DNA of 64,000 bases from Octopus vulgaris (taxonomy: Eukaryota): the NCBI GenBank assembly GCA_951406725.2, contig OX597815.1, forward strand, positions 154,876,001 to 154,940,000, written 5' to 3'. The position numbers and the translations under genes were made by a program. The number at the start of each line of letters is the position of its first letter. The stretch's first letter is position 1. Shown in pieces: positions 1 to 64,000 of this stretch. The notes beneath the pieces are model-generated. The model saw nothing but the letters and a program-made list of their open reading frames with translations, was not told the DNA's origin and searched no databases.

Positions 1-682
1 TGGTTATATAAATAAGATATAAAATTTAATCGAGAACGAATATTTGGAGACGAGTAGGGTAAAAATATTTTATCTATGTAGGGGGATGATGTATGGTGAG
101 ATATGGCGACAGAATTGCTAGCAGTTTGCTGAATCTGGAGAGTAGTTGTGGCAACAGATATATTTGTGAAAATGAAGGGGAGAGACTTTGGGTAAAAGTA
201 AATCGAAGACGTTATTGTTGAAATCAGGGGAGAGTTGCGAATTATAGGACGCGAAATTTCTACTTAAGCACAGCTTCACGTTTTCAGAATGAAATCTGAG
301 TATAGACTATAGTCAGGAGAGTAAAAATAGAATGTTACATAGGGGTTGACAAATTGGTGATACTGAGTGAGAGAGATTGTATAAGCGGATTGCATGAAGG
401 GAGTGATAAGTCGAATCTAGTTTAGCGAGAAATTCACAGCTATTTGAGAAAAGGAGAGAAAATTTAGCATAGGATTTAGTGATATTTTCAGTAATGTAGC
501 GGGAAATGGGGTGTGGACAGGTTGTAAGTGAGTGAACGCTGTTACAAGCAATTAGGAACCATATGACGGTGGTTGTTCAGGCGGCTTTGTGTGTTTACCA
601 CCAAAAAAGGTGGAGGGCTCTGCACGTCACTTATACAAAGGGACTATATTATATTTTCTAATTTAAGCACTAAACCAATAAT

Positions 683-890
683 GTGGAGAAGAAGTATTAG
701 TCGATACTATCAGCATTTGACAAGTGCATAGCGGTATTTCTTCCAGCTTTACATTCTGAGTTCAAATCCTGCCGAAGTCGACGTTGTCTTTTATCTTTTC
801 TAGATTCGATAGAATTAGTACCAGCCAAGCATTGGGTTCGATGTAATCGACTAGCTCATTCACCTAAATTACATGCCTCGTGCCAATAAT
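683..890 (+). mobile_element. Diverged tRNA-derived SINE, family A (same family as 17275 and 53100)
   Basis: B-box-like GAGTTCAAATCC plus core gtcgacgttgtcttttatc...agtaccag...cgatgtaatcgact shared with the other copies. Confidence 0.65.
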
Positions 891-962
891 AATCATCAGC
901 ATCATCATCATTGTTATTATTATTATTATTATTTTTTATTATTATTATCATTATTATTATTA

Positions 963-1029
<67 letters not shown>
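886..1029. repeat. (CAT)n/(TAT)n microsatellite
   Basis: Direct reading; source of the poly-Y/poly-I ORF artefacts. Confidence 0.95.
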
Positions 1030-1030
<1 letters not shown>

Positions 1031-2395
1031 GTTTGACTTTTGCTTTATATTTGTACAAGTTGGCTCCAAGTCGCACCCAGAGACCCCAAGAGACATAAGT
1101 TTGGAAGTTCATGTTATTGTTCTGCCTAGTGTGCCATATATTTGGGTTTTTTTTAGTGTTGTACTTGTGAATGTCTAAAAAAAAAAGAAACGAAAATTAT
1201 GTTTGTTTAAACCTTCATATTACATAGAAAGTATTTTGCGTAGGATATGAGCAGTTCCCATGATCACTATCTTTTGAATTTCTGCCAATTTTGGGTTTCC
1301 TGGTATCTGAGTTAGGTAGCAATCAGCCCCTTTTGCTATCATTCCCAGGGCACCTATGACTACAGGTATTGTTTTAGTCTTCAGGTTCCACATTTTGCTG
1401 ATTTCTATTGCAAGATCTTTATATTTGCTCAGTTTTTGGTAGGTCTTGACAGATACGTTTATATCGATTGGGGCAGTCATATCAATGAGGAGGCATGTTC
1501 TTTGTCTGAAGTCTTTCAATATGATGTTTGGCCTATTTGCATCTATCTTTCTGTCAGTTTGAATGGTGAAGTTCCAGAGGAGTGAGATGTGGTCATTTTC
1601 AAGCACTGGAGATGGTTTGTGTTCCCACCAGATTTTTCATGGGGCAAATCCAGGTTTTTGCAAATTACCTAGTGAATATATTGTGAAGCTCTACCATGTC
1701 TGTTGAGATACTATGTAGGCGCTATAAGACTGCACTTGGAGACAACATGATCAATGGTTTCATTTTGTTGTTGACGTACACGACATGTTTGGCTTCTGCC
1801 GTTCTTTAATATGTTGGCCTGGTAGTTCCTTGTTGGTAGGCATTGATCTTGAGCTGCTATGATAAACCCTTCTGTTTCAGATTTTAAGCCAGAGGCCATT
1901 AGCCATTGATGGATCAGGGAGTTGTCAACATCTGCATTATTCGCTTTCTTTGGGTATTTGCCATAGAGAAGTTTTTCTTGCCATTTATCATTCAGAATAT
2001 CTAAGGCCGCAGTTTTAGCACGGATTTTCATGCGCTTAGCTTTTTCTGTGCTTGTTTCTTGTATGTCTAATTCCGGAATTTGTTGTATTCGGAATTCACT
2101 TAGATATTCCTTTGCCTGTTTTGTTACTGAGTATGATGCTTTCTTGTTTTCATGATTTAAGACAAGTTTTAACATCCAGTCCTCAGAGTTTTTCAGGTAG
2201 GTGTCTAGGCCGATTGTAGCAATCTTCATTGTTATTGCCAGTTGTAAAAGTCCACGGCCTCACTCTTTTCTTGGCAGATAAAGTCGTTCTGTATCTGTCT
2301 TAGGATGGTGCATTCTATGCATTGTCAACAGTTTTCGTATTTTTCTGTCAAGATTACATATTTCAGTAATTGGCCAGTCAACGATATTGAAACTG
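1030..2395 (-). mobile_element. R4/Dong-like non-LTR retrotransposon, 3' fragment (RT C-terminus, CCHC knuckle, REL endonuclease, 3' UTR), disrupted
   Basis: ORF 1711-2229 has LKSETEGFIIAAQDQ and CRV...ETIDHVVSKC; ORF 1220-1606 has LLWNFTIQTDRKIDANRPNII...IDMT...KLSKYKDL...PVVIGALG; both ends lie in TAA-type arrays. Confidence 0.9.
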
Positions 2396-2479
2396 TTATT
2401 ATTGTTGTTGTTGTTGTTGTTGTTGTTGTTATCATTATTATCATTATTATTATTTATGGTGTCAAATGTATCCAGTGTT

Positions 2480-3648
2480 GTGAATTGAAGATATTGTGTG
2501 TATCAGGGATTTCTGCAGTCTCTCATGTTACAAAATGAATGTCAAACATGCAGAACGTTATGCTGTATGCGTGCTGTTCCAAATGATTTTTTCAATACGT
2601 CAATATTGTAGTGTATTTTTTAAAGTGTCCGTGCCAAGATGCTTCTTCAGGTTGGGCGGTAATGAACCCAATGTTCCGATGTCAACAGGAACAATCGTTG
2701 TGTTTCACTTTTGCAGCTGTCATATCTTGGCAATCTCAATTTTCAGGTCTCCATATTTTTCGACCTCCTTTCAGATGATCTTTACCTTCTCGTTTTCGTC
2801 CATTACATATTCCGATGTGCGTTCGTACGAGGCGCTCGTTGCCTCGTGTCCATACTTCAGGAACAGTAGTCAGTGATGCTCTAAGTCTACCCTGTCATGT
2901 CTACTTGTCCTCTTTCCGTGCAATACTTTTACATGCGCTAACGATGTGAGTCACGCTTTCGATTTTCTTCCAACACATTCTGCTGCGGTTCATTGCACTT
3001 GTATAGTATATATCCCTTTTCACTTTGTTGATGTTCAATACCTGATGCTTGGCAGCTACTGTTTAGGCTTTCAGTCCACTTTTTAAATCACTTTTGCTGA
3101 GTCACATCCATGATTCTCCCTAGTCTTTCAAGTTGTTAGTTTTGCAGTGGGACTGACCATGTAATTGCATGGAAAGCAATGTTTCTTCTCTGTCGTTTAC
3201 TATCCGTGATCGGAATTCATTTGCACACTCAAATCCATTGTTGGTAAATACTCCTCCATTAGTAGCATGCTGCATTTTGCTCGTCACCGCAGCCATTTTT
3301 TCGGCGTGAACGTCGCATATTCTGAGATCCTAAATTCCATTCCTTTAACCTTGCTGTACTTCTGTACAGTCTCGATCAGCCTCTCTATTGAAGTCTCCGT
3401 TTTGCGAACAGTTTTAAGTCATCCATGAAGAGCACTACAGAGAGTGTGATCAAATCTATAGCAAATAGCAAAAGTGGACAAGTATTTCCCTGGAAGACAC
3501 CTCTTTCGATTGTTACCTTGGCTAAGTGTTTTTTGTTATAGAAAAGACCTTTTCCAAATAGGTATGCTGTTTTCGAGTGGTTCACGCACATTTTCAACTA
3601 CTTCATAATCGATGTGCTTTTCCGGAATCCATGAATGCAGCAACCTGT
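2480..3648 (-). mobile_element. R4/Dong-like LINE, 3' half (RT core to REL), heavily decayed
   Basis: GVFQG and LFMDDLKLFAK in ORF 3385-3597; REL tail remnants (KYGDLKIEIA, PVDIGTLG) at about 2560-2790. Confidence 0.75.
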
Positions 3649-3649
3649 A

Positions 3650-6124
3650 AGCCACAGGAAGTTAGAATTCATAAAAACGTTCGTTTTAAGGTTAAAATCA
3701 AAGGTGAAAATCTTTTTTTTTACGATTAATTATCGTGATTAATCCTTTCTGAAGTTTATAAAGTTAAAATTGTGCAATAAATTTTGAATGAGTTTAATAA
3801 AGGAACTTTCACTGAAAAGAAATTGGTGATTAGATACTGAAAAGAATAAATAAGTTCATCGATATATATTTTTCTGCATTGATTAAATCTAAATTTGGTG
3901 TATATTTCTACTAGTTATTAGTAGAGCAGTTGCATTTAACTATCACTTCGCAGCTATTTTGAGCACTCCCTATAGCATGTCCTACACTCTAATATTGAAA
4001 ATTATGTGACACCATGTGCGACCAGTTATTTGAAGACAGACAAATGTGACGTGAGTCGGTATTGTTTTCTTGTGTGAGAACTTTTCGACTTAAATGTACT
4101 ATTACCAATATTAGTTATTGGTGATCGAAACCAACCGCAAAAATTGATTATTTGCGTCTTTTTCCCCGATTCATGTAAGGTGTCTATAAGAATAGAATTA
4201 TTCATTGCCCTCCAATTGTAAGGATTTCTAATTAGTTTTAATTCTTTGCTCCTGTTATTTAGGAATTTTCAATTTACCATTGAAAGTACGTACTTTTCCT
4301 TGATATTCTTTTCACTGTACGTAAATGTCAGCATGCTGGCTGTTTTGCAATAACATTTCGATATATACTTTTTTATGTATCGCTTAAATTTGTTAGCTAT
4401 TATGTAAATTTGTATCTGAGGCTAATTGAGTTGAATCATTTTCCTTCACCGTTGCGTTGCTGGATATTGATTGTGGAATTTTTTTGTCATTGCCTTCTTG
4501 AGCTGCTCTTTTCTTGTTTCAAGTTATTTTAAATTTGATTATTACGATTTTCTTTTTCTTGGCTCAGATGCCAAAGCTAATAATAAATCAGAAGTCAAAA
4601 GCCCTTGAATCTACAGAAAAATTCATAAACGTATCTTTACTAACTCACAATAGCCAGTTACACTGCTGAAAGGGTCTCGTTGATGTCAAATGCAATAAAA
4701 AGCATTTTGTTGAATCGCATAGAATGAGCAAATAACATCAAAGCTATCTTTAAAAGACTACCAAAATTGAATAGCCACCTATGTTGTTTGAATTCACTGA
4801 AAACGATAAATCTTGGGGTGCAATGGTGACGAAATTGTTTCTTGGGGCTGACATTTCAGAGCACAGGTTCACTAATCCGAATTTGAGAAGTCTCTTTGAT
4901 TCTATCAATAAACCACTGCCATCTCAATCTACGTGCCGAAAGTATATCGATATGCTTAGTGCAAATACGGTTAGGAATTGCAAGACTGCCTGGAGAATCA
5001 AAATTTATTGTTAATTGTTGAAGAAAGTGCAATCGATGACAAAAAAATTGTCAATGTACTTATTGGTTCAGTTTAAAATCCTCAAAAGTCGTTCTTAATA
5101 GAATGATTGCCGCTTGAATCAGCTCTAACAGTCGTAGTCACCGCCGAAATCATCGATAATTCGTTAAGTATGACGATTCCAAGAGAAAGTTTTCTATTAT
5201 TATCTGATGTTGCTCAGAATATTGTAGGTAGCTTCAGGAGAAACATTGCAAGTTATGTAACCAAAGCTCTTCCATGTAATGTGCTTCTCCCACTTTCTGC
5301 ACAGCTTTGCTCGAAAAATATAAGCCTTCTATTGCCAACGACAGGGCCGCATATGTAAAGAATTTTTTAAAATTCTTCGAAAGCAATTTAAAAACAAATG
5401 GATACCCCTCTTAGCCAATTGGGATCAAGTGAAGTAGCTGGTTGGACATCTGTAATTACTATGCCCTAGAACCTTGCAGAAGTTACAAAAATTGATGAGA
5501 GTTTTGAGAATGAAGACATTTCGATGCAGTGAGCTAAATAATCTGTGAAAAATCCTGAGATGAGGACTAACCCCGTCCAAAACTGTCCAAACTATTTGCA
5601 ATTGATTTTGAAAGCTGAGTTAAAAGCTTTCACCATCTTCGACGATGCTTACAAAAGTCTCAAATCACTGAAATTCATGTTGCATCATGAATTGCATGGA
5701 TTTTAGATTCAATAAGAACCAGATAAATTATATAATTCAACTAATGGACCCCCAAAGTTTCACCTGCCCTATATGCAGATCTGAGACAATGTCAAGCGAC
5801 ATCAGCTACCGTAGAATACAGTCTTTCGGTGGTGAGAAAACCTTGCAAACGACAGGTATTTTTTGTCTTCGAATATAAAATATTATATCATATTGTACTA
5901 TAATAAATTTCCATAATTGTTCTTTTTTTTCTAAATTGTTTTGATAATAATTGTATGTCACATAATAATCAAAACTAAAGTGAAATCCCTAATGGTTATT
6001 GATGATTTATTAATAATAAGGTTAGATAAGGTTAAAATCTGTCAATGAAGTTAAAACTTAGGGTTTAAAATGTGTACAAATAAGAATAAGAGCAAGCAAT
6101 TTCTAAGGTTAAAAAATGACCTTA
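3650..6124 (+). mobile_element. Decayed hAT-like DNA transposon (CGGBP1/BED-finger type transposase) inserted into the R4/Dong LINE
   Basis: Remnant from ATG 4568 (MPKL...C...KKHFVESH); FLGADI...NPNLRSLF...LPSQSTCRKYI; C-terminal ATSATVEYSLS resembling the hAT dimerisation motif; repeated aaggttaaaa motifs near both ends. Confidence 0.6.
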
Positions 6125-7990
6125 ATCATAAAAGTTTTTTAAAGTTTATCCAGGCCATGCACAAGGTTGTTTTTTTTTTTTTGGTACCATTTGCAGTTCA
6201 TTACGATCTTGATGGTACTCGGTGCCCTTGGATCTTTTCTGGCACCGCTTTTGTTCTAATGGAAGTAGATTGTTTTTCGCAAGGAACATATATATGTCCC
6301 TTGCGAGGATACCTGTTAATACTTTCTATGAAAGTTAAGAGAAGCAATGGGTCAGTAATTGCTAATCTCATTGCCTTTTGACCAATCTGGCAACGATAAT
6401 GTTGTCTTCCCCTTTACCATCTATTCCCAAACCACAGAATTCTGTAGGCCATCGCCTAATTGCAAAGCAATTCGTTCGTATGTTGACCTAAATCACTTGA
6501 GCCATTAACCTTCGATTCCATCTGGTTCTCTAATTTGGCAGTTTTGATACCTGTACAATTATATCTTCCTGTATTATAGACACATGGTTCTGCATTGGAC
6601 CCACAGAGTACTGGAGTTTGGATCTCATGTAATGAATCCACACAGCACGGTGCTTGTAAGAAACCTCTTGCCCCCAGATGTTATTCCAAAATTGGCGGAT
6701 TTCCACTCCTTCAGGAGGTATATTATCTTCTGTGTCTCTATCCAAGCTCTTACAAAAATGCCTCTCGTTATTTGTGAATTATTTGCTTTGATGAAACTGC
6801 GATATGCGCTCTGTGTAGCTTTGCCCCATCACTTCTTTTGCCTGAATACGTTATTTTGAGGTTTCGACAACAGTTTTGAAATCTTTCTTTCCTATATATT
6901 TTGTTTCAAGGTATGCCTTCACACATACTTTAGTATGTTTCCTTCACCCTTTGAACGATTCATCTATGCGACTCAGATCCTTACGCATGGTTTTAATGCT
7001 ACCTTCGATTCTCCGCCTGATTCCCTCTCAAACTTCTTCCAATCAGTTCACCAACTATAATTAAAGTAGATCTATTCAAGTCCCTTGTTTTAAATAGATC
7101 TTACGTTGGAATATACTTCAAGATTCTCTCAACCTTTTGGATCGCTCGTTTCACACTGTCACAGTCGAAGCATCTCAAATTCACCGGTCCGGTATCTATT
7201 CTTATAATGGTTATTTCTTTGAGTCTTATTATTTCCCTTTCTTACTCTGTCATACTCTCTGGTAATATACGGTCCGCTACATTATACTGATTATTTCCAT
7301 TCCTCCACGCAAGTATCTCTCCTCTACTACACTTATCCATTTGTTCACCTTCACTTATATTATTCTGCTGGAGTTTATCATCACTAGAGGGGCTTTCTCT
7401 GATTTCTGAATTTTGGTTTCATTAAAAAAGCTTCTATTCTGAAACATTTTTGACTGATTCATGAGCCCATTTTCAGTCTTCTGCAACATACTTAGCTGGT
7501 TCTAAAATTCATGTGCTCTTCTTCCGACAACAGCTTCAAATTTACAATTACTCCTGTCTAGCAAGGATGGTTCATGACACTTAATTGCTCTTTTGTTTAT
7601 ATGGCTAGATCACTTCCATTTTCAAGAATGCTACGCATTTTGACCGATAGAAAGACCATGACCGGTTGGGGTCCGGTCTTTCACTCCATTGCCATCTGAG
7701 GGTCCCTGCCAGGTGAGGGAGATGCGGTGTCTTTGACACCCAGTGGGAATCTTCCCATTCAAGATGTTATCTGGATAGGTATTAGTTTATATGATTGCAA
7801 CAAATGAGAGTATTTTCTACAAGGTTTGCACCCCGAATGTGTTTAGATGAGATTTTCCTGTAAAGGGTCACCCTATTTACAACACCAGCTCTAAATTAGT
7901 TGCTGGACAAGGCTTAGGGACGCCAAGTTTGTCCTGTGTAACGTGCTACAGGATTCCCACAGACGCAGAGCTTAAAAGGGCCCATGAAGG
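6125..7990 (-). mobile_element. R4/Dong-like LINE, 5' half (N-terminal region to RT), continuation of 2480-3648
   Basis: EIRQFWNNIWG in ORF 6530-6745; EQKRCQKRSKG and MAWINFKK at about 6135-6260 on the minus strand. Confidence 0.7.
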
Positions 7991-8584
7991 TAAGGTTGAG
8001 GCCAACTGCCTGAAATGCTCATATGAACAGCCGCATACAGAATTACATAATCCGACGTGTCCTTCCTCTTAGCTGTCATTTGCGATTTGAGAGATATTTA
8101 ACTGCTTTTTCTATCATGCTCAGTGAGTTCTCAGAGAATCCATTGTTAGCTTGTAATCTTCTTCGGTCGATCAGCTGAGGGTACAATAAATAAAAAGTAA
8201 TTAAGTGGAATCCCTACCACTATTATTATTACTATTATTACCGTTGTTATTGTTGTTGTTGTTTTTGTCCTCGCGGCTCGCTTCTGTATCTTCAGTAACA
8301 GTGTTGTTGTTAGCCTCATTGTAACTGTTGTTACTTGATTAGTTGCAGTTAGTGTTGATTTTCGTCTCTGGCGAGCCACTGAAAAGAAGGTGGGGTTTGG
8401 TAGATTGTAGTTATCGTTGTCGTTATTGCTACCTCCTGGGTTGTTTTTTTTTCTGTTTTTTATTCTTTGAGCAACCTCCTGTAGCCGTAGTAAAGGGATT
8501 GACAATTGCTTCTTTACTACTACCACTATGTATACTAGTAGTAGTAGTAGGAGGAGGAGGAGGAGGAGGAGGAAGAGTTTTTAT

Positions 8585-8893
8585 TTATATTTATGCGCCC
8601 TTTTCAAGCCTAGCCAGGCTCATGCGCCCAGTTTACCGGTTTCTATGGCGTATGTGTTCCCCGCGGCTGGACGGGACGCCAGTCCATCACAGCGTTACTC
8701 AAGAAACAGGAAGAAAGCATGAGAGAAAGTTGGGGCGAAAGAGTACAACAGGGGTCGCCACCACCTCCTGCCGGAGCCTCGTGGAGCTTTAGGTGTTTTC
8801 GCTCAATAAACACACAACGCCCGGTCTGGGAATCGAAACTGCGATCCTCCGACTGCGAATCCGCTGTCCTAACTACTGGGCCATTGCGCCTCC
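8585..8893 (-). mobile_element. tRNA-derived SINE, family B
   Basis: Minus strand reads GGAGGCGCAATGGCCCAGTAGTTAGG (A box)...GTTTCGATTCCC (B box); closely similar heads at 58627 and 59021. Confidence 0.85.
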
Positions 8894-9559
8894 AGTAGTA
8901 GTAGTAAGGATGGTTAATAAGCAGACTGTCCGTCAGGTTAGTATCCGTGACTGTAACTATCTCCTCAGGATTTAAACTAGCCATTTCGGGTTTTTGAAAA
9001 CTTCGAGGGCAACAAAAGAAAATAATTTTTGTAAGTATAGGGAAAATATATGTGACCAGCAATTGCTTGTTACTTAGGAAGACTAATGATGACTCGGTGT
9101 ATCATAATTGTTCTTAGCATCATAGCTAGCATTATTATCACTACAGTTATCATTATCAGCGTTAACGATAGCTCCGCGTTCTCATTCGTCGTGTCACACA
9201 CGTGTTATGTCAATTATTAATTCCACATGAGAATCAAATATAACGTGTAAAATATATGTGTTAACAGATTTTTATACACGTAGCATTGTTTCTGCCAGGT
9301 TCGTAGTAATTTCAGCTTGATTTTCGCGATGCAATCCTATTAATTTTTCATATTTTAGGGAGCTACGGCTTTAGGCGTCCATCTTTTTATTGAGCCCTAA
9401 AATAATGGTCGTGTTGGTGGTGGTGGTGGTGGTGGTGATGGTCGAGGCAGCGGCGGTGGTGGTAATAGTTTTGCGTTGATACGCTTGCCAGGGAGTTAAC
9501 AGTCTTGCAGAGCTACGAAACCGTTCGGCATGTACTCGTGCAGCGTTCAAATTTTGTTG

Positions 9560-10175
9560 ACTTGTAGAATTATGTTGACACATTTGATCGTGTGTGGTAC
9601 GAATCCGACTATCGGCTGAATCGATCGTGGGGATTCCCACACCACTCACCTTTAACAAAGCAGGGCAGGCGATGTTCATTTGTGTAACGATTATGGCGAA
9701 AGGAGTTGTGTGGTGAAAGAGGTTGAAAGGATTGAGGCAAGGCACCTCTCTGACCGGTCAAGCTCTTCTCTTTTTAAAGTTCCACTTCGAAAGCAAAGTG
9801 AGGGTGGAGAAGGAAGTGCTGCCTCCTACTAATTAGTGAAAAGGTGGGTGACTTTGACAGAAATGGTTAGAGTGAATGACCCTACTCTATGTATGCGTCT
9901 GCAGATTAGAGAGCAGGACAGGCGGTTCGTACCCTTGGTGGCTAGCGTAATTCTGGGTCTATGCGGTTCCTTGATAGACCATAATAAGAGTTTCTCCTGT
10001 CTCAGGAGGCCTGCAGCATTCTTGTTATTACATACTATGTATACTTTGAATACTTTTACAGCATTTCACTTGCTTTTTTCATTTCTTTCTCCCTATCTTT
10101 TATGCAAATGCCCACATAAGCTGTAGTCTATCCTCATGATGTTCTCACCTGTGCCCCTATGGCTAACAAAAGATA
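9560..10175 (+). mobile_element. 3' fragment of a Tx1/L1-like LINE
   Basis: Homologous by eye to 36680-36890 (gcagg...tgtgta...gtgtgg, then agagtgaatga.cctact); ends in a (TAT)n tail. Confidence 0.55.
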
Positions 10176-10204
10176 TTATTATCATCAATAATATTATTGT
10201 TATT

Positions 10205-13200
10205 ATCATTCAGTTGTTTTAGTTTTATCACGTGCTTTCACTGCACTACCGAGTGCAGCTCTGTGTATCTTGGGTATGTACTGTGGTGCTCTTATTTTCA
10301 CTGTATTGAAAGTGTTTTACGTAGGATGTGTGCGGTGCCTTATAGTGCTATTTTGTGTATGTTATATATGCTTATAAGTCTTGGTGTTTTCGTTATGTAT
10401 TTATCTGAATATTTTTTATCATACCTAATGCGCCTACTATTATAGGAATTGTTTCTGTTTTTAGTCTCCACATTCAAGTTACCTCCATTTCTAGATTTTT
10501 GTACTTTTAAAGTTTCTCCGTTTCTTTTAGAGAAACGTTGTCATCTGTTGGTATTGATGCATCATTTGGGAGGCGTCTTTTTTCTTAGTGATCGTTGACA
10601 ACAAAATCCAGTCTATTAGCCATAATTTCCCTATATGTGTCTATTGTCATATCGCAGAGTATGGTTGCTTTCTTATTTTCTGAGACCTTTTTCTGGGGTG
10701 TGCCTATACCATCTTTTTTTTTCTGTTGTCGTTCCATAGTGTTGGCATAGCGTCCGGTGTATATAGGTCCGAACTCTGTCGCGACTGTGAATATATTCTT
10801 TCTTGGTCAGGACTGGGCAGCCAGAGGCAATATGATATATTGTCTCATCTCCAACACCACATATTCTGCACTTACTTCTTTTTTTTTTTACATTATTTGT
10901 TTTGGGGGATTTCTGGTGGAAAGGTTTTTATTTGTGTTGCAAGTAAATATCGTTCAGTCTCTGCTTTGAGTCTTGAGTTTTCAGCCATTTTTTCGGATAT
11001 TGCTTTGTCTATTGCTTTTCTGTTTAGCTTCATGCAATGCTTGCCGTGTAGGTGCTTTTCTTGCCTTCGTTTTTTCATGATACGGTGTTGTCCCTGTTTT
11101 GGTTTGAATTTCAGTTTTTTTACTGCTTTTGTTGTTTCTTCTTTTCCTTCATAGTTGTCAGGTATTATGACTACTTTTTGGTTTGTATTTATCAGCTTCC
11201 TTGAAGACAGAAAACAGTTATTTTGCTTTGTTCTTGTTTTGAAATAGATATTTCTGTAATCCTATGGTAGTTATTTTATAATAGTTCGCTATCTGTATAA
11301 GGCCTCTACCACCTTCAATAGGTTGTATATATAAGCTTTCCATCTCAGATTTTGGGTGGTGCATCCTAAATTCTGTTATTACATTTCTTGTTTTCCTGTC
11401 TATTTTAATTTAGAGTCCAGTTAAGAATATTGTAACTATAAATTATAACTGGGACGGGCTAGGTGTTGATACCTATTAATTTTCGCATTGAGCTCTGTTT
11501 TCAGTATCAATCTAACTCGTCTATAGTATTCTTTTCTTGTTTTCTCTTTCATTTGTGCGCGTTGTATCGTATCTAGTTCATTGATTCCTAACTATTTATA
11601 TGTGTGGTTTTGGTCTAATTCTCTAATTTCATTTGCTTTAGCTAGTGTAATTTTACTCTTAACTAGCTTTGCACTTTTCAAGGTTGCTAAGTCTAACTTC
11701 ATGTATATTTCTTTGTTAAATCCATGTACTGTCTATAGTTAATATTTCCAGTTGATTATCATTTGCAGCACACAGTTTTACATCATCCATATACAGAACA
11801 GATTGTTGACTCTTTTGCCGTAACAGTTGGCTCCACATCCAGTTCCGTTCAGTAGGTGCATGTCTGATAAAGAAGTCAGTGCCAAGCAAAAAAGGAGTGG
11901 AGACAGCGTGTCTCCCACGAATATTCATTTTCCAATAGGGATAGATTTGGTTTTTATGAGTTCTTTTGTCTGGAGCTGTAGAACTGTTTGCCATTTATTC
12001 AAGGAATGTTAAATATATGTTATGATTATTGATGCTACCTTGTTCATGGCTATTGTTTCTAGGATCTACGTGTGGAGAATACTATAATAAGCTTTTTGAT
12101 AATCCAACCAGGCCATACTTAGACCCTTCTTCTTTCAGCTGATGTTTCAGTTATGCATTCATTGATCATTAACTAGTCTTCACAACCTTAACCCTCCATT
12201 CGTTGGTCGTATTTTACCATCTTTGCTTTCTTTGCAACGAGGCACTGCTTCAGTTCCTCCACTACTACTTTCAGGTCCTTTCTTTCAATAGTATACTTCC
12301 TGTTCAGTGCCATGTATTTTTGTTCGCTTTTAAGCTCCACTTTCTCTTTTCGGTCTCACACAGAGATTTCCATCGAGAGCATGTCTAACCCTGCCTGGAT
12401 TCTTCTTTTCCACCATGGATCTTTTCTTTTATCACTCTCATTATGTTTCTTTTTATTGACATTAGCAACCACGTTTTCTGCTACAACAATACTTGCTGCC
12501 TTTATCAAATTATTTGTTTCTGTGATGTTGTTTTATGATTATGTATTTCAGAATTATCTTGACATTTTTCGTTTCTTGGTTCAATTTCCATCGAACAACA
12601 TTTTTAAGGTTGCAAATAATGTTGCTATCGTTCTCCTGTAGTCGTAACTTTATTCAGTCGTAGACTGCCATTTGTTCATCTGTCATGTAGCCATTAGTTT
12701 TATTGTCTTCTTTAAGATCATCTATATGTCTCTCATCAAGTAGACTACCACAGCTCCTTTCCTGTGCTATGAGATTACTCTTATTAGTAAGAACTGTATT
12801 TTCATTGTTATCACTGCTGCTATTGTCTATGACTCGTCTTTTGATAGCTTTGAGCTCTACTTCTGTGAACCAACAATTTTTTCTTATTGCTCTAGCTTGA
12901 TGACATAGTCTCTGTTCCGTGAGTTGAAACAGTCCCTTTTCTCTCCAATGATAATACATACGTTGTCGGTAACCCCTGACTTGAGCACCATTTTCATCTA
13001 CCGGGCTGCTCTTGAAGTAACACTCCATGACCACAGTATTTATTTGCTTGCTCCATCTAAGCTGTGTGTTGTGGTCGATTTCTGGATATCGACAGGCTGG
13101 AGCCGGACCAGAATCTCTATGCCTACCGGGTGTAACACTGTCACCATCATTTGCTTCAGTTTCATTACCACCGTTATTTACCATATTTTGATTTTTCATT

Positions 13201-13250
13201 GCCACTCATATGAGGTAGCGATTATCAGGTTGCACAATTACCAGTGTATC
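10205..13250 (-). mobile_element. Near full-length, decayed R4/Dong-like LINE
   Basis: N-terminal ORF 12654-13205 (WSKQINTVVMECYF...GYRQRMY..W...TEQRLCHQARAIRKN); LYMDDVKL at about 11770-11800; LKAETERYLLATQ; REL remnants; family 3' UTR (gagctgcactcggtagtgcagtgaaagcacg); flanked by TAA arrays. Confidence 0.85.
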
Positions 13251-13254
13251 ATTA

Positions 13255-13673
<419 letters not shown>

Positions 13674-14219
13674 AGAGAAAGTGAGAGTGAGTGAGAAAGC
13701 GAGATGGAATGGTAGAATGAAGACTGTGAATAAGAAAAATTGTAACTACTTCGGAAAAATTGCAGATGGCTTTACTGGGGCGAGCGTTTGTGGTTTCTTA
13801 AAAGTCGGGAATGAAGAGAATTTTCCCTTTGTATTCATTAAATATGATCATTTCATTAACTACTATTGCAAGCACTTTGATTGTTGCCGCTCGAATAATT
13901 TAGACCACTGAATGGAATTTGAGTTTTACATGGGGCCCATCTCGTTGATTTTCTTGAATCGACTGCAGAAGTTATTGAGATGATATGGTTCCCCACCAGT
14001 TTTCAAGTATTTAAGCTGTTTAAATATTCTCCCCAATACAAAATCTTTACTATACTCTATCTCCGAGTTAGTCTTCTTTGATATTGGTAGGCATTCTTTC
14101 AATTCTGTATAATCACCTGGTTGTTTTTCAAAGTACCATTGTTGATTTTCATAGACACAGATTCTCTTGGGATATACGGTGCCTTTTTAGTAATTCTTTG
14201 ATTTCAAGCAATGTCCTTG

Positions 14220-14284
<65 letters not shown>

Positions 14285-14580
14285 CATTTATATTTTATCT
14301 ATATTATTACAGGATCGAACGCCACGCATCCTTTTCCAAGTAAGTTTTATCTTAATAATTACGATGCGCACTCTTATACCTTTACTATCTGTTCTTTGTC
14401 TATCTCTCGTCCTTTCTTGTTCTTCATCCTTTCTGGCTTTCTCTCCCACCCTTCCCTAGTTTTCTCTTCTCCTCTTTGACACGTGACGAAAGATAATCTG
14501 TCCATCTGCCCACAACCTTCGTAAAGAAAAAACGTGGTTATACTATTTCTTTCATAAGCTCGTCTTCCTCGTGTTCAGAA

Positions 14581-14752
<172 letters not shown>

Positions 14753-14772
14753 ATATATATATACATACGTTT

Positions 14773-14835
14773 AAATATTTGTTGTGCAAGATTTTTTATG
14801 TGAAGTCGTGTGTTGAAACAGATATTGTTATATTT
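14773..14835 (+). ncRNA. Degenerate type I hammerhead relic
   Basis: Stem I AAATAT/ATATTT, eroded core TTGTTGT, GAAACAGATATTGTT, downstream AATAAA. Confidence 0.35.
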
Positions 14836-14938
14836 CGGAATGGTCATATTGCCAGTTTAGCCAATAAAAACACACGCACTATATATTTGGTGTTATTTTG
14901 CTTCAGTGATATTTATTTTTTACATTAATCTTAATCTT

Positions 14939-14988
14939 ATTTCGGCCAGAGTTCTTTCGTCACACTCCTGTGACCGCATCAGTGGTCC
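14939..14988 (-). ncRNA. Partial hammerhead relic
   Basis: Minus strand CTGATGC GGTC...GGCC GAAA; stem III not recognisable. Confidence 0.35.
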
Positions 14989-15365
14989 TTTGTTTTCTTC
15001 TTTCGTATTTATGTCTCTCCTTACTAACCGTCAGCCATTTTGTATTTCTATTGTATGTCTTCATTTGCGCATGCTTATATCTCTATGTGCGTCTATGTTT
15101 ATTTAGTGTGTGTGGGGGGATGCCTGTAATATTTGTATCTTCTGTTTATATACATTCATGTAATTTGTATTTTGTTTTTGTTGTTGTTGTTTTTGTTCTA
15201 ATTTTGTTCATATGTTTACATCCACCCATTATTATCATTACATATGCTGGTATGTATGTATAACAATAATATTAGTAATAATAATAATAAATCTAATCGA
15301 AAAAAAAAAATATATATATATACATATACACATACATATACACATATATATACATATACACATAC

Positions 15366-15422
<57 letters not shown>

Positions 15423-15599
15423 CATACATAGATATATATACATATATATAGTTATTCATTTCTATTTGTTTATTTATCAGTGTATTTATTTATTATGTTT
15501 TCGGGATCCTCTATCGTCATATGTTGTGGTGTGTGCTATTGCTCCATTCTAGTTTTCTATTCAGGCTAGGCTTATTTTCTATTATATGTGTAGCTTCTG

Positions 15600-16385
15600 T
15601 AATTTATCTAATTGTTGCATCTGTTCTATGTGTGGACAATATCTTAATCTCTATGTTATTGATTGATCCCCCGTGTTCTGTTCGGCGTGTTGGTACAGAA
15701 TCGATGAGCTTTTACCTTCCTTAAGTTGTCTCCAATGTTCATTCACCCGCTCTCCTATGCTTCTTGCCGTTTCCTCTACGTATGTTATTGTCTTGTTACT
15801 GCATCGTCCCTCTGTACATCTTATACTATAGACTACATTTCTGGCTTTACAGTTTGTTTGTGGGCTAAATCTACATACAGTGCAATACTTATCCGTACAG
15901 GGGGTTCTACTAAAAGGAAAGGTTCTACCAATTATAGATTTGATAGGGTTGCCTGGCTTTTCAACAACCTTAATTATTAGTTTAAGTTTATCTAGGGTCC
16001 TTCTAAAGCGGTACGCCAGTTCACTTCCAGGGGTGGTGTCAACGAACATGACACTCTGGTATTTATGGCTATCATACCAAGAGTTGGCTTTCCCTATTTT
16101 CTTTTTTGTCCTTTCTATAGTGTTCCATGACTTGTTCCTATAGAGTGGGCAAATCCCATTCCTATCATTACATAATATATTATCAAATTTCTTCATGGCT
16201 CCTTTGTATACTCTGATCCTTTCTTTATGGCTGTAACCTGAGAACTGCATGCGGTGAATGAAATACTGTATGTGTCTCTTTAATTCTGTAGGCTCGCACA
16301 TGCGTGACACATTTCTCGTTATTCTGACGAGGTCTGCCATCAAAATATTGAATTTGGCATTGCCCGCAATGGCTGAGTTCCGGAT
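15600..16385 (-). mobile_element. Penelope-like element fragment (RT thumb, Cys-rich linker, GIY-YIG endonuclease)
   Basis: ORF 15651-16343: SGYS...LYRNKSW...FVDTTPGSEL...KVVEKPG...CTDKYCTVC...CKARNVVYSIRC...YVEETARSIGERVNEH...LYQH. Confidence 0.85.
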
Positions 16386-16664
16386 CGATATATATATATA
16401 TCAAGAACTTCCATAGACACTTGTTGAAAGCGCCTTACAGCCAAATGCTGCGCAATGGGATCGAACAAGATACCAAGTAATTACAAACCGGTTTTCACGC
16501 ACACTGCTATATTTGTGATACATAGAGACAGACATTTACATACACACACACACATATATATATCCATTCATACATACACGCATAGATTTATACGATATAC
16601 CTATTTGTCTGTCTGTCTGTCTGTATGCTTGCATGTATGTATGCCTGTATGCATATATGTATTG

Positions 16665-16732
<68 letters not shown>

Positions 16733-16795
16733 TTATATATATATATATATATATATATACATAAGGCTGTAGGCGCTTTCAACAATATAGTTCTT

Positions 16796-17004
<209 letters not shown>

Positions 17005-17274
17005 CATATATATATATACACACATATATAAACATGTGTGTTTGCGTGTGTGTGTGTGTTTGTGTGTGTATGCGTGTATCTTGCATTTATTTCTTCTTCT
17101 CGTTAATAATTCTCTTGATGTTCATAAACAACTCATAAATTTTCTTATTTCAATCCAGTTCCATATGTTTGCTTTCAATTTTGTTTGAGTAGTGTAAATG
17201 AGGTAATATTCAATTTCTGTTGTACTTAGCGTGAATACTCTAAATATTATATTTCTAATACTGTAAGAAATTGA

Positions 17275-17930
17275 TGAGCTGGCAGAATCACTAGCACAGC
17301 AAGTAAAATGCTTGCAGACATTTCCTCCATCTTTACTTTCTGAGTTCAAATTCTGCAAGGTCAGTTTTGTCCATCAATCTTTTTAGATCGATAAATTAAG
17401 TACCAATCGAGCACTGGGATCGATGTAATCGATTAAACACCCCTCCCACTTAAATTTCACTTCTTGTGACTTTAGTAGGAAAGATTATTATTATTATTCA
17501 TTGAGTTGGGTGTTCGATTGACAGTATCCGTAGATCGCATGACAAAATACCTTGTGGTATTTATACCTGCTTCAGTATCAACTGTTGTCTAGTTTGCAGT
17601 CATCCCTTTGGAGTGAACAAAGCTAAATTAACAGACTTGTACTGGATATGATGCAGTCAAACGAAATCCTTCTGCTCAAAATTACTGGTTTTGTTCTTAT
17701 GTTAGAAATAATTACATTCATGGGCTGCCAGCATTGTTTGCACAGCGGACAACATAATTAACGGCATGTCTTTTGGCTTTACATTCTCAGTTCAAAATTA
17801 AAACAGGTTGTATTTGTCTTTCAATATTTTGGAGTCGATAAAATAACTACCATTTGAACAGCGGAATTGATGTAAAGACTAGCATCCTCCCCACTAACTG
17901 TCAGAATTTGCGCCAATAGTTGATATATTA
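17275..17930 (+). mobile_element. Family A SINE followed by two older tandem copies
   Basis: gagctggcagaatcactagcac...ctgagttcaaattc...gataaattaagtacc...cgatgtaatcga; the motifs recur degenerately up to about 17930. Confidence 0.7.
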
Positions 17931-18222
17931 TTAATTTGTTAGAGTGCTTTCCTTGAAGAGAAATCTGAATGGTTTTGTATGTGTGTGTGTATGTGTTATA
18001 TTGTACCTGGCATATTCCATGTAAGGTGCAAAATCAAATATTTTCATGTAAAACATGTAGATTGGTATTCTAAACGGTGAGCTGAAAAGTATCTTAGTAA
18101 ATTGAAATAAGCTATTCACTTTGACATAGAGGACAAAGCTCTCAACAGCAGTCATTTTGTATAATAGCATGTAAAACTGACATTTACTTCAAAATGCACA
18201 CTCGTAATTCTTTATGCATAGG

Positions 18223-18261
<39 letters not shown>

Positions 18262-18316
18262 GTAGGTAGGTACATATATACATACATACATACACATACA
18301 TACATACATACATACA

Positions 18317-18352
<36 letters not shown>

Positions 18353-18996
18353 TACATACATACATACATACGTAGGCCGGTATGTAGGTAGGTATATAGG
18401 TAGAGGTGTAGGTAGACAGACATGCATAGTTCAACAGCTTCAACAACTATAAAACTAAAGAATTGCCGATAGGTATAATTTTCGTTCTGCCCATTTTAGA
18501 CTAATTTCAATATAATAAGAACCGTTTTGAATACGTCATTCAGTGCAGTGATAAATACTATAATTAGAGACATGTGTCGGCAAAACATTCACCGAATAGC
18601 ATTGCACATATAATGCCAAAATAACTTCTAATACTATTTATACAAATATATATGTGCGTGTGTCTGTGTGTGTGTATAACTAAATATATATGTGTGTGGG
18701 TGTGCGTATCTTTGTATATGTATATATATAATAATGTCTTCTTCATCTTATACCAGAACGGAGAGGAGAGAGAGAGAGAGACGCAAACAGACAGATGTGT
18801 ATATGTACATATATATATATATATACACCAAGTAAGTTAGGGGTTGTGGATCCATCCCACTAAGGGATAATACTTATCCAATATACTGTTGGTATAATAC
18901 CCAAATTATTAATACACAAGTGTTTTTAATTGCTATGCAATTAACTTACATTTTGTATTAAATGGGTGAAGGTAAAGAAATATTTTAACATTACTT

Positions 18997-19360
18997 TATA
19001 ATACAAATAAGAAAATGGAGAAACAATATAGTTGGTTTATCAGCTTTAGGATATTAGAATGTTGACTTATTTATTTAACAAAACGAGAACCATAATAGCA
19101 TACATATATGCACTAAAATTCTATACATGTAAGATAAGAATACAATTATAAAGGCATTAATATAAATTATTGGAGTCATTAAAATCAGTCTTACATCTGT
19201 TTCAGCCCCAATAATTTATATTTAGGTCTTTATAATTGTATTCTTATCTTATATGTATTGAATTTTAATGCATATATGTATGCTATTATGGTTCTCGTTT
19301 TGTTAAATAAATAAGACAACATTCTAATATCCTAAAGGTGTTTCTCCATTTTCTTATTTG

Positions 19361-19367
<7 letters not shown>
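18997..19367. repeat. Fold-back palindrome (arms about 160-178 bp) with a hammerhead 3' half in the spacer
   Basis: 18997-19175 is the reverse complement of 19206-19367; spacer on the minus strand reads GAAACAGATGTA; outward ends read AATAAA...CTCCA; right end abuts (TA)n. Confidence 0.85.
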
Positions 19368-19405
<38 letters not shown>

Positions 19406-19561
19406 CATACTCTGTATGAAAATATGTCTCTTTAAATCAAATGACGTCTTCCGCGTTTTAATAATAATAATAATAATAATAATAGTAATAATAATGAAAT
19501 ATCAATATATACATACATGCACATATACATAGATGTATACATACACTCATACATACATACA

Positions 19562-19594
<33 letters not shown>

Positions 19595-19688
19595 GTATGT
19601 ATATGTGTATATATATATACACCGTTGCTTTTTCTTCTTTTCTGTATCGTCTAACTGTCCGGATGCTTTGTTGTCTCTCTCTCTCTCA

Positions 19689-19722
<34 letters not shown>

Positions 19723-19749
19723 TTCTGTATATATATATATATACCAGTT

Positions 19750-20133
19750 ATTTTATTCTTTCATTTGATTCAGTCATTTGAATGCAGCCATGCTGGTACT
19801 TCACCTTTAGTCGAAGAAATCGACCACAAGGCTTATTCTTCGTAAGCCTAGTATTTATTGCATGTATCAAACCGCTGAATTACGGGGACGTAAACACACA
19901 GGCAATAGTGGGGGGGGAGCAAACACACAGATACGCACGCACACACACACACACACACACAGAAAACCTCACACGGATACGATGGGCTTCTTTCAGTTTT
20001 CTTCTGCCAAATCCACTCACAAGCCTTTGACCGGCCCGAGGCTATGGAAGACAATAGCTCCAGGCGCGGGACTGAACACGGAACCATGTGGCTGCTAAGC
20101 AAGCTACTTACCACATAGTCACTCCTGCGCCTG
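19750..20133 (-). mobile_element. tRNA-derived SINE, family C, with internal (CA)n
   Basis: Minus strand GGCGCAGGAGTGACTATGTGGTAAG...GTTCAGTCCC; core aaactgaaagaagccc; other copies at 53900, 59915 and 62874. Confidence 0.8.
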
Positions 20134-20470
20134 TATACATATATATATATATATATATATATAGAATATATATATACACACGTATATATAGAATATATAT
20201 ATATATATATATATATTTGTATGTGTAACGTTATATTTCTGGAGGTGATATTATTGTGATATAGATAAAACCAAATATGTTTGAACACACAAGTTTACAT
20301 CAGATGTCTTGGAAACCAATAATTATACAAAAGGAAGTAACAAACACACATACACACACACACATATTCACATACACACACATACATATACATATATACA
20401 TACATAAATATATATATATATACATACTGACAAACAAATATATATGTGTGTGTATATATACATATATGTG

Positions 20471-20520
<50 letters not shown>

Positions 20521-21279
20521 TTATCTATTTATTTATTTATTTATTTATTTATTTATATATATATATATATATCAATATATATTTTGTCTGTGTCTATTTG
20601 CAAATAACAGTGTAGCGCTATGAAGATTATAGGTAGGAGGCTACAGATGTCTGTCGCTAGATAAATATAAATACATTTCTGAAATGTAGTTCGAGGTTTC
20701 AGTGGCTGATTGCTTTTCTAATTTATTTTCTTGGCAACTGGTTGCTATTGGTGTAAACATTGTCAATAAACAATCCAAATTTATCCTGGCTCGGGGTATT
20801 AAACTGCAAATCTGAAACATTATAACTATCTGAAAATTTATTAATACTTACCAAGAAGTACACTGCATGGTTAAAGAGAGGGGTATCTTCTTTCGAATAA
20901 TCATGATTATTATAATTATTATTATCATTATTATTATTGTTGTTGTTGTTGTTGTTGTTATTCACATATGCACAACACATTAGAATGTTAGAAAACAAAA
21001 AAATCCTAACACCCCGCTACAACAAATATTGTGTTGAAGTTTCTTTCGTATAATGAATTCCCGAAGTTCATTGGGGGAAATCCACTACTATTACTTTCTC
21101 TTTTAATCTTTGTTCTCAATAGCTTTTCCTTTTTCACCGAACACTGTTCATAGTTGCTTCTTTACGGGTCAGATGTTTGTTATGTACGCAGCAGTGGGTG
21201 GATTGTATAAACTTTATAATTATTATTGATGCATAAACGAGGAACCGAGAAACAGCAATATGTTTTTACATTTCGGGTC

Positions 21280-22262
<983 letters not shown>

Positions 22263-22274
22263 TAATAATAATAC

Positions 22275-23340
22275 TAGTAAATACTTTCTAATCGATGTAT
22301 TAATACCAACAGATGACAACGTTTCTCTAAAAGAAACGGAAAAACTTTCAAAATACAGAGATATGGAAATAGAGCTACTCCGAATGTGGAGTCTGAAAAC
22401 AGACAGTTCCTATTACAGTGCGTGCATTAGGTATGATAAAAATAAAACATCCATACAAATATATAACGAAAACGCGTGTATATTAAAAATGTATACTACA
22501 TACAGAAAATAGTACTACTAGGTAACGCACAATAAACCACAGCACATACCCAAGGCTCACAGAACTCCACTCGGTAATGCAATGAAAGCACATGATAAAA
22601 ATAAGAGTAAAAAGAAGATGGCTATGGATGACTAAACGTAATTTAAAAACCTGAAACCGAGGATCTAATCTGTGCTACACAAGAGCAAGAATCAAAAACC
22701 AATTACACCAAATACAGAATAGACAACACATCAGAAAGTGATGATTGTAGTGTACGCCACTAGCCCGGAAAGAATATAAAAAGCGTCATAACAATATAGG
22801 AAGGATTGTCCATTGGACACATTGCAACAATTATGGACTTTATGGAGCCAAAAGTGGTACGAACATAAACCCGAAGGCATCATCGAAATTGATAATGCAA
22901 AGATCCTATGGGATTTTATGACTTCGCGCGATCAGGAAATAGAAAATAGGAAATCAAACATAGTGTTAATACAAAAAGAAAGCAAACGATGCTGGATCAT
23001 AAATATAGCATGCCAGGCTGACAACAAGGTATGCGATAAGGAAGAAATAAAATTCGATAGATATGACAGGTTAGCTTGGAAGTTTATGCAGTTCTGGTCG
23101 CTGAAAAAGTGGTAGTAGTAACAATAATTATCGGAGTCCTGGGAACAGTGAGTAAGAATATTGAGCAGTACAATGAAGAAATAGAGGCTGCAATAAGGGT
23201 GGAGCACTTACAGAAAACAGCACAACTTGGAACCGCTCGAATACTCTGTATGCTCGAAAAACGAGGAACATTACCTTAGTTCACTGGTAGTGAACAGCTG
23301 GTACCGTAGTACATCTGCAGCGTTAGAAGCTGTGCAGACA
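22275..23340 (+). mobile_element. Two adjacent R4/Dong-like 3' fragments from different subfamilies (junction near 22610)
   Basis: LIDVLIPTDDNVSLKETEKLSKYRDMEIE; then KWYEHKPE...KILWDF...IIIGVLG...QKTAQLGTARIL. Confidence 0.8.
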
Positions 23341-23371
23341 ATAGTAACAACATCAACAACAAGAACAAGAG

Positions 23372-23403
<32 letters not shown>

Positions 23404-23557
23404 ATAATAATAATAATGAGGAGGAGGAGGAAGAGGATGAAGATGATGATGAGGATGATGATGATGATGATGATGATGACGATGATGATGATGATGATGA
23501 CGATGGTGATGGTGATGTGATGATGGTGATGGTGATGGTGATGATGATGATGATGAT
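23341..23557. repeat. Compound (AAC)/(GAG)/(GAT)n microsatellite
   Basis: Direct reading. Confidence 0.95.
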
Positions 23558-24252
23558 TTGTCAAGATATACGCCTTATACTAGTATTTCCCTCAGAAGGT
23601 TTTAAAGGCAACCCAAAATATTACCAGCAATGATATATATGTTCTAAAAGAAGAAAATTAAACGGAATTATACGAACCTAAGATACCAAGAAATATATAT
23701 TATCTTAAATATAGCTGTTTGGTAAAAAAGCTCGTTTCGCAAATACGTGGTCTTGGGGTTCATTCCAACAGCCCAGAACTTTGGGCAACTGTTATTTACT
23801 GCTACCCACGCACATACACCCGCAGACGGAAATGCGACCTGCTCAGAGAGACACCGTCTGGTTATTTAGAATGGAGGAATGAAAGCAAAAAACTGAGTGA
23901 TAAAACACATATTTTGTTTCATTCAAAGACTATTTCATATTAAAAGAGATCGTTTCAGAGGTGGGACATACATATTGCTACAATTGTGGCTGGCTTTTCT
24001 CTCAAACCCCACCTTATGATCTCTTGAAGTAAAAATAACACATTAGATTATGTACGAGGATAATTAAAATATTACTGCATGTGAACAATATGCCTATCGA
24101 CTATTCATGCCCAGCCACCAAAAATGTGAATACGGGCATATGTAATGTATATCATATTTAGAACATTGGTTAAAAATAAACACAAGCTTTGTTCATTGGG
24201 AATATAATGCTTCCTTATTGAATATAGTGGCTCTTTATCTCTTTATTTATCA

Positions 24253-24254
<2 letters not shown>

Positions 24255-24291
<37 letters not shown>

Positions 24292-25050
24292 AACGATGAT
24301 GATGATAACGATGATGATGAGGAGGATGGAGGATGAACGTCCGATGTCCGTATACATCATTGACCATTATGCACTTCTATTCTTTTATTGATTCCACCCT
24401 TCTCTTCATTTCGTACCCAAATTGTTTGACTATGTTGTCATTTTCACCTTATTGGGGGTTCTTCCTAGTGGAAAACTTCTCTCTCTTGGACATCACATGA
24501 CACCTGCATGTGGGCTCGAAATATGTCTGGTCCAATAATACAGGCTTTCAGAATTCTGAAGTTACATTGTTCACTTGACTTCGTCCTCATGTTTTAAAGA
24601 ACAGGAAATAATAGTATTTTGAACTATGCTCACGTGATTCTGCCATCGTAATCCCTGCATTTCAGTTGTAATATAAAATAGCACCTGTATCTTTTAACAA
24701 TTAACTTTCCTTGTGTTATTAACCTGATAAACACTTCCATAGAACTTTTGTTCCGATGTCACTTGAATATGACTAAACCTTCATTTTTCAGTTAACTTTC
24801 TGAAATTAATTTGTTTCTCTTCTAAATAAAAATCTTCCTAGATGCTATCAAGTTTATATTTAAGGTTTCCTTTCTTTTTCTCTCTATATTGTTGCATTGA
24901 TCCGATTTTCCACCAAGTTCTTGCTTACGAAATCTGTTCAGTGAACTTACCAGTATATCAGAAATATCTTTATGTTCCTATAATCTCATTAACTTTTTGT
25001 GGTTTCACTGAATAACGTTCTTTATTTGTACTGCTGAAATATTTGCTTCG
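24255..25050 (-). mobile_element. Possible old RTE-like LINE 3' fragment with (CAT)n tail
   Basis: Minus-strand remnants resemble W.GHI.R...PR..K...GR.P before the triplet tail; very decayed. Confidence 0.35.
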
Positions 25051-25208
25051 CACAGATTTTGAAGGCTGATGCATTTTCAATATGGTTCTTTAAAAAAAAC
25101 GTCTTTAGCTATTGCTATTTTTCTCTCCTACCTCACACTAGTAGATTCTTCTCTTCTTCCATAAACACAGACACATGCTCACGCGCACAATACATATACA
25201 CACGCATG

Positions 25209-25239
<31 letters not shown>

Positions 25240-25411
25240 AAAACACACATATACGTAACTAGAAAGTCTGGCCCTGAGAGAAAAAAGAACTGAAGCACGT
25301 TTCTTCCACTTTTAATTTGGTTATTTTCCTAACGCTCAACAGAGGAAACTCCACCGAGAAGGTTTACACAATTCACCTCCAGAGGTAAATACATATATTT
25401 AATAATTATAT

Positions 25412-25458
<47 letters not shown>

Positions 25459-25585
25459 TATATATATATACATGTATATATATGTATATAAGTATATATA
25501 AATAGACATGTGTATTTTTCCCTTGTTAAAAATTAACACGGAAAAATATATAGTTTCCAGGGTAGCAAAAAATCACACAAGTAAT

Positions 25586-25650
25586 ATCTTCGAAACATGT
25601 GTCGGAAGTAAATGAATTTGAATAACACCTGCGTTGAACTCCATTTATTT
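25586..25650 (+). ncRNA. Hammerhead 3' half plus tail, related to the 60361-60740 family
   Basis: CTTCGAAACATGTGTCGGAAGTAAA...GAACTCCATT versus CTTCGAAACATATGTCGAGAATAAA...CACTCCATT at 60673. Confidence 0.55.
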
Positions 25651-25954
25651 ATATATGTATATATGTATATATGTATGCATGTATGTATGTATATACATGT
25701 ATATACATATATATACTTACATATATACATACATACATACATGTATATATACATACAACTATATATATGTTACAGATAATCATCGTAGTTTCCTTACAGA
25801 AAACAGTGTAACTACGAGGGTGCATTTAATCACGAAATCTACTTTATCAGGAAGACCAAGGACCGTCTGAAAAGTCCTTAGGAAACTGGTTGTGATCCTG
25901 TTGTTGTATAAATATTGAGATGTATGTGTAGTCCTATGAGTATGAGTATATATG

Positions 25955-26100
25955 ATCTACATTATTTACATTTGACAGATATTTGCCCTCATCTTGTTTG
26001 TTGTTAACACAAAGTTTCGGCTGATGTATTTTCCAGCCTTCATCAGGTGTCTTGGGGAAATTTCGAACCTGGGTTCTCATTCCTAAGGTATTTTTTGATG
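25955..26100 (-). mobile_element. Hammerhead-bearing repeat module (ribozyme 26007-26050), same family as 47694-47860
   Basis: Minus strand ACAC CTGATGA AGGCTG gaaaatacat CAGCC GAAACTTT GTGT. Confidence 0.8.
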
Positions 26101-26111
26101 TTCTTCTTCTT

Positions 26112-26142
<31 letters not shown>

Positions 26143-26154
26143 TTCTTCTTATTC

Positions 26155-26216
<62 letters not shown>

Positions 26217-26342
26217 GTTGTTGTTGTTGTTGTTGACATTATTATTATTATTATTATTGTTGTTGTTGTTGTTATCATTATCATTATTATTATTATTATT
26301 GTTGTTGTTGTTGTTGTTATCATTATCATTATTATTATTATT

Positions 26343-26420
<78 letters not shown>
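26100..26420. repeat. Compound (TTC)/(TTA)/(TTG)/(TCA)n microsatellite
   Basis: Direct reading. Confidence 0.95.
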
Positions 26421-26421
<1 letters not shown>

Positions 26422-26636
26422 TCAGACAAATACATAACAAAAACACCAGGACTTACAAATATATATAACATACAGAAAATTGCACTACTGGGCACTGCAC
26501 ACATCCTACGCAAAACACTTTCAATACAGTAACCATCAGAGCATCACAAAAAATCACAGCACATATCAAAGGCACACAGACCTGCTCTCGGTAGTGAAGT
26601 CAATGCACGCTATAAAAATAAAACTACTGAATGATG

Positions 26637-26691
<55 letters not shown>

Positions 26692-26765
26692 TAATAATAA
26701 TAACAACAACAGCAATAATAATAATAATATTAATAATAATAACAACAACAACAACAACAACAACA

Positions 26766-26818
<53 letters not shown>

Positions 26819-27237
26819 TATTTCCATACACTTTCCATACAATAACCATCAGAGCATCACAACAAATCACAGCACATACCCAAGGCACACAGAGCTGTGC
26901 TCGGTAGTGAAGTGAAAGCACGATATAAAAAATATACTACTGAATAATAATAATAAGCCAGACATACAGATACTTAGGAATCAATGAATTAGATACAGCA
27001 AAACACACAAAAATGAAAGAAGATTAGAAAGGAATAATAAAGGCGAGTTAGATTAATATTTAAAATAGAACCCCATCCGAGAAACAAGATAATAAGTATG
27101 AACACTCTAGCCGTCCAAGATATAAATTACATTTACAATATTCTTAATTGGACTCTAACTGAAGTAGCCAAGCTAGACAGGAAAACAAGAAAAATAATGT
27201 CTAAATTTAGGACCCACCACTCAATATCTGACACAGA

Positions 27238-27273
<36 letters not shown>

Positions 27274-28405
27274 CACACAATGCATTTTAGGTTTTAGAGG
27301 TCTTATAAAGCTAGAGAACTATTATAAAATAACCACCATAGGATTATAGAATTGCCTGTTTCAGAAACAGAGAAAACTAGTTCAAATAGCCACAAAACGC
27401 GAACAAAACAAGAAAGTTGTTTTTCGTCTGTAAAGAAACTGAAAAATACAAGAAAAAAGTAATAGTACCTAGCAACTATGAAGACAGAAAGAAACAACAA
27501 AAGTTGTAAAAGAACTGAAATCCAAACTAAAACTGGAACAACAAAGTACCATGATAGAAGGATGGCAAGACAAGCTCTTCCCTGGTAAATACTGGGATAA
27601 CCTAAACAGAAAAGAAATAAACAAACTAAACTCATAACAATGGATGACAAGTTTGGGACGCAAAGCAGAGATTGAAGAATCTTTCATTACTGCACAAAAT
27701 TAACGGCTTCCCACAAGAAACGTCCAAAAACACATGAAAAAAACAAACAAATAAATGTAGAATATGTGGTGAAGGGAAGAAACAATAAATGATATTATCT
27801 TTGACTGCCCAGTCTTGGCTAAGAAGGAATATATTCACAAATATGACAGAGTTCGGACCTATAAACATTGGAAGCAAGTGCAACAATATGGAATAACAAC
27901 AGAAAAAGATGGCATAGGCACACCTCAGAAAAGGTCTCAAAAGTGACAAAGCAAACATACCGTGGGATATGCCAATATAGATAGATAGATAGATAGATAG
28001 ATAGGTAGATAGATAAAGAATTCGAGGCTAATAAAAGGGATATAGTTGTCAGAGATCCCAAGAAAAAATACCTTCTAATCGATGTATTAATACCAACAGA
28101 TGACAAATTATTTGTAAAGGAAACGGAGAAACTTTCAAAATACAAAGATCTTGTAACACGAATGTAGAGCTTAAAAATACTCCCTATAATATTAGGTGCA
28201 TTAGATATGATTAAAATCATTCAGACTCATACAAATGAAACCTCAGGACTCACGAATGTATATAACATACAGAAAATAGCACTACTATGCACCGCGCATA
28301 TCCTACATAAATCACTGAAAGTATGAGCACCACAAGAAACCACAGGCACACAGAGCTGCGCGAGGTAGTGCAGTGAAAGCACGTGATAAAAATAACACTA
28401 CTGAA
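26420..28405 (+). mobile_element. Three tandem R4/Dong-like 3' fragments (26420-26631, 26830-26943, 26957-28405) separated by (AAT)n
   Basis: YNIQKIALLGTAHILRK; the 3' UTR ggcacacagagctg...ggtagtgaagtgaaagcacg...ctactga occurs three times, each followed by AAT repeats; LDRKTRKIM, CRICG and REL motifs in the long copy. Confidence 0.85.
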
Positions 28406-29764
28406 TAATAATGTTTTCTGATTTAGACACAATGTCAAAACGTTTGAATGGTGGGGAGTAGTTGACACGGCTGAGTCCAGTATTCGACTGGTACATAAAT
28501 TTTCGATCTTGTGATGATTATGATCTTGGGCGGAATATGATCTCACAACATAAAGTCTCAATAAATACGGTCTAACTATGTATACCAATCCAAGCGATAA
28601 TATTCATTATAAACACGTATTTTAATAAACTGTGATGCAATGTGATGCAGAGTTGAAGCGCAAATCAAGTATTATGTTTTTGTTCTAGATACTCATCAAG
28701 TTATGACTTGTCTAACATATTGTAGCTAATATTAATAACTTTTGAATTGATACTGTTAATAAAACAAAAAGTATAGCAGCCACTCGGACTCTTTGGGGAG
28801 TTCTAGCCACTATGATAAAAATGTGTTCCATGCATATTTTCGCTATTTGTTTATTTTATTTCTATTATTTTATTGTCGTTCTTTCCTGCTGTAACTAGAT
28901 TATTGTAATACTATTGGCGTACCACTTTTTTGCAATGTCCTTTGAATTCAATACATTTGAAATATTCTTTGTTTCAGCGAGATTTGTGATGCTTTTATTG
29001 TTGCTTTTATTATAGTATTTTCATTTCTCGGTTTTCCATTAAAGATACTTTTTTTTTCCAATTTCCATTAGGAATTTCAATAACTGAATTTTCTTTCTAT
29101 CCTTCTAGTGTCTCTTCAAATATTGAGAAAATACTTACAAAATATGTACATAAGCAACAAAAATTTGCAAAATAGACATAGACATACACACCTATACGCG
29201 TGCGCAGATGTATATGTGTGTTTAGGTAAATATAATTATTTCATCAGACCTAAAGGTTTTGTGCGGTTGAATGTAAAGTCAATCATAGTCATTAGTGAGA
29301 GTAGAATAAAAGAAAATATATGTAAGTTAAGATATTTGAAAGAGACGTTTTCAGCTGACTTTGTTGTTTTCTTCAAGAAACAAATACTGGTTTCTATTTG
29401 AAGTTGATCAGTAGGAATTTTATCAAAAGATGGCAAGTTGAGATGAACTTAGATTCCTTTCTTTCTTTTGTATTGTAGTGGAGTAGACAATCATATCAAA
29501 CTTTCCCCTGTCGTAGATGTTGTAAAAACTTAGAAGCGGTTCTAACACTAATGTTTTGTTTATAATTGTGAATTTGTTCTCGATTGCATCTTCTAGTTCC
29601 CAAGCGCGTTTTCAATAAAATATGTTGAATCTACTTTGGATGTAGCCAACCAGGTGTTTGAGAAGAGGAGGGACAACTGGGTTCTATCTTTCAACGTCGT
29701 AAGAAAATATAGAGGGTACATCTTACGCAATTAAGATGTATGCAAATGTATGTGTGCATATTTT

Positions 29765-30350
29765 CAGTTTTATTTCAAGATTTCTTGCCAATAGAGAAAG
29801 AGCCGGTTTCTAACCTAGATACTAAGCTCTTTCATTGGAATTTTAACATCAACAGGGTATTTTAATTTCTATGGTTATATGCAAATTTGTATGTTTTGTT
29901 TTATGCATGTCTTCTCAAGCATATACTTGCATATCTAGACATGTTCATATATAATTAATGATAAACTTCTGGAAAGTATTACACATTTTTACAGTTCCAG
30001 TGATGGCTTGGATCCGTGGTCTTCGAGAAGCCTAATTTTTCAAGATTAGTATTTAGGCAGTGTGTTACATATCACAGTGCCCCAATAATTATAGGTATAA
30101 GCCTGAACTTGTAATCTGGATAGAATAACTGCAAATTTCTCAATACTTCAGCGTAGGTATCCTCTTTTTCACTGACCTTCAGCTTTATGTTGACATACAT
30201 TGGACAGCTGACTTTCGCAACTATACACAGTTTCCCTTCTCTATCCCAAATCATTATATCAGGTCTATTGTGTTTACATTTTATTGAGGTTTTCACGGGG
30301 ACATTCCACCAGTACTCCTTATTATGAGTGGCTATGGCTTCTACCATACC
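29765..30350 (-). mobile_element. REL-type (R4/Dong-like) LINE 3' fragment
   Basis: ORF 30072-30401: YWWNVPVKT...HNRPDIMIWD...VSCP...KEDTY...PIIIGAL. Confidence 0.8.
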
Positions 30351-30564
30351 GTGGGTTTGTATGTATGTATTTATGTTTGTACACACACACACAAAAGGCA
30401 CACGATTTAATAAGTATTTAGTAACTTAGTAAGTTCGATAAACGACAGAGAGACAGAAACAGGCAGTAACAAGGAAAATGCCACTTGTATTTGAACACTA
30501 TGCAAATATTCTTTAAAAAAACTTTTCTTTTAACTTTTCCAAAATTTAATTATTTCCCATACTT

Positions 30565-30602
30565 ACAGTTGAAAAAGTCTCAATGACTGAAACCGGTACT
30601 GA
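30565..30602 (+). ncRNA. Minimal type I hammerhead with an eroded core
   Basis: CAG TTGAAAA AGTC tcaat GACT GAA ACCGGT A CTG: all three stems intact, two core substitutions. Confidence 0.65.
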
Positions 30603-30719
30603 AATGTTTTTTATAAAATCATGTTAGCATTTTCTACCTTGACTTGAATTAGTAACTTAATAAGTATTTAGTGACTTAATAAGACATCTCTATTCCAACA
30701 AAAATCTAATTTGCTTTAA

Positions 30720-30960
30720 TAAAAATGTGTGCATGTTCTATATCTGCTCTCGTATAACATTATTCTAAGAATCCGCCATCGGCTTCGATGACTACTTCCA
30801 TGCGGGATCAGAATCGTTCACATATCTGCACTAAATAATCTAGATTCATTTTGGACATCAACTTGACAATGGCAGTCTTCACTGAAAAAAAAAACTGTAT
30901 TGCGAAAATATCGATTAGTCTCCTCCTTTCAACAGCGCTCCAAACATAGTAGTTAGCAAT
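30720..30960 (-). mobile_element. Tc1/mariner (maT/DD37D-like) transposase C-terminal remnant
   Basis: Minus strand YYVWSAVERR...CERF*SRMEVVIEADGGFLE*. Confidence 0.6.
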
Positions 30961-32032
30961 TTGCAAATTAACATCAGTTCCTCTTGGTCAGATCTACATT
31001 CACCAAATGCGAATAAAGAAGAAGCAGCTGTTTAAGTTGTTATCAATATTATTACATATAGCTATGCAAGTGTATGATTGATGTGTATGTGTTTGTCCAT
31101 GTGAATAGTCAGGGAAGTGGGAAAACATAAAAGTAACCCTAAAAGTGATATTACACGCGGCCTAATAGAAATATATATATACATGTACATATATATAGAG
31201 AGAGAGTAAGAGCGAAAGAGAGCGATATATATGTGTGTGTGTATGTGCGTGTAAACGGCGTCTCCATGTCATCAGCATCACTCGGACTCATCACAAATTT
31301 CACATAAGACACATGCCTGCTCGAAGAATTTCACCTTTTTCCGCTTTATTTCTAGTCACAAATGGCTTTTTTTTTTGGTATCTAGCACTATATCTTTCTC
31401 CATTTCTAAGTTAGGGACAAAATTAAAGCAACCCTGCAAAACACAACTGATCTTTACACACAGATGCATAAAATAACAGCAATCAAATAGTGACAGTTGA
31501 GTCCACAACAAACATCGGCGATCTGACTGTCTTCTCTATACTTGATAAGAGATACCAGTTAGTCTTTTACACCTACCAGGCTCATTCGTATATACCGATA
31601 TAATAAGTAATAGGCTAACAGAAAATAAGTCCTGGGGTTGATTTCTTCAACTAAAACCCTTTCAGGTTGTGTTCCCGTGTGTGTGCGCGTAGGTGCGCAC
31701 ACACACACACACACACATTTAAATCACAAATAGTAATGAAATATGTCCTTATGTTCTTCACTCTCTAGAAAACATTGTAGGGGAAAGATCTGGCAAATTT
31801 AAAACTCGAGATATTTCTAAATCTCTATGCTAAGCCTTTATAACCACAATAACCACAATAACATCATGCTTATTTGTTTCTTGAATAAGCTGAGGGTTTG
31901 CCATTATTTTCTGAAACAAAGATTATACGGATTTAGAAAAAATGCAGCAATGACCCGAAAAAGGTATGTCCTTAAATACCTTACGTACCATGCATATATA
32001 TTCATAGGTGTACATATGTGTATATGTTTTCC

Positions 32033-32084
<52 letters not shown>

Positions 32085-32989
32085 AGCATGTATATATACA
32101 CATTTATGTGTATACATGTGTGTGTAAGCATGGAAGCATGTTTGAATGTGTGATTATACAGGTAGGGGTTTGGTTGTGAACATGCCGATGTTCTGACTAT
32201 GCAGTTTTATTATTTTAATAAATAAAATGTATATTTTTTACATCATATCCTTACATTGAAAATCATGAATCAGGAAAGTAGAACAGAATACAAACTATGA
32301 TACCTGTTCGTTTTGCTGGCTTGCACTGCTTGTGACACAGCAGTAATCGTGAAAATGTCAGATTCATTGATCAAATGCTTGCCTTTAATCTCCTTGTAGA
32401 TCAAGTGCTTTGATATACCCACGTTATTTCGCACCATGCCATATAACTCAATATTCCATCACCAGAGGATGTTAGTCATTGAAGTATAATGATTCGATCA
32501 TATCTGTTCATCTTAAATCAACCCTCTATCGTCTTAGTATTAGTGACAGCCTGCAATGTGTTTCAGTTTTGCATACCCGGCGAAAACACTTCAATGATTT
32601 TTTAAATATTTTATCAATGTATTTATGTATGACTCAACAGAAGTAGTGACCAAATTAATACATGATATCAACTCTGGTGTAATTACTTTTGCATAATGAT
32701 TAAGATCATTCGGGAACAAATTACTGAATGCTACAAAAAGAAAAAGGCATAGCAATTTAATTAGCATCTTACCGTCTTCCTCCTATTCCCCAAACAAATT
32801 TCCAAATATTCAAATACAGTCCCTCCAAAACATTGGCATACAGGACCCATTGTCGAACTCGAAATTAGTGTTGGTATTCCTGGGACGGCATTGGATAGGC
32901 ATTTATATGTCTGTGTGTGTACGTGTGACCATTGTGTGTATTTATATCTACTTACGTATATGTAAAAATGTAAATTTTCATAGATACAC

Positions 32990-33025
<36 letters not shown>

Positions 33026-33039
33026 ATATATGTATGCAT

Positions 33040-33096
<57 letters not shown>

Positions 33097-33151
33097 GTAT
33101 GTACATAATATATATGTGTGTGTGTGTATAATATATATGTATATGTATATA

Positions 33152-33206
<55 letters not shown>

Positions 33207-33789
33207 CACCTACCACCCAAGGAAAAAGCCGGAGAGACTAGCCGAAAAGCAATCCACCACCACTCGACTAACCGCTACCCAACCACAACCCAACCTACCA
33301 CCACAGAACAACACTGGCAAATTATAGCTCCCCCAGAAAGCAGAAAGAGGAAATATTTCCTCTCACTCCACACAGATACAAACACACACTCACCCACCAC
33401 AAGAACACAGGAACCCCAAACTCCACTCCCACAACCACTCAAAGCAATAATAAATCTAACCCCAATAAATGCCAATAACATGGAACTCATGGACAAATTT
33501 TTTTTAAATCCTTCACACCAAGCCGTACAACGCATCAAACAACCCCAACATTCCATCAAATGTATACATTTTTTACATGCACAATATAACATACCGCAAA
33601 TTAAAAATGAAATACCCCGAAGACTTTGGCCTCTCCAGAAAAGCTTCTCTGCTCAGCTGTACAACCAGTTTAGAGGGAACAGCCCTCAAACCACACCACA
33701 TGACACTATGGAAGAGGAGGAAGTACATACACCCCTCCTCAAAGAATAAAAAAAAAACAAGAAAAGAAAATAGAAGGTTAGTACAGATT

Positions 33790-36700
33790 TTCTTCTGCAT
33801 TTGCTCAATGTAGGTTGTATAAATACATGTTGCCTAGGGTCGGATTGGCAGCAAAGCTGCCTCTTTGAAGACGTCAGGTCGCAGATATTGGATTTAATAG
33901 TCACTATTGAAACCACCAACTCCTAAATGGCTCCAAGAAGTATATTTTTCCAAGCCAATCTGGAGGGAGGTGGGGGGGGTCGCAGTTCTGGGAAAAATCT
34001 GGATTTAGAGGTGAGAACTGTCTTTGTAGACCTGGGGTTGAGGCATGTTGCTCGCCTTAGATGTGACGTACAATAGTGGTAAGCCCTTCATGTTGGTGGC
34101 TGCCTATGCTCCTTGTGGAGCTGGGCAATCTGACTATTTCAGAAGCCTACAGAATTTTCTAGGAACGTCACACACTTTAGCGTTGTTAGTAGATTTTTAC
34201 ACAATCTGCGATGCACGCGTAGATTATGTTGGCTCAAACCCATTTGGAGGGGAAACCTTTGCCTCAGCGGTCTGCTAAATCGTTTTCAGCTGGCAGACCG
34301 ATGCAGACTGGATCACCCGGACGTTCCATTGTGGACATGGGTGTATAACGATGGGTATTCCAGACCTTATCTAGATAGGATTATTGTTAGAATTAAAGAG
34401 AGTTATTGTTAAAGAACATAGATAGTGGTCCACAACATCATATTGTCAACTACAGTGATCACAATTGTGTAACCTGAAGGTTTGATGTAGATAGTATGTG
34501 TAGGCAGGGACCCGCTTACTGGAAGCTAAACCGATCAATTTTGGTCCGTGAAGCCTACAGAAACCGTATTAGACAGTTAGTAATGAGGGCATTATCAGGT
34601 ACCTTTACTAACAACAATTGGTGGTATGCCCTCAAAAAGCCATTAAATTTGAGACAATTAGATTTAGTAAAGAGCTAGTTACTAATGGAAATTGAATAGA
34701 AAGGTGTGTAGTTAAGGCTCTAAAAAGGCAATGTGGTCAAGCTCTGCATGCAGAATTTCAACTGTGAGGTTGGCGCTCGACCAACATCTCAAAGCTAACA
34801 CGAAGGGTGCATTGTCAGGGCTAAGTTACGTGCAATGGGACAAGAGGGAATCAACATCGCCGGATGAGCCCGAGTGGTAGAGATCCAACGCGGCAATAAT
34901 GCAACTATAAGGTTTTTGATGGACCAGCATGAGCGTTCAGTAAACGAACCCTTTGAGATGTGGAAGGTTTTCATGAGCATTTCGCCCACCTTTTCGGGAG
35001 GGCAGGCGGGGCGGAACGTAGGGAGGACCTCACAGACTTCCTCACCGGTATGCTGCGTTTCTCGGGGCGAGAAGCGGAATACTGTGCAAAGCCAATCACA
35101 GGTCCAGATGCGGATGAGGGTATATCAGCCGAAACGTTGTGTTAACAACAAACAAGATGAGGACAAATATCCGTCGAATGTAAATAATGTAAATAAGGGG
35201 GATGTAATTGGTAATTTTCGGCCCATCACTGCTTAACGAGGAGCTGAGGATTTTGGCCAAGGTGTTAGCAAACGGGTTGGCGCCGGTCGTGGGTAAACTT
35301 GTTGGGGAAGTGCAAATCTGCGACATCCTTGGAGAGGTCGATTCATAACAATCTCCATCTTATCCGATACACCTTAGAGAGGGTGAATACCATTCCTGGA
35401 GAGGGTGGGGCTATGTTCCATTTAGACAAATCTAAAGCATGTGATAGGGTTGACCATCAGTATCTGGGGTCGGTCCTTGCGGCGGCCAGGGGCCCGATCT
35501 TCCGTGGGATGATCACTGCTTTATATAACAACATCGATTCGATCGTTCGGGTGAACAGTTTCTTTTCGGAACCGTTCTGCGTTGAGCGTTCGGTACAGCA
35601 AGGGTATCCTCTCTTCCCCCTTCTGTATTTTTTGGTCTTCGAGCTATTGCTGAGGAAGCTGAAGGCTATGAGATGCATCCCGCGAGATCTAGGGTGTGGA
35701 AAATCGGTTTCGGCGTATGCGGACGATAACTCCGTCATGGTATCCCGGGCTGAACACCTACTGTGAGGAGGTAAGGCAATAACGGATGACGAAGCGGTGG
35801 CAGGAGCAAAAAATAACCGGAATAAGACGGTTGGCTTGCAAGTCGGCACCTGGAGAAGCAAGTCGATGCCGCCCAACAACATCGTGGGACGTTGTACAGA
35901 CGGACCGACTAAAATGCTAGGAGTCTGGTTTGGTCCGGATCTCCAGATAGAGAAGAACTGGAGTGAGGCAGTAAGCATGGTGGCTCTCCTAACTCAGACC
36001 TGGTCTGAGCGGAACCTATCCCTGAAAGGGAGAGTAAAGGTTGTAGGTGTGTTTATCGCATCTGTAATTACCTACCGTCTGACTTTCGTGCCTTGTCCGT
36101 GGCTGAACAACTTGGAACGCATGCTCTTCCGCTCGCTCTATTTCCTGCCAACAACTGCTGAAATATAGGCTGGGGATACCATGGCTAAAAATGTGCAGGA
36201 ATGCACTTGGGCTGGGGTATCTTTGGCTCTACCTGGACAGTTAGCAGGTGTGGTCTCCGTTCGTCAGACCGTTGTTTCCGCGGTTCACCTCTTTTAGTGA
36301 ACTGAACCTATAGATTAAGCGTAGACCGAAGTTGGGTGCTTGGCAAGAAGATTCAGGCACTTTGGATCCCCTCCCAGGCAGGAATCTTGTCGTTTTATAG
36401 AGGATTGGTAGAGTTGAATTGTGACGACGTCCGAGGAGAAACCCTAGGATTCAATGACAGTTAACATGCCAGCCTGTACCAGGGCCTACGGATAATTTCC
36501 AGATGTCCTTAGCATGACAATGTTACCGAGGAACCTTGCCTGTTTGGGATAAACTCTACAGGCATGGTTCTTCATCCACACCAACATGCCCAAGATGCGA
36601 GCAGAACAGTGAAACTTTCTGCACGCAATTGTATAGTGTCTGAAAATGTCGGAACTATGGTCTTATGTCGGGCAACTGCTGTCACGACTCGGAAGAGTAC

Positions 36701-37090
36701 AACTGTCATCTGAGTCTATAATTAACATTGTTTCGCCGACTTCTCTGAACAGGGAAGAGCAGGCTCGCTCCCTCTGTGTAGTGGCTGTCGTAAAGAATGT
36801 AGTATGGAAGACTGGAGAGGAGGTGCTTGTCATTCGAGAAAAAATGGAAGATTGTTGCGAGCATGCTAAGAGTGAATGAACCTACTTGAAGTGAGAACAA
36901 AAGGAAAAAACCCAAGTTTCTGTATGGGTAAGTCCCTCACTCCATTCTGTTTTAATCCACTCGATTTTCATATTTTTCATTTATTTTTAACAATATGTTT
37001 AACTTCATGTTGTTAATCATTTGTTCCTCATCCTCTTGTCCGTCTCTGTAAAGTCTCTACTTCGTGTAGACCAACTTGATTCAATAAAAA
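33790..37090 (+). mobile_element. Decayed Tx1/L1-clade LINE ORF2 (APE endonuclease, RT, CCHC)
   Basis: VAAYAP, YLDRII, SDH, GPAYWKLN; NFRPI; SIHNNLHLIR, LDKSKACDRVDHQYL, QQGYPLFPLLY, SAYADD; LSLKGRV; CPRC near 36586; AATAAA at 37083. Confidence 0.9.
35116..35196 (+). mobile_element. 5'-truncated copy of the hammerhead module inserted in the Tx1/L1 ORF
   Basis: gagggtatatcagccgaaacgttgtgttaacaacaaacaagatgaggacaaatatccgtcgaatgtaaataatgtaaataa matches 47760-47835. Confidence 0.85.
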
Positions 37091-37139
37091 TTCGTTTTCA
37101 TATTACCATTCCTACTTAATATTTGTATTCACTTTTTAT

Positions 37140-37690
37140 CTCCTATTCTTATACCACACACCACAAACCGCCCACCACACACCACACGCTGTCCACAACG
37201 CACCACATATCCCTCTCCCTCTCACGCATACATACACGTACACACGAACGCACACATAACTCCATACACACATGCATACACGCACATACACATACGCACA
37301 CATACATACACACACGTATATACACGCACAGCACATATTTACAGACACGCACACACATGAAAGAATATATACCTTCACACTCGTCACACACACACACACA
37401 CGCACACTCGCACACATACTCACGCACTCACACACATCCGTGCACGCATGCACACACGTACATCACACAATACAACATGCATACACATGCACACGTACAT
37501 ACAGACACAAACATACACTTCCACACTCACTTACATGCACATACACAGACATCCCCACACGCACCCACGAACACACACACATACAGAGAATGAGGGACAT
37601 CGATCACTCACACATACACTTGTAAACAGTTAATACCACACACACCACACTCTCACATACACACACATAGAGTTTCCACCACACGCACAG
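37140..37690. repeat. Degenerate (CA)n-rich tract
   Basis: Direct reading. Confidence 0.85.
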
Positions 37691-38052
37691 ATATTACCGA
37701 TAATAGACGGAACCGGTATACGACTAATTCTTGATTTTTATATAATTTTCATCTGTCTTGCTCGCGTATGTTCTGCTGTTTGCTGAATTTCTCTGGAGAA
37801 CATTCTTTTCTTTCTAGTTAGATCGTATGTGATCTTCTTCTAGCATATTGGTTATCCACCTAGTGGTTTATCCCTAAATATACACATGTATATATATAGA
37901 AAGGAACTCTATCTCTCTTAAAAAAATATCTTTTGATAAGCATAACAAATGCGCAACCGGTAAAAAGAACTTTCACCTAATTAAATTACTTAAATTACTT
38001 AAATTATTTTGTCAGCATTTTCTTCATTTCCTTTTATATATATATATATATA

Positions 38053-38400
38053 AGAATATACCATAAACAAGCATAAAAAATGGAGAGAAGATGTTGAAAC
38101 AGAAATAGATTTATTATAAAACTGTATTCAATGCATACGTACGTTTCGAAAAACAATGCAAAAAAATTGAAGAAAAATTTTAATCATAGTGATTAAAATT
38201 ATAATTGAAAGTACGCAATTAAAAAATTAAAATTTAATTATTTTCAATTATTTTCCGTTATAACTTTAATCAAATTTTTTCTTAAATTTTTTACATTGTT
38301 TTTCGAAACGTACGTATGCATCGAATACGGTTTTATAATAAATCCATTTCTGTTTCAACATTTACTCTCCATTTTTTTATATTTGTTTATGGTATATTCT
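38053..38400. repeat. Fold-back palindrome carrying hammerhead 3' halves on both strands
   Basis: Arms of about 130-150 bp; GAAACGTACGTA at 38305, then AATAAA and CTCCA outward; left end abuts (TA)n. Confidence 0.85.
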
Positions 38401-38578
38401 ATAACGAATCTCATCTAATATTATTTTCATATTCTTATTTCCTGTTTTGGCTGATTTTCATGAATATGATGAATCCATATTAGAAATCACATTTTCTCTA
38501 TTTTGGGATCCCCCCAAAAGTTTAAATTGTTCTTTTCTCTCACTCTCTCTCTCTCACACACACACATACACACACATA

Positions 38579-38635
<57 letters not shown>

Positions 38636-38741
38636 AATGTGAGGATAAAATTCTTTTCCCCAAAAAATATTTTCTCGAAAAAAATTTTATCAATGGCCAG
38701 CATATTAAAAAATACCTTTAACGGTTAAATTTATAAATAAT

Positions 38742-38850
38742 TCATAAATAAGGGCAAAGGAAAAAAAATTCTAATGCCATATATGCCGAAAAATTGGACA
38801 TATTGTCCATTAACCATGGCATTATAATTTTTTTCCTTTGCCCTCATTTA

Positions 38851-38853
<3 letters not shown>
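38742..38853. repeat. Short inverted repeat (about 38-bp arms) abutting (TA)n
   Basis: tcataaataagggcaaaggaaaaaaaattctaatgccat / atggcattataattttttttcctttgccctcatttatga. Confidence 0.75.
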
Positions 38854-38918
<65 letters not shown>

Positions 38919-38930
38919 GTATATGTATGA

Positions 38931-38976
<46 letters not shown>

Positions 38977-38991
38977 ATATATATATATATG

Positions 38992-39877
38992 ATTTAGAGG
39001 AATGACTACTAATAGTGGACAGCCATTTACCACGAAGAATGTGTTCTCAAAAAAAAATTCAGCAAAATCCAAAGTTTGAAAATAAGCAAGACAAATGAAT
39101 ATATACGAAATAAAAAACGATTACCTACGTACTAGTTAGTTTCACTTGTTAATATTTACGTGTATGGATACGCAAACATCTGCAAGTTTGTCAGCGTAGT
39201 CTGTCGTTTACGAAATCCAATTTCTAGAACTAGATACAGAGCGCTCGACTGAAATCCAGCATGTATAAATCTCCAAAATTATATTTATGTCTATCTTTCA
39301 AATGCATTCACTTTGGCGCGCTGAGATCGGAAATTACTCTGCAGTTAACAAACTACAGCAGTTAATTTACCGGCTAGAGAATATTTTTTATTTAAAATTA
39401 AATAAGGGTTGATATTGATGTTAATCAATTAAAACCATTTGAAAGATAGACATAAATATAATTTGTGGAGCTTTATACATGCTGGATTTTGGTCGAGTGC
39501 TCTGTATCTAATTCTAGAAATTGTATTTCATAAACGACATACTACGCTGACGATCTTGTATCCATATACGTAAATATTAACAAATGAAACTAGTTAGTAC
39601 GTAGGTAATCGTTTTTTTTTTTTTATTTCGTATATTTTCATTTGTCTTGCTTATTTTCAAACTTTGTTTTTTTTGCTGAATTTTTTCTTGAGAACACGTT
39701 CTTCGTGGTAAATGGCAAGTTTGATGTCTATTTCTAGCATACAGGCTGTCCACTATTAGTGGTCATTCCTCTAAATTTTGTATGCATTGCATTTTTAATC
39801 TTCGAATTTAAAAAAAAATATGCTAGGCCACTGTTTTTAATTGATTAATATCAATTTCTACTCTTATTTAATTTTAT
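38992..39877. repeat. Large fold-back element (arms 38992-39304 and 39436-39776) with a hammerhead on each strand and a nested second inverted repeat
   Basis: Plus-strand ribozyme 39542-39604: CTACG CTGACGA...GAAACTAGTTAGTA CGTAG; 39394-39435 is the reverse complement of 39832-39876; (TA)n on both sides. Confidence 0.85.
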
Positions 39878-39881
39878 TGGT

Positions 39882-39912
<31 letters not shown>

Positions 39913-40464
39913 GTGTCAGTGTATGTGTGTGTGTGTTTGCGTGGGTACATATATATATGAGTTCAAAGAGTCTTGCACGTGGATAAAGTAAATTACGTGA
40001 TGCAGGTTCAGTTGTCGTTATTTACTGCAGCAAACATCTACTTCAAGCACGAATTCATTTTACAAAAATTGCATTTCTTTAAATGAATAAGTAAATGAAT
40101 ATTAATATCCAAACTGAAAATATCTTAAATTAAAACATCATGACATAAAATTAATTTCTCATTTGTATATCGTTCAATATATACATAAATTCAATAAAAA
40201 TGTTACATATTAATTAACAAGTAATTACAAACATCACATATTAATTTTATGTTAGGTAGCGTGAGGATTTCGTACGAGTAAGTTACTCACAATGAATATT
40301 AGAGGCTTGATATGTATGATATGTATGTACGTATGTATGTATGTATGTATGTATGTATGTATGTATGTATGTATGTATGTATGTATGTATGTATGTATGT
40401 ATAGTATGTATGTATGCATTTGTCTATCCGTCTGTCTGTCTCTCTGTATGCATGTACGTATTTG

Positions 40465-40517
<53 letters not shown>

Positions 40518-40521
<4 letters not shown>

Positions 40522-40644
40522 GAGACGAATGCTCAAGATAATGTCAATCCGTTTATATCATTAAGTCCTCTGTTTCGACGGGTGCACTCCAAAATGTCCG
40601 GCAGGATAAAAAATGGTCAACAGTGTACCAATCTCTTCAGAAGG
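40518..40644 (-). ncRNA. Hammerhead relic with stem III partly deleted, plus tail ending at (TA)n
   Basis: CCTT CTGAAGA GATTGGTACAC...GTGCACCCGTC GAAACA GAGG; a sister tail at 43350-43410 (+) retains GTA-GAGGAC. Confidence 0.55.
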
Positions 40645-41244
40645 TTTATGATAACAAGTTCATCAGATAAACTAAACATGTTAACCGATAAAGTAGCTCC
40701 TATAAAATGTACCCTATTTGTATTTATATTGACACAGCCGTTCACGTTCAAACATGTGACGTAAATAAATATAAAGGTTATATTTACACAAAAGTATACA
40801 AACATATACACGCTCAATAATTGAAATAGAAACACAAATATACGTATATATATATACACATATATACATATATATATATATATATATATTACCATTTTTA
40901 CCCCTCTGCAAAAAGATCTCAAATTTTATTTGATTTGCTTTTCGTAGGAAGGAAAGTTTCTTATCGAAGATACGTCTCGACTTCACCTTCGAAACGTAGA
41001 GTAGATGAAACCATGGCGACTGAAGAAGGGTTTTTTTCTTGTGTTATTTGTCCTGTACTCTATTTTTTTGTTGTTTAAGAAAAATGTCCAGTTCCTTGGG
41101 TTTGTGTCTATGTTTTCGTTTCTCATTGTGTTCGACGTTTTTTTGGTGTCCTGTACTCATATATGCGTGTATATATACATGTAGAGGTAGGTACGTACAT
41201 ATATGTATATATATATGCATATGTTTTATTAATGTATATATATA

Positions 41245-42519
41245 CGAGGGACGTTCAATAAGTAATGCCTCTGACCTACTTGCAGTTGTTTGATCTAGCT
41301 GAAACTTTGCATATGCAATCATTTATATCTCTATAGAGTACGTGGCAAAGTACAGCTCTGAATTAATTGTGGTTTCTGATTTACAGGTGTTTGAACCGAG
41401 TCAAGTGTGAAATGGAGCCTGTTGAGTGTCGAGCAGTGATCCGGTTTTTGTATTTGAAAGGACGCAGACCACGGGAGACTTTTGATGAAATGAAAGTAAC
41501 TTATGGTGATGATGCCCCATCATATGACCTTGTAAAACGCTGGCATCGTGAATTCAAACATGGTCGGAACTCTGTGGAAACAGCTCCCAGATCTGGTCGC
41601 CCCCTTGTCTGTCCGTCAAGTTGAGTCTGCCATTTTGGAAGATCGACGCATAATTATTCGCCAAATAGCCCATGAGGTCAAGATTAGTACCGGGTCTGTG
41701 GAAACTATCATTCATGACCATTTGCATATGCAAAAGGTGTCTGCCAGATGGATTCCCAGGTTGCTCACGCCTTTCCAGAAGCAAGAACGCGTCGAGTGCT
41801 CGAGGGTGAATTTGGAGATGTGCCTAGAAGATGAGTCAAAATTTTTCAAAAGACTGATTACACAGGATGAAACCTGGGTCCATCACTATGATCCAGAGAT
41901 CAAAGCCCAGTCAATGCAGTGGAAGCACCGTGACTCACCCCCTCCAAAGAAGGCAAGGGTGCAGCCCTCCGCTGGCAAGGTCATGCTCACAGTCTTCTGG
42001 GACCAGGACGGAGTAGTGATGACAGATTTCCTGGCAAAGGGTACCACAATTGCAGGAGCCTATTATGCTTCACTTTTGAAGAAATTAAGAGAAGTTATCA
42101 AAATCAAGAGGTGGGGCAAGATCAGCAAAGGCATCCTCCTCCTGCAGGACAACGCTCCGGTCTATAACTCGCTTGTCGCCAGATCAGAAGCACAGGCGTA
42201 TGGCTATGAACTCCTCCCCATCCCCCCTACTTTCCTGACCTTTTACCCTCTGATTTTCACCTCTTCCCAATCATGAAGTTGTTTTTGAAAGGAAAGCGTT
42301 TCCCAGATGATGCAGCCTTGATTTCTGAAGTCACGTTGAGGTTGGAGGACCAAGCTGGGTTCTTCTACAAAAACGGTCTCCAGAGCCGCATCAAAAAATG
42401 GGAGAAATGCGTAACTCTGGGTGGTTCCTAAGTAGAAAAAGACTAATAACTGTGCCAAGTTTCGTTGCTCTAATGCTATGGGAAGTGGGTCAGGGGCATT
42501 ACTTATTGAACGCCCCTTG
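41245..42519 (+). mobile_element. Full-length mariner (DD34D) DNA transposon
   Basis: TIRs CGAGGGACGTTCAATAAGTAATGCC / GGCATTACTTATTGAACGCCCCTTG with TA duplication on both sides; 1275 bp. Confidence 0.95.
41412..42446 (+). pseudogene. Mariner transposase, frameshifted
   Basis: MEPVECRAVIRFL...PRSGRP; WIPRLL; ITQDETWVHHYDPE; LLQDNAP; YFPDLLPSDFHLF in a shifted frame; at least two frameshifts and a late stop. Confidence 0.9.
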
Positions 42520-43495
42520 TATGTATGTATATATATATATATATATATAATATTATATATACATATATATATTTATAAATGTACACATACATATTCTGAG
42601 ATATACTCACACACATATGCATATATCTCTACACATATACTCTTACATATTAATGCGGTAACGAATTCGAATCACACCTTTACTAAAATATACGCTAACG
42701 TTCACATACTAATACTCACAAACTAACAGTGATATATACGTATCCAAAAACATCATAGACCCCAACACATAATTGTATACACATACACACACTTATTTAA
42801 GCACATAACGATTACGTTCATTCACAAAATATTTACATAAGAACAATGGACGCTTGGAATTTAAAATGACGTTGTTGGAACAAGCTGAGAGAAGGAACTG
42901 AAGTATAGAAAGATAGGGAGGGGGAAAGAAAGGAAGGAAAAGCCAGAAGAAAAAGAAAATGAAATAAAAGAAACTGGATAAATTATTATTAGTTAATGGG
43001 AAGAAATTTTTTGAAAGAACTAAAAACAACCTGCTAAATGATAGTTTTGTGAACTCATTATAACTCCCATATGCATGTAGCTAGACGCATTGAGATGCTT
43101 AAGTATGTTTGACAGGATTTTAACAATCTCGCCTTATAAATATAAACAGACGTTCATACACATATAGAGGAGCACACGTCTCCCAAAACATTGACAGACT
43201 ACAATAAACCCATACTCACACTTATAAGTCTATATACAATATTGTGCACACTGATAAACAAAATAAAATTTAACAAAGGGAAGTAAAGGTTAAGGGAAGT
43301 GAGATTGAGGAATATGGCAAAGAAGTTTGCATTAAATATAATTAAATGTATGTAGAGGACTTCATGTTATAAACAGATTAACAGCATCTTGAGCGTTCGT
43401 CTGCTTTTTCTATTTTTATATTTTCTACTACTTAAGTCTTACTATCCGGAATAAGTGTATTAGAAAAATGTGTTTGTTGGTATTTAAATAGACAG

Positions 43496-43963
43496 TAACG
43501 CCTTACTTCCCTGGGCATGGACACATTGAATCTCCGACATCTGGCAGCTGACTTGTCAGACACCCATAAAATTATCAACCATCGCACAAACAATAACTCT
43601 GAGCACCTTTTCGGACTCCACCCATCTAACACCCGTGGACATATTTACAAAGTCAGAAAACAGCACAGCTCCCATGACTTTAGGAAACATTTTTTCACGC
43701 TAAGAGTTGATGAAGCATGGAACAAACTGCCGGCATTAGTTGTTAGTTGTCGGAGCACTGCATCCTTCAAAACTTCCATGCTTTCTGAGATTCGCCAACA
43801 CTACACCTGATTTTCTCCCCTCCATACACACACAAGCATGTACCTGACTCATGCATTGTTCGCTTTCCAGACATTTGTACACTGCTGCATGTGCTTTATA
43901 TGTACTGTCTGACAAGTTGTGGTGCACCTGAGCACTGTATACAATAATTTCATTATTATTATT
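43496..43963 (+). mobile_element. CR1-clade LINE 3' end
   Basis: TRGHIYKV...RKHFFTLRVDEAWNKLPALVV...SFK, 3' UTR and (ATT)n tail. Confidence 0.85.
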
Positions 43964-44402
43964 TAGGAGGGGAAAACAAATTTCAGTGTTAGGCTTAATA
44001 AGGAGGCTAATGATAGTAATAGAGGTGTAAGGTGGGAGGAAGAGAGAAGGATGGTTTAGGTGGTATGTGAATGGCGACCTTTGTGTTAATTTGTATGAAA
44101 GCTATAGAGAATGAAAATTAGGATGGCTATTATTTGAGGAAAATAAGTTGACTGGTTCAGTGTCTGAGAGAGATTAGTAAGATATGTAAGGAAGAATGAG
44201 AGATGGAGGGTGATAATAGAGTGGGGGTGAGAGGTTTGTCAAAAATAGTCGTGTGACAAAGAAATTTGCCTGGTATTGGAGATGGGTTGTTATGTTGTAG
44301 AGGGCTGTATGATATTGAATGGAGGGGTGAATAGGGAAGGGATTCCCTGCGAGTTAACACGGTATCTTCTAACGACAATGTAAGCATTATGTAATCAAGA
44401 TA

Positions 44403-44495
44403 TCCTTGGCATGACGAGTAGCTTGCGGTCTGCCCCTCATTTGAATAATTACAACTTCTGAGGTTCCGCTAGCTATGAAACATATGTAGCTTGGA
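44403..44495 (+). ncRNA. Type I hammerhead with long stem II and a C3>A change
   Basis: GGC ATGACGA GTAGC...GCTAT GAA ACATATGT A GCT. Confidence 0.55.
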
Positions 44496-45253
44496 TTTAT
44501 TTTCACTCCGTTCCTTAATTTTGGATATTTATTCACATATAAATAAACTCCCGTTCCGAACCGCCAACTATTAAATAACCTTTTGTCAGCATATCGTAAT
44601 TCGATACGTGAAAATTTCACAACCTTCTGCCTGCGCCAATAAACCCCTATTCCTCATGCAAGTTGTTATTATATCTTCTACGGACTGCTTGAAGTTCATT
44701 AACTACCTAAGATCCAAGGATCAAGGTCTTGATCCTTGGATCTTACTTTTACACATACAAAAACATACACAGAAGAAACCTGAGTTGTAGTGAATTCTTC
44801 TCTGTACATTGAATCCTTGCTATCGCTGATGGATCCCTACATTGTGAAATCAAATTGAGGACTAGAGATACGGAAACGGTATCTAGGTCACTGGAGAAAG
44901 GAATCTGATCTAACAGGGCCATGAAGCTTTCTGCCATGCATTTTATTTATCATACTTTCGTCATCATATCCCTTGTGTACTGATCTGACACATGAACCTA
45001 ATCGCACGATATCAACTTTCTTGAATATCTTCATCAGAAATATCTTAGATACATATTACGCAGCAGCTGGAAGCTTTTTCACACCTGAGATATGCTGGGA
45101 AATGTAAGCTGTTTCAGTATTGAAGCTCGCCTGCAATTGAGTGTATGTTTATATACGTGTGTATGAGCACGTATAAATCTATCCATCCATTCATCCACCC
45201 ACCCACCCATCCATCCATCCATCCATCCATCCATCCATCCATCCATCCATACA

Positions 45254-45285
<32 letters not shown>

Positions 45286-47577
45286 CACACACATGTATAC
45301 ACACATGTATACACCTATATATATATATACATGCATACATATATTTATATACAAACATATACATACACATATATATAGATAAATAGGTACATGCACGGTT
45401 ACGTGTGTGTATATGTGCGTGTGTCTGTGTGTGTGCACGTGAGTGTGTGTGAGAGAGAGAGGGCGCTTCTTTTGGTGGTGCATGTTCTATACATGTTTAT
45501 ATAATGACATGACTGATTCTCATTTTTTTTCCTATTTTGCAGAAATCGCTATTTTCTTTTTTTTTCTTAAATATTTCTTATATTATTTAGTCATAATCAT
45601 TTCGTGTCACGATTCTATAATTTTTGTTTCGGATATTTTAGGTTTCGTTATATTTCATACTCTAGATGATATCATTAGTTGAATTATAAATCAAAATCGA
45701 ATATGATTTGTTGTGTCTACGGTTCTAAATACCTATTGCAAGTAGACGTAGCACTAAAGAAGGCATTTTAAAAAATAATTTTTGTTCTGCCAAAGTCAGA
45801 CGATGAATGAGAAAAATTATTATGAAAGGTATTTCAATCTTGGTCATGCATGTAATTTGAGGGCGAGTTGCCTTACATTTGTATAGCTTCTTTCCTGCAC
45901 AATTATTGTCAATCACCTCACTCTAGTTGTATTTTCTCTTATAGATTCTTTCAAGCAAGACCTATGATTACTCATTATAACCTAAACACAGCTAGAACAA
46001 TATACAGGGGGCAATTTACAAAACGATATTGTCATAAATTTTCTAGATGTGAAACTGAAAGGTCCAGTCTTTTGAAAGGTCAATAGTAAAATCTTATCGC
46101 ATTTACTACAAATGCTTCTAACATAGTTACAATCTAGTGATGGAGTTATTCAGTCGATACTATCGACCCCAGTACTTGACTAGTACTTTATTCTTGACGA
46201 ATGGCAAGTAAATTTGACCTCGGTGGATTTTGAGCTTAGAAAGAAAGGAACAAGAATTTATACTTCAAGGAATTTGTTTGGCAATCTAATGATTCTGCCT
46301 ATCTGCCTCATTGTCTGCGTCTCTACTGACATGGTTCGCGATGGAGAATCTGTTCTCCTGTGCCGAATACAACATCGATCAGAATATATGCGTCCGAATC
46401 TGCCGGAACGTATTAAGAAGAAATATGTCATTCGTTGATTCGAATCTCACTCTTCTCTGTACATAGAAAGATTTATTAATAATATGAACGTTGTAATTTA
46501 AATATGTAATGGACAGCAGACATAACAATCTCACGGGAATTATGAAATGAAGGAGGTGTTGAAAGATCTAGGAACACAGATCCCTGTGCCAGAGGCCGTG
46601 GCGGAAGCTGAGGGTGGTTACTTTGTGTAAACCATTATCTTTCAGCCATAATGTCGTTGACATTTTTTGATTTTTAAATATTCTTTGTTTTTGGATGGGA
46701 TATTGTGCTTTATTTTACCATTATGCAAACTGTTAAATTTAGTTCGAACACCCTGTACTGCTGTTTTTCGAAGTGTCCCATGTTTAAGAGCATGAATAAA
46801 TTAATAGAGTACCAAAACTTGATATACTGTATAGAATTCAAAACCTCCACCTTAGTCCTAAATGTCTGTAATATTTATTTTCAAATTTCACTTGGCTTTT
46901 CACAAAAACATAAAGTGAAATTAAAATTACATGCAACACGGATTATCGCATGAATATAAAATTAGCCCATAAAATCTTTAATTTCATCATATTTATTTCA
47001 ATTTTCCATTTTCCTAATATCAAAAAATAACTATATAATAAAATATGAAAAAAAGCATTAGACAATAATGTTTTAAAAATAAATATATTCTAAAGAGATA
47101 TGGAAGCATTTATTAAAACAAAAATATTAAGATATATTAGATCTGCTAAATTGATGTAAATTTATGTCATTGAAAAACTCATCTTAATACAGAGTGTTTG
47201 TTGTTTATGTGATTGACTGCAGAGAGCTTAGAGTTAATAAATCAGTCTGCTCGCAAATAGACTATAATGGACTCACGTTAATGGCCTTGTTTCGAAATAC
47301 AATACAAATTCACTTAATTCTGATACTGATAAAAACAATTTAAAAGCAGAAAATGATGTCTGTCATTTTACAAATGTTTATTGAATAGCGCGCAAAACAT
47401 AATTCAGTTGATTAGATAACAGGTCTTAGACTGAATCTTCAAGGGCACTAAATCCATTTATCTTCCTGAGGTAAGTTAACATATGTCATATCGATCAATT
47501 TCATATTCATAGTTCACTCCTCTACAAGTGCCTTCGATTATAACTATAGGCACTGGGTAGTGTTTTACCTAATCCCA

Positions 47578-47860
47578 TATGGCGTAGTGGTTAAGAGCGC
47601 GGGCTACTAACCCCAAAATTCGGAGTTCGATTGCAGGCAGTAACCTGAATAATAATAATAATAATAGTAATAATATTAATATTAATAATAACAACATCGA
47701 AAAATACCTTAGGAATGAGAACCCAGGTTCGAAATTTCCCCAAGTCACCTTATGAAGGCTGGACGGTATATCAGCCGAAACGTTGTGTTAACAACAAAGA
47801 AGAGGAGAACAAATATCCGTCAAATGTAAATAAGGTACGTAATTCCTCATTTATTAAATA
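47578..47860 (+). mobile_element. SINE-like element: tRNA-like head, (AAT)n, hammerhead module (ribozyme 47745-47788)
   Basis: A box TGGCGTAGTGG at 47580, B box GAGTTCGATT at 47623; CAC CTTATGA AGGCTG...CAGCC GAAACGTT GTG. Confidence 0.75.
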
Positions 47861-47983
47861 TAGAACGTGTAGGTACATTGATGTATGTACATTTTTATTA
47901 TTATATATATATATATATATATATATAATTATTTTTTCTCTCCTTTTTTTCTTTCCTTTTTTCTCTCCTTGTTTTTTTTCTGT

Positions 47984-48125
47984 GTATCTTTCTGTTGAAG
48001 AGCGTAGGCTCGAAACGTAAAATACTTGTTCTATTTCTATTCCTGAGCGCCATACTAATACATTTGTTTGTTTGTACTCCACCTGCCTTCGTCTTTTGTT
48101 TATTTTCGTAAACCTTCCTGTTATA
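47984..48125 (+). ncRNA. Minimal hammerhead-like motif plus tail ending at TA-rich DNA
   Basis: TTT CTGTTGA A GAGC gtag GCTC GAAACGTA AAA; then AATACA...CTCCA. Confidence 0.55.
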
Positions 48126-48368
48126 TAATTATTATAATAATATATTATAATAATGTATACATTTTGTAACGTGTTTATATAGTATAGAAACTTTTAGCAC
48201 AATATTAATAATAATGTCGTTTTAATGTGTATTTTTTTTAATGTATAGTATTTAGTATAGAAATGTTTAGTACAATATTAATAATGTTATATTGAAATTT
48301 ATATTTTAGTATAGAAAATATCTTTCATTTTTAATTGAATTACTTTATGGAGTTTCTATCTCTTAATC

Positions 48369-48416
<48 letters not shown>

Positions 48417-48428
48417 GTGTATGTGTAT

Positions 48429-48481
<53 letters not shown>

Positions 48482-48499
48482 TAAATATATTCATATACA

Positions 48500-48575
<76 letters not shown>

Positions 48576-48810
48576 TGTATATATTTATTATAGATATAGG
48601 GTAAAGAATTGTTAATTTAATAATTACTAATTTTACCAAGTAGTTCAGTATGGAAAAGAAACCATTATCGGTAAAAACTTATACAAAAAGTTTTTGTTAT
48701 AATTATAAACATAATTAAGAGATCAGCAAATGTTACTTCACCACATACCGAAATTTAGAAATAGCAGTCAAACTACTAATTCTTCTACTATAATATATAT
48801 CCAGAGACCG

Positions 48811-49168
48811 TAATATTCGTAACTCACATAAGCAAAAAATAAAATAAAATAACAAAACTAACCAGCCCTTAGTTAATCATGTACGCGTTTCGGGATTAGA
48901 ATGGTGTAAAATTCATTTCCTTCTTCAGCATGATATTCTAGATTATAAATTTGAAAATGCTAACAAACCCATGCTCGCATGGATTTTCCGACATTAGATC
49001 AGCGAGGATGGGTTTGTTAGCATTTTCAAATTTATAATCTAGATTACCATGCTGAAGAAGGAAATGAATTTTACACCATTCTAATCCCGAAACGTGTACA
49101 AGATTAAATAAGGCTGGTTAGTTTTGATATTTTTTCTTCTTTTTGCCTATGTGACTTACGAGTATTAC
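48811..49168. repeat. Fold-back palindrome (about 167-bp arms, 23-nt spacer) with a hammerhead on each strand
   Basis: Minus 48876-48934: ATCATG CTGAAGA AGGA...TCCC GAA ACGCGT A CATGAT; plus-strand copy 49048-49102. Confidence 0.9.
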
Positions 49169-49469
49169 ATGTGGAGCGTTGTTGAGAGAGAGGTCAATGC
49201 ACACAACCATAACACCAAAGATTCTTTGAAAGCTGCCATAGTCAGAGTAATGTCCAACATGAACCAGGACTACTTGATTAGAGCATGTAGATGATTTAGA
49301 TGCCATATAGAAGCAGTTATTGAAACTGAAAGTGGTTTGTTCAATAACATTATAGAAAAGAAGGTTTACTCTTATCCTCAAACCATTTTTTGATAAATAA
49401 ATTTATTATCTGCTATTATATTATATATCTATGAACATAAATCTGTCTTCAAATATCTTACACACCCTG
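49160..49469 (+). mobile_element. maT/DD37D-like transposon 3' remnant
   Basis: YMWSVVEREVN...SLKAAIVRVM...IRAC..FR..IEAVIETESG; terminus ...cacaccctg. Confidence 0.7.
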
Positions 49470-49629
49470 TGTATACATATATGCATGCATACATACATAC
49501 ATACATATTAGGTATTGAGAGACGGAGAGAGAGACAGATAACTAGATAGATATATCGATAGATAGATTACACATACACACACACGCATTCATACACGAAC
49601 ACATACATATACTTACATATACATATATA

Positions 49630-49686
49630 CAAGGTGTCCCAGAATGAACCGTATAGTTAATTTATAGATGGTTCTGGTACACTTTG
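49630..49686. mobile_element. 57-bp Tc1/mariner-type miniature (TIRs only)
   Basis: TA-CAAGGTGTCCCAGAA...TTCTGGTACACTTTG-TA. Confidence 0.5.
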
Positions 49687-49759
49687 TATATGTGTGTGTG
49701 TATGTGTGTATTTGTATGTATGCATATTGAAATATTTATGTGCATACGCACATATACCC

Positions 49760-49804
<45 letters not shown>

Positions 49805-50075
49805 GAGAGAGAGAAAGACAGACAGACAGACAGAGTTAGAGGAGTTTAATACCGCTAAGGGATAATTAAATCCAAAGTCACTCCTGGCTATTAGCTGGGT
49901 AGGTACAGTCTTTTGTAAGATTGTACGGTAGCAAGAGGTTAGGTTGGTAAACCGGAGTTTAGATTATATAAGAGAAGAAAATAATGGATATAATAACAAT
50001 GGGGGTCTCGTGGATTACGCTGGCATGTCTTTAATTAAATAGGTAACAAAAATGTAAGAAGCAGAGATGAGGGTG

Positions 50076-50126
50076 GCATTTACGATTGTTTCGATTTACT
50101 GTAGTAAGTATATCTCTTCAGAATGC
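50076..50126 (-). ncRNA. Type I hammerhead ribozyme with intact core
   Basis: GCATT CTGAAGA GAT...ATC GAA ACAATCGT A AATGC: 5-bp stem I, GUA cleavage triplet. Confidence 0.8.
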
Positions 50127-51389
50127 AAATATAGATATATGCATTGGTTAGGATGCGAAAATGATTGATACATATGTCATGGTAATGTAAACAAATTGGT
50201 AATTCTTACATTGAAATTTTGTTTTTGCACTGGTAAATTCGCTGGGTAGAGGTTTACCTGTGGTAGATTGGTTAGTTTCGTTGGATAATTAGGGTGGGGT
50301 GAGAATTATTTAGGTGCGGGTTACCTCGTTTAATTATGCCCATTTTTTTCTCGCGTGTTCATCTCGTATTAGAGGTTCTAACACCGGCAGTACAAGTGAA
50401 TCGGGTAACTATAGCAGGGTGAAAAGGGAGCTAACTCATACCGAATATTAAGTGGTCTGAAAATGTATCACGTCTAATAATTGTCTTATTGCTGCAGTTT
50501 AGGAATTTCTAAATTTTAGGCGGGGGCCTTATGTATTTGCAAGGTGTATTATTATGGAATGTTTGGGGCGCGAGTGGGTTTGCAGGGTGACTATTCATGT
50601 ATTTCATGTGTTACTCTGTTAATTAGACTTAAATAAATGAGTATTCTAGTTTGGGATTATGAAGGCATAGAGGGTTGCATGAAGACACGAGAAGCTTTTC
50701 TACCGGTATTTCGAAAATATATAGAGGCCCACGTGGAGTCAAAAAATGTGTATCACAGATTTCCTGCTGAGAGGAATTTGTTTAGCCGTAAGTACAGGTA
50801 GGCATTCTGATAGGCAGAGGTCGCAGAAGAAGCAGGAAGAAGAGGAACAACAGGTGGCGGACTAGGAGCAGGAGCAAGATGAGAAGGCTGCAATATTTTG
50901 GGTATGTTCTTTCATCACTCTGAAACAGTCTGACGATAGTAACTTCATCCACGTATCAAGAATATACTGCTACAACGAACAGCAAACAGCACAAATCTAA
51001 ACCTGAAATTTGAGAACATTTGTAAAGGAAAGTCATTTCAAGATTGCGCAAGATATAGCACTTGTGTGGGGGTACAGAGTTTCATCTGCCCTCTGTGATT
51101 TCTAATCTTCAATGGATCAGTTGATTTTAAGATTTACTTCAGAACACATGATCATATGAGATTAAACATGACTAAACATTCAATAATGAACCGAATACCA
51201 TCTGAAAGAGAAGCCATAATAACTATACAGAAATCACCAAATACACGCACATACGTTCGTACACACATAAACGCACATAAACTCTGTTTCATGCTAAATA
51301 TATATCACACCGTTAGAAAGTATGATACCATGGAATTGATTGAGATAAACTGTCTTCATATAACTGTAATGTTAAGAACACAGTAAATA

Positions 51390-51745
51390 ATGGACCCTGA
51401 TACACGCACTTCATGAGAATCTAGATGTGCGTACACTTAGATAGTTAGGGATGTACAAAGCATAAGCTAGCATCAACGTATTGCTAATTATACTCCATAC
51501 GGTAAGTTGTCGCACATAGCAACTTCTACTGCTCAAAGACGGTTTACAATTTGCAGGGCATTGCTGAAGAAGTAAGCGGGAATTTATACAAAAACTACTA
51601 TTGTGCGACTCAACACACGGGAGACACCGTCGAGAAAGACCTGCTCGAACGTTCATCAATCAACTCTCAGATGATTGTATCATCTTCGTCAGGAGCAATT
51701 ACCACAAAAATGGTACATAGTGAATTGTGATTAGGCTTTGTGAGG
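51390..51745 (+). mobile_element. RTE-clade LINE 3' remnant
   Basis: FAGHC*RSKREFIQKLLL..STHGRHRRERPARTFINQL. Confidence 0.7.
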
Positions 51746-53099
51746 AATGTTTGACCGTGGTTGCAATAATGATGGTATTTCGGAGCCAGACGAACATCGT
51801 CGCTGCGGTAATTCCCGAAAAAAAAAACAAAAACAGAGTTTCGTCATTCTTGATGTTTGCTAATACTATACACCTTATTTCCGAGGGCTTCAATGAAATG
51901 TGTGCCTCTATTTATAGGAAACAGTGAATAAGCCATCTGACTTTGCGGAAGCTTGCTGGGCTATAGAAAAGCTTCCATCCACTGTTTCCTATGTTCTGAA
52001 GCGGGACTTTCATTTCAGCAGATGACAATCGAATGCACAGCGTGATAAGTTTTAAAATAAGCTTCGAATTTCGTCTTGCTCCGATATATATTTTGATTTT
52101 AACACAACACGTCTATGAAAAAAAATTTACCGCAGAAAATCCGACAGTTTCATGCATGCACTCTGATGGCGTGTCTTTATTTAGCATAATTCACAGCTGG
52201 TGATTTCATTTCAATTCTGTTTCAGTTGCGTACACTGAGTTTGTGCACACAAAAATACATACATACACACATACATTCATACATACACGCGCACACACAC
52301 ACATGCATATATGCATAGATATATATATACATACATACATATATACATACATACATACATACATACATACATACATACATACATACATACATACATACAT
52401 ACATAAAAGGATAAATAGATAGATAGTTATTTAGTTAGACAGACAGACAGACAGAAATAGCTAGATATATATGATGTACGTATGTATATATATATATATT
52501 AACATTTCACATTTTCCTTCTTCTTTTCATATCCATATACATCAGAAGCGTTAATAATAATTCACGAAATTATTAGGTAAGAGGTGCACGACAGAGTTGA
52601 AGTGCACCATTCGACTTCGTTTCGGGATTTGTATTAATTCCGGATATTTTGCCTATAACACACATGCATCTAATTTTTTTATATCTATTGATATTATGAT
52701 CGAAATTAGGAATTCCGAGAGAAAAAAACAGAAACCTGTTTAGATTTATTGATTTTATTCCATATGGAACCCATATTTCTGTTGCCTAGAAACGCTATGT
52801 TCTCTGACACTTGTCGAGTTACTTTTAACATATTTAATGATGTGAATATCAAAACTCAAATTCTAAATACTCTATGCAGAGAGGAAAGCTTTATTACCAG
52901 AATGATTAATATTATTTTTCTTTCATTTCAGAAAGTACATGTAACATCCAGAAAAATAAAGAAAGGTTCTAGAGGAATATTAAAGTAACAAAAAAATAAA
53001 AGACATAAAACAGTAAGACAAAAATATTTTTCTTTTTAATTCAAATATCATTGGAAAGAAGCGAATAAATTTATCTGACAACTCAACAGATGCACAATA

Positions 53100-53640
53100 T
53101 CTATTTCTTTACTACCCACAAGGGGCTAAACACAGAGAGGACAAACAAGGACCGACAAACGGATTAAGTCGATTATATAGACCCCAGTGCGTAACTGGTA
53201 CTTATTTAATCGACCACAAAAAGATGAAAAGCAAAGTCGATCTCGGAGGAATTTGAACTCAGAAAGTAACGGCAGAAGAAATACCTATTTCTTTACTACC
53301 CACAAGGGGCTAAACACACAGAGGACAAACAAGGACAGACAAACGGATTAAGTCGATTATATCGACCCCAGTGCGTAACTGGTACTTATTTAATCGACCC
53401 CGAAAGGATGAAAGGCAAAGTCGACCTTGGCGGAATTTGAACTCAGAATGTAACGGCAGACGAAATACCGCTAAGTACTTCGATCGATGCGCTAACGCTT
53501 CTGCCAGCTCGCCACCTTAATGATGAAAGGTAAAGGCGATGGCGGCCCCGTTGGAATTTGAACTCAGAACATGAAGACAGACGAATTGCTGTTGCGCATT
53601 TTTGCCCGACGTGCTTCACGATTCTGCTAGCTCATCGTTT
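53100..53640 (-). mobile_element. Family A SINE with an internal tandem duplication of about 185 bp, plus an adjacent partial copy
   Basis: ctatttctttactacccacaaggggctaaac... repeated at 53101 and 53286; head GGTGGCGAGCTGGCAGAAGCGTTAGC at 53517. Confidence 0.85.
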
Positions 53641-53899
53641 TGAATATATGCACAATATCGTACGCGACTGGGTGTGAAAATTTAACATGGATTTTAAATA
53701 CGTGGTTGTTATTTCTAATCTGTGCAACTAATTGCCTAGCATGTAACCATTCTTACAGTAACCATTATTTTAGGAATGACTTCAGACAATTTGTTAGAAA
53801 ACTAAATTACTTTTATTCATTTGTATCTGTACAAAGTTTTGACTGTGTTGTTTCTAAATATAATCATATTACTAAATATACTTAGTTGTTTAACGTATC

Positions 53900-54260
53900 T
53901 TTGGTCATTTATCTTTTATGTTTTCAATTATTGCACGATGGCCATGTTGGGACAACAACTTGACGGTCTTATTCAATCAGATGGACATCAATACATTTTA
54001 AAGATCATTAATTTATTCTAGTGGTTCTCTTCTGTCGAAAAGCTAGGTTACAGAAACTTATCAAGTGGTGCAGCAGACAAATACAAAGACACACCCAAAC
54101 ACACATACACACACACATTCTACCAAATTTGCTTACAAGGCATTGGCCAGCCCTTGTCTATAATAGAAGCAACTTGCCCAATGTGGTGCGCAGTGAGACT
54201 GACCCTGAAAACATGTGTCTGGAAAGCAAACTTCCTAACCACACATCCATATCTGCATCC
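53900..54260 (-). mobile_element. Diverged family C SINE
   Basis: Same motif order as 19750-20133. Confidence 0.55.
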
Positions 54261-54318
54261 CGGTAGATATTTCTATATATGCGTAGTATAGAGAGAATTG
54301 ATATAAATATACACTCTA

Positions 54319-55236
54319 CAAGGAATGATAATAAAAATAAGATTTAGAAAAAAATTAGATTCGACGAAGTCCATTCCAGAATATTTGTGACTTTGTTACA
54401 ATTGTTCTAAGTTATTTAAATTTTCGTATACCATTACTATACATTTAATAAGCACCCTGCTAATTTTTTGCAGATTGAAAGATGCAGCTGTAACAGCTCT
54501 TTGAAAAGAACCTGCTAAACATTGCTTGTCACAGTTGACGACTTTGGAGAATGCAGTCGAGACGTGATGACAAATATGGAAACTCACTATGCAATAAAGT
54601 TTTGTGTGAAAACGGGAAAAAACGCTACACGAACTTATGAGATTTTCCACACTGCTTATGGATTAACTTGTATGAGCCAAGCATTGGTTGTCGCTGGGAC
54701 AAGAGGCCAGGCAAATCAAGTCCGCCGGGAAGGTTATAATTATCCTCTTTTTCACAGCAAGGGCACGATCTACATCCTATGGATTCTCTATAGTAAGATG
54801 GTCGAGAAAGAGTGTTTTGTGGACGTTTAAGGCAGTTCGGAAAGAGATTTAATTTTAAATGGCCGGGATCTTCCACTCAGTTCAGGGGCACTTGCACCAT
54901 GACCACGTACCACTTCACAATTCCATCCTAGTAACCAACTACTTAACAGAAATCGGCATCAAAATTTGACCTCACCCACTCTACAATCCAGATCTTGCTC
55001 CCGGTGATTTTGACTATTATTCCAACTGAAGAAAAATATAGAGGAGGTTATGGCAAGGGACTTGGAAGCCTTCACGCCGGAAGGCTTCCCTGGGCCCTTC
55101 AAGAAATGGCTAGAGCCTTTGCAAGAGCATTGAAGTTAGAGGATCTTACTTTGGGGGAGAGTAAAATTTTGAACTTTTTTGAAATTGATAAATGTCTCTC
55201 CTAAATATTTCTCATAAACTTCTACAATGCATCTTG
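54319..55236 (+). mobile_element. Internally deleted mariner remnant
   Basis: METHYAIKFCVKTGKNATRTYE..HTAYG; VLFHSKG; HLHHD; HPLYNPDLAP; TA-flanked ends. Confidence 0.7.
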
Positions 55237-56049
55237 TATATAGACAGACGCTTCCTCATTTTTAACCATTTATTTGGGTGAAGTAGAGGCAGGGTCCATG
55301 GACTTTTAAGCCGTCTTCTCTTTTAACATTGGAGAAATCAGTACAGTCCGTGGTTCAAAATTACTATCACTCGCTACATGCACACACATTCACCAAGACC
55401 TATCCCTGTTAGGCATTCTAGCAATGAAACGGAAAGCTGTCAACAGATCGCTCATTTAATATTCCAAGATGCCAAATAGCTGACAAGAATGTGTTAACTA
55501 TGCAAATATGCATTTAAAAGAAGTTTATTTATTGATAAATAAGTAAGGTGCTCAGCTGCTGACGAAACTCCAAGCAGAGTTTTTGTTGTTTTCATCAAGC
55601 ATATTGTGTCCATTGACATACTCTTTATGTTTGTCATAACTTAGTTTTGACTAAAATTTCTAGAGGTATGTTCGATAGTACACCATGACTATCTGTTCAG
55701 TAAGAAATATATAGATGTGCTTCTAGATTGTTTATTTAATTTATTTCACTATTTAGACTATGACTAAACTAGATGCAATATACAAAGATTTTAATCCATT
55801 GAATTCTATTTTAGCATCTGACCAGAAACCTTGCCTGACTATATGCAGCACATTGGACTCTTCTAAAGATACCCACTGTCGAGATGGATCTCCTAAACAG
55901 GCCATTCTGTTAAGCCTGCTACTGAAGAAGAGGAACTTCCACACGTTTTTAGTTTAAGACAAGCCTTTCGTCGATTCCAGGCTGAAATAGAAGACACTTT
56001 CCCAAAATACCGTGCTGTTGAATTGAATATATAAATATGTAGTTGGGAA

Positions 56050-56094
56050 GATTACGTGGATTGTTATGTCTACGACATAGCAATCCACATAATC
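56050..56094. repeat. 21-bp-arm hairpin with a 3-nt loop
   Basis: gattacgtggattgttatgtc tac gacatagcaatccacataatc. Confidence 0.8.
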
Positions 56095-56282
56095 GCCTGG
56101 CATTGCTTGTCATGTAACATGTTGTAATATTGTCTCATCACTGGGATTGTTCTTGCTGCGACATTTTCTCTCTTGTGGTGTTACTCCACCTGCGATAATG
56201 TCTCTCATGTTACATTCCCTCCACGTATGTTACCTTCGTGTCTAACTACATTTAGAAGTAAAATGTACCAAGGCAGCAATAA

Positions 56283-57326
56283 TCTGTATCTATAAAAGGC
56301 ATGATGTGTGTGTGTGTGTACGTGATTGTAATTTATGCACGTCCACAAATTAGCACGCATGTCGCTCCAATTTTAGGAGGACATTCGTCAACATCCTACC
56401 TGGGTTTTGTCAACCTATTTTTTTCCCGAGTCACCCGCGGATAGCGGTAGAAATCTATTTTCAGCCATAGTTTTTATCAATTTTGGAGGTTGCAAACATG
56501 AGTTAAGTCCCTTCTAGCCATAGCCAAGCGAAAGTGTGTGTGAGGGAGAAAGAGAAGTTATGTGTTGATACATGTGTGTGAGTGTGTGAGGGAGAGAAAG
56601 TGTTTCACAACGTTTAACAAAAAAGTAAAGAAAAAGTATGTGTAAGGAAGAGTGGGAGATAGTTTGACAGCGTCTAACAAAAAAAAAAGGTAAAGACAAA
56701 GTGACAGAGACTGAGAGAGAAGGGAGAGAGTAGGTGATAACTTTCATAAAAAATAAAATGTAAAATGTTTTGCGTTTTCTTAAACACGAGATATAGTGTT
56801 CAAATTTAGGATGTTTTTAGAATACACTATATTTTATAATCAGATTATATATACTTTCTCACACAACAATTACAATATATTTATTTAAAATCATTTATTC
56901 ATTTTAAATCGTTCATCCTTCTCCCCCCTCTCTCTCACACACACATTACTTTGGGTGCGAAAGAGTTTTGTTTTTATTTAACGCCGAAGAAAAATGTTTT
57001 GTTGAGAATCCATTTATTTAACAACAAAGGAACAAAGAGGTAGGTAACAGTTTGTCAGTGAATTACACAATATAAATGGCTACGATTTCCAAGGCTTCCA
57101 CCACACTCCATTCCGTTTCTAGGATCACAAAAAGTGCTTTGTAGCAAATTAGGATGCCAGAGTATTTGATTCCACGCAAGAAACCGATTTTTTCTTAATG
57201 AAAATCGTGCGAGTGTTGATCTACAAATTTACCAACATGTTTTCCATTCATTTCTGTATATGAACATGTATTCGTGCAAAGACATGCAATATGTGTACTA
57301 CGTACATGTGTGTGTTTGCCCATGAA

Positions 57327-57381
<55 letters not shown>

Positions 57382-57498
57382 ATTTCAACGGATTTCGCCC
57401 AAATTTGACGTCGATATTACTTAGTTTGCTTTGAAATAAAACTTGATTAGCTTAATAATCGTAACTTCATCCCGGGCAAAGCCGGGTTATACTGCTAG
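56283..57498 (+). mobile_element. Non-autonomous Helitron
   Basis: A|TCTGTATCTATAAAA 5' end; 3' hairpin CCCGG gcaaag CCGGG followed by CTAG|T; no TSD. Confidence 0.75.
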
Positions 57499-58626
57499 TA
57501 TGATAATAAATCTACTTTTACTATACTTACTTTCTCTTTTTGTGGCCTATAGGCGTCAGATTCGTCTTTCACTTATCCAAGATTGAGATTACAAATGACA
57601 GTAATATGCTAATGGATTCAATCGATCATTGCTGTTCCCTGTAAATTTGTGGCTTCGTACCAATGTGAGAAATTATCCTTCTCTTAATTTCCCTATGGCG
57701 CTTATCTGACAGAAACGTCAGTTCAGATTAAGAGCCAGTGAGGGAACCTCTACGTGGTTGTTTGGCCACTTTGAAATAGCAGCATATCTCCTTCAGGTTC
57801 AACCCCCATTGCCTTAAAGAACGAAGAGCGCATTAAAAAATGCCGTAAAATCAGCCCATTCCTGAGCGCTACTAGTGATTTATAATCCAGTATATGTTGC
57901 ATGATCAAGTCATCGGTGACTAACCTGGCAAACTTAAGTATGTGGAGAATTTTTACAGTATCTTTATTATAGAAATGTTTAAAACATTTCAAAGGGTAGC
58001 GAACCAAGGAGAAATAACTGCCATCTTCTATTGTTTGTGTATAGGCGTGTTTAAGATACATCCTAACATTTGATTTTCGGTAGGTTGAGCTGAGGCAAAG
58101 ACATATGTAAACGGGTAAAAAGATGATACTCGGCGACATCCATGTGAGATGCGCACCACAAAGCATGATGAGATGCATAGAGTACACTGGTCATTCCACT
58201 GCATTCTTAATATACATGAATCATGTTGACAGCCTTGACACTTGTCATCTAGCGCAATTCTCTCCCATGAAAAACCCGATTTCAACATAAGTTGTGAATC
58301 ACATTCCTTTCAGACCATAAACACATGACGTACCTTCCGTTGCAGCCGTCGGGATAGCATACGCGTGTAGGACATTGAAATTCAGCCGTTTCCGTAGTTT
58401 CATCGAAACAAAGCTGTAATATAGATGAGAACAATTGCAAATTTCCGGATGCATTTGCAGCTGCAACGTCCGTCATTGCAATGTATAAGAGGTGAAGTCG
58501 TCATCTTAGAAAATGGAAGAGGAACGACGGATTCATACAACGAAATGACCATGACTGAAAATTCTTTCAACATAAATTTACTTGATGGAAACAAACTTGG
58601 GGTCAATCGTCACTAGCACCAGCAGT

Positions 58627-59145
58627 GGAGGCGCAATGGCCCAATGGTTAGGGCAGCGGACTCGCGGTCGGAGGATCGCGATTTCGATTCCCAGACTGGG
58701 CGTTGTGTGTGTTTATTGAGTGAAAACACCTAAAGCTCCACGATGCTCCGGCAGGGGGTGGTGGCAAACCCTGTTGTACTCTTTCGCTCCAAATTTCTCT
58801 CACTTTCTTCCTGTTTCTTGTCCCCGACTTTCTACGCAACGGCTGAGCCTGGATGCGCATTCATCCATCTGTCGATGCTCTCGGTGTCGGGGGTTGACCT
58901 GCTTTCTCTTCTGCGGGTCTTACGAATAGCAAAGGACCACGTTTCGGAATTCTCCCATCTTGCGAGCTCTGGGACGAAGACCGTTCGCTCAACAGCAACA
59001 GCACCAGCAACAACGAGTGTGGAGGCGCAATTGCCCAGTGGTTAGGGCAGCGGACTCGCGGTCGTAAGAACGTGGTTTCGATTCCCAGACCTGGCATTTT
59101 GAGTGTTTATTAAGCGAAAACACCCAAGCTCCATGAGGCTCCGCA
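58627..59145 (+). mobile_element. Two family B SINEs (58627-58999 with an alternative tail; 59021-59145 truncated)
   Basis: GGAGGCGCAAT.GCCCA.TGGTTAGGGCAGCGG heads; candidate TSD agcaccagca at 58615 and 59000. Confidence 0.8.
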
Positions 59146-60167
59146 TGTAATGAGACCTATAATTACTGGTATTACAGTCACAACTCTCTTCTGTCCTTGT
59201 CCTATATAGTATATCTAAGTCATTATCCAATTTGTCTTTTGTTTTTATATGATGGTTGGAAATGATCCGGGGGTAACAGATTTTGGTGGCTTCTCTAGTA
59301 TATGGAACAACGGACGGAATATTTTTTTAGCGTAGTCTGTCTAGTGTGGTACTATTGACGAGAAGTTGGTGTTTGAATGAGCTATACTTTGGTTGCAGTT
59401 TCTTGTAAACTCATGCGATTGCGCATAGTCTCTGTCGTTGACTTAACGTTGTGTTTATTTATTTATTCGGTTATCTAGATTCGATTATAGCTAAGAATTT
59501 CTAGATCAAATAAGTTGAACAGACTAAAGTAGACATCTGAATACTTATACATATCATTGTTCAAGATTAATGTGAACCATAGATTTTTTCCATCTTTTTT
59601 TAAATATATATTTTTTTTTTCCGTTTCATCTACAACATTTACAAAAGAATGGTAATTTTATATGGTAATTGTTGTTGGTTAAAAAAGTGCTTCTGTTCAA
59701 GTATGAACGTGATGAATACATATTTCATTGAACAATTCTGATATCAGGCTAAATGAAATATCTCAACAAGAAACCATTTGACGTTTCTTAACTCGTTTAC
59801 TTATGATAACACTCCGTGCTGACTTTTCTCTATTTTCTCTAACAAATTTATGAGCCTACATAAAAGCTCAATGTTATTTTATTTAGTACCACTAATTTAT
59901 TTGGTTTCATTATGTCTTTCATCTTTTATTTGTTTCAATCATTAGACTAAGCTTATGCTGGGATACAACCTTGAAGAATGTTTAGTCGAATATATCGACT
60001 ATAGTACTTTCATTCTTTTTTAAATAAAGGCTGGCACTTATTCTCTCGGATTCTTTTGCCGGAGAGCTTATTTACAGGGACGTAAACACACCAGGACCGG
60101 TTGTCAAGCTGTTGTGGTGGGTAACAAACACAAATACAAAGACACATACACACACATATATATACAT

Positions 60168-60212
<45 letters not shown>

Positions 60213-60407
60213 AGTAGTTGAATGAATTATCCTAGTATGGATAATTCGGTTAACCGAAACCCGGGTAGCAAATTCACGCCAGAAAACACGGTTGAAGCTA
60301 CATGACAAGGGCAGTGATCACGTGCTTTCGTGTGGAAATTTGTGTGTTTTTTTACTATAAATAAATGAAGGAATGGAGTTGAACGACGATTTAACAAAAT
60401 TCCTTTA

Positions 60408-60489
60408 TTCTCGACATATGTTTCGAAGACTGCATATTCCTAATTCCGAAGGAATAAAGGGTGCATACGCCGCCTTCTCATCAGGAAAG
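60408..60489 (-). ncRNA. Type I hammerhead ribozyme (left arm)
   Basis: Mirror of 60611-60693; tcatcag at 60478-60484. Confidence 0.85.
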
Positions 60490-60610
60490 ACAAGGAACTT
60501 ATGTCAGCATCATGACGAACAAAAACTTTTAGATGACTGCCCACACGGAGTCCGTGTGGGCAGTCATCTAAAAGTTTTTGTTCGTCATGATGCTGATATA
60601 AGTTCCTTGT

Positions 60611-60693
60611 CTTTCCTGATGAGAAGGCGGCGTAAGGCACCCTTTATTCCTTCGGAATTAGGAATATGCAGTCTTCGAAACATATGTCGAGAA
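60611..60693 (+). ncRNA. Type I hammerhead ribozyme (right arm)
   Basis: TTTC CTGATGA GAAGGCGGCGTA...TATGCAGTCTTC GAA ACATATGT C GAGA; predicted cleavage after C60688. Confidence 0.85.
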
Positions 60694-60748
60694 TAAAGGA
60701 ATTTTGTTAAATCGTCGTTCCACTCCATTCTTTCATTTATATATATAC

Positions 60749-60808
<60 letters not shown>

Positions 60809-61529
60809 ATGTACACAGAGATCTTCTTTCAGTTTCCGTCTAACGAATAGTCTCAGAAATCTTTTGTCAGCTGGAGGCTATAGCAGAAGTATTTTTTTCT
60901 AAAATGCCAAGCAATTGGATTGAACCTGAAACCATTTGGTTGGGAAGCAAGTTTCTTACTACACAGTCAAACAGGAAGAGGTTAATGTAGACGTCTTAAA
61001 AGTAACATATATCGTTCACAATGAATTTTGTGTTATATATCTCAGCCAGATGGGTCACACTTAATGAAGACTAAATTATTCTTACATTAATAGCGTGAAA
61101 TACAGCCAGTAAAATTTCTCACTAATTCCATGTTATTAATAAGTGACGAAATTATTAATTTTGTTGTTATCGCTGTTGATCCTGTAGTAACTCTTTCTAC
61201 TGTTACTTGAACTCCAGGTGAGCATTGATCAATCGTCCTAAGAACTAAACTTGAATCATATGTCTGTTCCAAATATACAAACTCGCTGAGACATGTTGCT
61301 CACTCAGTCATGCAGTGATTGTGTGAGCTACAGTGTGGCAGTCTGGACATGTTCTATTCTCTCCATTTTCCAGTCAAATACGGTAGAGTAAGAACGGGTA
61401 ACTAAGATTAGACATATTTGCAGTTATTCTATAACAGTTACTATATGTGCGCAGTCTAGTAAAATCTGGTGAGTGTTGATTAGACAAATGATGTCGTAGT
61501 AATTTTTGTTATTGTTTCATGTTCAGGGT

Positions 61530-62167
61530 CGAACAAATGTGATTTGAGTGCAATCTCTGATAGTACACAATGCCCTGATTTTCGTTCTTTGGGTTTATTG
61601 ACACAATCAAAGAGATTTTGTGCAACTGAAACTCGGGTGAATTTTGGTCAGCTAAAAGCAGATTTGTCACAAATTTGGCAGACACCAATCTCATGCCCAA
61701 ATCTTCAGTAATAATGGACTGAACTGAACTGAAACAACTAATCTGCACACCCTCTGGTAACTCACGGATGAAGATTCGGCGATTTTCCCTCATAGATGCA
61801 CGCACATCTGCGATGTTTTTCTCAGTTCTGTTGGTTGCAGATCTCCCAGAACGCTTATCAATATCGACATTTTTTCGGCGAACTTGGAAACGTCTGCACG
61901 AGTGGTTCAGACCTCTTCATACACTTTCTGCAACTTTGCGTAGGCCACTCAGCATGACAAAGTTCTCTATCATAGTCAATGTGATAATCACATGTTACAT
62001 ACGTTACTTCGATGCACTACTGTAAACAGCGGAAGTGAGCTAGAACGTTAAGACCTAGTGCGCCTGCACAGCAGAGTTCGAGGTCAATTGTTTTTGAGCA
62101 GATTCATTCTGCATGCGTTAACTTCGTTACTATGGCAACAGTCCGGTTACTTATTGCTCAGACTTCG
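61530..62167 (-). mobile_element. Mariner 5' remnant
   Basis: RRIFIREL...SSVQSIITEDLGMRLVSAKFV; TIR-like TA-CGAAGTCTGAGCAATAAGTAACCGG. Confidence 0.7.
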
Positions 62168-62873
62168 TAGGTGAGTTCAACACAAATTTGTGTATGGTAT
62201 TGCTGTATAACCTGTGTCTGTTTTATGTACTATATGCGAATTTTGTGCAGATGTTGTATAAGACTCCTAGCATTTATTTTGTTTTCCACCAGAATGTAGT
62301 ACTATTCTTGAGAGAAATGATTGGCTGTAGTTGACGTTCACTTGTGTTGCTGATTTTCTATGCCTATACAACTGGGATTACTTTCAACTGGCTTCCAGAT
62401 TGTGAGAATTTGACAATTTGACAATTTTAGAAGTAGTCGTTGACTTTAATTAATCATACTTGTAATAATTTAAATCCAGTGATTCCTTCAGACCCCGTGG
62501 ATTTCTCTCTGTATCTGTGATTTTAATCTGAGCCTGAGGCTTTTAAGATATTTAACATTTAATGCGTGTTAAATTAGATCAAGATAAAGATATGTAATAG
62601 AACCCCCTATTATTCACTTGCGTGCTCGTCTTCTTTCTGTGATTCCTGGTGATGTCCATTGTTTGTTTTTTTAATTATTTTATATACCGTATATAAAAAT
62701 GTATATAGTGTAGTTCTATTGTTTATTTTGTTGTTTATGCTGCACACAGATGTCTGTTACATTTCATTCTTCTTTGACAATCTTTGCCTAGTTACAACGC
62801 GTTATTTTGATGTGTTAAGTTTCAGGCTGTACATATTTTAACTATCCTCGTTATTTTTATTAAGTGATTATTG

Positions 62874-63120
62874 GGGCAGGCGTGGCTCTGTGGTAAGGCG
62901 TTTGCTTCCCAACTACATGGTTCCAGGTTTAGGGGAAATGCCTTCAACTATAGCCTCGGGAAAAACAAAGCCTTTTGAGTATATTTGATAGACGGAAACT
63001 GAAAGAAGCCTCTTGCGTGCGTGTGTGTGTGTGTGTATGTGTGTCCCACCACCGCTTGATCATCGGTTATTATTTTATATTTACGTCCTTGTAATTAGCG
63101 GATCAGAAAGACTATAAGTA
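62874..63120 (+). mobile_element. Family C SINE
   Basis: gggcaggcgtggctctgtggtaag...gacggaaactgaaagaagcc, internal (GT)n. Confidence 0.7.
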
Positions 63121-63910
63121 TTTACTGAACGCTATTAATATTGTTTGAAACAATGTTATATGATATAACGTCAGAAGCAGCCTATAGAAAGAGGAGGGAT
63201 AAATAGTACTAAAACAGTTTGGCTAATTATTCCACATGGGAGATAAATTAAATCTAATCTCCCATTGCAGTTACGTCAGGCTATTATTAGGAATTTTCCA
63301 AAGAATTCTAGTTATTACTCTATTATCAACTCACATAGTTAGGATTGGTTTTTCCAACACAAAAAATCTTTTACAAATTATCTCTTCACATAATAACAAC
63401 CTGTTAAATATTGATACATTTACTAATACTAACATTAATTTAGCTAATACCATAAACCCCTCTAGAAATATCAATAACAAGGTTATTGTATCTGAAGTCA
63501 ATTCCAACAGAATTAAGTTTATGTCAAGTGACTCTAAAATTAAAAATTATATATACCAGTGTAAAATTATTACTCATAATAAAGTACAATTTTACATTGG
63601 AAGCACGTCGTTACAGTTATCTAAAAGAATTTATATCCATTACTCAACATTTAGGGATAGGAATTAACGTAACAGTACAGGGCTCAGTAAATTAATTTAG
63701 GATCTAAAAGATCATAATGAACAATTTAATTTAGAATGGTTGATTCTCTCAATCTCGATACCTTATGACAAAGGCAAGGAATTATGTCTTCTCTGTAATT
63801 CTGAACTATTTTTCATTATTTTTTCTAAAATTCCCTTAGTGAACACGGTTATAGAGTGTACATACCGATGTAAACATTGGCAAAAATACACCTTTAGTTC
63901 ATATAAGTAA
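63120..63910 (+). mobile_element. Penelope-like element 3' fragment (GIY-YIG endonuclease), second family
   Basis: YIYQC...FYIGST...KRIYIHYSTF; the frame continues past two stops to STGLS...LEWLIL...PY...CLLCNSE...VN...YRCKH, stop at 63908-63910. Confidence 0.85.
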
Positions 63911-64000
63911 TCTCTATCATTATATATAATTTAAACATTAATTTTCTTTTTATATTTAACATTCACTAAAAAAATATATATTTTCCTCGTTTATAAGGTT

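Follow-up and report, generated by a model that had tools for sequence, protein, structure and literature searches.

A head-to-head pair of retroelement ends in a (TA)n microsatellite

The window analysed here, a stretch of 64,000 nucleotides of the Octopus vulgaris genome (contig OX597815.1, positions 154,876,001 to 154,940,000), contains two inverted arms, at 60356–60549 and 60551–60745, that are 97% complementary around G60550 and differ at 6 of 195 columns, with a 1-nt indel among the differences. A first-pass annotation of this DNA described a near-perfect palindrome with a hammerhead motif on each strand, and this description holds, the cores being present on both strands; the head-to-head orientation proposed there, with the 3' ends facing outward, is borne out by mapping of the arms to a Penelope-like element (PLE) reference. 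The symmetry that was read into the element, however, is not there: the left arm extends beyond the palindrome by another 148 nt and reaches 60208, where the (TA)n starts, making the locus an asymmetric combination of a long left arm and a short right arm.

Reference coordinates refer to L065:4380-6905, a natural copy whose short 3' end lies near position 2378 and whose long one lies near 2526. The long arm (60208–60553, minus strand; reference 2180–2523) is a 5'-truncated pLTR of a Hydra-clade PLE that reaches up to the long 3' end, and is 91.5% identical to the 3' pLTR of the near-full-length copy L197. The short arm (60547–60745, plus strand; reference 2180–2378) is a 5'-truncated pLTR that ends at the short 3' end. 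The 148 nt between the two ends (60208–60355, minus strand), hereafter the tail, were overlooked in the earlier note; in full-length copies, the tail continues into the 5' UTR, about 50 nt ahead of the ATG. A 9-bp hairpin (GAAUUAUCC / GGAUAAUUC; 60224–60247, minus strand) directly precedes the long end and is a candidate landmark of a start site. The target microsatellite is evident in the sequence on both sides, as (TA)n at 60175–60208 on the left and at 60738–60757 on the right, where it is followed by (TG)n.

At the centre, the 1-nt loop between identical breakpoints that had been proposed gives way to an overlap: the two arms share 7 nt on the element's own near-self-complementary heptamer GGAnTCC (GGAGTCC at 60547–60553), with a microhomology of 6/7. 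The 27-mer spanning this centre occurs at one locus in the entire 2.8 Gb genome. The locus is almost certainly a dead head-to-head pair of 5'-truncated Hydra-clade PLE ends inserted in (TA)n. As such, it is ordinary debris of a known class of retroelements, from a new family but in an arrangement that has already been published.

The parent element and its clade

The arm is a high-copy repeat, with 2433 first-look candidates when used as a query of the genome, and a 29-mer of the ribozyme has 453 exact genomic sites. The near-full-length parent L197 consists of an inverted short arm, a truncated 5' pLTR, the tail, the ATG some 50 nt past the long end, the ORF, the 3' UTR and a 3' pLTR that carries the long end. 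Its ORF has 800 open codons from the ATG, with YRDD and YIG among them, and one stop before the last ~100 codons. This single ORF, combining an RT that contains YRDD with a C-terminal GIY-YIG, and the hammerhead motif in the pLTR are the hallmarks of an EN+ PLE; the link to PLEs suggested in the first-pass annotation is correct. The RT region is 36–41% identical to nine database proteins, and a Pfam search with the parent ORF gave no RT hit and a weak match to GIY-YIG (E 0.012) below the cut-off. Partial-tandem pLTRs, an adjacent inverted 5'-truncated copy and the tail are present in L196, L197, L200 and L201.

According to PMC8557442, the Hydra clade is defined by RW(K), DKT in place of DKG, and CxxC and CxH around conserved E and N. 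The parent ORF has RW at 37 and DKT at 122, and C..C.SE...N...C.H is found in L065 and L200; (TA)n, the preferred target of the clade, abuts 174 of 190 ends and would mask any target-site duplication. By virtue of these motifs and targets, the family matches the Hydra clade as delineated there. The CxCX5C linker between RT and EN is absent from L197, L200 and L065, which contain instead an Asn-rich stretch (~30% Asn), and is present in the homologues P0003–P0006. The most fitting designation for the family is that of a derived Hydra-like member, an assignment made by motifs and by comparison by eye with the supplement of PMC8557442. The copies L197, L065 and L200 thus belong to a PLE family that targets (TA)n without the cysteine linker that the same source ties to (TA)n targeting.

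Other elements also reside in the window. A decayed fragment of the ORF of a second, more distant Hydra-like PLE, covering the GIY-YIG end (63245–63855, plus strand), has 65–76% DNA identity to L197 and a much shorter Asn-rich linker. A short, old fragment of the same pLTR family (25587–25662, plus strand; ~75% identity) spans the region from the GAAA strand to the short end and is followed by TA-rich repeats. There is also a reading frame for a mariner-type transposase (41536–42273, plus strand; Pfam Transposase_1, E 2e-22) and a 249-codon open stretch (15654–16400, minus strand) that, by eye, resembles the thumb region of another PLE clade and has no Pfam hit.

The hammerhead motifs and the function of the window copy

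The hammerhead motifs occupy 60400–60497 on the minus strand and 60603–60701 on the plus strand, and each arm presents, in order, CUGAUGA (60484–60478, minus; 60616–60622, plus), a long stem II, GAAA, the palindromic ACAUAUGU and GUC. The string GAAA-CAUAUG-UC ends at 60688, so that cleavage is predicted after 60688 on the plus strand, the very position named in the first-pass annotation, and after 60413 on the minus strand. In the right arm, stem I comprises 4 bp, an internal loop and 6 bp, stem II is long and branched, and stem III is a 2-bp palindrome (ACAUAUGU); the type I core, with CUGANGA, GAAA and UH, and stems I–III are all there.

A search of the window against Rfam yielded no hits at the gathering threshold, hammerhead included, and at the E-value threshold only sub-threshold matches, mostly to microRNA hairpins caused by the palindrome and none to a hammerhead; the motif was therefore tested directly in the genomic copies. 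Across 29 aligned copies from several subfamilies, with identity down to ~65–70%, each core position is conserved in at least 26, with the free core position 7 altered in the most distant subfamily. The named fold leaves 90% of the cells paired compared to 30–47% in slid controls, and in stem II three pairs have changes on both sides. None of 500 shuffles reaches the covariation score, but the count of covarying pairs is as high in 174 of them, so that covariation support for the fold is modest. The hammerhead search that the annotation had proposed is accordingly negative with Rfam and positive by direct counts of core and fold, which uphold a type I hammerhead with a palindromic stem III. 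Given the 2-bp stem III, self-cleavage is predicted to be weak and dependent on dimerization or protein, judging from PMC4209133 and PMC11167929.

The same annotation went further and envisaged a bidirectional cassette that cleaves itself and is polyadenylated, which could in principle be functional and amplifying. In its favour, neither core is disrupted, and each cut site is followed by AAUAAA. However, intact cores are to be expected anyway at a divergence of ~1.5–2%, and AAUAAA (60692–60697) belongs to the 3' strand of stem I, is found in only 17 of the 29 copies, and the copies end in (TA)n, not poly(A). Furthermore, the centre is unique in the genome, promoter-like motifs are truncated away from both arms, and the read-through transcript is predicted to fold into a single hairpin of ~190 bp (−340 kcal/mol), which would block the ribozyme by sequestering it and could at most feed double-stranded-RNA pathways. 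A cassette of this kind is very improbable, and the window copy probably has no function.

Sister loci combine one long and one short end

We sampled the family by taking the first 100 listed sites of the 29-mer in genome order, which fall into 89 loci, 82 of them usable; the seven left out are four duplicates of a pair and L129, L134 and L152, with less than 84% identity. At least 49 of the 82 loci harbour head-to-head pairs, a lower bound because some apparently solo copies (L114, L179) have partner stubs below the length filter. A long end is combined with a short end in 46 of these 49 pairs, and no pair has two long or two short ends. When all sets are taken together, the same holds for 66 of 76 pairs, and the other 10, which are cut by the locus edge, internally rearranged or truncated, include none with like ends. 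The long copies L078, L070, L196, L197 and L200 obey the rule at their outer ends, and so do older subfamilies, for example, L134 and L111. Solo short-ended copies are common in the family.

The centres of the pairs vary among loci, from within the tail to deep in the ORF. The question raised in the annotation, whether copies of the arm share a centre, is thus answered in favour of variable centres, and the palindrome in the window is not an amplifying one. In L196, the main copy (L196:1191-4718) is exactly one circularly permuted monomer, extending from reference position 2380 across the ORF as far as 2378, as though synthesis had halted at the upstream short site; this is a single case.

The window locus itself is known from the assembly alone and could in principle be a fold-back artefact of assembly or library preparation. 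This is extremely unlikely given the differences between the arms and the 148-nt extension of one of them, the 66 loci with the same architecture and different centres, and contigs of two further public runs (X17, X4), in which tail and pLTR are joined on opposite strands. In the contigs of the four runs compared, no joint corresponds to a presumed intron of the 5' UTR, a result that carries no weight in either direction.

The two arms of a locus share template variants

At eight common variable columns, the two arms of a locus carry the same variant in 179 of 185 comparisons, which is about the level that later mutation alone would leave. The share is 97 of 102 in nested pairs and 82 of 83 in those that snap-back of a single cDNA could not have produced. 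At column 2294, the arms agree in 34 of 34 cases compared to 19.1 expected. For the 37 pairs that overlap over at least 40 columns, the arms within a locus differ by 3.0% compared to 5.0% for shuffled partners, with none of 2000 shuffles as low. Later gene conversion between the arms can be rejected as the source of this concordance because, among locus-unique changes, 8 are common to both arms and 158 are unshared.

Geometry and junctions of the pairs

The 66 long-short pairs differ in geometry: in 27, the arms overlap barely or not at all, in 19, the short arm reaches further in the 5' direction, and 20 are nested. A simple snap-back cannot directly make the geometry of 46 of the 66. An identical CAT/ATG junction occurs in L132 and L156, where it is the long arm that is trimmed, and in L012, where it is the short one. 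Of the 66 junctions, 33 are clean enough to score; 15 of the 25 clean junctions without an insertion show microhomology of at least 3 nt, compared to 5.8% expected, and the insertions of 6 nt or more (n = 12) mostly copy adjacent arm sequence. Microhomology together with templated insertions is the expected trace of the joining of two free cDNA ends. Ageing of pairs by central deletion is unsupported because nested pairs are not younger (divergence of 1.9% vs 1.5% and 1.5%; p = 0.12). Long arms stop at the short site in 4 of 28 cases (p = 0.04), a weak effect at a site that lies on an A run.

The 5' ends of the arms pile up at reference 2161–2187 (33 of 124 arms; of the adjoining stretches of 61 nt, the preceding one has 4 and the following one 17). 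Directly upstream of this pile are TGACGTCA, a TATA-like motif and an initiator-like TCATTA, found in 68, 61 and 67 of 78 distinct copies, respectively, which we take to be promoter-like motifs; the pile would probably correspond to the 5' end of the element RNA. A second, smaller pile (13 of 124 arms) is located at reference 2240–2259, in the area of the CUGAUGA core and the beginning of stem II. At the ribozyme cut there is no pile, with 1 of 132 arm 5' ends, and this near-absence is consistent with an uncut template.

Proposed twin priming on a single RNA

Twin priming in LINE-1 yields a head-to-head product with the 3' ends outward, from one RNA and two target-derived primers, and with microhomology at the junction; the internal site used by the second primer varies, and there is little overlap between the pieces. 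The octopus family differs in that both starts are fixed and the arms overlap in 39 of the 66 pairs. We infer from the finished insertions that each of them was probably made by twin priming on one element RNA, with the ends of the tail as the two starts and joining by microhomology. Under this model, the (TA)n target would be cut and both 3'-OH ends would prime on one RNA, one at each boundary of the 148-nt tail, a protein dimer possibly serving both starts in one event. Both cDNAs would then extend toward the 5' end of the RNA, and where the arms overlap, the trailing enzyme would displace the leading cDNA, with the result that one stretch of RNA would be copied twice; such strand displacement has to be assumed for the 39 overlapping pairs. 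The cDNA 3' ends would finally anneal by microhomology and be filled in. At the window locus, both cDNAs would have ended close to where the RNA probably begins, and their GGAGTCC-3' ends would have paired at 6 of 7 positions, each being filled in on the other. A near-perfect palindrome would thus appear when both cDNAs stop at one self-complementary motif, and the hammerheads would be passengers.

Several features of this model have precedents. With a purified PLE protein, the two target strands are each cleaved and extended, and synthesis starts at two internal RNA sites that bound the tail; the protein is predicted to be a dimer, and ribozyme cleavage is not required (PMC11167929). In the same study, Frangieh et al. 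saw no difference in start site between the strands, and pairing within one event is not addressed. In the literature that we searched, consisting largely of papers outside subscription, we found none that applies twin priming to PLEs or tests the haplotype or geometry of the arms. The origin of tandem and inverted PLE insertions and of the one-sided tail is stated to be open in PMC8557442, PMC3846280 and PMC11167929.

The snap-back or hairpin-capped origin that the first-pass annotation had proposed assumes that the copy of one strand folds at a palindrome and is recopied up to the short site, with central deletions blurring the symmetry; self-priming, on an antisense template, has been published as a hypothesis (PMC3846280). 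It accounts for the variants shared by the arms, and the window locus along with 19 other pairs is nested, some centres are palindromic (TGCA in L163, GGAnTCC in the window), and central deletions could likewise leave microhomology. Nevertheless, 46 of the 66 pairs would need an additional deletion, nested overlaps hardly outnumber reversed ones (20 vs 19), nested pairs are not the younger ones, and none of the 76 pairs is short-short or long-long, although solo short-ended copies are common. The window locus taken alone is compatible with snap-back, but even there it would have to start from a stem of just 3 bp around a loop of 1 nt. The data argue against fold-back as the general mechanism, and we consider this explanation unlikely.

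Similarly improbable, in our assessment, is twin priming on two templates of the same haplotype, with a protein dimer whose asymmetry would impose a long start on one side and a short start on the other. The templates could be two transcripts of the source copy active in the cell or the 5' and 3' pLTRs of a tandem transcript, full-length copies having two pLTRs. Overlapping arms would then form without strand displacement and the shared variants would fit, but an extra rule is needed to preclude like ends (0 of 76), and many variant combinations coexist in the PLE family. Variants cannot separate one RNA from two RNAs of the same source copy; the end rule alone favours one. According to yet another scheme, the two ends are not RT starts but endonuclease cuts that resolve a double-stranded DNA intermediate (PMC8557442). 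Both ends do lie in TA-like sequence resembling the target, and the tail is present at one end only. Against this stands the finding that the tail boundaries of another PLE are two RT start sites in vitro (PMC11167929); furthermore, non-overlapping arms are not explained by cuts alone, and we regard the scheme as quite unlikely.

Returning to twin priming on one RNA, we lean towards the broader proposition that PLEs integrate by obligate twin priming on a single RNA, with one target end per tail boundary. If true, this would explain the one-sided tail, the inverted 5' copies and the palindromes at junctions, and would replace the self-priming hypothesis. A single RNA would then serve the PLE protein for writing the two sides of a double-strand cut, which differs from the usual priming of one strand first. 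What this young octopus family adds is a countable test: the long-short rule is strict, the template is shared, and for the most part the geometry excludes self-priming as published. Its 148-nt tail makes the two starts unusually easy to distinguish. The exact start sites are predicted (reference 2378 and 2526) and can be used for an in vitro assay on the Hydra clade.

Comparison with known systems

The closest relatives are the EN+ PLEs of the Hydra clade, including Hydra-1_Obim, as described by Craig et al. (2021; PMC8557442). The octopus family resembles them in the single RT-GIY-YIG ORF, in RW, DKT and GLYRDD, in the C-terminal CxxC..E..N..CxH, in the pLTR hammerhead and in the (TA)n targets. 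Hydra-1_Obim is a separate family, as its protein and hammerhead differ upon comparison by eye with the supplement of that paper. The octopus family is also larger (~3.56 kb and ~900 codons, compared to under 3 kb in the clade), has an Asn-rich linker in place of CxCX5C while retaining (TA)n targeting, and has a long, branched stem II. The Asn-rich stretch recalls the N-rich inserts of rotifer Penelopes (PMC3846280).

The animal non-LTR retrozymes (bioRxiv 10.64898/2026.07.22.740005; PMC7229834) are similar to the window locus in being non-coding, carrying type I hammerheads and being related to PLEs. Retrozymes, however, are tandem direct repeats, whereas the window locus consists of two fragments of a coding element in inverted orientation. 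We considered and rejected a non-LTR retrozyme because inverted pairs and solo fragments were found in place of tandem direct repeats of a hammerhead monomer.

PLE insertions with an inverted 5'-truncated copy and a one-sided tail of 30–40 bp are on record (PMC8557442; PMC3846280), and Schistosoma PLEs contain dual hammerheads on opposite strands, 100–700 bp apart (PMC4209133). The architecture of the published inverted insertions is the same as that of the window locus. The differences lie in the tail, which is 148 nt long in the octopus family compared to 30–40 nt, and in the ends, the published tail being "often at one end" (PMC8557442), in contrast to the strict long-short rule found here.

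Mechanistically, the nearest system is PAc (Poseidon, Anolis; PMC11167929), which shares with the octopus family two fixed 3' ends downstream of the hammerhead and AT-rich targets. PAc likewise runs through the uncut ribozyme, as the octopus copies apparently do, with a single 5' end of 132 at the cut. The two start sites are not linked to inverted insertions in the parts of the PAc study considered here. In the octopus family, unlike in PAc, the sites are located in the 5' UTR, 148 nt apart, each with a few bases that match the (TA)n primer.
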